The notes: generated from the letters alone by a model not told the origin. A stretch of 64,000 nt of DNA from Mytilus trossulus (GCF_036588685.1 NC_086380.1:38564001-38628000), one strand, 5' to 3'; counted from the first letter of the stretch, positions 1 to 64,000 are shown. Numbers and translations are program-made.

Positions 1-109
1 ACATCACCAGTATCAGGGCTGAAATTTAATGACTCAGGGATATGTCAACGAATGTCTTGTCATTTTTCTGAAAAAAAAGAAGTGCATCGGAAGGTAACAA
101 AAACAAAAA

Positions 110-1447
110 AAGTAAAATCACAAAAATTCTGAACTCCGAGGAAAACTCAAAACGGATAGTCCCTAATCAAATTGCAAAATCAAATAATTAAATACATCAA
201 AAGAATGGACAGCAACTGTCATATTCCTGACTTGGAACAGGCATTTTTAAATGTAGAATATGGTGGATTGAACCTGGTTTTATAGCGCTATACCTCGCAC
301 TTGTATGACAATCGCATTAAATTTCATTATATTTACAGCGATGCTTGAACAAAACAGACAAACACAGGTAAAATAAGCACACTATGAGTACAGCAGTCAT
401 CACTGTGTCACAATCTCAAAACAAACAAATATTTAACAAAAAAGCACAAAAAGCATCTATAAAATTTAAAAACCACATTCATTGTCTGACGTCAGAAATT
501 GTAAACGTCGAATAGGAAAAATTTTGTCGTTCAAAGTATATCTAAAAACACCCAGTTTAACTTCACATGGGGAATGGATGTATACAGGGTTAAAAAATCA
601 AAAGTTATGTAAGGACTAATTTCAGAAACAGACAGAGATTTAAAATTACCCTGAAGTTATTTAGAATTTTCAAGAATCCACATATAGTTAATACCATAAT
701 AATTTTGTCGTTTGTTGTTCAAAGTATTTTCAAATTTATAATAGAACAATAACATAATGACAAATAATAGAACAATAACATAATGACAAATAATAGAACA
801 ATAACATAATGACAGGATCTTTAAAAGTACAGAGTCACGTCATATGAACCAAAGAAACACAAAAAGACGCATATACAAAACACACCAGCAAAAATGAAAG
901 ATAATACAAACACATTGACGGTATGTATAAGTACCGAGTCACGTCAAATAGATATCACAGAAAACAGACCAAACAATAAATTTTATAGTAATATTAAAAA
1001 TTGAACAAAGACAAATAAAAGAACAATATAACATGTTATTAAGATGATAAACAACGTCAATACGCAGAATTTATACGTCAAAACCATCATGTATTATTTG
1101 TGAAGTTGATACGGAATATTTATCAACCAGGTCTTGGTACCTTCCAATGGACATTTATAGAAAAAGGACGTGACGTTCTTTGACACATTCCTGGTTCATT
1201 GACTTTCTTCTCAGACTCTGGTGACGTTTAACAAAGTCTGCGTAGGAGCTGCCAGCTCATGAATATCGAATAAGTTGGGAAATGTATATCCCATGTGCAG
1301 GTGAAGTAAGGATATTGCTACTAAAGTGGGGAATATTTACAATTTCAAAATTGAAGTCGTCTCGTTTGTCATAGATTTTGGTACTAAGATGACTGGGTAT
1401 GTCAAATTTGAGATATAAGTCTAAAAATGAGGCGGAGACCATGTTCA
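110..1447 (-). mobile_element. Penelope-like retroelement, 5'-truncated 3' fragment (RT C-terminus plus long 3' region)
   Basis: ORF 1257-1448 reads FLDLYL..TKIYDKRDDFNFEIVN.PH.SSNI..SPAHGIYISQLIRYS, the RT thumb-region motif of Penelope-like elements. It is degenerate (stop after IRYS). The downstream non-coding region recurs inverted at 1450-2290. Confidence 0.75.
740..814. repeat. 26-bp tandem repeat x3 (AATAGAACAATAACATAATGACAAAT)
   Basis: Copies start at 740, 766 and 792. Confidence 0.9.
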
Positions 1448-1449
1448 TA

Positions 1450-2290
1450 AATGTTTCGTAACAACTTCACAAATAATACACGATGGTCTTGAACTGAAGA
1501 TTATGGGTTCTGACGATGTTTATCATCTTAATAGCGTGTTATACTATTCTTTTATTTGTCTTTGTTCAATTATTTAAAATATTACTATAAAATTTATTGT
1601 TTGGTCTGTTTTCTGTGATAGCTATTTGAGGCGACTCGGTCCTTATACATCCCGTAAACGTGTTATTGGTTTATAATAGTTCTCGTTTTTGTCTTTCATT
1701 ATGCGTATGTGCTTTGTCTATATGCCTTTTTGTGTTTCTTTGGTACATATGACGTGGCTTTGTACTTATACATCCCGTTATTATGCTTTTGTAAAACATT
1801 TTTGTATTCTAGTCTTTCATTTTTGCTAATGTGCTATGTCTATATGCCTCTTTTTGTTTCTTTGATACATATATGACGGGGCTCTGTAAGTGAACATCAT
1901 TGTTTTATTGTGTTATGGTAAATTAGTGTACTCTTGTCTTTCAGTTTTGATTTATATTCCATTTTGTGCTTCTTTGTTTTATAGTGATAAAGACGATACA
2001 CAATGTTGACTGCTGTACCCCTATTTGTGTCTGTTTGTTTTGATCACCCATCGTTGTCAATAAAATGGAAATTGATGCGACTGTCATACAAGTAAAAAGT
2101 CATTTAGAAAGCTTTAAAATCACGTTTAATCCAAAATTCCAAAGGAAGAAAATGCCTGTACCAAATCAGGAATATGACAGTTTTTATCCATTTGTTTTAT
2201 GTGTTTGAGCTTTTGTTTTCGCCATTTAATCAAGTATTTTCTTTTTTGAGTTTTTCCTCGGTGTTGAATACTTTTGTGATTTTACTTCTT
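1450..2290 (+). mobile_element. Second copy of the Penelope-like 3' region, inverted relative to the first
   Basis: 1450-1790 is the reverse complement of about 830-1120, and 2020-2290 of about 110-365, with clear divergence. Confidence 0.8.
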
Positions 2291-3139
2291 ATACAAATGA
2301 GTGAAACGTGTAAACCCGAGCGATCAAATGGTTTATAGTACGGCGGCTTTGTGAAGAATTGTGCACATCCTGATACAAGCATGAAATTTGGCATAGACCT
2401 TCCTCAACTATCTCTCTCTTATTTCAGATAGGGAGCATTTGAAAAAAAGGCCAACTTCCGGTAAAATCCAAAATGGCGGACATCATACTAAAATCAGCCC
2501 TATATCGAAGACTAGTATATGAAAAGGTACTATCATCATGCTACTATCATAATATTTGGTACACATCTTTGTTATGTACTACTTTTGGATATATAATATA
2601 GATTAGATGTCTTCAAAAACCCTATTTCCGGTAAAATCCAACATGACGGACATTGTACTAAAATAAGCTTCTTTTGGGGAGGGTAATTGAAATGTGTTTT
2701 AACTTTTTTAAACATGAGACATATGTCTTTAAAACCCCTACGTCCGGTAATATATAATATGGCGGACAGAGTTTGTGGTAGGATGATTAAAACAAAATGA
2801 AATCACTAAAGAACAAACACATCTTTGGAATTACTTATTTATGGCCGCAAATACATGTTTATTCACAATTGGAGAGCTGATTTTGCCCATTTACAAAAAC
2901 CGTGGTATTGTTTCTTACATCCATAATGTACAAGCACCTGATAAGAAGAATAGACCTCACAAAGGGTTATCCAAAAGGGTTCCCATGGCTCATATTTGTC
3001 CCTTCGCCATTCATAAGCGTCTCAATTAGTTAGCATGGGAACCGATTCCAAGCTTGTTACTCATTCACACCCGCTATGGTATATTGCACGTTCTACATGC
3101 TGAAAAAAGACTAGACCGAGTCGTTGGAATAGCCTCAAT

Positions 3140-3536
3140 AATAGTTATCAAAGGTACCAGGATTATAATTTAGTACGCCAGACGCGCGTTTCGTCTTCAT
3201 AAGACTCATCAGTGACGCTCATATCAAAATATTTATAAAGTCAAACTAGTACAAAGTTGAAGAGCATTGATGATTCAAAATTCCAAATAGTTGTGCCAAA
3301 GGTAGTCTATGCCTGGGATAAGTAAATCCTTAGTTTTTCGAAAAATTCAAAGATTTGTAAACTGGAAATTTATAAAAATGACCACATTATTGATATTCAT
3401 GTCAACACCGAAGTGTTGACTACTGGGCTGGTGATACCCTCGGGGACGAAACGTCCACCAGCATTTGCATCGACCCAGTGGTGTAAATAGTTATCAACGG
3501 TACCAGGATTATAATTCAGTACGCCAGACTCGCGTT
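3140..3536 (-). mobile_element. Non-LTR retrozyme: 346-nt monomer bounded by direct repeats containing the hammerhead cleavage site
   Basis: AATAGTTATCAA.GGTACCAGGATTATAATT.AGTACGCCAGAC occurs at 3140 and 3486 (period 346). A complete hammerhead lies at 3175-3218 and a truncated one at 3521-3536. Confidence 0.85.
3175..3218 (-). ncRNA. Type I hammerhead ribozyme
   Basis: Minus strand: GCGTCA-CTGATGA-GTCT TATGA AGAC-GAAA-CGCGCG-TC^TGGCGT. The core is intact, stem II has 4 bp, stem III is a minimal palindrome (ACGCGCGT), and stem I pairs GCGTCA with TGGCGT. Confidence 0.92.
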
Positions 3537-3888
3537 CCAATGTTGTCATCTTAATGTTATGTTTAACACTGCCATAAAAGTAAGTGCTTTGGCCTGCCAC
3601 AAAACTAGGTTCAACCCTCCATTTTTGTCTCGCCTTGAGGAAGTCAAAAAGTGAGACATAGGTATGCTGTTTACGGCGTCGGCGACGGCGTCAACTATGT
3701 ATTAGTTTGTGATTAGGTCTAGTGTATGGTGAACCACAAGTGGTATGTCAATCATATTTGGTATGCAGTTGTATAAGCATTGGCACATCTCATTTCAATG
3801 GAGATTATTTTGCCCTGCCCCCTCAGTCATGGTCTATTGACTTCGAAACTTTTGCTTATTTTACAAGGTACCAGGATTATAATTTAGT

Positions 3889-3932
3889 ACGCCAGACGCG
3901 TGTTTCGTCTACACATGACTCATCAGTGACGC
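3889..3932 (-). ncRNA. Type I hammerhead ribozyme (solo retrozyme fragment 3865-3938)
   Basis: Minus strand: GCGTCA-CTGATGA-GTC ATGTGTA GAC-GAAA-CACGCG-TC^TGGCGT. Confidence 0.88.
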
Positions 3933-6227
3933 TCATATTAGTCTATCCTCTTAAAAAAACACATGTTTTCTTGCTACGTTAACTCCATCTGATAAGTTTG
4001 TTCGATCTTACAACAAAACCACGTATCGTTTTATCAATGACAATATCAAATCCAAATCCGGTGATGTTGGCTGATCAATCATCATTCAAAAATGTTTAAG
4101 TCATTTTCAAACACCACCCATGTCACCAACGCAGTTCCTTTTCCAGCAAATGTGTAATCTCTCAATGACTAGTCCATTCAAAAGGTCATGGATAGATATA
4201 TATCTAAAGCTTTTCCCACTTCCAAATGAAAGTCAAAGTTCGTCTGCCCCTATGTCACAGAATAGCGAAACAGAAATGACAGCAACACCAGTATCGACTG
4301 ATCGAGTCATGACTCAGTTAAGTCTGTGTTTCACTGCATCAAACACATGTATCTTGATTCTAATGTCAGCATATGCATGTATACATAGTGCTTAACATCA
4401 TCATGTGCTGGATAACACTGAACATCCTGAGCATTTGTTGCTACAACTACCTTTTACTCCAAATTTTATTTCGCAAGCTGATGTGAATGAAAACTAAAAA
4501 GTTCTTTCTTATTGTCGTGATCTCTCAGAAAACTTTGACAATTTTGAGGAATTTGTTTTGATCCTGTATTCGTCTGTATATTCCCTTTCCCCTAAATGTA
4601 ACTCTTGCTTCTTGTACTTCTTGTATCAGCCTTCAAACTACAGTTATTGTCTCTGTACGCATCCGAGACTACATCCACTCTTATAAACTATTTCAAGGTG
4701 TTTCCTAACTAGTATGCTAATGGGTATTGTGTCCTTAATTTGAAACTGTAACAAGAGTGGATGAAGTCTTGAATGCGAATGGTAGTTGTAGCAACAAATG
4801 CTAAGGATATTCTATCTTATCCACCACGTGATGTAAGTTTAGCACCATTTTTACATTAAAAGGCTGACATTAGAATCATGGTGCATGTGTCTGATGCAGT
4901 GAAACACGAACTTAAACGAGTCATGATTCGAACAGTCTTTACTGAAGATGCTGTTAATACTGTTTCTCTATTCCGTGACATAGGGGTAGACGAACTATGG
5001 ATTGTGTTTGGGAGGGCAAATAGCTTTGGATAAATGATATTTCATATGCACTAGGCAGTGAGTGATCACACACACATAATGTGATCCATGCCTTTGCTGG
5101 TTGTGATACTGTTCTCTGTTCGCTTAAAGGCTGTGTGGGAGACATTGATTGCATTTGAAAATGTGACTTTAATATACAGAATGATGATTGATCAACCTAA
5201 ATCACCAGAGTTTTACTGTAAGATCGCACAAATTTAGCAGATGGGTTGAACATGGTTAACAAAGCAAGAAAATTACTATTTTCGCAAAAAAGGGAAGGCT
5301 TACTGAGGCTATTACTTTAACTTGGTCTAGTCTTTTCCAACCTTTAAAACGTGCAATATACTAAGGCAGGTGTTTAGGTGGACGAGCTCCAGGCGCTAAT
5401 GGATGGCGAAGGGACACAGAGGATCCCTTTAAAAAAATCTCTTTCTGAGGCCTCATCATTTTGTCAGAAGCTTGTCAATGTGGATGTAAGAAAGAATGCC
5501 GCGGTCGTTGTTAATGTAGAAAATCGGGTTTCCCGTGCACTGTTTTGTTTGCACATGGTGGTGACTGAGAATAAACATGTATTTTTGGCCAAACATTAGT
5601 AATTTTAAAAATGTTTTAGTACTTTAGTGATTTCATTTTGTTTTAATCAATCTACCTAAAACTCTACATCGAAGATATGGATTGAGGACTCATCTTTGAA
5701 ATTTCTGTCATATTGTTGTTTTTTTGCCGGAAGTGTTAACTTTGTATTTAAACGTTTACAACAGAATAGAATTGGTGGTTTTAAAGATAACTTAAAGCCA
5801 AAGGTTAAATTACCAGCGCAAAAAAATAAATATTTTCTTTACAATTTGAAAAAAAAAGGTTGAATATTAAAATAAAAAAATATTTATATGTCCGCCATTT
5901 TGAATATTACCGAAAGTTATGGTTTTAAAGACATATGTCTTATACATTGTATCCATGAGAAGCACCAAAAGAAAAGTTCCTTCACAATGAAATTATAGTA
6001 GCAATACATTAAAACACATTTCAATTAGTAATACCCTCCCTAAAAAATAAGCTTAATTTAGTACAATGTCCGCCATGTTGGATTTTACCTGAAATAGCAT
6101 TTTTGAAGACATCTAATCTTAAAATATATCCAAGAGTAGTATATAACAAAGGTTTGTACCAAACATTATGATAGTAGCATGATAATAACACCTTTTCACA
6201 TACTAGCCTTCGATATTGGGCTGATTT

Positions 6228-6612
6228 CAATCTTATTAAAAACCGATCTCTCATCTCTCCCGTTTTCTGATATGTCGCTTGGGAGATCTAACGAAACCCG
6301 CTTTGATGTCACATGTGAGTGAATTGGAGGTTTTGAATTTATAATGATATGCAAATAAGTTGACGACCTATTAATAAGCCAATCAAAAAAGTTTATGAAT
6401 TATTTGAACTGACGATTTCTTCGTAAATAAAATGAGTTACATGCCTTTACCTCACAATAAACTTTCAAGATCGTCGAAGACTCATTTTCATTGGTCGAAA
6501 AAGACACACCTACGAGGTCACTCACATGTGACCTCAAAGCGGGTTTCGTTAGATCTCCCACGCGACATATCAGAAAACGGGAGCGATGAGAGATCGTTTT
6601 TTAATTAGATTG
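6228..6612. mobile_element. MITE with about 95-bp TIRs and 9-bp TSD
   Basis: CAATCT...AGATTG termini. GGCTGATTT is duplicated at 6219-6227 and 6613-6621. Inserted in the right arm of the Academ element. A 9-bp TSD fits MULE- or AcademH-type transposition. Confidence 0.9.
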
Positions 6613-8169
6613 GGCTGATTTAAGTATGATGTCCGCCATTTTGAATTTTACAGGAAGTGAGGCATTTTTTTCAAATGCCTCCCTATCTGAAATAAAAGAG
6701 TAATAGTTGAGGAAGGTCTATGCCAAATTTCATGCCTGTAGCAGGATGTGCACAATTCGTCTGAAATATGCTTGTAGCCGCTGTACTATTTGTACCGAAA
6801 TAGACAAATTCTAGTTTCCAAAGTATATCCCGAAATTACAATCAGAATCGTTATTTGCAAGTCACTCCAATATTAAACAATGATAAACAAAACACATATG
6901 TATACTTATGACACAAGAAACACTTGCAAGCGCACTATAAAACATTTGATTTATACCACAGCCTGGCAGAATTTAGTTAACAAACACACTTTTCAAATAT
7001 ATCTTTGTACAGCACAATGAAGAAACACAAGTAAAATGGCAATGTCAATCTGCACAGCACAATGGAACAAAACAAGTCAATGGCACTATCAATTTGCACT
7101 ATCTGTCAAATTGATTACTAGGAAGCAAAATGAAATACATCCTATAATCACTTTAATACAACAATAACAGAATACTCCAACATTGCGAAATTAATTATTC
7201 ACACTATACACTATTCAAATCAATAAACCCAACTATACTAAATCAAGTAGCAAATTGAAAACTATATATTTTCACTGTCAAATAGCTTGACAAATAGCTA
7301 GTCAAATAGCTTGTCAGATAGATATCTCTTATTTATTCCCTGGATATATTATTAGAACATACTCACCCCTTCTCGTCCAATGAAAAGTCAGTTTTTTGCC
7401 CTCTAATTTTCATAGTACATGGTTTTCCATGCACTATGAAATGCTATACATGAATGACTTTTCATTGTCATTTAATTATGAACGTGAACTCTTAATAACT
7501 GCACTAATGAAGTGTACAAGCACCTGAGGCGTTTTCCCTTGGAAAACAGCCTACTAATTAAAGATCAAAGAGCAAACATTAAAACAAATTATTTTGAATT
7601 TTGCAAATTTTCCTGAATTTTCTAATGGTAAACATAATATAGAATAAACAAAAACAATGGGAGTAAGGATGTAGGTAAAATAATATTTATTTGTTATCAA
7701 TCGGGCATTTGAAGGATTTTTTTTCTTTCAAGAAAACAATTTCAGACTGCTCATATATAAAGCAAAGGATTTTTTTTATGGAGAAACACAATACATACTA
7801 AGTTTTCAATAAAAAAGTAAGCATTTAACGTTGAATGGTCTGAATTTAAATGCTTATACAGAGTTTTATATATATACAAAAACTAAAATTTTAAAAAGGG
7901 GATTTATATAACATTATGTTGGTTTTTTTTTAAATAAAAAAATCTAAAACTTTATTAGTATTAAATTTTACCTGAAACAGAAGAAAAACAATTTATCCAT
8001 TCCGTCCTCACAAACTATGTCAGTGCTATTTCATTCCATCCATTGAAATGATTACCTATGTTTTACATTTGGTTCATTATAAAATGTGAACTCTTTTCAA
8101 GGTTGGAATATTACAATGGGAAAGACTAATTTTGTAAGGTCACTCGAAAGTGTGAATATGTTCTAAATT

Positions 8170-8266
8170 GGTCAGACAATACTTGGTCATGTTTTATGAA
8201 AATTTAAGCCCTCGGCTTCGCCTTGGGCTTAAATCTTCATAAAACATGACCAAGTATTGTCTAACC
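8170..8266. repeat. Near-perfect palindrome (foldback mini-element)
   Basis: GGTCAGACAATACTTGGTCATGTTTTATGAA.ATTTAAGCCC / GGGCTTAAAT.TTCATAAAACATGACCAAGTATTGTCTAACC around a GGCTTCGCC centre. Confidence 0.9.
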
Positions 8267-9329
8267 TATAATTAGAATTCCGAATCTTAGAACTATTATT
8301 GATAATCCACACTTCAATTGGAATTTACTATTTTAATCCAAAGAATACATTTTACTCACTATTCAGTATTCACTATATATAAATATATCCGTTCAGAATG
8401 GACTATACACTGACACTGACCAACAACAAATGGAAGTGTTTAACGACCTTGACTGGCTATACAGCCCTCGCACGGTCGGCTCGGTGCCCAAAGGCGTTTG
8501 GTGAGCGTTTCAAAATTTTTTACCATCGGTCAGGAACGAGTGGTGGTCGCCATTTTGGAGGTCGCCATCTTGGTTTTGTGAGCTGTTTTGATTTGGTATG
8601 TTGACTATTTTGATGTTATATTCTTCACTACGGCTGCTTTCATGGCTAGTTTTGTCAGCTTGGCAGCCCGCTAACCGCGATGATGGAGTACTGGTAGATG
8701 AGTCGTGGACGAAGTATTAAAGATGACAGGAAGCATTATCAGGACCAAAGCCGCGAGGCAGTGAAATGAAGGTCAATCATCTAACACCTAGGATACAGCA
8801 CTCGGTCTTCAATCGGCATAAGACTCCCCCATGATACAATGGGTTTTGAAGTTCATGTAAACGCGGGAATACGCCAACTACTACGTTTACTGTACAGCGT
8901 TGGATTGGTTTCTGTCATCTGAAGTAGTAATTCGTTGATGATCTAACTGTAAACCCTCATCGAAGAAAGCGGGTAAAGGAGAGCTGGCAGCAGCACGTCC
9001 GTTCAGCTGTAATGACTGAGACGTGACTGGATTGTGACACTGAACTGCTCTCTCAGCGGTCTTATATACTACCTAAATGGACGAGTCCACGTTCCAATTT
9101 AAGGGTTGATAATAATAAGAAGGTATACTTATCACATGACTTAACAAGTCTATTATCGATAAAAGGGATGTTTCAGTACTTAACAAAGTGTGCTCCTTAT
9201 TTAGGAGGAATTAAATGTGACAAATGAACAGCTTGACATGCTTTAACACGTTTCGCTCCCCGGAATTATTGTGTACCATAACAAAACAAGTATTTTCGTG
9301 ACATGAGTTTGTACATTTTGATATTTTAA

Positions 9330-10018
9330 AGGGGCACTAGCTACGAGATATATGAAAAATCGAAAGAATGATTTTTTTTTGGTCAATCATTAATGAAAGT
9401 GAAATACTGAAATAATAATTTGCTTTTATAAGGTAAAATGGTTCAATTTTGTCAAATTAAGCTGAAAATCATTGAAAATGAATTATTCACTTGCAAGTGA
9501 ATAATACGACCTCATTCAATCCGTATTTATGTGAACTCCAATTTAATCCCGTAGAAAGAGATAAAATAACGCATGCATTGTCCGTGTACGGGTATATTTA
9601 TTTAAAGGAAAAGGATGTCAACATTGAAAGTGAAACAAATGTTAATAATTTGATTCACTGATACGATCCACACAACATTATTCTTTTAAAGGTAAAAACG
9701 ACGATAAACATTAATTTTTAATCTATAATACAAAATTGAATAGACCTATAAAAATCCAATTGCACGAGTTGCTTAATCTATTTATATCTATGTTTATGTT
9801 TACATTGCTTATATGGTCAAAGAAGGTCAACTCGATAGTTAATTAGATGACGTCTTAGCTAAAATTGAAACGAAACGAAGCTACATTTTATTAAGACCAT
9901 GTCCTGTAAATTGTTTATTTTATACTTTTGATGGTTTGGAAAAATGTTTACATTGTTATAAATAAAATATGAGAATTTGAGTCAAATCGGTGAACATGAA
10001 TTTGGCAGCTAGTGTCCC
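9330..10018. mobile_element. Kolobok-like non-autonomous DNA transposon
   Basis: TTAA|AGGGGCACTAGCT ... AGCTAGTGTCCC|TTAA: short TIR with TTAA flanks. Confidence 0.7.
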
Positions 10019-10399
10019 TTAAAGACGGCCATTTAAGAAATTTCCACCCTTTTAAAATTTCTGAGTTGGTCCATAGCTAGTATTGTTTGAAAACCCCAGA
10101 ACTACTATCATGACTATAGGGCCAACATTTGTTTTTATTATCAAACCAATCATTCACCGGACAAACAATGATGTACTTACATTTTCAGTATGTGCTAATA
10201 ACATTTACTTTTTCCATTTTAGTTTTTCTTACCTTCCCTTTTGATGCTGAGAATATATCTATCTTATTCTAACATTGTTGGTGTAATTTTCAGACTTATG
10301 ATACACTTTTTCAAGAAAAAAAATGAAAAATAAAACAAAAGTAACACAATTGTTATAGTCACATAAAAATTTAATAATCTTTTAAAACTAGATTCAAAT

Positions 10400-11070
10400 C
10401 CTGGTGACCAAGGATAGGAATTCCCTATTTCTGATGTAGCTTGTCGCAGACGACATATGATCAAGGGTAAAATTTGCTTCGTCTCTGTCTCAGTCTCTGA
10501 CCTAGCTTGTCCTAGTCGACACGCGACTCAGTATAAGTTTTCTCTTTCTCTGACCAGCGGCTTGTTCTAGTCGAAAGACAACTCAAATCAGGTTAATATT
10601 TTCGTCATTGGTGCAGCTTGTCGCGGTTCAACGACCCAGAATAAGACCTACGTGTCTTTGTCGGAGACACAGGGCAAGATTTTCCTGTCTCTAACAAGTA
10701 TTGTCTTAGTCAACAGCTGTCCCAGGGTAACATTTTTTTGTTTTGATGCAGCTTGTCCAGTTGGATGATCAAAGGTAATATTTGTCTGTCTCTGACCAAG
10801 GTTATCCTATTCAGAAGACTCAGGGTAAAAATTCCCAATCTCTAAACCAACTAAGTTCAGTCTTGAGATGACCACTGTAAGAATTCCTTGTCTTTAATCT
10901 AGATTCCTTGTTGTGTGACCAAGGGTTAGAATCCATGTTTCAGAAACTACTTGTTTCAGTCCGGTGATGATCCAGTGTATGATGTTTTGATGAAGCGTGT
11001 TCCAGTGCAGAAATGACCTAGGGTAAGATGTCCTTGTTTCGAACGTATCTGGTCCCAGTCCTAGGAATTC
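10400..11070. repeat. Degenerate tandem repeat, about 50-60 bp unit
   Basis: The motif GAC.CAGGGTAAGATT...TCTGA..CAGCTTGTC..AGTC recurs about a dozen times with heavy divergence. Confidence 0.7.
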
Positions 11071-13524
11071 CCCCCATAGACCTTTAATTTCAATAATATA
11101 TATTAAAAACGCGAAAACATAATTGTCGTCAAATTCTGTAACTAAATGTATTCAATTTTCAGGAAAAATTCGCAATAAACAAATTTGGGTATAGAAGTTC
11201 TGCTGTAATTTAAGAACTATCACCATGTGTATATATTGATCGATGCAAAATTCCCTACCCATTCATATATTTTCTAACAAACTTACAAGCAATGTATATA
11301 TTTAGGACACGTAACTGCGATGGTCACGCTTAGCTGGTTTTAATAAATAATTTGTTAACGTACCATTTCAGCTGATTGATTGTTGGTTGCTTATCATTCA
11401 GTGGCAAACATTACATGCATGTTCAGGACTAGAACAAATTGACAATAAATACATTAGGTAGGCCTATAATAGCGGCCGACTATCTAGAAGGTCGCATAGA
11501 TTTGGACTGCCATTGTAAAATTAAGATATATTTGATCCTTTATAGGGCAGAAATACTGCCTTTGAACAGACTACCAACGGACCCAACAAAGAATTGTCGC
11601 AAGGATTCTTAGCTTGCAAATATATCGTTGCACTTTATGATGAGTTAATCTTCACTCCCTATTTTGACCGGTCGGGACTGCAAATTGTTTATCTTGCACA
11701 GCCAAACGTTCACCTCTCTTTTCCAGGGGTTGTACTGCCGAACGGTTTAGGACCTACGTTACCATATTTATATTCCCGATTACACGTTGGAGGTTCAATT
11801 GTAGAAAGGTTTGTAATAAATCATTTCAATCAGTACTCCTAAATGATGGGCGGCGCTGGATCAAGCAAGTGACGTTTGGACAAAAGAGAAGAACAAACAC
11901 AATACATGTATAGTGAAAAAGGAGGTATATAAATAGATTGAACAATCCAACCTATAATTCAAAACCCGCTTTTGCCTTTTGATTAATTTTAAATATCAAA
12001 AAGTTCTGCATGCATTTTCTGAAATGCTAAGCGTTTGTTCTAGATTTTTTTAATAAGTGAATTATTCTGTTAAATCCAGCTTTGAATAGGTTCAGAAATA
12101 GTTTTTTTCAATAGATGTACAACTTTTAAAAACTTCAGGATATATTTACTGATATATCATGTTATGTCCGAATTATTTCAAGAACCACAAACTCTTCTTC
12201 AATGTATTTTTTGCAATTATAAATAAATTATTAAATTCGTTTCGTTCTTTTAATTCATACGAACGATTATGTTTACAGTGTTTCTTATTTTAAAATTTAT
12301 TCTCCGCCTTTTAGAAATATCTATTGTTTCTTTTTTTTTCTCTGCTTAGACCGTCTTGATTCTTTTTTTTTTTTTTTTACATATTAAACATAATCCAATG
12401 ATCATCATATTTCGTTACGTTTCGCTTCAGTTTGAGCTTTAGATTTTAGAACTATTTAGATTTCCATTGTTTTGTAAAATTTAGAAAATAAAAAAACCTC
12501 AAAAATTCGAAACTTGTTTTATCATTTTATTTTAGAACTTTGATCAAACAATTTAAAAATAAAAAACTTTTCCAAATTTTGATTTGTGCAGTATTACACG
12601 GACCCAAAGGGCCAAAATAATATGTGAACTTACATAAGAACCAAACATACAGTGTTCAATTATAAGTAACTTTCGTAATAATTGTTAGCTTTGAGCAATA
12701 TGTTACGTCCAATATGAACTCTAATAAACCTTTCATTGAGAAGCAATCGTAAATTAAACAGTATGTTAATCTGTCAAAATAATCCTTATAAAAAATTATT
12801 GTAAGCAGAGAAGTATGTCATCTCTAATTAGCTGATCTCAAAATAATCCACATAGATGTCACCACAGGTTGTCCATTTTTCCAATTGAAATATCTTAAAT
12901 ACGACAGCAGGTCAGGTGACTCACTTCGCAATGAAGAGTAGTTCAGTGTGTCAACTAGGATTTCGTCCATTGTAAGTAAGTAAACTTATAAAGTGTATCC
13001 TTTTTTATATTTTCATATACATTATGTTTTTCAATATCAAAATAATTTGTTTTTTTACTTTAAATGAGTATTAAAATTTTATACATGTTATAGTACTGTG
13101 TCAACTGTTGTGTCCACATTAATATGTGACCGCGATCGCGATTGTAAATCTTGAAATACAAATGTAGTAATTCAAGGCCAATCTAGCATTTTGGAGACGG
13201 TGAGGAGAAGTGACAATGAGAAAAAAAGGAAGAAGAGGTCATCTTCTAAGAGTAACTCAAGTCCATTACCGTTCATTGTGTTACGGTGTTATGTTTATAT
13301 TCGTTCTATATTGTTAGGGCTCATATTCTTCTGTTTATATTTTAGGTCCATTTGGTTTTTTTCTTTGTAGTTTTTGCCTATTACAATCCATTCTGTAAAC
13401 TCCCATCCACACCCTCATAATTGTCGGTTGCAGATACTTTTAAATAAATCATGGTGTGATTATTTGTGTGCATGCATGCCATTTCCCATATAAATTTCAA
13501 ATAATTTTTGAATAGATATTTATA

Positions 13525-13617
13525 AGAAGATGTGGTATGAGTGCCAATGAGACAAATATCCACAGGAGACAAAATGGCACAGAAATTAACAACTATAGGA
13601 CACCGTACGGACTTCAA
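13525..13617 (+). repeat. Short interspersed repeat family (AGATGTGGTATGATTGCCAATGAGACAACT...)
   Basis: Related copies at about 44590-44740(-), 49560-49705(-), 56202-56300(+), 58400-58545(-), 60705-60810(+) and 62090-62190(+). Confidence 0.75.
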
Positions 13618-14189
13618 AGTATTATTCAAAATGTTGGCTTGCTGGATCCTCTTTTCAAAATCCGTGAACTGCATCAGATTTGTTAAACAGTGCTGACATC
13701 TAGACTTAATGAGGTTGCTGAAGTAATAACAATAATGTCTAAATGTTAAAATATGATAGGCTAATGTCTGGTTTCTTAAAATGAAGCTAAACTTTTTGTA
13801 TTAATTACTTATTGTCAAAGTGATCACTTTAAAACCCCTTTTAATCAATGTACGACTCCAAAAGCTTATGTTACAAAGCAAAACGTGGATAATTTATCCA
13901 TATTCTCAAAAATTTCCTCGTTATTAGAAATTAATATTCCCAAAAAATCTGTGACTTATCTTAATGTGTCCATATTCAGAAATTATAATTTCTGCAACAT
14001 GTTTTCATTTGTAACAATATCCGCTACCGGCAAGGTGAATATGCAGCCATCGCTATCGAAATCAAATCTAACTAATATTCCCGCGGTTTCAGAAGCCTTC
14101 ATGCTTCTTATCAAAATTATTTTCAAAGCTAACAAAACAAAAATACATGGAATATAACAGCAAAAGATACAATAGGTTAAAACAGATAA

Positions 14190-14370
14190 TTTATATCTGT
14201 TGGATAGTTTGCGGTGTTTCGTAAAAACATTGGTAAATGATACCATAGTTTTTTGTTGAAACCCCTCGGCAACCTCACTCGACTTCGTCTCGTGAAGTTA
14301 TTGTCGAAGGTTTAAACAGAAGCTATATTCTAATTTACGAAACACCACAAAACTATACAAAAGATATAAA
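14190..14370. repeat. Imperfect palindromic mini-element
   Basis: TTATATCTGTTGGATAGTTTGCGGTGTTTCGTAAA pairs with TTTACGAAACACCACAAAACTATACAAAAGATATAA, with a GACTTCGTC hairpin at the centre. Confidence 0.75.
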
Positions 14371-14574
14371 ATATCTATAACTTTTTGTGTTGTGTCACAA
14401 ACTATAAACTTGTTATATGTAGTGTAATGGCAATACATGGACAATTTTATTTGTTTTCTTGCAGGTTATCGACAGTAGACAAGTAAATTACATTTCCCTT
14501 GGTTTGTAAATGGTGTGAATCTTACTTGTGTTGCCGTATATGTGTACACACAATTGGTCTCCGTCATAATAGTT

Positions 14575-15351
14575 ATGAAGAAGAAGAGTCATGCGTGTGA
14601 TGTCTGTGGGGGATGTTTTAGTCGTAGTTATGGCTTACTAATACACAGATTACGACATTCAGGTGAAAAACAACATACATGTGAGATATGCAGTAAACAA
14701 TTTTATTGTAAAGCTGATTTAAATCAACACGCAAAATATCATACCGGCGAAAAAAATCATTCGTGTGATGTATGTAATAAAGGGTTTATCACGTCTGGTA
14801 TTCTGAAGGCACACATGAGGAGCCATACAGGCAACAATGAAAGAAACCATATATGCAACGAGTGCGGAAAAGCATTTTTAACGTCTCATCATTTAAAAAG
14901 ACATGTACAAATACATACTGGCAAAAAACAATACGAATGTGAAAAATGTGGCCACACATTTTTACTGAATCTACGGCAATATTTGAAAAGTCATGCTGGC
15001 ACTGAGTCTGTCAGAGAAAAACGATTGTTTTGTGATGTATGCGGTAAAGGATTTCATTTAGGTACTGACTTGAAAAAACATAAGAGAACTTATACTGGTG
15101 AAAGACCTTATAAATGCGACACATGTGAAAAGCGATTTAGCACATTAAGTACCATGTATTCACACCAGAGAATACATACCGGGGAAAAACCATACAAGTG
15201 TAATTTATGTAGTAAAGCATTTTGTCAGAGTCATGATTTGACAAAGCATGTAAGAATACATACCGGTGAAAAACCGTATAAATGTGAAATATGTTCAAAG
15301 GGTTTTATTCAGAGTCAGCATCTGAAGAGACACTCGGAAACGCAACATTAA
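14575..15351 (+). CDS. C2H2 zinc-finger protein, 9 fingers (fingers 5 and 6 degenerate), 258 aa
   Basis: Repeated CxxC-x12-HxxxH with TGEKPY-type linkers. First ATG at 14575 (the ORF track starts at a GTG). Splice acceptor TTTTCTTGCAG ends at 14464, implying an upstream exon. Confidence 0.9.
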   Translation: MKKKSHACDVCGGCFSRSYGLLIHRLRHSGEKQHTCEICSKQFYCKADLNQHAKYHTGEKNHSCDVCNKGFITSGILKAHMRSHTGNNERNHICNECGKAFLTSHHLKRHVQIHTGKKQYECEKCGHTFLLNLRQYLKSHAGTESVREKRLFCDVCGKGFHLGTDLKKHKRTYTGERPYKCDTCEKRFSTLSTMYSHQRIHTGEKPYKCNLCSKAFCQSHDLTKHVRIHTGEKPYKCEICSKGFIQSQHLKRHSETQH

Positions 15352-16864
15352 TTATAACTAAAAGTTACATTTTCATCATTTCATGGAAGAAAGAACTCGG
15401 GGTAACTATTGAGGTCTGTAATATTATTCCTCGAAATTTCTTTTAAAATTTCTTTTTTTTAGTTTGTACAGTATATATTAACAATGTTTATATACTTTTT
15501 ACATTCGACTTGTTGGATTACTATGCTGTTTACATGTGATTATATATGTTAAAAACTTACTGTATAAAACTCAGACCAAGTTTTAAAAAAAATAGGCCGT
15601 TTGTTTTCTTTCCCGATTGGTCAAACTTAAGTTGTTTTTGTTGGTTTAATCAAAAGGACGAAACGCGGAATGACGCAAGTCTCAATTATTTTTTGTTTAA
15701 AAGACAATTTTACACAAAACTCATACGGCAAAATGATTTTGCAAATAAATTCGATGGCACCCCACAACAACGCTTTACTAAAAAAAATAAGCTTTATATA
15801 TCTCAAAATTTTACAGATAGCATAATAAGCCACAGGTTAATTGCAGAAAAAGGTTTTGTTTTATATATTTTATTAATAGATCATAACATATAATTTAGCT
15901 TTACTATATTTAATGGGACACAGTCGTGGAATTATACATTAACTATCTTAGCAAAGACTTAGCTACGTGTTTATTGCATCTGCCACGATTACATATCGAC
16001 CTACTCTTTGATTATTTTAGAGTTACTAAGTATTTTGTAAAGTAAAAAAAGGGTGAGGGTGGGGTTCACATGTCGCATCGTATCTCACGTCTCACACAAG
16101 ACGACGGGCGTATCAAGTGCTCGTGGCGCAGCTGTTTATTTCCATTTAAATACATGGATCTGAGTTTTAATATTCTATTACTTTTGTTGTTACCAGCTTA
16201 TAATAAAAGCTTTGTATTCTATAAATAAAATACAATTTTATTGGTATTCTTTTTATTTGGTTTCAGAATATATATGATTTTAACTTCGTTGGCGAATATC
16301 AATCTGATTAAAAAATAATAGATATGTATTAAAAATACTTAGAATAATGCGTTTTTAGTGAAATTAGTAAACTGACACTGAACATTGACGAAAGATGAGT
16401 CGAAAATGATTGTCGTATCGCTGATGATTGTTGCTGTTTATTGTCCAGTGACAAATATTACATGAATATATAATGACAAGAGCATGTTATTTGGATATTA
16501 AAATGAACCTTGTTTTTGCTAGACCGAATTGATATGCGTAATTTTGTGGGCAAGTTCATACAGTGTATTTTATTGTGATTGTTCACAAAGTAACAGTCTA
16601 CTGTTATCCGGTCGAACATTTAGATTTAATCTGCTGGTTCACTAGTTACATTTTACAGAAACAATTAAGTATGTCGCAATACTAGGGCACATTATCCAGA
16701 CTCAAAGCAGACACCATTGCCGCTTTCTTAGCAAAGAAGAATTAAGCAAAGTTTAATGTAATCGGCCTCATACATCCCTCTCCTAACCAGACGAGCATGA
16801 ATCCATCAATGTGGTTGGAACCTTTGGTCTTTGTTACATAGTTGTAGTCTTGTCTTTCTAAAAA

Positions 16865-17070
16865 AATTAAGTTCAGTTAAATGTTTTGGAGTTTAGTATG
16901 ACGTCCATTTTCACTGAACTAGTTCACATTTTTATTTAGGGGCCAGCTGAGGCCCACCTCAGGGTGTGGGATTTTCGATGCGTTGAAGACCCTTTGGTGG
17001 CCTTCGGCTGTTATCTGCTTTTTGATGGGGTTGTTGTCTCTTTGGCATATTCTCCATTTAATTTCTTAAT
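16865..17070 (-). repeat. SINE-like interspersed repeat
   Basis: Reverse-complement homologue of 54263-54480 (GGGGCCAGCTGA..., GTTGTTGTCTCTTTG.CA.ATTC.CC). Confidence 0.75.
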
Positions 17071-17149
17071 GTTATTATAGTGGATATCATAGGTTTATCA
17101 AATCAATTTTGTTATTATGTTTTAACATAACAAAATTGAAATCAAATCA

Positions 17150-17350
17150 TGTGGATCAGAATCTGCTTTACCTTCCGGAGCACATGAGATCACACCCAGT
17201 TTTTGATGGGGTTCGTGTTGCTCAGTCTATAAGTTTTCTATGTTATGTTTTGTGTACTATTGTCTGTTTGTCTTCTTCGTTTTTAGCCACTATGTTGTCA
17301 AGGTTATTTTCGACTAATCATGCTCTTTCATATCTTTCGTCGCCTCTCAT
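17150..17350 (+). repeat. Interspersed repeat (probable retroelement 3' end)
   Basis: The CTTCCGGAGCAC.TGAGATC motif and flanks are found inverted at about 40915-41110. Confidence 0.7.
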
Positions 17351-17427
17351 TACTTATTCAAATTCAAACAAACTACAATATGCACGAAATCATGAAAATG
17401 CAATAAAAAGGCTTTCGAAAGGCAAAC

Positions 17428-19683
17428 CTAGTTTAACCAGTCACATGTTTATGTGCCTATAAGTTTAACTAGTCACATGTTTATGTGCCTATTAGTTTAA
17501 CTAGTCACATGTTTATGTGCCTATTAGTTTAACTAGTCACATGTTTATGTGCCTTTTAGTTTAATTAGACACATGTGTATGTGTCTTTTAGTTGAACGAG
17601 TCACATGTTTATGTGCCTATTAGTTTAACTACTAGTAGTCACATGTGTATGTGCCTTTTAGTTTAACTAGTCACATAAGTATGTGCCTATTAGTTAACTA
17701 GTCACGTCTATGTGCCTCTTAGTTTAACTAGTCGCATGTCTATGTACCTTTTAGTTAAACTAGTCGCATGTTTACGTGCCTATTAGTTTAACTAGTCGCA
17801 TGTTTATGTGCCTATTAGTTTAACTAGTCGCATGTTTATGTGCCTATTACTAGAAGTTGAACTAGTCACATGTCTTTGTGCCTCTTAGTTCAACTAGTCG
17901 CATGTTTATGTGCCTATTACTAGAAGTTGAACTAGTCACATGTCCTTGTGCCTCTTAGTGGAACTAATCACATGTTTATGTGCCTATTAATTGAACTAGT
18001 CATATGTGTATGTGCCTTTTAGTTGAACTAGTCACATGTCTATGTGCCTCTTAGTTCAACTAGTCGCATGTCTATATGCCTTTTATTTTAACTAGTCGCA
18101 TGTTTATGTGCCCATTAGTTTAACTAGTCGCATGTTTGTGTGCCTATTAGTTTAACTAGTCGCATGTTTATGTGCCTATTACTAGAAGTTGAACTAGTCA
18201 CATGTCTTTGTGCCTCTTAGTTGAACTAGTCGCATGTTTATGTGCCTATTAGTTGAACTAATCACATGTTAATGTGCCTACTAGTTTAACTAGTCACATG
18301 TTTATGTGCTTATTAGTTGAACTAGTCACATGTTTATGTGCCTACTAGTTTTACTAGTCATATGTTTATGTGTCTATTAGTTGAACTAGTCACATGTTTA
18401 TGTGCCTACTAGTTTAACTAGTCACATGTTTATGTGCCTATTAGTTTAACTTGTCGCATGTCTATGTGCCTATTAGTTGAACTAGTCACAAATGTAATGT
18501 GCCTTTTAGTTGAACTAGACACATGTTTGTGTGCCTATTAGTTGAACTAGTTACATGTTTATGTGCTTTTTAGTTTAACTAGTCACATGTAAACTAGTAA
18601 CATGTTTATGTGCCTTTAAGTTGAACTAGTCACATGTTTATGTGCCTTTTAGTTGAACTAGTCACATGTCTTTGTGCCTCTTAGTTTAACTAGTCGCATG
18701 TTTATGTGCCTATTACTAGAAGTTGAACTAGTCACATGTCCTTGTGCCTCTTAGTGGAACTAATCACATGTTTATGTGCCTATGAGTTGAACTAGTCATA
18801 TGTGTATGTGCCTTTTAGTTGAACTAGTCACATGTCTATGTGCCTCTTAGTTCAACTAGTCGCATGTCTATATGCCTTTTATTTTAACTAGTCGCATGTT
18901 TATGTGCCCATTAGTTTAACTAGTCGCATGTTTGTGTGCCTATTAGTTTAACTAGTCGCATGTTTATGTGCCTATTACTAGAAGTTGAACTAATCACATG
19001 TCTTTGTGCCTCTTAGTTGAACTAGTCGCATGTTTATGTGCCTATTAGTTGAACTAATCACATGTTTATGTGCCTACTAGTTTAACTAGTCACATGTTTA
19101 TGTGCTTATTAGTTGAACTAGTCACATGTTTATGTGCCTACTAGTTTTACTAGTCATATGTTTATGTGTCTATTAGTTGAACTAGTCACATGTTTATGTG
19201 CCTACTAGTTTAACTAGTCACATGTTTATGTGCCTATTAGTTTAACTTGTCGCATGTCTATGTGCCTATTAGTTGAACTAGTCACAAATGTAATGTGCCT
19301 TTTAGTTGAACTAGACACATGTTTGTGTGCCTATTAGTTGAACTCGTTACATGTTTATGTGCCTTTTAGTTTAACTAGTCACATGTAAACTAGTAACATG
19401 TTTATGTGCCTTTAAGTTGAACTAGTCACATGTTTATGTGCCTTTTAGTTGAACTAGTCACATGTTTATGTGCCTACTAGTTTAACTAGTCACATGTTTA
19501 TGTGCCTATTAGTTGAACTAGTCAAATGTTTATGTGTCTTTTAGTTGAAATAGTCACATGTTTATGTGCCTACTAGTTTAACTAGTCACATGTTTATGTG
19601 CCTATTAGTTTAACTAGTCACATGTAAACTAGTCATATGTTTATGTGCCTTTTAGTTGAACTAGTCACATGTTTATGTGCCTA
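17428..19683. repeat. 32-bp tandem satellite, about 70 copies (TAGTTKAACTAGTCACATGTTTATGTGCCTWT)
   Basis: Directly visible 32-bp period (e.g. 17461 to 17493), with a 796-bp higher-order duplication. Confidence 0.97.
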
Positions 19684-19773
19684 CCTATTTCATACCAGGA
19701 ACAGTAGTAATCTTGTGTCACGCCTTATGTGTAGAATTTTGATGTTGATAACATGGCTTTCAAAAATTACCTT

Positions 19774-22700
19774 CAGGTGCGTAGCTAGCATTCAATTCAA
19801 CTGTAGGCACAAATCGGCAGAGGGTCTGGGGCCGCCTAAGGCCCCCAGCCGGTCCAGGGCGGAGCCCTGGTAGGGGGTTCAGGGGGGCTTCGCCCCCCTT
19901 CGGAAAACGGTTTTCAGCATTTTAGTTGCATAATTTTGTGTACAAAAATATCATGTTTACTGGTTTTTATCATGATGATATCCATGAAGAAAAGTTCGAA
20001 GAATTATGAGTAATTTTACATTAACACGTGAATTAACGTAGTACAATCAGAAATCTGAAAAAAATAAATAAAATATTGATATTTACAATATGCCCAGTGT
20101 AGATCAGACTAGTTTTAGAGAGGGTCAAAGGAAAAGGTTTTTAACTTTTTTAAATGTATCTTTTAACTTAAATTTTTGGGGAAAAAATTGTTAAACAAAT
20201 CTTATATTTCTGAACTTTTATAAATAACTTTCAGATCCAGTTACACACAATTTCAAATACAATGATACATTTACTCAAAGTCAAGTCGACGGTTTTTCCT
20301 GCCGATAAAATCAGTAATACTCGCATCAATATCAACATTGAGGTGTCGGTGAATATGAAGAAGAGATAAATTTGAAAGTCGTTCGTCTCCCATTGTCGAT
20401 CTCAGGTAGGATTTCACGCGTCTCATCGCGCTGAATGATCTTTCACTAGTTGCCGATGAAACAGGCATTGTCAATTAAATCCAAATAATCCTATACACTG
20501 AAGGGTACAGATCGGCGTTTGTTACGTTAAGGACACCAAGAAGTCTATCTGGTCTGTTGTCTTCAATACGCCAACGGGCTTTCCATCGTGTTATCTCATC
20601 ATCAAATTCTTTTTATCACCTAAATCCGAACGGTAAGAGTTGTAAATTTTGTCTGCTATTTCTGGAGTCAAGTTCCCTAATTTGGCCGGAATGAAATAAG
20701 AGGCAAGGAAGCGTTCCTCGTTGCTAATCAACCGCTTTGTAATCTCAGCAACCAAGTGGTCGAGAAACACGTAGTATAACGAAACTCTCCAATAGTCTGA
20801 CGGCTCAAGAATTGCATGGTTAGCTCTGTGTCGTTGACGTCCAGCCACACGCGGAACTGATGGCTGGATGTCGTGTTCTGCTGCAATATCTGTTGCTCTT
20901 GCAAACAAGGACTCCCAAACTGTATCATCACCTCTTTCATCGGAAAGCCTTTGAATTACAATTTTAGCCTCTGTCAAAGATTCAATCAAATCAATATCGG
21001 TTTTCTGTAAGTAATTTGTCAAGGTGACTGTTGCGCTCAATATGTGTTCAGCAACAACAAGACTAATAATAAATTCAAATCGAAGTATCGCATTCATACT
21101 CTGTGCTGCTTTGTCATCGTTGTCGTCTTTAAGTGAATTCAGGGAAGAGACAACAACTTCAAATGCTGTTCGAAATGTATACAGCGAATCTGCCCGGCTT
21201 GACCAACGAGTTTCACACAGTGTTCTCAACTTTGTTCGGCGTTCTAGTTGGTCTTGAACGTTTTCATTTTCTGACAGTTCTTCAGTGAAAGCAGTCAAGC
21301 TTTTAGCCGAATAATCAAATTTGAATGCAATTTCTTGTACAGTCAACATCATGTTTCTAACACAAAGTTCCTTACTACTATGAACGAGTGCAAGATTTAG
21401 TTGGTGTGCCTTGCAGTGGATGTAGGAAGCTTCTGGTGATTGCTCTAATATTTTTGCCTGCACACCATTATACTTGCCGGACATATTCGCGGCGCCGTCA
21501 TAACACTGGGCACGGAGATTCCTTATATCAAGGTTTACATGTTCAAGAAACTCAACGATCGTATTAGAAATGGCAACACCTTTTACACTTTTGGCATGTT
21601 TAAAACCAATAAATTCTTCTCGTATGCTGATGATATCGTTTTTCTTATCTAAGAACCTAACACACAAAGACAATTGCTCTTTCGTAGAAACATCCGTGCA
21701 TTCGTCAGCAATAATAGCGAAGTATTTAGCCTCACGACAGGCGTCGATAATGCTATCCTGCACCTGTTGCCCCACAATTTTAATTATCTCATTCTGGATT
21801 TCAGGCGACAAGTATGTCGTCCGACTTCCTGCGCGAAACGCCAGCCAGTCCGAGAGCTTGTCATCATTTCTAGCTATTTCGTGTAGAATAGCAATAAAGT
21901 TGCTTCTTTCCTCTACATGACCTCTTATTGGTATGTTTTGTCGTCCACATAGAAGTATGACTTCGAAAATTTTCATTAAACCATATCTGTTATCGGCAGC
22001 GACCTTCTTATGACTTGACGATATCATGCTCGCGACGGAATCGCCCTTGTCTTTCTTCACGCGAAGGAAATCTTCTCCAGCTATTAAAGAACCTCTGTGT
22101 TGGGACAGATTTTCATGAAACCTGGCCAGGGATAGCAGATTTTTCCAATCTGTTATCGCCGAAGCTGAGAACGATTTCTCCTTAGCATCTACACTTGTAA
22201 AAAGGACACAATATGCACAGAAAACGGAGTCTGTTGATGTAGAATACCGCATCCAGTGGAAATCTTTGAGCCAAGTTGCTTGGAATCTTCTGTTCTTCTT
22301 TCCAAATAAACTGAAACGTACAAGTAACGAAAATAACATATGTGTTTGCATCCAAAGACAGTGCGAAGTATATATTTTTGTTGGCAAACATCACATAATT
22401 AGAAAACTCACAGCGTCATGCATTGCCGAAGTCCCCATACCAAAGAAAACAAATAATTGCCGTTGAAAATCGAAAGGGAGCGCTTGAAAGTGTAAGATTT
22501 ATTTTGATAACTATTTAATTGGTCAAATCAAACTACCTTATGATATTAAGTGTGGACGGACTGACGGACAGTCAGATATCTACCGATCGGAGAGACGGAC
22601 ATATTGATTACTTGATGGCATCCGCTGAATGTAAGTAAGGTCTTAATCAATAATATTATACTGCTTCCCTATATAATACAGGTATCCTCAAGTAGTTACG

Positions 22701-23342
22701 CAACAAGTTTACGATGTGACTTGTCACAGACGCAGGACGGATCTTAAATGCTCATAGCTTTCTGATAAAATACAAAACTCTGCGAAAAAAATATTTTCTT
22801 TATTCAGACATTCAACATACTCTGCTAACAATATTGCCATTTGGTGAATATACAGTACTTACCGTGGGGGAAATTTAAAGCTGTGACTTTCCGTCCATGT
22901 TTGTGTTAAGATAGCAATCTTCTTGTTGTCAGGTATTATTTGTTGGTGTTTTAAAGACCCGATATCTGGGTAAGGGGGGTGGTGCTGTGTACATAACGAT
23001 GCATTACTTGACGTTGTCGTAGAAGCTTCAGTCTTGGATGATTCTCCACTATCGTCAATTGCAGTCCTAGTCTGACAATTTGGACTCTCTTCTTCATCTT
23101 TCTTTCGTTTCGAACGAACAACAAATTTATCCATGTTGAAATTTTGTTTACCTATACACGAGTTATCGTACTTAACCAGGATACTAGTATCGGGATTCGG
23201 ATACGGGTTGGTCATGTATAATAATACGCATTAGAATATTAAAATGTTTTATTTTTTTTTATTTTTTTTTCCAGAGGGGGTATAATCGGCAAATTTATGT
23301 ATAGGCACGTGCCTAGTCGAGCCTTAGGTAGCTACGCCCCTG
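19774..23342 (-). mobile_element. Full-length hAT DNA transposon
   Basis: TIRs CAGGTGCGTAGCTA / TAGCTACGCCCCTG. ACCTT is duplicated at 19769-19773 and 23343-23347. Encloses a transposase gene. Confidence 0.93.
20271..23134 (-). pseudogene. hAT transposase (ZMYM1/THAP12-like: TTF zinc finger, DUF4371, DDE, C-terminal dimerisation domain), disrupted near the 3' end
   Basis: Exon 1 is 23134-22863 (donor CG|GTAAGT). Exon 2 starts at 22310 (CAG|), in frame. Motifs FCAYC, IADECTD, YDGAANMSG, HCKAHQLNL, TRWSSR and SERSFS. Frameshift in an A-run at about 20610-20614 and an in-frame TAA at 20475-20477. Confidence 0.9.
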
Positions 23343-23616
23343 ACCTTTAATTATTCACAACTTGCGTAAGCGATGGACTATTTGGAGCTTTACACATTGT
23401 ATTGACTAGACGCTATACTATTATTTATCTCTAGATGTCTTTTTTATGTGGACTTGCTGCCTTATTATCAAAGAAATCACATCCCAATTCATTTTCCCCC
23501 ATGGTATCTTATTTTTTCCTAAAGTTTTGTTTAATGTCATTTATATTCATTCCATGTGTATACTAAATAATATAACCAATTGCAATAAACATGATTTATT
23601 AAAGAGTTTTTGAAAT

Positions 23617-26600
23617 TCAAGAACCATTTTTGTCTTTCTTCTTTTGCCTCGTTTTCTTCTTTTTCTTGCCTTTCCTTTTTCTGTTACGACCCCCTTTCCC
23701 CTTCCTACATTCCGTATAAATGGTTTTGCCTGGACAACATGAATAACAATTTTCTTTTTTCGTGCATTTGATCTTTCCATTAACACAATTTTTACAAAGC
23801 TTATCAATTCTACTCTTCTTCTTGACTTTACATTTTCCTTGAGTAGGTGTCGCTGTTGTGGTTGAAGACGATTGGCTCTGACATTGTGGATGAGTTATCT
23901 GCACCTTGCAACATAGTGTTTTACATTTTTCTTTCGGACGTTTCTTTTCCAAGCATTTTGTACACTGCTGGTCAGTACTATGTGTTGGTTTGGTTGTCTG
24001 ATTTTTGACTGTTAGATCTGTTGTTTTACTATCTTCTTTTGGAGCTGTTGTTCCTTGTTCTAGTTGCATGTCTTGGTCTGCAATAAGAGCTTAATTTAAA
24101 TATTGATATGACATACAGCAAAAAACAACAATTAAATTGTCTTTAATAATAAACGGGTTATTTTGCTTTAAACGTTATAAGCTCATAATTGGTATGTCTT
24201 CATCTGTCCAAGTGAAAGGGGAGGCACATATAAGGTCATATCCAACTTCTGTATAGTTCTGTTAATATCATATACCTACATACTTGATTACTGAAAGTTT
24301 TCATATTTTATTGACTTATTTTATTTAATATTTAATTATTAAGTCACTGTTTGGAAGGCATTTTTTTATAGAGCCATTTTGCCTAGTAGGGTAGGTTATC
24401 GCTTGATTATCGTACGAGGAATTTTAGATTTGATACTTTTGATATTTGAAAATTATTTATAAGAACACAATCTAAAAAAATGGTGCATGTAGTTTGACAT
24501 TTAAGTTGTAAAGAATTCAATTTGCGAATTTGTGCTGAATTGATTTCATACAATGGCAACTTTCAATGAAGTCCTTTTAACTTTACATATATTCATAGTA
24601 CTACAGCCAAATAAAGGCACCAGTAGTATACCACTGTTCATAAAGATAAGTACCTCGAGATTCTAATAATATTTTGAGCTTCTTTTTAAACATTTCCAGG
24701 TCATCGAGTCAAATTATTTAAGCCTTAAGACTTTCCAACGTCTCCATTTTTTAGAGATTTTAGCAAAAGTTGAGCATTTATTCCCAAAATGTGCAAGTAT
24801 TTAGCATCTTTAACCAAAACAAAAATATATGTTGGAAAAGAAAGGCGAAAAATATCATTGAATGATACAAAAACGTTCGTTTTGCTTGGTCTTAGCTAGC
24901 ATGTAAATATTGATTGATTGATAATCGATACGTTACGTCCAGTGACAACTATATCATACATGTGTGCTGCAGTTTATAAAATTTTTTCATCGAAATAATC
25001 AATTGGGTAAGAAATGTTTGTTAAGTGACATTAACCGTAATCATGCATTGAATAATCTTTTATTTATACCAATTTAATATAAATCTTACCCAATGTGATC
25101 ATGAGCTTTGGGTCTTTACCAAACTCGAAAATTCCGTCACATGCAGATTTTCCATTGTTTTCCTGTTTGTTTAGTCCTGTAAATTGACAAAAAAGTTCTA
25201 TTATAATTATATATATTATTATGTGAATTTATTTGCTCTCGTTATGCCGACATCGATTGTACTGAAAAAGCTAATGTAAACATTAAGTGCAAAATTATGA
25301 TTGATGCTGATTGTCTATACTTAGTATCACTGTTTGAATTGTATTTTTTTTTTATATTGTGGAATGCATTAGTAGAGGACCAATTAACGCCTGCAACTGT
25401 CTTTTGTGGGTATATGCTATGTTTTATCTGATAACCCAGATTACATCTAAAAATGTATTATAGTGCACTTATGTGCTTGCTCGAGATTCTGTGTGATAGC
25501 TCCCATAATTATCCTCTATTTTCCCTATTTCTGAGAGTAGCTTTACTTTTAAACTTACTTCTGAAACATATAACGAAGCCTTTACCACCTTTAGAGTTGT
25601 CAGTTTTGGATGAAAATTTGATGTTGACCTGGGTGTAGGGCGGGAATTCTTTACGAAAATCTTCCTTTTCAACCATGATCTCATTAATGGTCAACTGGTC
25701 GTTTTGCATATCGATGTCAAATAAGCTTATCTCTATTAAAACCCTGCTTCCGCCAGAAGTAGGTACGGTGATTGAAGTTTCGCAAGTTTTCTCAGTTTTT
25801 AAAATCTGATTTTCATCAAACATCGTTTTGTCGTAATTCCATGGTATATTTTGATGGCTTAGTATTACTCCACTATTTGCATGGGTTCCTATGTACTGGC
25901 TTTTACATATCAAATCTTTGAAGTACACACTATTTTGTGCAGCTAAAAGGTGAAGAAAACATAGAAAATGATTTTAAAGGAAATATTTGATTGTCATAAT
26001 TATCTTATTTAGTTAACATACACTCGCTGCATTAAAGACACATTGATGACAGTCGTCTGTTATCTGATCTTTGGTCTGGTTGATGTCTATGACACATTCG
26101 CAATTTTACTAATTTTTCAGCTTCAATCGAATTCTCAAACTCCCGATATTATCCGCGATTTGTTTAACATCTTAAAACACTTAGCAAAGTAATCAAAACG
26201 GAGTTTGAGATAAACGTTAAGGTGGAAAAATAGAAAAGCTCAAAGTGCTGTTTTTTCTAAACTTGATTTGTGGGGATGTAGAAGTAAGGTTTAGTCTTAA
26301 TCATTTGTTAATAGATGCATGTTTTTATTTGTTTTTGATTGGCTTTGTGCTAGCTGTCAGTAACTTTGAATACTCTAATATCTGTACTTAGTGTCTTTGA
26401 GGATGTGTACGTGTCATTCTACTTTCACTGTTTGATTTGTTTTTTGCTTTTGTGCTTCGTATCGATCTGATGAATGAAAGTCCTTTTCAACTGATATTTA
26501 TAGTGCATATGTTGTACTGTCTTTTTTTTGTTTTACTTGCCTTTGATACAAATCCAGTCCTGGACTATTATTGATTGTGCCTGATTTACACATGTTCTTG

Positions 26601-29600
26601 TAAAAATCGGTGTCAAGGGAAACTTGATGAAACAGGATTGTTTCCAATAACAATCAGCTATATCTGCATAAAGATCTACAGGTCGGCCAACACAAGGAGG
26701 CTCAGTATTCTGAAAGAATTGACCAGAGGCCGGACATTTGTCAGATGAGGCATCAATTATTGGTTTATAAATAACAGATCCTAGTGGACAGCTAATGTTT
26801 ATGGATTTACATAAGTCATTTTCTGGAGGTACAGGAAAACACGAAGACTTGGTAGGAGAATTTGCCTCTGAAAAAATAAACCGTAAAATTATAAAATTAT
26901 AAAACAGGGAAACATGTTTTTTGGAAAGATAACTAGTTATTTATAAATGTTTACTCATTCATTATAAGTAAGATTGACAAATGCAATCAATAGCCAGGCG
27001 GAGCATCAACTTGTATGTAATTGAATATTTGAAAGACATTTATTTAAACAAAACAAGCAAGCCAACCAAACCTTAAAACTGAAAGCATTAAGAAAATAGC
27101 TCTTAATAACATGAAAACAACAAGAAAAGGTAGAATTAAAAAAAGATTTAACGGGTACAAGTTTATCAAAACATTCAATACCGTAAACCCTCCAAATGAA
27201 ACAGTTGAAGATATTTAATTTATACGTCAAAAATAAACATCCAAATGTCAATACTAAAATGACCATAGTTTCTGTTATATATGACATATGGCCATGACAC
27301 TTGGCAAACTATCTCATTATTGCCTAAGCTAACGTTATGCAAAGTTTTATAAAGATTGGTCAAGTATTTCTGTCCTAAGAGATGGATTCCTGAAATCTAG
27401 ATTCTGTACTTTGGGTACTTTCCTGAATGATTTGCTGGTTTCAATTTGTCAAACTCAACAAAAGTAAAGGATTTACATCTTTGGTTTACAGAAATTCTGT
27501 AAAAAAATGCCATTTTGGCATTCTACAGCTCAAATAAGCATTTTAAAGCAGTTTACATTTTATGCCTAAAAGGCATGCAGACTTTCTATCTGACACCTTT
27601 TTTGATTCTGATATTTGTGTTTCTATGCTTAAATCAAATTAAATTAACCATTTGTGAACTCTGAATAAAGAGAAAAGTAGATTATCACAGAAAAAAGTGC
27701 ATCATATTTTGTATTCATGGCCCTGGTTAAACGGCCTAATTGATGTATGTAAAATGTGAAGTGCTTTGTACATCAAATCTGTAGTCCATCATAAATATTT
27801 CACTAAATCTGTAAAAAAAAGTATTTAACTATATTCAGTACACCTTACTCCTTTAAAGGCTACCATATGTTTTTTCCTGTATGATAGTAAGTGGTCAAAA
27901 TTTATGCCTATTGAGACTAAAACTAAATGCAAGTTTTCCATCGAAAAGTGAAAAAACAGGCCGTCAGACCATATTGTCTTTCAAAAAATTTAAATGCAAG
28001 AGTCCTTTTGGCATTGCATTTAGACTTCTTGTATCATAACATCTTAGCATAGAAATGAACAAAAAGTAACACATTTTCACTTCTGATAGCTTCTGTGTGC
28101 AATTCTATATGTCAATATGGACTACCGCCTACATTGACTCTAAATAATTCTCAGTACTACATGCTCCAAGACCATTTTATACTCATGTGGTATTCTTTTT
28201 GTAACTTTTCTATACATTTAAAGTGCATTTAATATATATGAAAGAATAATTTAAGCTTAAAAAACTTCAAAAACTTCAAATTGGCTGAGAAAAATGCATA
28301 TTTATATAAGGCTTCCCTGAATTGGAAAATCTCTATTTTCAGGCATAGGCGCATATAAATTTGACTTTGGAATAAATACAATACATCTGATAAATAAATT
28401 AGTATGCAGATGCTTTTAATACTAAAAATCTAATATTCAAGAGCATTTAAAAAGCAAATTTTTGCAAATTTTCAAGTTTTTAGGCCAAAATCTTGACAGT
28501 TGAAGATATTTAATTTATACGTCAAAAATAAACATCCAAATGTCAATACTAAAATGACCATAGTTTCTGTTATATATGACATATGGCCATGAAACTTGGC
28601 AAACTATCTCATCATTGCCTAAGCTTAGGTTATGCAAAGTTTAATAAAGATTGGTCAAGTCTTTCTGTCCTATTAGGTCCAAGGACACAGTAACCGTCCT
28701 TTGGTTTCGTTATATAGTCCCTAGTGTAAACAGTGTATAACTTGCATGTTTTATTTAATACACTTTCCCAATTTATTTCTTTATATTAAATGCATGAAAT
28801 ATTAAGTAGGGGGATGTAATTACATGTCAAAAAAATTTGGGTGTTGAAACTTTATGTTAAGTAGTAAATTGGTCCAGTTCTAAAAGGTCAAATTTTATCA
28901 CGTCTGAAGCTGTCAAACTGAATTTTACACCCCCTTAACACAGAATTGTCAATATTTTGAGTTAGAGCTGGGAGAAGTTTCTATAATTTTGATATTATTT
29001 GTCTCACTGGTAGTACACTACACTGTAAAAATAATTTTGAGAAAGAGCAGGTGCGATTTTTTTAATTTGAATTTATTGTCTAAAAGAAATGCACTACGAA
29101 ATAACTGTGTTCTCGGGCCATTTGCGCCAAAAAAAATCTTTCATTTTTGCGCCACAAACCATATTTCATTTGCGCCAAAAATAAAACTTTTCACTTGCGC
29201 GTATAATACGGATGAATGCAGGTAATTGTATAAAAAATAGTTTAAAAAAAATCTTTTAATAGTAAAGGCAGTTTTGATTGCATAATTAATCATTGATTCC
29301 TCAGAAATCATTCGAAATAAAACCATAAAAGTAATTTTAAAACATATTTTTCATTTTAAGTTCAATTAGGTAAATATTAAACATAATTATATAACTTGCA
29401 GTAACTTCACGTATTAAGGCAGTTATACATCAGTTGCTTTAATGTTTAACGGACACGATTTTTCCAAAACTAATATTAATAAAGAAAAGCAGCTCGGACC
29501 AAGCTAATTTATTATGCCCGCGTCACACTGTCCCGATTTTTATTTACGATGGACACCCGAATGCGAAAATTGTAATTTCGTACGAAGTTGGTCCCGATCT

Positions 29601-31264
29601 CGTTAAAATACCAAAAAGTGACTGAAGCAAGTACGATGAATAACGAAGTCTATACGATGGTGCCGAAATTATATACGATAGAAAAAGATGGACAAACGAA
29701 GGTTAACCGAAGACGGGTATTTAAGCTTCATATCTCAGCCGAAGCCTATACGATGATTGCACGATGGCCATACGATGTCTAAAAGACGATTTCATATACA
29801 AATACAGTGTCCATATTTGTCCCCAATATGTTATATACGAGGGGATGCCACGCTCGGCATTGCCTTGTTTGAACTGTAAAATGTGTGCACTAGTCTAAAT
29901 AATCACCCATAAGTATGCCCATGTTTACTGATCTATCCATTTTATTCAAAAAGAGCTCTTTCCAGGAGAATATCATAATAATATAGACAAAAGGAAGGAT
30001 TTGGAGAAAGCAACAAATGCGACAAAAACTGACATACAGAAAACAAAATGGTTATGGAGAAAACATTCGTGTGACAACAACTCAGACGATACATAAAAAA
30101 TCAGAATAATGAAGAAAAAGTTGGTTTCCCTATATACGTGTACCTGCAGTGTTGGTGTACAAGGCGCGTAATTGACAAAAATTGACAAAAAATAATATTT
30201 TACTTGTAAAAGTAAACCCTGAGCCTGTAATAGCTGCTCTTCTTGGTCCATTTGAATTAATAGAAAAAACGATGTCGCCTTTCTTGTTCTCATAGAATCA
30301 TATGATATGAGCTCCATGTTTTGTGAACGTCTTTCTTAACTGTCGTATTAGACAGACCAGTGCATATCGCGTATGGCACTAAATGTATTTTAGCGCGAAA
30401 ATTAACTTTCATTTAGCTGGATTTATGGCCGTCGTAGTCCCATCTTGTCGCCTTCGTACTTTTATCCGATGGCAACACGACGGGATTACGAGGTCTTCAC
30501 AAACTCGTGTTGCCATCGTAATACCTTCGGGTAGCTTCGTGATTCATTCGTGAAGACATCGTAATGTCAAAACTGCCCGATGGAAACGATGGAAACACGA
30601 ATGCTATACGATGTTCAAAGATGCATGGTGAGGATGGTTATACGAACTCAATACGAACCCTCAACATCGAATGCACCTTCGGGGATTTTTTAACATGTTA
30701 AAAAAATTAGAACCCTTCCCGAAGTTGTCCCCGAAAGCTAGAAAAAAAGGCCGATGGTTCTACGATGGTTAAAGATGGCACTGCGAATAGCCCGATCTGG
30801 ATACGATCAGTCCCGATTTTGAAAATTTCCATAATTGTGTTGCCATCGGCGTAAAAATCGGGACAGTGTGACGCGGGCATAAGTGTTTTTTAAAGTTTTA
30901 TTTATTTGTTTTTCAGGGGTCATACTTAAATAACAATGCACCTCGTATGATTTCCACAATATTATTAACATAAATATTACTAGTAATTTAAATATATTAT
31001 TCAAATTACATTGTTGATGACATCATTAAATGTGTTGTTGTCTTTTATATTTGAACGACACCGGTTACTTTCAGGTCTACTTAGAGCTCGTTCAAAACGG
31101 CGGAAAATAAGAATGTAAATTTTAAACGTTTTTTGTAAGATAATATGAATAATTATTTACTACAAAAAGAATAAAATTAAATCATAATAATGCCTGAAAA
31201 TAATCCTACCTGCTTGGGAAATATATCTAAAAACCACAATACTAAGCACAGTAATAAATGCCAT
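23617..31264 (-). CDS. Secreted SUEL/Gal-lectin-like + CUB-like protein with Thr-rich linker and Cys/Lys/Arg-rich tail (437 aa, 5 exons)
   Basis: Exons: 31264-31210 (MAFITVLSIVVFRYISQA, donor CAG|GTAGG); 26867-26541 (ISCPLGSVI...C...C...CYWKQSC...C...WICIK); 25942-25559 (ICK..SGVILSH...CETSI...FSSK...GKGFVICF); 25176-25090; 24077-23617. All introns are phase 1, and the 1314 nt total is open to the stop. Exon 1 is the least certain. Confidence 0.78.
27201..28671. repeat. About 175-bp direct repeats (27201-27376 and 28496-28671) flanking 1.1 kb; probable TE insertion in intron 1
   Basis: ACAGTTGAAGATATTTAATTTATACGTC...GATTGGTCAAGT.TTTCTGTCCTA is present twice, 1295 bp apart, with only a few mismatches. 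Confidence 0.85.
29515..30879. mobile_element. PIF/Harbinger non-autonomous element
   Basis: TIR TGCCCGCGTCACACTGTCCCGATTTTTA / TAAAAATCGGGACAGTGTGACGCGGGCA with TTA/TAA flanks and ACGAT-rich subterminal repeats. Confidence 0.88.
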
Positions 31265-32955
31265 GGGATATAGTACGTCCTATACTATACTGTAAATAGC
31301 AGTGAGTGTAACATGGACTACAAATGTAACAAACATGTATTTGAGAGTATATATGAACAATACATGTAATATGATCTAAGACATAGTGTTGTACTATAAT
31401 AATGATTGGGCGGCATATTTGTCTATATCCTTAACTGGTTGGAGTAGTATACTTCCCTTTCATTAAGTTATGTTTCAAGTGAGCTAGATAAAAATAGCAC
31501 TACCCCTCTCAAAGGTGAAATGTTACGTATTTTACAGATTACTGATTAAGTATTTAAATGCCTTTGTCTTTTATCTATACAAATTATGATCTCACTATTT
31601 ATACATGTTATAAACATATGCTTTTCCTGTTTGAAGTAAAGAGGGAAAGTTAAAATCACTTTTAAGCGAATGGAAAAACCGGTATATGTATATAAAAAAC
31701 CTACAGAATTAGAAATTTTGGCCATGCCAATCGTTGTTACTCTAACGAAATATATTTATTATTATACTTATCCTTGTGCTATTTTCGTAATTCGGACGAA
31801 ACATATTTATTATTATACTTATCCTTGTGCGATATTTTGTAAAATATACAAAGTAAACCAAGGACAACCAAGTAGTTTATATAGGTCAGTCTTAGTGGCT
31901 GAGAGGTCAAGGTTGTTCTTCGTTTACTATATTGGTTAAGAGAACTTGACAGGCTCAAATGTACCAGTACTTACAGAACTATACTTTTAGAATACTATGA
32001 ATTGTTTATCAAAAGGCGTTACACTATGTAATGGTTACATGAAAATTGATAGAAACATGTATATCATTTTCATTCTCTCTAATCCGAACAATCGAATTAA
32101 AAAAAAAAGTTTTATCGTTAACTTTAACAGTAAACATTATCAGAGATGATCGACATGTAAATGTTGTTAACACACTTAATTTATTCGCGTTCATGTAACT
32201 TTGATGAGAAAGAGAACTTTTTCTTTTCTTTTTACCGCTTGTTGATAGATTTTAAGGCAAGAAATAATTATCTATTTTGTTATTTCAGGAAATATTTTGG
32301 GATATTTTCTAATTTACTTGTAATTCAGTGCTTGTCGTCGGTTCATCACTTCAGCGATTATTTGTTTGAATTAAAATTGTTTTGTTATTACATTGTAGGT
32401 AGGCCTTTAGCTTTTTCAATTGAATATTGTTTCATATTTTTCATGTCTTTTTCCAGTATAGTTAAATCGTTTTATACTGCAATCGTTCTATTTAAGCAGA
32501 CAAAATGCGTTGACCGTATATTTCTATGTTATATACAGTCAATGACCTGATATCATTTTTCATCATGAACATTTAAATAGAAATTGTCGAAATTATATTT
32601 AATTATTCATACGACCTCTTCAACCTGTTCTTGTTTCCAATGTAAGCAACGATGTGTTTAACGACTCAAACTTGTTTTTTTACAATTTTTGTGAAAACAT
32701 ATTTCACTTATTAATATTTTTTGTTTGCAACCTATAAATCATTATGTTTTATGTTTATTGTTGATATTTTAGTCTGTAAACAAACGAATTCGTTCACCAT
32801 TGATTGCGTAATGATGTACATTTCGTCGTGTTGTATATTTCTTCGCCTGTGTGATAAGAGGCCTTTTTAAAGGAGGATTTTCCCCCAATATTTAAATCAA
32901 ATAAATAACATTAACACACTAAACAACAATTGAAAATGTTTTTTTTAGATTATAA

Positions 32956-33104
32956 AGACAATAATAGTGCATTGACTTGACATATCAACAATATAAGGAT
33001 TCGGTCCGAAACTGGGAAAATGCTCGGCATAGCCTCGCATTTCCCCGTTTCTAAGCCTCATCCGTATATCGTTGATATGTCAAGTCAATGCACTATTATT
33101 GTCT
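32956..33104. repeat. Palindromic mini-element
   Basis: AGACAATAATAGTGCATTGACTTGACATATCAAC pairs perfectly with GTTGATATGTCAAGTCAATGCACTATTATTGTCT. Confidence 0.9.
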
Positions 33105-34228
33105 ATATCTCGATATATGTATATCGTTATCTCGATATTTATATCGTTATATCGATATATTTATTTCGTTTTTTCGATATAATAATACCGTTATCTCGAT
33201 ATTTATATAGTTCAGGTTAAATTAAAGTCATGAGATACGAGTGACCGATGAAAAAAAATGTGCTTCAAATTCTTGAACCAATGCATACAAACATTATAAA
33301 CTTAGTCTTCTGTGCACGAATTTATCATTTTTTCGCATAAATTTCGTATAATCGTCAAATTTTTTTTAATCGGTCAGTGTTGTGAAAATATGCCAGTTAA
33401 TTAAAGTTTTTTAGGTAATTTAACGATTGCCACCTGTTTGTCAACAATCAACACAAAAGCAACAAAAATGCATTGGAATTGAGCAAAATTCAGATAAAAG
33501 TGTATCTTAGTTTATTTTAAGGACATTCATGCGTATTGCGATCACCGGATTTTAACGAGATGGGTCGTACTGAGGTTACTTTGCATACGGAAAATATGTC
33601 GAGGGGATTGCTTCAGGAAGGAAGCAATTAACATAAAGTAAACTTCTACTAAATATGAATATATTCAAGATTTTTCTTCAGAAAAAAAAGTATATGTACA
33701 TAAGTTTTATACTGAAAACTATCCATTGAGTTATAAAAAAACACATTCATTTTTTTTTTAATTTGAGGTTTCTAATGACTTTCAAAAAATGCAAATAAAG
33801 GGCTATAGCTCTGAAATAGATTTCCCGATCAACCAAAACTTAAATTTCACCAGAAGCAGATAATTTTGATAATGTATACGTACTGATCAATTTTACTCTC
33901 TGCTAGATTTTGACATCTGTATATTTTTTTGATTTTTTTACAAAAAGGTGCCATAAGCCCACTGAACTATATGTTTATATTCAGCTAACAAAATAATTAT
34001 ATCGCAATAACGATATGATAACATCGAAATACATAAATAAATATATTATTTTAGCGATATAAATATCGAAATAACGATATAAATATCGAAATAACGATAT
34101 AAATATACACGATTAAATTATATCGAAATAAAGATTTAACTATATCGAAATAACGATTTATATAATATTTATATTGAGATAACGATATAATATTATTTTG
34201 TTTGTAGGTCACCTTTAGGCTTCCGTAA
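33105..34228. repeat. Inverted blocks of about 20-bp ATATCGAAATAACGAT repeats (TE subterminal repeats)
   Basis: ATCGTTATCTCGATAT arrays at 33105-33210 mirror ATATCGAAATAACGAT arrays at 33995-34190. Confidence 0.65.
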
Positions 34229-34751
34229 AATTTAAGCGTCTGTATTGTTTCCCTGATGCCTTTAAGCCCTAGTCACACTGTCGTTTACTGCGTTTCAAAA
34301 TTCTACGTTTCAACAAAGTTTTGACCAAAAAGGTCCCGTTATTTTGAAAACTAGGTTTTACCTGGTTTGTGCTACGTTCTTACCACGTTTTGCTACGTAT
34401 AGTACGTGTAGACCCACGTTTTCACCACGCATTGATACGTTTTGATACGTAGTAAGCACGTTTTGTTGCGTTCCTCTTAGCTTTGATACGTATTTACTAG
34501 CTTTTTAAGCCTCAGTCACACTGTCACGTTTCGACAGCTAGGTTTTAGTACGTGTAGAAATGCTACGTTTCATGGCATTTTTTTGTCATTTTTAACGGTC
34601 CGTACGTTTAACTAGGTTTACGCCACGTTTTGATACGTTCTTCTACGTATTGTTTCGTTTTGTTACGATTTGCTAGGTTTTTTTATAACTACAAGGGGTA
34701 CGTTCTACTAGGTTTTAATACGCTTCAGTACGTATAAACTACGTTTTACTA

Positions 34752-36788
34752 GTAGAGGTAACCGGTGAGATCACGAATCACGTACGAATCACGAACGTAT
34801 CACCTAATTTGCCGTATGACACGAAGCGGGATCATTAATTTTAAGTAAGGATGTGTAACTGTTTATGAGTATCTCGCTTTGATTATAAGTGCATTTTTTT
34901 ATTGATTGATACGCGTACTGCCTATTTTATTCTTTTTATTGTGTATGTCGTCGTCAGTCACGAAACATTTTCTGGTGGGAGTGGAGGGGGGATATATTTT
35001 TTAAAACAAAATATTTTGATTCTGATTTCGGTAAAAGAATTAATTCTGGCCAGCACAGAGAGTAGAACACGACCGTTTAATTTGTAGGGGAAAAGGGGGG
35101 CTGAAATAAAAAGGCAGGACCGGCCATAAGGAAATCATAAAAAGATAAAAAGATAGGCTCGCTTATTTTTCATTATTGCAAATTTGAAGCTTTTAAAAAC
35201 AAGTAACAACTTTCATTGGATGCAGGTCTAAACTCCCAAACCACACATCTCGCGTTGAAATTGTGACCAGAACATGAGTTTAACATTTAACTTGCAGGGA
35301 AAAAGGGGGGTATTTTTCTGAAATAGATAACTTGATTCTAAATTCTTAGAAACTGAACGAAAAAAGAATGGCTAGAAATGGCGCCAAAAATAATTTCTGA
35401 CGAGAAGATTGGACATGTCCTTCCTTGAACATGCCCTTTCCCCATACTGGTCTCTTAGTTTAAAATTTCTGTCCCAATCTTAGATTTGCCTGATAAGTTT
35501 CGCCTGGTCAATTCTTAGGGCTGAAATTAACGACCAAGTCATATAATAAGGTTTTAAATTTCATACCCAGTCATGTATTTGACGAGTTGAAAAATTATTA
35601 ATTCTTACGGAATGCTATATATTTATACTTTTAATATATGAATTGACCCCTCGTTTGAAAAGCTGAAAAGCTTTAGAAAAAATAAACTGGAAATTTGTAT
35701 TAATTCGAATCATTGTTTAAAATGAGCTAAATAACAAAAAGGCGGAGATTCCTTCTACTTTTTGTACTTAGGGAAAAAGAAAAAAAAATAGAATACCAAA
35801 TACTTAACCGAAAACTTCATATAAATATACTATGTGTTCTTTCGCAGAATGACCAATGAATTATAACCAATTTAGATATAATAATATAATTTTATAATTC
35901 CAGCGTATCAAGTTCCAAATTTTTTTCGGCGTTCTATTCTGGACAAAATATACTAAATAATACCAGCAACACCGCATACTAAATGGGGGTTAGTAGACGA
36001 CCCTTTGATTCTAGGATCGGAGCTGGCAGGTCAAGTAAATAAATTTGTTTGTCAGGAAAATAATAGTAATAAATATGCTGGCTCCCACCTAAAATAAACT
36101 GGCTTCCAAACTCTATTATACGGTAAAATGATACATGTGTAATAAACAATCCTCCTCAAAGAAATATGATCGATACCCGCTTTAACTGATATATAAAATA
36201 ATATAAAGTAAAAAGACGGAAGGAAATAATATATTTGATTTTAAATTCTTAAGAAAAAATCTTATCTTGGCTAATAACCACCAAAAAATAGTGTTAAATT
36301 TAAAAAAAAAATAAAAAAAATTGTCGCGCCGCATATTTTTTTTCAAGTTAAATGGTCGGTTCCTACTAGTTAAAATGTTTAATTTAGAACAAATATATAT
36401 TCAATATCTTCTATATTTTTTTCTTTCAAACAAACGCGCCGTGGTTAATTAATAGATTGTCCCCATGATTAAACCATGCTATCATTCCACGTGACTATTA
36501 AAAGTGTAGAAGGTGATCACCACAGGTATACATTTATACGTACTGCTTCGTTTTGATCCGTACTTAGGCATTTCCGGTATATAAAATACTTAGTCTTATA
36601 TATCCATCCTTATACTTGAAAGCTCGTATTGTATCGTTGTTTTCTAATAAAGGGAACTTTGTGAGGTGTCAGTGGTATTTTAGGACATTATTCGATTTCA
36701 ATAAACTTTAACCAATATGAAAATCACTGCTCCTAATACGTTCGTTCGTCATTATTCGTCGGTTCGTGATCTCACCGGTTACCTCTAC
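34752..36788. mobile_element. Non-autonomous DNA transposon with TA TSD nested in the Harbinger element
   Basis: 26-bp perfect TIR GTAGAGGTAACCGGTGAGATCACGAA / TTCGTGATCTCACCGGTTACCTCTAC, with TA on both sides. Confidence 0.88.
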
Positions 36789-37341
36789 TACGGTTAACTA
36801 CGTTTCACTACGTATTACTAGGGTTTAGTACGTTTCTAAATCGGTTCAAGAACGCTTTTGCACGATTTCCTACGATTTAGCAAGTTTATTGCACGCAGTA
36901 TCACGTGTCACTACGCTGTGATCAGTTATCATGAAACGGCATCATTATTCAATAAAATTTAGAAAGGACAGAGATGCAAAGAGGGAGCAGAGTAACTAAA
37001 ACAAATCTGGAGACATTAATAGAGGTACACTTTATAATTATTAATACATCTGTCATTGTAATTAAATTATTTTGTTCCAATTTTATGGTCTAAAAATTTA
37101 GATTTTTTGTACTCAAAAGAAAGATTTTATTGTTTTTTCTTTCAGATAAGATTTTTGTTGAGTGGATACATGAATCATGAAAAACATTTAAAGCTTTGGT
37201 TAGAACATTGTCAATGCTTTCCCTTTTATAATAATTGCTCTTTTGAAATATTCTACGTTGCACATTGTCCGTTTTAAATCCAATTTTCCTCTTACCGGTA
37301 TTTGATTTATCTTTTAGTGTGTTTCAAACCAGACCGTTCTG

Positions 37342-38758
37342 ATGAGGACCAGATGCAGAGGAAGGGGTCGTGGTGGGCTTTGCAGAGGTCGCATAGTTAG
37401 TGTGGCGCCTGAGACTGAAACAACTAATACACAAGAAACAAATGAGCAAACACAAAATAGTGATACTGAACAGCCAGCTAATACCAATAAAGAGAAGCGC
37501 AAAAGAAGCAAGCCATTAGAAATACCACAAGAAAAGCAGGATGAGGTGGCAGATTGGTATAGAGAAAACGAACCTCTATACAACAAAGGTACATGTATTT
37601 ATTTGCTATAATTTAAAATATTAATACGGAGAATAAATGTCAAAAGATGTTAACCCCACCAGTAGACATAGATAAACTTACAGCATGGTCTTTATATTTA
37701 AAAATCAATGTGACCGATTTTTTTCTTCTCTTTCAGCTCATTATCAGTACAAAGATACTGCTCTCAAAAATACACGATGGCAAGCAAAAGCTAATGAGCT
37801 AGGGGTAGAGGATTGGAAGACTCTCAGGACATGGGTTGAGTCAATGAGATCTCAGCTCGGAAGACTGACACGAGAAGGCAATAAATCTGGTTCAGGCAGA
37901 AAAGATGATACTCAAAGAGACAAATGGATCAAAGAAAAAATTGGCTTCTTGGGTCCACATATTGCCAGAATAGAAACCAGAGGAGGAATAAACGTGTGCA
38001 ATACAGTTTTCTATTACTTAATATTTCAGTTCACTTTTTTTTACCTTTTATTGTTATTTCCTTTGTTGAATTTTGTTGATATTCTACGAAATTCATTTTA
38101 CAACTGTTTCATTTCAAACGTTTGACTTTATCTCGATATATCTTGTACGAATACAAAATAATGTTCCGATTATGTCTGAATATTTCAGCTGAAAGAGAAA
38201 CTCAAGGCAAAATACGGAACAGATGCTTGCGTCGATTCTCCCAGTGAACATGAGGACGAAGAGGAAAGTCAAGAAGACGATGAAAGAAGGTCAGTAACCA
38301 TTTACTTCTTTGTATAATTAGTTAAATTGAAACTATATCTTCACATCAGGACTTATTATAATGTTTTGGTCCGTCCGTCCGTCCATCACACTTACATTTG
38401 TAAATACTTTTCAGTTAAAAGTAATTGTATCGGATTGATTGTGCTTCCGGCATTTCTTGTTTTCTTGTTATGAGATAGGGTGTCAAGCCAGTCAAGGTCG
38501 TTCAAAACCCACCGTAGTAGTAGAGATAGTGTGTCTTTTTGTATTGTTTAGAACAAAAAATACAACTTTCATCGTTTTTTTTTTTTTTTTAGATCGCAAT
38601 GTAATCTTGAGGAGACGTCCAGCACAATAGATATTCCCTCTCCTATAGTTACAACAAAAACGAAAAAGAAATACCAGAAGATGCAATCTCCAGTTGAAAA
38701 AGACATCCAGGAAGCAATAAAACAGTCTTCTGAATTACAGAAACAATATTATACGTAG
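37342..38758 (+). CDS. MADF (Myb/SANT-like) protein, Harbinger accessory ORF, about 256 aa
   Basis: Exons 37342-37588, 37737-37993, 38189-38289 and 38593-38758 join in frame (771 nt). Motif WYRENEPLYNK.H..YKD...K...W...A.ELG.......W..SMR..LGRL....KSGSG.......W......FL.PHI. Confidence 0.8.
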
Positions 38759-39046
38759 AAGAAGGTAATCATGCGTAGTAATACGCATCGATACGTAATA
38801 ATGCCTAGAATAACGTGATGAAACCTATTAATGCGTACCATAAAGCGTAATATACCGTACAAAAACCTAATGCAACGTGGCAGATACGTACTTAAACGTA
38901 ATAACACCTAGTGATTATAATCAAATACGTTTTAGAACGTATCAGGTACGTTTCTAATACGCATTTCTACGTTCCTTCTACGTTTTACTGCGCTTTTCTA
39001 CGTTAGTACTACGTTTTCATTTTTAGTCACGTTTGTATTTTGCAGA

Positions 39047-40440
39047 CCAACACAACCGGCCCCTTAGAAATGTTACATAATTACTTATGTTTTGTTTTAA
39101 ATTGTATTTGATCAGTCAAAAAACGCCCTTAATGAAGATGATGCGAAGTATTTCAAGTTATTTGTTGAGATACATCAACTGAGACTTCATGGTAATGAAA
39201 ATGCTAAAACTGGTATGCTATACTCTGTACTTGTATATATTGTATTACACAGATCTGCAGCCGAAAAGGATATCAATTTGGACATTTTAACTGAAATGTA
39301 TAATAGCATTTATAAAAGTAGTCTTCCTTCTGAAACTGTTTCCACGGAAACGTGTCTAACGAATTTGGTACCAATTTGAAAGTATCTAGATCAGGTTGAT
39401 GATAAGTTTACACCATGCAGCATTAATGTTGTGAAGGCAGTTATATGCCTTTTTGGATATGAAAGCTGTGAATGCTTTATTTAAAATTGTAGTCTTGATG
39501 TTTTGTTGGATTATGTTGTGCAGAAAGGCACTTTTATCAAAGATTGCCATGTACCTGTTGAAGCATGCGCACTTGCACCAGCTCTGGTTAACAGAATGCA
39601 AAGCCATTCGGATGCTAGGTCTGTCGGAAAATACATATGCAAGTCTGTGGTCGTTCACAAAAATGTTGAAACTGCAGATTTGTTCATTGACACTGTGGAA
39701 AAAATAATGAACATTTCACATCAAACCATATGATTAATCTTTTGGATGGTCTAACAAAAAATGGAAACACATTTTCAATATTTGAAAAAGTAGAAAAGTT
39801 GTTTAACTTATTTTGTCGTCAAGTTGACAAATTCGGAAACACGGTTTTTCATTATTTTGTCACTCGAATTTCTGAATCAAAGACTTTCCTTTCATACATC
39901 AAGTTTTTCTGTGAAAATAATATTGTAGTGATGCTTCTAGAAAATAATTACGACCACAATGCATTAGACTTTGCATCGTATCAAGGTAGGTATGACGTTA
40001 TTGAAAACTTTAATCAAAAACGTTGAGAGAACAGATGACATGGACGCCAGAATACTAACCATGGTGAAAAAGGGGTTGATTTAATACAGTATTTAAATTC
40101 GTCTAAATCCGAACTGAAATCTGATCTGAAGAATTAAACTTTAAGTGGGAGTCGAGATTATATAAACATTTGTAATTTGATAAGAAAAGAGGAAAATATA
40201 TGTTTACTTGTTGATAATACTTATGACGAAGAAGAGAAAAGTTCACCTATTTAAAGAAGAGACAAAACGTTCCCTAATAAAGAAGAGAAAAATATCCCGA
40301 CAAAAATTGAAAAAGAAGATGAGACGCGAAAAACTGTTGAAGAAGAAATAATTTGTTTGGTAACAGAAATCAAAAAGGGCCTTGACGTTGTTGCTAATAT
40401 TACCAAAATCATTAAAACAATTCATCTTGGAGACAAAAAT
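39047..40440 (+). pseudogene. Frameshifted relic of an ankyrin-repeat-containing gene
   Basis: Overlapping broken ORFs (39453-40026) with ankyrin-like DKFGNTVFHY and NNYDHNALDFASYQGRYDVIE, plus multiple stops and frameshifts. Confidence 0.5.
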
Positions 40441-41626
40441 TAATAACGTGTAAGATTTACATTGCTAAATTACTGAAACCTCATTAAAAAGGATGATGAG
40501 AACGTGCTGATTGTATTTTTTCGCCGACTCTGATGTCAACTGTGAAATTCAACTTAATTCAATTTAAGTGCACTGAAAGCTTTTCAAAAGAAACCAAAAT
40601 TAAATATTATCGAGATAAGCATCTATTGGTCAACGTTCAGCCTTCAACAATTGGAATTATCAAAACTGTCGAGTCAGTTATTATAAGTCCCGATAAGTAT
40701 GAGAGACATAACCAGCCAGACAACGTCATCCACTGAATCAGAGGTTCCTGTTATTTGGACGGGGTTTTGTCTCTCTGGCACATTTCCCGTTTCCATTCTC
40801 AATTTATTGCTTGCAAAAATTAATCCTACCTTATCTTAAGACTGTGGTGTTACAACAGAACATTAGCACAACCCGCGAAAATCATTTATAAATGACTTGA
40901 CTCATTTAATATACAAGAGAGGGTGAAAGATACTAGAGGGACAGTCAAACTCATAGATCGAAAATAAACTGACAAAACCATGGCTAAAAAAGAAAGAGAC
41001 AAATCGACAAATAAAAGTACACAAGAAACAACATAGAAAACTAAAGACTTAGCAACCCTACCAAAAACTGGGGGATCTCAGGTGCTCCGGAAGGGTAAGC
41101 AGATTCGTCTCTACAAGTGGTAGTCATCGTAGTCACAAAATGCTCAACGCAACAAAGATAATTAAAAGATTGATGACACAATTCTATTAATCGCAATTAC
41201 TGCAAGCTTGTTCAAAACCAATTACAACTAATATATAAATGATGTCATCAGACTTAAATATCAATCAGTACACATCCAATGGTTTAAGTGTAAAGACGTC
41301 TTGAACAAATATATTTCTTATTTCTCCTTCTTTGTGCTTGTTTGTTTGATGTTGACTGTTTGCTAAGCAGACATCTCAACTGTAACTGCTTAATTTATAC
41401 AAGAATAAAAAGTAATCTATTCTAATATGAAGATTGTTTCCACCATTTTAAAAAGCGAAATATCAATTAAAATGTAAGACGTGTTACGTGTCAGTAGTTT
41501 TTGTCATTTGATATACTCGCTTTGTTTCAAACTGTTATTTTAAACTCCTTTTGATTCAATCAATTGTACATAAATGGTGCATGCGTGATTTTACTATTTA
41601 GTCGAATGTTATACTTTAATTTAAAA

Positions 41627-41870
41627 ATGTCGACAGCAAATTTTATACGATCTGAACAAACCAATGGTTGTTTTCTTTGTACTAAAAAGATTATACAATT
41701 TAGATGCACTGACTGTGATATTCTTATATGTCAGGAATGCAAGAGGAAACATTTAAAAATCAAAAATTCAAATGAACATAATATAACACGTGTTACAGGA
41801 TGGGAGAGGCGTCAACAACCATGAGTTTCTAAAATATCCGAGCAAGTCGAGTGTCGTTACATTTTAAAGA
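41627..41870 (+). pseudogene. B-box (TRIM-like) gene fragment
   Basis: CFLC.....FRCTDCDILICQECKRKHLKIKNSNEHNI is a typical N-terminal B-box. The frame closes at 41824 and no coiled-coil or NHL continuation is visible. Confidence 0.7.
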
Positions 41871-43263
41871 GTCGCTTGAAAGTGCTTTTAGCAATGATTG
41901 GATTTTTACAGAAATTAATTACGTGGAAGTCAACTTTTTATTCATGAAAACTATTCTCTTTCAATAATAGAGATGAATAGATTCCTGTGAAAATTTGCGT
42001 TTTTGCTTCCAGTTATATCTGTGCTAATATCAAATCTACTTTTAAGTGCGCGTTTTCTCTTGTTTTCTACTTGGAGGAGTTCCTCAACAAGTTTACTTGT
42101 CAAATATAAACCCGTGTGCTCTCAGATTTGTACAGAAATATAATTGTTCATGTTTATCTTCATGGATACTCGTCATGTACATGGATTGTGTTGTCACATT
42201 TTGGATTGTATATATTCTATTAGAAACAATAGTAAAACGGAATTAGCAAAGCAGATGCATAATGCCTTATGTTCCAGTGGTGATATTTTCGTAGTTGAGT
42301 TTTAACACTGTCTGTAACATAATCATAAACTCAAAAAACAAAAAAAAAAACAAAAAAAATGTTTTTAATAGTTCGCTTTAAAAGTTATTTGTGCAGTTAT
42401 TCTTTGATTTAAATGTTTTGAAAGAAAAAACAAATCTACTATAATAAGACAATTACAGAATAAATTATAATAAATTTACTTATTGAGTGCAGCATCGTGA
42501 AGGTTTTAAGAAAGTTGCAAGTGCTTTGGCAAAGTACAAAGCAACTATTTTATTTTTAGACCGGCCTCGTTTACAAACTATTTTTGTTCTATGTAAATAA
42601 TATTTTTAAAAGTATTTTGTGTTTTCACATGCTATAGAACCAATGAATCACATTTAAGAGGAAATATGGATTGACCTACTGGGGAAAATGAACCAATTTG
42701 AAATATTGTTTTATCAATAATAATAACTTTAAAAATCCAGATATTTCAGTATTCAGGATTTTTTTAACTAACATTCTGCTACAGTGGTGTTCAATATCTA
42801 GCTATAGGCAGACTTAGTGTCGTAATAATATATTAAAATACAAGTAAGAATCTCAATTACACAAAAGTCATCCTTTGTGACAATATCTGTTTAATTACGC
42901 GATTAAATACGTTATTTTCCAAGATTATCTTCAAGTCATTTAAAAACAATGTCAAAAGTAAAGGTAACATTTTTTGAACTCGTCCAACCTCTATGTCCCG
43001 GGCAAATTTGTGGTTGTGTTTGATTACATGGTTGTGTTTCATATTTAATTTAGAAATAAGGATATGTGTTATGATTCCATCCACCAGAGTTTAAACAAGT
43101 TGCTTTCTTTAAAAAAAGAAATGCAATCGTAAACCAAATGCTTGTTTGGCATTATATATATATATGTTAGATAATTGTTTAATAAAGATGTATTGTTTTA
43201 TATTACTTTTGTTGTGCATAAGAATTAGAAATTTAACTGACATTGCCTGTTCACTAAATGTAA

Positions 43264-44550
43264 TACCGGCTTCACACATCAACGTATCTAGATCCGACGT
43301 ACGTCGGCCGTGGTAAAAAATTTCATGCACGATACCAATACGCTATATTTAGATACATTCAACCTGTTAAATCATATATGTATCGTGTGCACAACGACCT
43401 TAAACGTGTATTGGGTGTGCGTAAAGTGTACCTATGCGTTTCTCCTAGTCTTTCTACATTCCCGACTGCAGGTCTGTCTATATGTGAATGTTTGTCAATA
43501 AGTCTGTCACTTTCGCCAGTCTGTTTACATGTTTACCAGTCCGTCTATGTCCACTGGTTCGTCTACATGTTCACTAGCTTTGAAATAGCTTTCGGTATTA
43601 AAGTGCGATTAATTCAGTTGTTTGTGTCTATTGTTTTTATGTAAGTGATTATTGTGCACCGTACCCATATTTTTAGGGACGCGAATTGCAACTGATATTT
43701 CACAGTTTTTTTCTTGCGATGTGTTGTCCTAGCCTTAAGGTTTGGTTCATTAGGGAGGGTTGGGTTTATGGCCCGGTGACCACATTGTTTATGTGCCAAT
43801 GTCCATTCTAAAGCCAGGAACATGTAGTACATTGGTTGTTGTTCATAATTCATGTTGGTCAAGTTTTTTTCGTAAATTATTTTGTTATCAATAAGGCTGT
43901 TCAGTTTAGTTTTATTTTTGTTTTTAAATCTTAATGGTCGGGGCATTTAATAGCCGACTAATAAATAGAGGGTTTTTTTCATATTTGGAGGCCGCTCGGT
44001 GGCACTTAAAGACTTACTACCACGTCATTGTAATTGTGATTGGTACTTGTATCATTAGTGCTGGACCATGGTCGATCCTTTGCACCTTTGAGGCAGGCGG
44101 GATATTTTTGTAGATCTTGTACAGCTCAAACTAATGGGAGTAGTGTACTTCTATGTCTAGTCCCATGTTGCATGGTTGGAGATGGTGTAATATCTTCTGT
44201 AGGTTTGATGAAGTTTCACCCGTATTGGACTTCTTCTCCTGAATGAAAGCATTAAGGCGACGAGTATTTTTGTATGCAATGTGCCCTTAACGTGTCTCAA
44301 ACTTATCTGTAGCGTTTTCAACGCTCGTGTAGCGTGTATTTTATGTACGTGCAGTTTACAGGCATACGATTGACAAACGCTTGAGCTGAATGAAATTTTT
44401 TATGTTCCATTAAAATTTTCCTGAAGGAAAAGCGTTCACCAAGCGTATACCTTTGCATTTCGACGTACTTCAAACTTATGGCACGCTGGTTGAAATGCTT
44501 GAGTAGCGTTCCTCTGGTGAGCAACTAAGTTACGCATACGATGATACGAA
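43264..44550 (-). mobile_element. Degenerate Harbinger-like MITE, same family as 54110-54807
   Basis: Starts TACCGGCTTCACACATCAACGTAT. 44445-44515 is the reverse complement of about 54198-54262. Confidence 0.6.
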
Positions 44551-45439
44551 CTTTGTTAATTTTCGTTTTTAACTGATTGATTTACATTGTCATTTCGGGG
44601 CCTTTTATATCCGACTATGCGGTACGTGCTTTGCCTGTTGTTGAAGGCCGTTCAGTGACCCATAGTTTGTATTTCTGTGTTATTTTGGTTTCTTGTAGAT
44701 AGTTGTCTCATTGACACCAAACCATATCTTCTTTTTTATATTCAATATCTTATCGCCGACCTGGTTAATAAGTCTGCTAAAAATGCATGCATGATTCATT
44801 TTTAGGTTATCAGTCGTAATGAAAGTGGCACATTTAATTCGTTGTTTCATTGCTTGAAGTATCATTTTTTATATCTGCATGGTCAAATGGGTTTTTTTTT
44901 ACAAATAAATTTTAGATTTAGATTTCAGTCACGGTTATACCCCCCCCCCCCCCCCCCCCCCTTCATATTGAACATCTATACTTATCAGTCGCATTTTAAT
45001 GACGAAAAGGATTCAGAGGTTGTTATGTAACCTCCTTGTTTTAAAAAAAAGTAAATAATGTTGCAATATTTAAACAAAGAAAATAACTTTAAATTTGCAA
45101 TATTAATGAAAATAAATACGGACATAACTTTCATAATTAATTTTAACGTTATTTTCAATAAAAATCCTCCTTTTTACACCTATAAAAACCCTCAGGGATT
45201 TACGCAATAAAGAGCATAGAAGCAATATAGGTTACTGCACGGACTTCAACAATGTGAAAAACCCATACCGTATTTATAATCGCACGAGAAGGAAAATGTT
45301 AGAAAAATCAAACGAGACTACAAATGAATTGTTTCAAAAAGTTTATTGTTATAAATTTAGCACTTATCAACCATTATATGATTCTCCATATAACAATATC
45401 AAATAATTATATACAATTACAAAATACATTGTCTTAGAT

Positions 45440-47706
45440 TTACAACACAGATCTCATTAATAGTCCGTTTGTGGTTATACTTTTCGGTCTGCAGTCATTA
45501 CCGTCCCGGAAGCTGTTTGATCGTGATCTTGGTGTACAGAATAGCAACTCAGGGTGATTCAGTGATATTTCTTGAATCTGAAAAAAACAGATAAAACAAA
45601 TTTGAATACAAATTGCTGGTTTTCAAAACAAACAAAAACATAGCCATATAACAAAATAAAGATAGCATGATTGTTTATTTTTTATAGGAAAGGCGAAGTC
45701 TTAAAAAGAAATTTATTAAAAGTATAATCGAAGTTTGAAAAGTTTTGTCAGATTTGTGGCTAGTTATTAATAAATAGCATTTACATTTTGAAATAATAAT
45801 AACATGTACAAATAAAAGAGAGAGTTGTCCGTACATGAATGAAATATTTGCCACTGAACATTGATCCATCATTCAATAAAAGAGAGACGAACAATGTGTA
45901 TAACAAGACTAAGAGAACTTAAATGATTATCAATAAAATATCTTTTTTTTTTATAATTTACCTCTTTGAAAAGATCATTTGTCAATTTACAATTGGAGTA
46001 CTCATTCGCTGAGGCAATAAGATCATGTACAAGATCAGGTCGGATACAACTGACAGCAAACTCCCAGCATGCATTCTTCAGACATTCCAACTCAAACTTT
46101 TCAGCAGCGTTCAATAGTCCTATACACAAATAAATTAATAGGGGTAATTAATATATTAACAGGTATTTAAACAGTTCAATTTTAAGATAAGAGTAATTTC
46201 TAAAACATTTTTTAGTTTTTGGAAGGCGAATATTTCAAATTTATATCGACTTAAAAACTGGTATTTTTCTGATAAATAACAAGTTTTGTTTATGGGATCA
46301 TATACACAAAACGTTCAAAGTACTGTTTCTTCCGTAAATCCGTAAAAAATATATTGACTTCGTGACTTATTCATGTTATTAGCAAAATCCATACAGGCTG
46401 ATATTTACTATAAATATCAAAATAATATATTTTAAAAAATCCAATAAAAATTTCAAAAATAAAAAAGTGTGCAGGTTTGGAAAAGTCTCCCCTGGCATAA
46501 AAACAAATCATTTTATAATACTAGCATATACAAACGCATTATTTTAATTAAAGAAGGAAAACGAGAAAAAGAAAATAGAAACACACAAAAAATGAAAAAA
46601 AATGAAAGGAAAAAAATATATCTTACCAACAACAGACAAGACGTCGACTGATACCATGCCACAGTGAATATAACGTACCAGTCTCTCAAATATACTTGGT
46701 TCAAACTCTTCTAGAACTATTGTCAACTTTCTTGAAATGGATGATTCTGGAGTTTGGTATGATGGTTTAGAGGTCAGCAGTTTACGAATTTCTTTCAATT
46801 TCTTCAAAAATCCTATTTTTTTCTGAGAAGCTTGTATTTTGATCTCCTTTTCTTTTGCAAGAATCATCATATAAAACAGTCTGCAATGGAACAAAAATTC
46901 AAATGTTAATTAATGAAATTTGCTAAAAAGTCAAATTATTTTTTTGCCAGTTTGTTTGTATCGTGGTAATGCCAGACTCTGTAACATTTGCCATTTACTA
47001 TGATAAAACACAGAAAACTTCTCAAATGGTTCTTATAAAAAAAAATTATTAAAAATTTAACATGGAAGAATTATGATGCAATATCTACTATTATAATAAA
47101 CGTTCGGTTACCTGCTCCTGGATGCTAGTATTGCTCTCAGTCCGTGGATTGGATATTGCTCGGGACCAACAAGGAACGTAACGTCGCATAGATCAGGTAC
47201 GGACAGAATATACTTTAAATCTTCACACAAAGCTTGCTTATCTTTCAAAACCATTAACTGTGATTCTTCTTCATCATAACAACAAGTGTAAAATTCATCT
47301 GAAACACCAAAGAAAAAAGAAATTGTAATTAATTTTAAACTATGTTACCGATAACAAAATACAATATTCAGTTTCTTAATTAATGTTTCAATATATTTTA
47401 TATTTTTCTGTAATTCAGCGATTTGAGTTTTGTTACCTAATTTATTCAGGTTTTCATAAACTTCAGCGTGCAATGATTCAACAATACATTTTTTTTTTGT
47501 AAATCATCAAATTAAATTTGATTTATATTTACCTAATATTTTTTTTGCATATAATTCAGCGTGCAATGATTCAACCAAAACTGCTTAAAAGATTGATATT
47601 TGCAAAAACTATATTAGAAAATGAGCAAGTTCATGAAATAAAATTATTTATCTATGTAAATTGATTGTACTTAGAACTAACCTTGAAAAGCGGGATTATG
47701 TGCCAT
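45440..47706 (-). CDS. BTB/POZ-domain protein (serine-enriched-protein-like), paralogue A, 253 aa
   Basis: Exons 47706-47682, 47298-47112, 46880-46627, 46119-45962 and 45577-45440; all GT-AG, 762 nt open. BTB motifs LCDVTFLVG..HGLRAILASRSR.FY and F..LVRYIHCG...GLLNAAEKFEL..LK.ACWEF. AATAAA at about 45342-45347. Confidence 0.93.
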
Positions 47707-47980
47707 TTTTCTGTGATTTTTCAGGTTCTTTCTGGGTTTTTTAAGATACAAATTAGTTTATGATATTGTAGGAAATATTAATATACTTATATTAGAAAGT
47801 TGTTTTTATAGTTAAGTAGATCCTATAGCGAGTAATGGTTTAGACTCAACTCTTTAATGACAACAAAAAGTCTAGAGTACTCAACTTTGATTTTACAATC
47901 AAAACAAGATATTGATTTTTTTTTTTAAGCAGATAAGTGTTTTTTTGTGTGTATATACGAATAGTTATATGAATTAAAAG

Positions 47981-49123
47981 TCAATTGTTCATGAACAATT
48001 GATAGGTCTTTCCTTTTTTCTTTTATTAATTGCCTTCTTAGTTAAAAAATATATGGTTTCTAAGGACTTTTATGTTCATAACAAGTGGTTGCTAAGGACA
48101 AAAATCATTCATAAGGATAAAAATATTACTGTTAGTATTAAAAATGTCATATGTACTATTCATAGTATTTAAAGTTAAAAAAAATAAGTGATTGTTAAGG
48201 ACTTATATGTCGTTGCTAGGGACAAAAATGTCATTTCCAGTATTAAAAATTTCATATTTATATTATCCATAGCCTTCTAAGTTCAAAAATATATGGTTGC
48301 TAAGGTGTTTCATGTCGTTGCTAGGGACTTGACCTCTGACCTTGACCTAACTTTGTAGATCTTATTATGCTGATCATTATTGCAATTCAAAGTTTCTTTC
48401 TATCTCTAACCACTTTTGGGTTATAAGCAAACAATCATCATTTCGGACCCCAAAAACAGTTTTGGTGCCCTAGTTCCATAACAGTTGGTCCAATGATTTT
48501 AAACCCAACATAACAAATGTAGATCTCAACAAGACACACATTTCCTCCCTTACATTTTATCAGCCATCTTTTACGGTTATTTAGGAAATGCGATAACAAG
48601 CTAAGGTCAAAATCTAGGTCATGACCTTGACCTTTGACTTTAGGTCAATTTTCATGTCCATGTCAATTAATGATCATTGGTGATGATCCTAGGTGGCTAC
48701 AATTTACAGTTTCTGAGTTTCAGTGGCCAACCGAAATTTGTTAATTTTCAAAGGGGCATAACCCTACCAATGAGTCGTTGAATCTTTTCGATTCAAATGT
48801 AACGAAGCACAAGGGTCTGTTCCTGAACAAATTCCACCCTTTGTTTTTTTTCTACCTATTATGGTTATGGAGTTAGAATGATAACAAGGTTTTTGGTGTT
48901 AGGGGAGATAACTCCTATAAAAGAAATGTTACGGGGTCGTGCCCTCACCACAAGATAGCTTTTGGTCAACCGATACTAAATACCTAATATCATTTCAACA
49001 TGTCGCGTACTTTTTTTGGGAAATTTCGTTAAAGTTTGGCGGAAAGAATAATAATAATAATAATAATAATAATCAGAAGAAAAACAGTAAGGTCTTTCCT
49101 TATAGAAAAAGGAAAGACCTTAA
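47981..49123 (-). mobile_element. Helentron/DINE-1-like non-autonomous element (HINE)
   Basis: One end has the hairpin TAAGGTCTTTCCTT...AAGGAAAGACCTTA (49088-49122) next to an (AAT)n microsatellite. The other end has a matching subTIR AGGTCTTTCC (48004-48013) and a perfect 22-bp palindrome (47981-48002). Internal GTTGCTA(A/G)GGAC and TGACCT repeats. Confidence 0.75.
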
Positions 49124-49843
49124 TGATTAAATAAACATGAAATAAAATTATGTTTCAATATCTCATGTGGAAATTACTGTTGGCAATAAAAACATAAAAC
49201 AGATTTTTTTTATATTGCATCATTGTTGTACAGTAGAATAAAATTGTTTTCAAATATAACAATTTGAAATCACAAGAAAACGAATGTAAAACATAATATT
49301 ACTTATGAATATCAACATAAAAGTAACTCTCACGTTCCTCACATCCGGGAAAAAAGAAGAAAACACAAATCAATTGCCTAAACAAAACTAAAAATAATCC
49401 TTTAACAAACCTTTTCAATTAATTTACCGTATTTGTACAAAATAATTTGTTCAGTAGTAGTCGTTTGTTGGTTCATAAGTGTTTCTCGTTTCTCATTTTT
49501 ATAGTCTAGTAGATTAGACTGTTGATTTTTCCGTTTTAGTGGTTTTAGACTAGTAATGGGCGGAGCCTATTATAGTTTGCTGTACGGCGTGAGCCAATGC
49601 TCCGTGTTGAAGACGTACTTTGGCCTATATTTTTTTTTTTTTACAAATTGTGACTTGGATGTAGAGTCAGTGGTCTCATTTGCACTCATACCACATCTTC
49701 TTATGAATATCTAAATATTTGGAGATGTAATTTTATAACGTGAGTATACATCTTTGAGACAGCAGACCAACGACAAAAAGAACATAATGACATCTGCAAT
49801 ATATAGTATTGATCGTTTGACACGTCAGGTATTTATACAATAT

Positions 49844-52800
49844 CACCGTGTAGAACGCCACATGCGGGGTGTCGGCTATGTTTGACACGGGGTGGCAATT
49901 TCGAAGCGAAGAAAAATTATCAAAGTAAGTTCAAGTATCAAAATTTCTTTATTTAGAATTCTAAGTACCATATAATGTACTGCACGAAAGGAACTGAAAC
50001 ACAATCTATTTCCTGTACGCAAAATCAGTCGTTTTCAAGTGCTCTGTTTTTCCAAACACCCCCTAGTTTTCCGTGTTGCAGATTTTGAGGCTTCATATGC
50101 AAATTACTGGATAAAAAACTATTTTAGACGACTTCCCTCTGCATCATTTATATAGAATTGAATTCCTTTTATGGAATTTAACAAAATACCAGCTTCATAC
50201 TTAAAATGATTTGGTCTTAAAACTAGTTGTTCATTAAAATATAAAGTGTCGCTCGGGGTGTCAGATTTTGCATCTCAAGGGGTCGAGGCTTCCAATAAAA
50301 AAACGAATAGATATGCATATGAATCATGTAAATCTGTCTTTTGACTGATTCCTTTTAATTCAAACACAACTACTATATTATGATAACAAATAAAAAACTA
50401 AAAGTACTTCATTTTGTCTGTTTTTTAGTCATATAAGATATGTGCTTTTGATTTCATAAACAGTAAAAAATGATTCAAAATATTTTTTCACAGGTAGAAA
50501 AAAGATTTCTTTTCCTTTTCAGTTACTACCACGGTTAGAAAAAAGTCACTGACGTGGCTAAATGCACCGAAACATGGTGAAAAATCACAGAGCAGGCCTC
50601 CATATAAGATTTTGTCGAAGCCAACAACAGTCAAACTCCATCAAAATTCACCATCAGGCTCCTATCGAAAGCGGACGTACACACCGCAAATAGCTCTTTT
50701 TCCAAAACGAATTCGGTTACTCTCGTCAATGAAACACTCACCGGTATCTTTATCATCAAATGGCAATACAGCTCCGAGGAGACCTGCAGACGATGATATT
50801 TCTATTCTTGACCATTTCAAAACAGCGATTTAAAATCTTGAAAAAAAATTCAATTTGGCCGCTGATTTCCTAATTTTTATCCAAATGGTAAATTTAATAG
50901 GTGGACCATAAAGTATTAAAATATTGCAGAAAGCTTATGTGAGCGCAGAATGGTCAATCCTCAAGACGAAGAAATGAGTTTTGAAGTTCCAAGTCATAAG
51001 ATTCTATCAGACTTCATCGCCATGGACTTTGATAATTAGTATCCTAACGTCTGACCTCTGTTTAAGATATCTTGGTTCTAACATTGAAACATTTCATCAT
51101 GTTCCAAGAGGCTGACATGGTTTCTTTGATACAAGATGTCTACTGTGCTTCCATTAACATAATGGGAGTTTGTTCCAAATATGTCACTGGCACTAGAAAG
51201 AACCGAGTTTATACAAGAAATGCAATTTCCACAAAGTTCCGTTAGCTGAAACAATGAAACACTGACCACAAACACAAATCTCTATTGATGCAAATTGTCA
51301 CCCGCCATTCCTTAAAACTTTTAAAGACCAAACTTTTGGCGGATGGCGAGATCTTTACGGCCTTTCAATCGTAGACCTAAATCTTTAGGCGCCTCATGTG
51401 CTCTTTGACAAAGAAAAAGTTCAAAAACTTGTCTATATCCAATAAGTGTTTGCTTTGTATTTATTTGGTCTTCTAGTAGTGTTTTTTCTTTCCTTGATTT
51501 TTTTCCATCTTCAAAACTGTCAGCACATAACATAAACTAATAACTTTGTTGGTTAACTTACATTTTCAATACAGGAAAAAGAATGCCTGGTCACATTTTG
51601 GGATATCAAGGTCCATGGCGACGAGGTCATACTTTGGTATATAAATATTTATTGCGATGCGGTCTGATAGTATCGTTTGATTTGAAACTGCATAATTAAT
51701 TCCTGCATCTTGGGGATCGCCCATTCCGCGCTCACACAAGTTTTCGGTAATGTATCCAATAATTTTTGTCCACCCATAAACTATAAAAATTCACCGTGAA
51801 AAAGTCTGTAGCTAGTTTTCCAAAACCTCTTAAGTAGTTGTTTCCCGATACCATAATTCTGAGGTTATTTTTGTTGACATAAATCTGACCGTCCCAAAGA
51901 AAGTCGAAGAGAAATATTGCCGAAAGGATATTTATTTGCTTTTATCGTTCGGGTAAAAGATAGAAAATCAACAGCCATAATATATAAAGCTTTTTAAGAT
52001 TTTGAATCGCTTTTTAAAATAGAGTGTCATCGGCTTCATGTCTCCTTCAAGCAGTATTGTCATTTGATGAAAAAGATGCATCTGAGAGAGTAATCTATTT
52101 AGTTTCGGAGGGAGTTGTTTTTGCAGCATACACAGACGTTTTTGAGAGGAACCTAATGAAGACCTTTGATGCCAATGATAGAGTTTTTAAAACTGTTGGT
52201 GGCTTCGGCAAAATCTTATACGGAGGTCTGCTCTATTATTTTCCTCCATGATTCTGTGCATTGAGCCACATCAGGGACTGTATATCTGACCATGATAGTG
52301 ACTGAAAAGGAAAAGGAATCATTTTCTAGCTTCAAATCAAGATATCTTGATTCACGTTTAACTATTTATGAAATCAAAAGCACATGTCTTATATGACTAA
52401 AAAACAGGCAAAATGAAGCTCTTTCAGTTTTTTATTTGTTATCATGATATAGCAGGATCAGACAAAAGACAGATTTACATGATTCATATGCATATTTTCG
52501 TTTTTTATTGGAAGCCTCTAACCCTTGAGATGCAAAATCTGACACCCCAAACGCCATTTTATATTTTGATGAAAAACTAGTTTTAAAACCAATTAATTTT
52601 ATGTACATGTATGAAGCTGGTATTTTGTAAAATTCCTTAAAAGGAATTCAATTCTATATAAATGATGCAGAGGGAAGTCGTCTAAAATATTTTTTTATCC
52701 AGAAATTTGCATATGAAGCCTCAAAATCTGCAAAACGGAAAACTAGGGAGAGGTGTTTGAGAAAACAGAGCACTGAAAACGACTGATTTTGCTTGCAGGA

Positions 52801-52967
52801 AATAGATTGTGTTTCAGTTCCGTCCGTGCAGTACATTATATGGTACTAAGAATTCTAAATAAAGAAATTTTGATACTTGAACTTACTTTGACAATTTTTC
52901 TTCGCTCCGAAATTGCCATCCCGAGTCAAACATAGCCGACACCCCACATGTGGCGTTCTACACGGTG
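49844..52967. mobile_element. Transib-like DNA transposon with very long inverted arms
   Basis: CACCGTGTAGAACGCCACATG... / ...CATGTGGCGTTCTACACGGTG, with 5-bp TSD AATAT. Arms are highly similar for about 620 bp (to about 50465 and from about 52360). Degenerate coding remnants lie inside. Confidence 0.85.
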
Positions 52968-54109
52968 AATATGTGAAGCTAGAGTTCGTACTAAGTTTGT
53001 TGTAAATATTTTATATATTTAGATTTGACTTAAAACTACCACAATGATATAAGAGGCGGGGTGTTACTGTTTAGTTGATATCTCAACCCTACCTTTTTAA
53101 TTCCGTACTTTTTTACAATATTTTTTTGCAAATTAAGTTTTCAAAGTGATGATCATTCACAAGTATGACTGAAGTACTTACTACGATGGTCCATTATATG
53201 TGTCCTTGCCACCAATGATAAAAACTGACCACATTGACCTTTTATATAAAGAAGAAGATCACGACCGACACTCGGCTAACCGAGAGATAGGTCGGTTAAT
53301 CTATATTGAGTATGCGGCTATATGATTATCGGCAGTAGGTCTGTTAATCGGGTTGGCTAAAGTCTGTTAAGAGTAAAACTCACAATTTGATGTTAAACCC
53401 TGTGAAATATACAGATTTTTTGGCACATTATGAGAATCACATCAAAAAAAGAAAAGTGTCTGACAAAATGATATCTATCATAGAACATTTTCCACCATTT
53501 AAAAAAATGCATAGCCTGCGCAATTTTAAGTAAAACGAAAAGGCGTCGTGCAAGTATGTGGTTTTTATACTTGTACGCATAGCAATATTTTAGATAAAAG
53601 TCCAAAAACCATTTTAAGATATGATTTAAAGGACACAGAGAAGTACTTTGGTTCTAAAAGATCAATTGTCATTGATAAATATTTCATAATTGTTATATAA
53701 GTTGAGTTATACCACATTTTAATGAATATTAGGGGAATACAGTCTGTTAATGGGTTGGACAATTTAAATCGTGTCAGTTAAGAGTTATTTAGCCACGACA
53801 ATAGTCTTACTACCTTGAGTTTATATTTTCACATTGAAAACAATGAGATGTACTTATGACGAAAAATTTACAATACGGTGCAACAGTATCCTAATAGAAA
53901 GAGCACTTTTATTTTATTTATTTTTTCTCTGCATTTCGAATTCGCATGAATTTATTATTTATGCCAAGTTATCGATCAGCCTTATTTTTTGTCTGTTCAA
54001 AGTCTGTAACATCTATAAATCTGTTATGTGTTGCAATTCAGCTGGTTAAATTCCATGCGTTTTCTTTGGAATACTAAGGCTTTTATACCTTAGGATTAGA
54101 TTACCGTAT

Positions 54110-54807
54110 GTAAGCGTCACACATTGGCGGATAGACCAGCGTGCACCAAACGTACAGAGAAAACTGACAAAGTCGGTATACGTTAGTTGCACGCCATAGG
54201 AACGCTTAGCAATCGTTCAAAGCGCGTTGCATAAGTTTGAAGTACGTCGAAATACAAAGGTAAAATTGAGAAAGGAAATGGGGAATGTGTCAAAGCGACA
54301 ACAACCCGACCAAAGAACAGGCAACAGACATAGGCCACCAATGGGTCTTCAATGTAGAGAGAAACTCCCGCACCCGTAGGCGTCCTTCAGCTGGCCCCTT
54401 AAAAAATATGCATACTATTACAGTGATCATGGACGTCATAATTAACTCCGAATTATACACAAGAAACTAAAATTAAAAATCATATAGGACTAACAAAGGC
54501 CAGAAGCTCTTGACTTGGGACAGGCGCAAAATTGCGGAGGGGATAAACATGTTTATGAGATATCAAGCCTCCCCGATACCTCTAGCCACTGAAGGAAAGT
54601 AAATACGTTTGATGAACTCTACAACCCCAGAAAGTTTTTATGCAGCATAAAAAACATACAACATACGCCAACATACGTTTCTTGAACGCCGGATACACGT
54701 TTAGCCTTAGGTACGCTTCTAGTACGCCCAATTCACGCTTAAAGCATATTGGCAGCGTAAATGATTTTTAACACCCCGGAGCTATACGCTGATGTGTGAC
54801 GCTGGTA
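54110..54807 (+). mobile_element. Harbinger-like MITE interrupting a retrozyme copy
   Basis: AGCGTCACACATTGGCGGATAG / CTATACGCTGATGTGTGACGCT inverted termini. Confidence 0.7.
54263..54605 (+). repeat. SINE-like repeat nested in the MITE
   Basis: Homologous to 16865-17070 (inverted). It interrupts sequence that is contiguous in the 43264-44550 copy (near 44445). Confidence 0.7.
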
Positions 54808-54868
54808 TTAGTTGTATTTCCTCAATGCTTTTCAACTTTGTTTTTGGCCTTTTAATCATTTTTCTTTA

Positions 54869-54912
54869 GCGTCACTGATGAGTTTTTCGTAGCCGAAACG
54901 CGTGTCTGGCGT
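54869..54912 (+). ncRNA. Type I hammerhead ribozyme, degenerate stem II (old retrozyme copy about 54060-54965)
   Basis: GCGTCA-CTGATGA-GTTTTTCGTAGCC-GAAA-CGCGTG-TC^TGGCGT. Upstream TCAATGCT.TTCAACTTTGT and 54065-54105 match the 3140-3536 retrozyme. Confidence 0.8.
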
Positions 54913-56426
54913 AAATATAAGGCGCAAATATCAAATTTCAATCCTGTTATCTATGAGGAGTTTATTTCCGGTATGTATTTTCCTTTGTACCGAGTCATCA
55001 TTCTCATTTTCTGCCGCCTAAGGAAATGTCTGCACCAAGTTCTAAACCGTGGTTCTAAACAAGAAATAGACATTAGTAAAAAAAAATTATATAAGTGTTG
55101 GGTGCTGATTTAATGTGTAACAATAAGACAATTTTATATTCCTGTAAAATCACAATAAATGCATAATATTAATTTTATTTTTCGAGTAATGATGTATTCC
55201 AATGATATTGTTAGTCATTTAGCCGACTCGCAGTCCGCAAACGTGCTTTTTTTTCTATCGAGTGACCTTCAAGGTGGTGTAGAGAAAGGTTGATGTTGAA
55301 AGGTTTGTCTACATTTGTTTGCATTATAAACATATTTCAGTTCATTTGATAAAAAAAATCAAAACATTACGAAGTTTATCTCTGATTTATGTACTTGTTG
55401 ACTATGTAAATGACAAATTGGTGCCATTCATATCAATGAAACAGAATCCACATGATATGTGCGACCATTCTTTGATGAAATTAATATTTACACTTTTTAA
55501 AAAAAATCACTTTTATCAATTTTCAGATTCCATTGTCTAAACTTATGTTTCATTGTTCATGTGTTGTTTCCATTATTCTAGCCACTAATATTGGGCCTAT
55601 CTCCTAATTCAGATAACACCCCATATAACAATTAAATTATACTTTTAATGTCATGCATAACTCTTAACAGACCAATTAACAGACCGAGTTTTATACATCC
55701 GACCCATTAACAGACCATATTTTTATTAAAACTTGATTTATGTTACCAATATACAGTTTTTCGTGTAGATTTTTTCACATATTGATGTTAATATGGTAAA
55801 CAAACAAAATGCCAATCTTTTTTCGATGTTCAAAAGATTGCATGCAAGTAAACTCAACCAACTTGTCATTTTTGTGTACATTTTGTGTGTGTAAATGTGT
55901 ATACATTTACTGATGAGTAACTCGCCTTTTCATTTTATAGATCGTTTATTGAAGCTAGAAAAAAAAAATTACACCACTGGATTCAGTACTCCAAATCAAT
56001 TTGTCAGACATGAATAGTTTTTATGATTTAAATATAATTAAAAAGTTATACAATGAAACATGCTGACCTTGCACTGATTTTCACGATTACACCTGATTAA
56101 CAGACTTTAGCCAACCCGATTAACAGACCCACCGCCGATATAGCCGCATACTCAATATAGATTAACCGACCTATCTCTCGGTTAGCCGAGTGTCGGCCGT
56201 GAAGATGTGGTATGATTGCCAAAGGAGACAACTCTCAACAAGAGACCAAATGACACTAGATTATAGGTCACCATACTGCATAGTCAGTTATAAAAGGCCT
56301 TATGTCTTTTGTTACTAATAAATAAACAGTGTTTTACGGAAAGTAGTAGTTTGAAAATACTTAGACGAGTTAATGCAAGTATTATATACATGTAGCCAAT
56401 AGTAGTAAATACAGACATTTTGTATT

Positions 56427-56740
56427 TAAGAATGCTTCTTTTTGTAAATTTATTGGGGTGTAAAAGCGTTGACCGAAGTACATTTTGTATGAAGCGCGGA
56501 AGCGCTTCATACTAAAAATGTGCGCACGGTCAACGCTTTTCCAACCCTATAAAGTTACAAAAAGAAGCATGCAATACTTATAATTACATTTTTTAGCTAT
56601 GATCATGAAAACACGAATTTTATAAAAATTTTATTTTATTTAAGAATTGAATGCTTCTTTTTGTAAATTTATTGGGTGGTAAAAGCGTTGACCGAAGTAC
56701 ATTTTGTATGAAGCGCGGAAGCGCTTCATTCTAAAAATGA
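56427..56740. repeat. Palindromic mini-element (56427-56580) plus partial tandem copy (56641-56740)
   Basis: ATGCTTCTTTTTGTAA...AAAAGCGTTGACCG...TATGAAGCGC GGAA GCGCTTCATA...CGGTCAACGCTTTT...TTACAAAAAGAAGCAT. Confidence 0.88.
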
Positions 56741-58974
56741 TATAATATTTCTGAAATTTTATGATCATTGTCCTCTACAGAAAAAGGCACGTTCTGGCCT
56801 TTTTATTATTGTTTTTTATGCATTGGTGAATTTAAATATATATATTACTTCATTAAGATTTATGTTAAATTTTGTACAAGTTAAAACCATTTTTAAGCAA
56901 TATTTTGTACAGGTTATAACATGTATGAAGTATTTTTGTACATGTTATAACTTGTATTTTTGCATTATACAAGTTATAACATGTACAATATTTTTGTACA
57001 TGTTATAACCTGTACAAAATCGCAACTTGTACACGACATATATATTCTGTGACGAATACCGCAAAACTTAACACGTGTCGCATATATATATATACCCCGT
57101 ATCGCACCCCTTTCGGAACTTCTAGTGTGTTATTATCCGGAACTCCTCAGTGGCAGATGGCAATTGGCCTTTTCATATCAAAGAGTCACCGTTCGAAAAC
57201 GAAATCAGATGTAGGAAAACTGTAGAACTGGCTATTTGAACAGAACGAGGAGAGAGAGAAGTGGAAACCAATCCTCCGATCTTTCTTCGCTCATCACGCG
57301 ACATGAAGGAGAAAGTACAAACGATAATCGGTTTGAATGTATGTTTCTGACAGTAAACATGACTTTTTTTGTGACTGAGCACGCTAAAACGTAGGTATAT
57401 TGTAAAGAACACAGCGGATATCAAATTCAATCAATCATATCTTTGTGTCCTGATATGCATGTAATATTTGCCGCTGGGTATTAAAACAATACATTCATTC
57501 AGACCTATGTAAAAAGTAGTGACCTGCTATATTTTCCTATATGAGGATGTAGTTGGGATTTAAAGAATAGAGAATAGTGAGGTGAAATAGAAGAAAACAG
57601 AATAATGGGCTGCTAAGATAAAAAGAATTGGATAAAATATATTATTTTACAGAAAATAAGAACGTCCGGAATACAGTTATCAAGTAATTAGAGAAAAGCC
57701 ATTATATCTAAAAATGAAGAATACTGACCGATTTTTTTTTTAAAGAATGCAAAAATGATTAATCCCATCCATATCTACTCTTTTTTTTTCAAGACAAATA
57801 AACAAGTATTTACATCTATCCCTATCACACAAGACTTTACATTTTTACAACTACTCAAAATATTACCATTTAAACATTCACATTTATTGTATATTTTACA
57901 AATTAATGATATCTTATATAACCTTGCTCGACAAACAATATTAAAATGCTCTGATAACATTCACAAATTTTCAGAAGTTCTTTTTCTTTTTTTTTTTTTT
58001 GGAAGGAGGGGGGGGGGGGGGGTAAAAAAAATTGGAGAAAAAATGTTTTTAAAAGGTGCAACCTAAATCAAACATATTGTAAGCGAATAAGAAGGTCATC
58101 GGTCTAGCGCTAAAACTGGATAATACGCGCTAATAGGAATGTTTCACTTTTAAGAATCCATAGCTAACACCAGAGACAAGAAAACAATCGAAAAGATTTG
58201 TTTCGTAATAGGTGCAATGTATTTCAACGTATAAGCAAATAAGGAACGAATAAGAAACTGTATCAGTCGAGTGCTGAAACGGATCCTGTCTGAACTCAAG
58301 AGTCTGTAATTAAGAGGTTGTTGTTTGTAAAAGAGTTACATATTTGTTTTTCATTAATTTCTTTTATGTTATTTTCTAGTTTGAATTGTGTTACATTTGT
58401 CCTTTCGGGACCTTTTATAGTTGTGTATGCGGTATGGGATTTGCTCATTGTTGTAGGCCGCACAGTGACCCATAGGTACTTATTTTATGTGTCAATTGGT
58501 CATTTGTGGAGAATTGTGTTAGTTGTAATCATACCACATCTTCTTTTTTTTTTATTAATATATATTTTGAGAAGAATGTCGCAAAAACGTCGAATATATT
58601 TATTTGGTTTTTGTTATCTCCATGGCACGTTCTGTCAAATCATTTGAGAATAAACATTGAAATCAGCTTTTTTTAGAACATTTTTAAACTGACCATGCGC
58701 AGATTCATTTTCACATCTACATAAAACATTTGGAATGTTATACCGATTGATTGATTGAAAAGTCGATTGCGATGTATCTAAAGCGTTTTCACTTGAAGAA
58801 CAATCGGTTCATAAAAAAAAGAAGGTCTTTTAAAACTACATCTGGAGATGGAATGTTTACGTCCTATTGAAGATCGATCTGTCTTATTTTTGCAATACTA
58901 AAGATCGGCGATCTCAGAAATGATCGATCTTTATTGTTAGTGGAAACGGAGTCTTAGATTTCTAATGATTTTAA

Positions 58975-59365
58975 GGATGTCTGCTGGTCAGGTTTTTGAA
59001 TTCTTGTCATATTTTCGATTTTCTCAGGTTTTATCCATCCAATTGTATTAAATTTTTTTTTACACGACATCCCACTTTTGTCTTCATAAATCTGTTCAAT
59101 AGATCATTTCAGATTTAGTGATCCGGCGGCATGAAATCCTTGTTATTTTTTCTTGGTTTAAAGGGTAAAAACCAATTCCAATGTTAACAAATAGTAAAGT
59201 CTGAAGAAAACCCTTTTCCCGCCATTTTCTAAATGTCTCGTATTTTGAAAACTACACACAAGACTAATGATTTTATTACTTTATTTTGTTTAAATATCAA
59301 AGTTGTTTTCATTTTAAGCAACCACATGAAATCCTTGTTATTTTAAATTAGAGCAGCAGACATCC
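58975..59365. mobile_element. Kolobok-like MITE
   Basis: TTAA|GGATGTCTGCTG ... CAGCAGACATCC|TTAA. Confidence 0.85.
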
Positions 59366-61181
59366 TTAAGCCATTTTCTTCAAAATAAAACGGGACAACA
59401 TTCTTAAACGAAATTAAAATTCATGATACCGGGAGGATAATTCTGTCTTGTCTTTCAGATATACTTTGATTGAACAATGATATGATATAAAAATGTCTTC
59501 ACTATTTTAAAAAGAATTTCTGTTCAACACATAATCACTATGAATAACCTGAAATGAAATGTTCATAGAAGAGTTCCTGTGTACATTTGTACAACGCATT
59601 GTTTTTCAACCACCGCATTTATATTACGTTTCTGTCATACTGACTGAAAACTAAGTACTATCATGTGTAGATTAATGTGACTTTATCGTAGTTTAAAACA
59701 AGCAAACAACAAAACAGCAAATGACGACAACTGGGTTGTCCCTAATTTGTAAGAATATAGCCTAAACCGACCGAACGTCTTTCGACGTTGTTTTTAGAAT
59801 TGGCGCAATGTGTTCCCGCCTATTCAATTTGTTTACCCCCTTTTAGAAATATCTCTTTTTCCATTACGGTGACCCCATCTTTTTATTTCCTTATTTCGTT
59901 AAGATATAAACAACGCATATTCTATTGAAGACTCATGGAGATATTATTGGTCAATTTTTTTTAAACTTGATTTTTATAGGTATTTCACAATAATAAAAAA
60001 AGGCGGGAAAACTATTATAGCAATTTATCGTTATCATTTTCCAATCAGAAAATGGTAATATTAGTAAAATAGTTTATATTAAAAACTAGATTAACAAAAC
60101 CGACAAGTTTTTATTGGATACGGACTTTTAAAAAAATATTACACTGCTATTGACTAGAAGTTCTAATTTCCAAATTCCGTGAAAAAGATGGCGTTTTAAA
60201 TCGAAAACGAGGTCGGTGACCTCAATTTTTTATTTGCTTATTTTAAAGCTTTTACCTAGCCTAAAGTAAAAACAAAATATAAAGAAGATATTATTGGTAG
60301 ATCTGAATAGAAGGATTTGTCTTTAACCCTGTACAGCTGCATAACACAACAAACTTATAACAAACACAAACCAAGCGACTGTATATGGCCTACATGTACA
60401 CGTATCTCGTCAGAGATTTATATATAGGCACAAACACAAAGACAAAAGACACAAAGTACTCAGATTGATCTAAGAGAATTTGTCATAATTTTAATTACTG
60501 TGATGAATTGCATGGTTGTATTCAATTCCAAACTTGTGTTTAAGGTTCATTTGCATAATTGTGTTTTAGTATAAAATTGCATGGTTGTGTTCATGCTCAA
60601 ATTGCATTGGTGTTTTAAATTCGTAAATGTGTTTAATTCCATGGTTGTATTTCATGTTTAAATGCCTGTTTACGTTTATGATCTAATTTTAAAATAAGCA
60701 CATGACATGTTGTATGATTGCCTGTGAATGAACTATTCACCAGAGTTCAAATAAAGTGAATAGAAGCAATAATAAAACGGCCTTCAGCAATGAGAAATAC
60801 CAAAACCGTATAATCGGCTGGCAAGGAAAATGTTAAACAATTGAAACAAGAAAAAAAAAAAAAAAAATTGATGAAACACAAATACAACAGAGATGAACCA
60901 TTGACAACCACTGAACTAAAGGCTCCTAATTAGGACAAGCACATACAGTAAATTGTATGTATTTGCATGCATAGCATTTGTCTTAGCATACGGATTTTAA
61001 ACTGAAATACTGTCGAAAGAAAAAATAGCCGATAGCATTCTTGAAACTACATAAGAAGACTAAAACTAACTTGGTTTAAAAAGTTTATTGATATAAATTT
61101 AGCACTTATCAACCATTATATGATTCACCATATAACAATATCAAATAATTATATACAATTACAAAATACATTGTCTTAGAT

Positions 61182-63467
61182 TTACAAGACAGATCTCATT
61201 AATAGTCCGTTTGTGGTTATACTTTTCGGTCTGCAGTCATTACCGTCCCGGAAGCTGTTTGATCGTGATCTTGGTGTACAGAATAGCAACTCAGGTCGAT
61301 TCAGTGATATTTCTTGAATCTGAAATAAACAGATAGAACAAATTTGAATAAATTTTGGTGACTTACATGTAAAATAAACAAAGAATAAAAAATTTTAGTC
61401 ATATAACAAATTATATATTATAGCTAGATTATTTATTTTTGAGAGGGAATTTAAAGCCTAGTCTTACTGAAAAAAACTTACAACGTATGATCAAAGTTTG
61501 AAAAGGGTATTTTTTTTAGATTTGTGACAAGCTATTTGTAGAAAGCATAATTATACATTTTAAGATAAAAATTAAATTTACGAAGAAAAGATCTACTATA
61601 GTAAGTCTTTTTCGAACATGAATGAAATATTTGCCACTGGACGTTTATCAATCAATCAATAAAAGAGAGACGAATAACGTGTCCAGCACGACTGAAAGAA
61701 TTTAAATGATTATCAATATAATATCTTTTTCTTGTTTACCTCTTTGAAAAGATCATTTGTCAATTTACAATTGGAGTACTCGTTCGCTGAGGCAATAAGA
61801 TCGTGAACAAGTTCAGGACGGATGCAGCTAACAGCAAACTCCCAGCATGCATTCTTCAGACATTCCAACTCGAACTTTTCTGCAGCATTCAACAATCCTA
61901 TAAAATAATTGAATGGGGTAAAATAGATATATATTTAAATTGATCACTTTCAACTTTTCAAGATATACGCAGATAGTTTTTAGTTTTGGAAGATGATATT
62001 TTTTACATTCATATCGGTTTATGTACTGTTTTTTTTCTGATAAATAACAATTTGTATGATGATGCATAACAATTTCACATTACAATATAAAAAAGGAGAT
62101 GTGGTATGGTTGCCAATAAGACAACTCTCCACAAAAGAACAAATGACACAGATCTCGAATTAACAACAGAGCCCTTACCGAATAGTCATTTATATAGTTA
62201 CGCAAAATATCCAAAGGACCTTTTCTACCGTAAAAGGCTGTCATCAACATTAAATGACTTTATGATTAATAAAAAAATTAACAAATTCATACAAGCTGAA
62301 TATGGACAAAACAATCGTGAAATTTGTATTGAAAAAAACGAACATGAAATAAGCAAAATGAGCTGTAAAAATATATCTTACCAACAACAGAAAACACGTC
62401 GACTGATACCATGCCACAGTGTATATAACGTACCAGTCTCTCAAATATAATTGGTTCAAATTCTTCTAGAACTATAGTCAACTTTCTTGAAATGGATGAT
62501 TCTGAAGTTGGGTATGATGGTTTAGAGGTCAGCAGTTTACGAATTTCTTTCAGTTTCTTCATAAATCCTAGTTTCTTCTGTGATTCTTGTATTTTAATTT
62601 CCTTTTCTTTAGCAAGGATCATCATATAAAACAGTCTGCAATTGAACAAAAATTCAAATGTTTATTAATGTAAATTTGCTAAAATTCATAAGATTTTTTG
62701 TTTGTTTGCATCGTGGTAACCATTATGCCTTAAACATTTGCCATTTACTAGTACTAAAACACAGAAAACTTATCAAAAGATTCTTAAATATTAGAATCAT
62801 TTAGAATTTGCTGAAATTATTAAATTTAACATTAGTAATATGATGTTTAAATCAATTATAATAAAGCATGTTCTGTTACCTGCTTCTGGATGCTAATATT
62901 GCTCTCAGTCCGTGGATTGAATATTGCTCGGGACCAACTAGGAACGTAACATCGCATAGATCAGGAACGGACAGTATATACTTTAAATCTTCACACAAAG
63001 CCTGCTTGTCCTTCAGAACCATTAACTGTGATTCTTCTTCATCATAACAACACGTGTAAAATTCGTCTGAAAACACAAAAGATATTGCAATTATTTTAAA
63101 TCAAATATGTGATTGATAACAAAATACTTTTACAATAAACAGTAATTGTTTCTTAATTAATTTTTCAATATATATGTATTTTATTTTTTTGTGTAAATCA
63201 GCGATTTGAATTTTGTTACCTAATATAATCAGTGTGGTATAGAATTCAGCGTGCAATGATTCAACATATATATTTTTTTTTACCTTACATGTTATTTGTT
63301 TTGCATATAATTCAACGTACAATTATGATTCAATCAAAACAGCTTTAAAGATTGATATTTGCAAACAAAAATATATCAGAAACTTGTATTGAAAATATTA
63401 AAATTATTTAACATGTATTCATAGATTGTACTTAGTACTAACCTTGGAAAACGGGATTATGTGCCAT
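61182..63467 (-). CDS. BTB/POZ-domain protein, paralogue B, 253 aa
   Basis: Exons 63467-63443, 63066-62880, 62635-62382, 61897-61740 and 61319-61182. Exon lengths (25/187/254/158/138) are identical to paralogue A and the frame is open. Confidence 0.93.
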
Positions 63468-63778
63468 TTTATCTGAGATTTTTCAGGTTCTTTCTGTCTT
63501 TTCTAAGATACAAATTAGTTTATAATATTGTTGGAAATATTTCCATACTTATATTAGAAAGTTGTTTTTATAGCTAAGTACATCGTATAGCGAGTAATGG
63601 TTAAGACTCAACTTTTTAATGAAAACAAAACGTCTGGAGTACTCAATGGTGTTGTTATAATCATGACAGTATATTGATTGTTTAATTTCTAAAGTAGATC
63701 GGTGTTTTCTTTAGTGTACACATGCATTTTACCTTTTTTTTTTTTTTTAATAAACATTTACTATGATAACAAAGTTAA

Positions 63779-64000
63779 AGGAGTAGGTCCAGTAAGACCC
63801 CTTTTTGGCCCTAAAATATAGCTGTTTTACAAAGTTGTTAAAATATAAACTTTTAGTTATTTATTGGACAGTAGAATGCTTCTGCTACATAAAAATTGGC
63901 TGTTTTTGACAATACAATGCACATTTTTCGGGTACTAGCACCATAAAGACATGCTAAATTACTGACATCTTCACAATTCTAGCATTGTAGTTAAATTTTA
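63779..64000. mobile_element. Probable left end of a TTAA-targeting element, cut by the window edge
   Basis: TTAA|AGGAGTAGGTCC... begins shortly after homology to the paralogue A upstream region ends. The other end is not in the window. Confidence 0.35.

What the first reader, a model, noticed from the sequence alone, without database searches (positions are those of the whole stretch)
23617..31264. Secreted lectin-CUB protein ending in a Cys-rich, strongly cationic tail
Seen: five phase-1 exons give a signal peptide, SUEL-like domain, CUB-like domain, Thr-rich stretch, two Cys clusters with a related pattern (CTKC...C...CC...C and CKNC...C...C..CC...C), and the tail RKGKGGRNRKRKGKKKKKTRQKKKDKNGS. 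Known: SUEL domains bind rhamnose/galactose and CUB domains mediate extracellular interactions. Inference: a recognition-plus-effector molecule (glycan binding with a membrane- or polyanion-binding tail) in immunity, adhesion or shell/byssus matrix. Multibasic sites could release a cationic Cys-rich peptide. I do not recognise this architecture as a characterised protein.
Basis: partly seen in the sequence, partly recalled or inferred. Interest (0 to 1): 0.7.

Follow-up and report, generated by a model that had tools for sequence, protein, structure and literature searches.

The report
Mussel sugarless lectin-CUB with cationic anchor
This is a real, spliced mussel gene for a predicted secreted protein: its head is predicted to join a lectin-like fold to a CUB fold but lacks the sugar-gripping residues, so it likely binds another protein while its strongly positive tail likely anchors it to acidic mucus or matrix sugars, and it has uncharacterised relatives in clams, a scallop, limpets and abalone.

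The parts
31210..31264 (-). Exon 1 (coding part): Met1 to residue 18, most of the predicted signal peptide; 5' UTR reaches at least 31323
   Evidence: joint 26867/31210 in X2, X4, X5; X5 contig to 31323
26541..26867 (-). Exon 2: SUEL/RBL-fold domain (C28-C125) with the 8 RBL cysteines plus extra C38 (26811-26809); sugar-binding residues absent; ends in a GC donor
25943..26540 (-). Intron 2, GC-AG type
   Evidence: joint CT..GC in 7 of 8 runs laid
25559..25942 (-). Exon 3: CUB-fold domain (about 136-260), family motif G-[VI]-[IL]-x-SH-x3-PW-x-Y, C140-C181, candidate Ca site Y164/D205/D209/D242
25090..25176 (-). Exon 4: short CUB extension with conserved C268 (likely bonded to C253)
23617..24077 (-). 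Exon 5: acidic/Thr linker, Cys module A, Thr spacer, Cys module B, basic tail, stop
23881..23964 (-). Cys module A (323-350; C-x2-C-x9-C-x3-CC-x8-C, net +6), predicted helical hairpin; absent from the C14 paralogue and from orthologue P0003
23707..23832 (-). Cys module B (367-408; 8 Cys, net +9), present in all three paralogues
23620..23706 (-). Polybasic tail (409-437; net +17, no hydrophobic residue, low model confidence)

Best explanation
The gene is spliced as modelled and encodes a predicted secreted adaptor: a predicted SUEL-fold plus CUB-fold head that lacks the canonical sugar site and likely binds a protein partner, and a Lys/Arg-rich end that likely stays attached and would tether it to sulfated glycans or acidic mucins. 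Shown: gene structure, splicing, loss of the sugar residues, absence of a TM segment and of furin sites, family-wide basic tail. Predicted: secretion, the two folds, the disulfides. Inferred: the head binds a protein (possibly through a Ca-dependent acidic CUB site that takes a Lys/Arg of the partner), and the tail holds the complex on cell surfaces, matrix or mucus, as the polycationic spacer does for SCUBE1. In the mussel clade, disulfide-stapled cationic modules were added in front of the tail and would strengthen that grip.
Confidence: 0.5

Rival explanations
1. Structural cross-linker of a secreted material (mucus gel, periostracum, byssus, shell or egg coat): the acidic CUB face of one molecule grips the Lys/Arg tail of the next, or the odd cysteine links it covalently, giving a network with anionic polymers.
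For: 27 Cys, an odd number; C38 has no co-varying partner and occurs in 18 of 52. 13.9% Lys, 6.5% Cys. Acidic CUB site and basic tail lie in one chain. Several relatives carry two or more head modules. All 7 named distant clusters are shelled molluscs.
Against: Tyr is only 2.2% and absent from module A and the tail, unlike DOPA-type foot proteins (comparison recalled). Five family motifs were not found in the five supplementary files of one M. galloprovincialis shell proteome (PMC4517812; EST-based, so weak). Only 11 lookups of distant members gave 7 names, so the taxon range is poorly sampled.
Confidence: 0.2
2. Non-canonical lectin or spermadhesin-like gamete/mucus recognition protein: the head binds a sulfated or otherwise unusual glycan at a new site, and the tail adds avidity.
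Against: Canonical site entirely lost and the corresponding positions are variable, not replaced by a new conserved set; the conserved aromatics may be core residues; other CUBs score as well or better.
Confidence: 0.15
3. Immune recognition-plus-effector precursor: the head recognises microbes and a protease frees an antimicrobial Cys-rich cationic peptide.
For: Modules A and B are cationic, Cys-rich and modular (A is missing in P0003 and the C14 paralogue). Exon 5 is much more polymorphic than exons 2-3 in the contigs laid (e.g. X2: 30 differences in about 420 nt against 1 in 712; runs were chosen by exon 2-3 words, which biases this). Extra nearby copies exist on single M. edulis and M. coruscus contigs of equal length.
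Against: No furin site in P0001; no KR/RR in the linker of 6 of 6 orthologues and of 10 of 12 module-bearing proteins examined. Modules are 14-19% hydrophobic, tail 0%. Only three copies found in a 1.3 Gb genome, two of them recorded in five Mytilus species and the third in at least four, unlike the 114 canonical SUEL matches. Most relatives have the basic tail without the Cys modules.
Confidence: 0.12
4. Annotation artefact or degenerate copy without function.
For: No Pfam family; non-canonical GC donor; some database orthologue models are truncated or frameshifted (P0005, P0006).
Against: All introns joined in public contigs; open frame; same exon layout in two paralogues at about 32% identity; conserved motifs across bivalves and gastropods.
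Confidence: 0.02

Closest known systems
RefSeq 'uncharacterized' Mytilus proteins XP_063397607.1 (this gene), XP_063422408.1 and XP_063414504.1 (paralogues); UniRef labels some relatives 'CUB domain-containing protein'
   Same: Identical sequence and gene model.
   Different: No domain or function is attached to the record; the SUEL fold, the lost sugar site, the Cys modules and the family are not annotated.
SUEL / rhamnose-binding lectins (PF02140; SUL-I 5h4s, CSL3 2zx0, latrophilin lectin domain)
   Same: Predicted fold and 8-Cys pattern.
   Different: No YGR, DPC or KYL; Glu7, Asn74, Asp79, Lys86 equivalents lost; below Pfam detection; fused to CUB and a basic tail.
CUB domains (PF00431; GPR126, neuropilin, TSG-6, PCPE-1, spermadhesin)
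   Different: Second canonical disulfide absent, replaced by a likely C253-C268 link; shortened; P0001 itself scores no Pfam hit.
SCUBE1-3 and PCPE-1/2 (secreted CUB proteins with a cationic tether)
   Same: Working logic: CUB recognition module plus polycationic part that binds heparan sulfate (SCUBE1 from passages read; PCPE NTR-heparan binding is recalled, not from a call).
   Different: No EGF repeats, no NTR domain, one CUB, a SUEL-fold partner domain; homology limited to the CUB fold.
Molluscan SUEL-like/CUB-like single-pass receptors
   Same: Same two-fold head, reported to lack the sugar residues.
   Different: Those are reported with a TM and Tyr tails; 0 of 47 members here has a TM. 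Kinship between the two sets was not tested.
Mytilus Cys-rich antimicrobial peptides (defensin, mytilin, myticin, mytimacin; features recalled)
   Same: Cationic, Cys-rich, secreted.
   Different: Here the modules sit at the end of a 49 kDa protein without a processing site in front; no Pfam or Atlas match to any peptide family.

Membership tests
SUEL/RBL lectins | RBL alpha/beta fold | tested here: met
SUEL/RBL lectins | Eight Cys paired 1-3, 2-8, 4-7, 5-6 (PMC3269628) | tested here: met
   C28, C45, C63, C77, C91, C97, C111, C125; joint presence/absence 43-52 of 52 per pair. Bonds themselves not observed.
SUEL/RBL lectins | YGR and DPC/KYL motifs | tested here: not met
   P0001 has DAS and RTC/SII. 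Family: DPC 0 of 52, KYL 0 of 52, YG[RK] 2 of 52 and at another position; control 14 of 14.
SUEL/RBL lectins | Primary-site residues Glu7, Tyr27, Asn74, Asp79, Gly83, Lys86 (CSL3) | tested here: not met
   F29, D57-A58-S59, L103, R109, N113, S117 by Cys anchors; family E 1, N 1, D 2, K 1 of 52; Gly 16 of 52.
SUEL/RBL lectins | Pfam PF02140 cut-off | tested here: not met
   No hit for P0001; not among 114 matches in the genome; 1 of 65 relatives hits below cut-off.
SUEL/RBL lectins | Measured rhamnose/galactose binding | not testable with these tools
   Needs glycan array or ITC.
CUB domain | CUB beta-sandwich fold | tested here: met
CUB domain | Pfam PF00431 cut-off | tested here: inconclusive
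   P0001 no hit; four two-module relatives pass (P0050, P0052, P0054, P0055) and two more fall just under.
Ca-binding CUB (Tyr-Glu-Asp-Asp; PMC10850435) | Four signature residues | tested here: inconclusive
   Y164/D205/D209/D242 in P0001 by alignment to PCPE-1 (E 0.077); all four in 5 of 52; Y 48, D209 45, D205 22 of 52.
Cys-rich antimicrobial peptide precursor | Convertase site releasing the mature peptide (recalled feature) | tested here: not met
   No R-x-K/R-R in P0001; no KR/RR in linker 269-322 in 6 of 6 orthologues. Other proteases not excluded.
Cys-rich antimicrobial peptide precursor | Sequence or fold kinship to a known peptide family | tested here: inconclusive
   No Pfam hit for exon 5, no Atlas hit; the modules were not folded and searched alone.
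Cys-rich antimicrobial peptide precursor | Antimicrobial activity | not testable with these tools
   Needs assay.
SUEL-CUB single-pass receptors | Transmembrane helix and cytoplasmic tail | tested here: not met
   No hydrophobic 19-mer after residue 40 in P0001 or in 47 of 47 family members; spliced contigs run through exon 5 towards the stop.
SCUBE / PCPE families | EGF repeats (SCUBE) or CUB-CUB-NTR (PCPE) | tested here: not met
   One CUB, no EGF or NTR by Pfam or by fold over residues 25-262.
Secreted protein | Cleavable signal peptide | tested here: inconclusive
   Hydrophobic core 3-12 and A-E-A site; 41 of 47 relatives with hydrophobic N-terminus. SignalP not available.

The most novel reading that the evidence does not exclude
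An undescribed, old molluscan family of secreted pseudo-lectin-CUB proteins acts as self-assembling cross-linkers: a Ca-dependent acidic CUB face grips the Lys/Arg tail of the next molecule and the tails bind anionic mucins, forming a reversible underwater gel or coat; the mussel clade added a new disulfide-stapled cationic module family (A and B) with no match found in Pfam or the Atlas.
Probability: 0.12. Interest if true: 0.72.

Novelty: new variant of a known kind. Interest (0 to 1): 0.42.

Why it matters
It names a family that standard domain libraries miss, with members in bivalves and gastropods and three old paralogues in mussels. It warns against reading SUEL folds as lectins. If the tether model holds, it gives molluscs a SCUBE/PCPE-like extracellular adaptor built from different parts, and two small Cys-rich cationic modules that are easy to make and test as polyanion binders, wet adhesives or antimicrobials. 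Without a tissue or partner it remains a new arrangement of known folds.

Tried and rejected
Alternative GT-AG reading of intron 2 (donor 26537, acceptor 25929): open in frame but no run shows it; the GC-AG joint is in 7 of 8. A joint 26504/32317 in one run (side 21, repeat) was ignored. Pfam: no family for the exons or P0001. PDB sequence searches: nothing significant; weak hits to Mediator Med19, Cdc37 and bunyavirus Gc (E 0.014 or worse) were rejected as composition or chance. ESM Atlas: head gave CUB and SUEL leads at 0.79-0.81 only, modules gave none. Shallow model (11 sequences, pLDDT 52) superseded. Viral fold library: only generic CUB/SUEL rows. Head homodimer job: no answer, score 0.01, alignment not used; no evidence either way. 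The Cys modules were not folded alone, so absence of a fold match says nothing. Module A versus B homology: weak. More distant paralogues in the genome: none with P0055 or P0057 as query; a profile search of this genome was not possible. Literature: 10 searches; 12 accession or locus ids gave 0 papers; listings for the architecture terms showed nothing on this family (titles and abstract starts only). Limpet mucus paper PMC7333891: passages and 2 supplements, no family motif of one Patella member found (I did not check that the files hold sequences). The M. californianus foot-gland paper (PMC5493799) is not held, so a byssal role could not be checked there; subscription papers and unseen supplements may list this gene. 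Earlier scan notes by sequence or place: none.

Full report
1. The gene. The region holds a five-exon gene on the - strand: 31264-31210, 26867-26541, 25942-25559, 25176-25090 and 24077-23617, all introns phase 1. Intron 2 has a GC donor. The 437-aa product is letter for letter the RefSeq protein XP_063397607.1 of Mytilus trossulus, 'uncharacterized'. I laid 8 of 24 listed public runs (7 studies; assembled contigs whose RNA status is a guess). Intron 1 is joined in 3 of the 4 runs laid across it, intron 2 (CT..GC) in 7 of 8, intron 3 in 6 of 8 and intron 4 in 8 of 8. At intron 4 the alleles differ from the window near the end of exon 4, mostly by a 6-nt in-frame gap, as in the database orthologues. 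In run X2 all four joints have the depth of one 1,284-nt contig. Contigs give no tissue or expression level.

3. The sugar site is gone. PMC3269628 lists Glu7, Tyr27, Asn74, Asp79, Gly83 and Lys86 as the CSL3 primary site and YGR and DPC/KYL as family motifs. Anchored on the cysteines, P0001 has F29, D57-A58-S59, L103, R109, N113 and S117. Across 52 aligned proteins DPC and KYL occur 0 times; the 14 controls have YGR, DPC and KY[LV] 14 times each. It is not a member of the RBL lectins, though it has their fold. A new glycan site elsewhere is not excluded. The CUB domain of P0001 keeps a possible Ca signature (Y164, D205, D209, D242), but all four occur in only 5 of 52.

4. The C-terminal part. 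Exon 5 has an acidic, Thr-rich linker, module A (6 Cys, net +6), a Thr spacer, module B (8 Cys, net +9) and a 29-residue tail (net +17, no hydrophobic residue). The shared Cys core is far beyond chance (0 of 20,000 shuffles with two copies), but A and B align only weakly (prob 37). P0001 has no furin site. Its dibasic sites are R255-R256 (between C253 and C268, which co-vary in 48 of 52), K330-R331 (inside module A) and K418-R419. The linker has no KR or RR in 6 of 6 orthologues; 2 of 12 module-bearing proteins examined, both C2-type, have one KR, between two further cysteines. Release of a free Cys-rich peptide by convertases is therefore unsupported. The protein has 27 Cys; C38 has no evident partner.

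5. Family. The genome has two paralogues (C14 and C2, about 32% identical) with the same phase-1 layout for exons 2-5 and Cys-rich basic last exons; two further queries found no more. Orthologues are recorded in M. trossulus, edulis, galloprovincialis, californianus and coruscus. A full HMM search gave 96 hits. I kept the 47 of at least 250 aa with both head motifs and dropped 49 fragments, divergent or generic CUB proteins. Of the 47, 41 have a hydrophobic N-terminus, none a TM segment, and 35 a strongly basic tail against 2 in a control window. Six of ten clusters looked up are named: Haliotis, Patella (two), Mya, Mactra, Argopecten; Ruditapes came. The rest are unnamed, so the range beyond shelled molluscs is unknown. 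The 15 module-bearing rows form one side of a starred branch (97/95), which includes unnamed proteins P0047 and P0048. So the basic tail is the general feature and the Cys modules a clade-specific addition.

6. How it most likely works. A secreted adaptor (0.5): the pseudo-lectin/CUB head binds a protein, and the cationic end tethers it to sulfated glycans or acidic mucins. Precedents from passages read: SCUBE1's polycationic spacer binds heparan sulfate proteoglycans (PMC10214685); Ca-binding CUBs take a partner Lys/Arg (bioRxiv 10.64898/2026.09.22.752281; signature in PMC10850435); the latrophilin SUEL domain binds teneurin through salt bridges, with a glycan also entering its intact pocket (PMC7195488). 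Rivals: structural cross-linker (0.2), non-canonical lectin or gamete protein (0.15), immune precursor (0.12), artefact (0.02). Against my reading: there are no binding or tissue data; exon 5 is much more variable than exons 2-3 in the contigs (biased by how the runs were chosen), with 12 non-synonymous and 3 synonymous codon changes among the listed subset for X1, which an immune role would also explain.

7. What is known. The sequence is in public databases without function. Ten literature searches, including 12 accession or locus ids, showed no description of the family; I saw listings only, except for the passages named above. Five family motifs were absent from the five supplementary files of one shell proteome (PMC4517812; file 3 part 1 read, it does hold sequences; the file list may be incomplete). 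The key foot-gland paper was not held. Earlier AI notes of this scan report membrane-bound SUEL-CUB proteins lacking sugar residues in abalone and octopus; they prompted the residue test but are not support, and their kinship to this family was not tested.

8. Verdict. Real gene, correctly read; folds as proposed; lectin activity and peptide release not supported. A new variant of known parts in an apparently undescribed molluscan family. Interest 0.42.

Noticed in passing
window 29512-30882 (intron 1): 31-nt perfect inverted repeats 1,309 nt apart, likely a non-autonomous DNA transposon; many repeat-derived contigs pile on this intron.
   Followed up: partly
window 27201-27377 and 28496-28672: 177-nt direct repeat, 97% identical, in intron 1.
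   Followed up: no
window 20591-22390 (-): 599-aa open frame with DUF4371 (E 4e-22), likely a hAT-type transposase (recalled link), 1.2 kb downstream of the gene.
   Followed up: no
window 14479-15351 (+): C2H2 zinc-finger array, about 9 fingers.
   Followed up: no
window 39101-41824 (+): Ankyrin-like (E 1e-3) and B-box (E 4e-6) exons, perhaps one gene.
   Followed up: no
window 45869-46909 (-) and 62287-62661 (-): Two near-identical BTB-like exons about 15.7 kb apart: a local duplication of a BTB/BACK gene.
   Followed up: no
window 23584-24078, runs X1, X2, X5, X9, X10: Mosaic alleles: exons 2-3 near-identical to the window but exon 5 6-10% different in the same contig; X9 has a second allele with a replaced 156-nt stretch. 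Suggests recombination among alleles or copies.
   Followed up: partly
P0003 (M. galloprovincialis RefSeq model): Lacks module A through an in-frame 55-aa gap; allele or model error not resolved.
   Followed up: partly
L003:230-400 (G000:C2, intron 1 of the paralogue): Short tandem array of about 45-nt units (sequence).
   Followed up: no
P0057, P0059, P0095, P0132: Relatives in which a different, longer C-terminal domain follows the head; not identified.
   Followed up: no
G000 genome-wide: At least 114 matches to PF02140, many in clusters on C3, C6, C7, C14 and C26.
   Followed up: no
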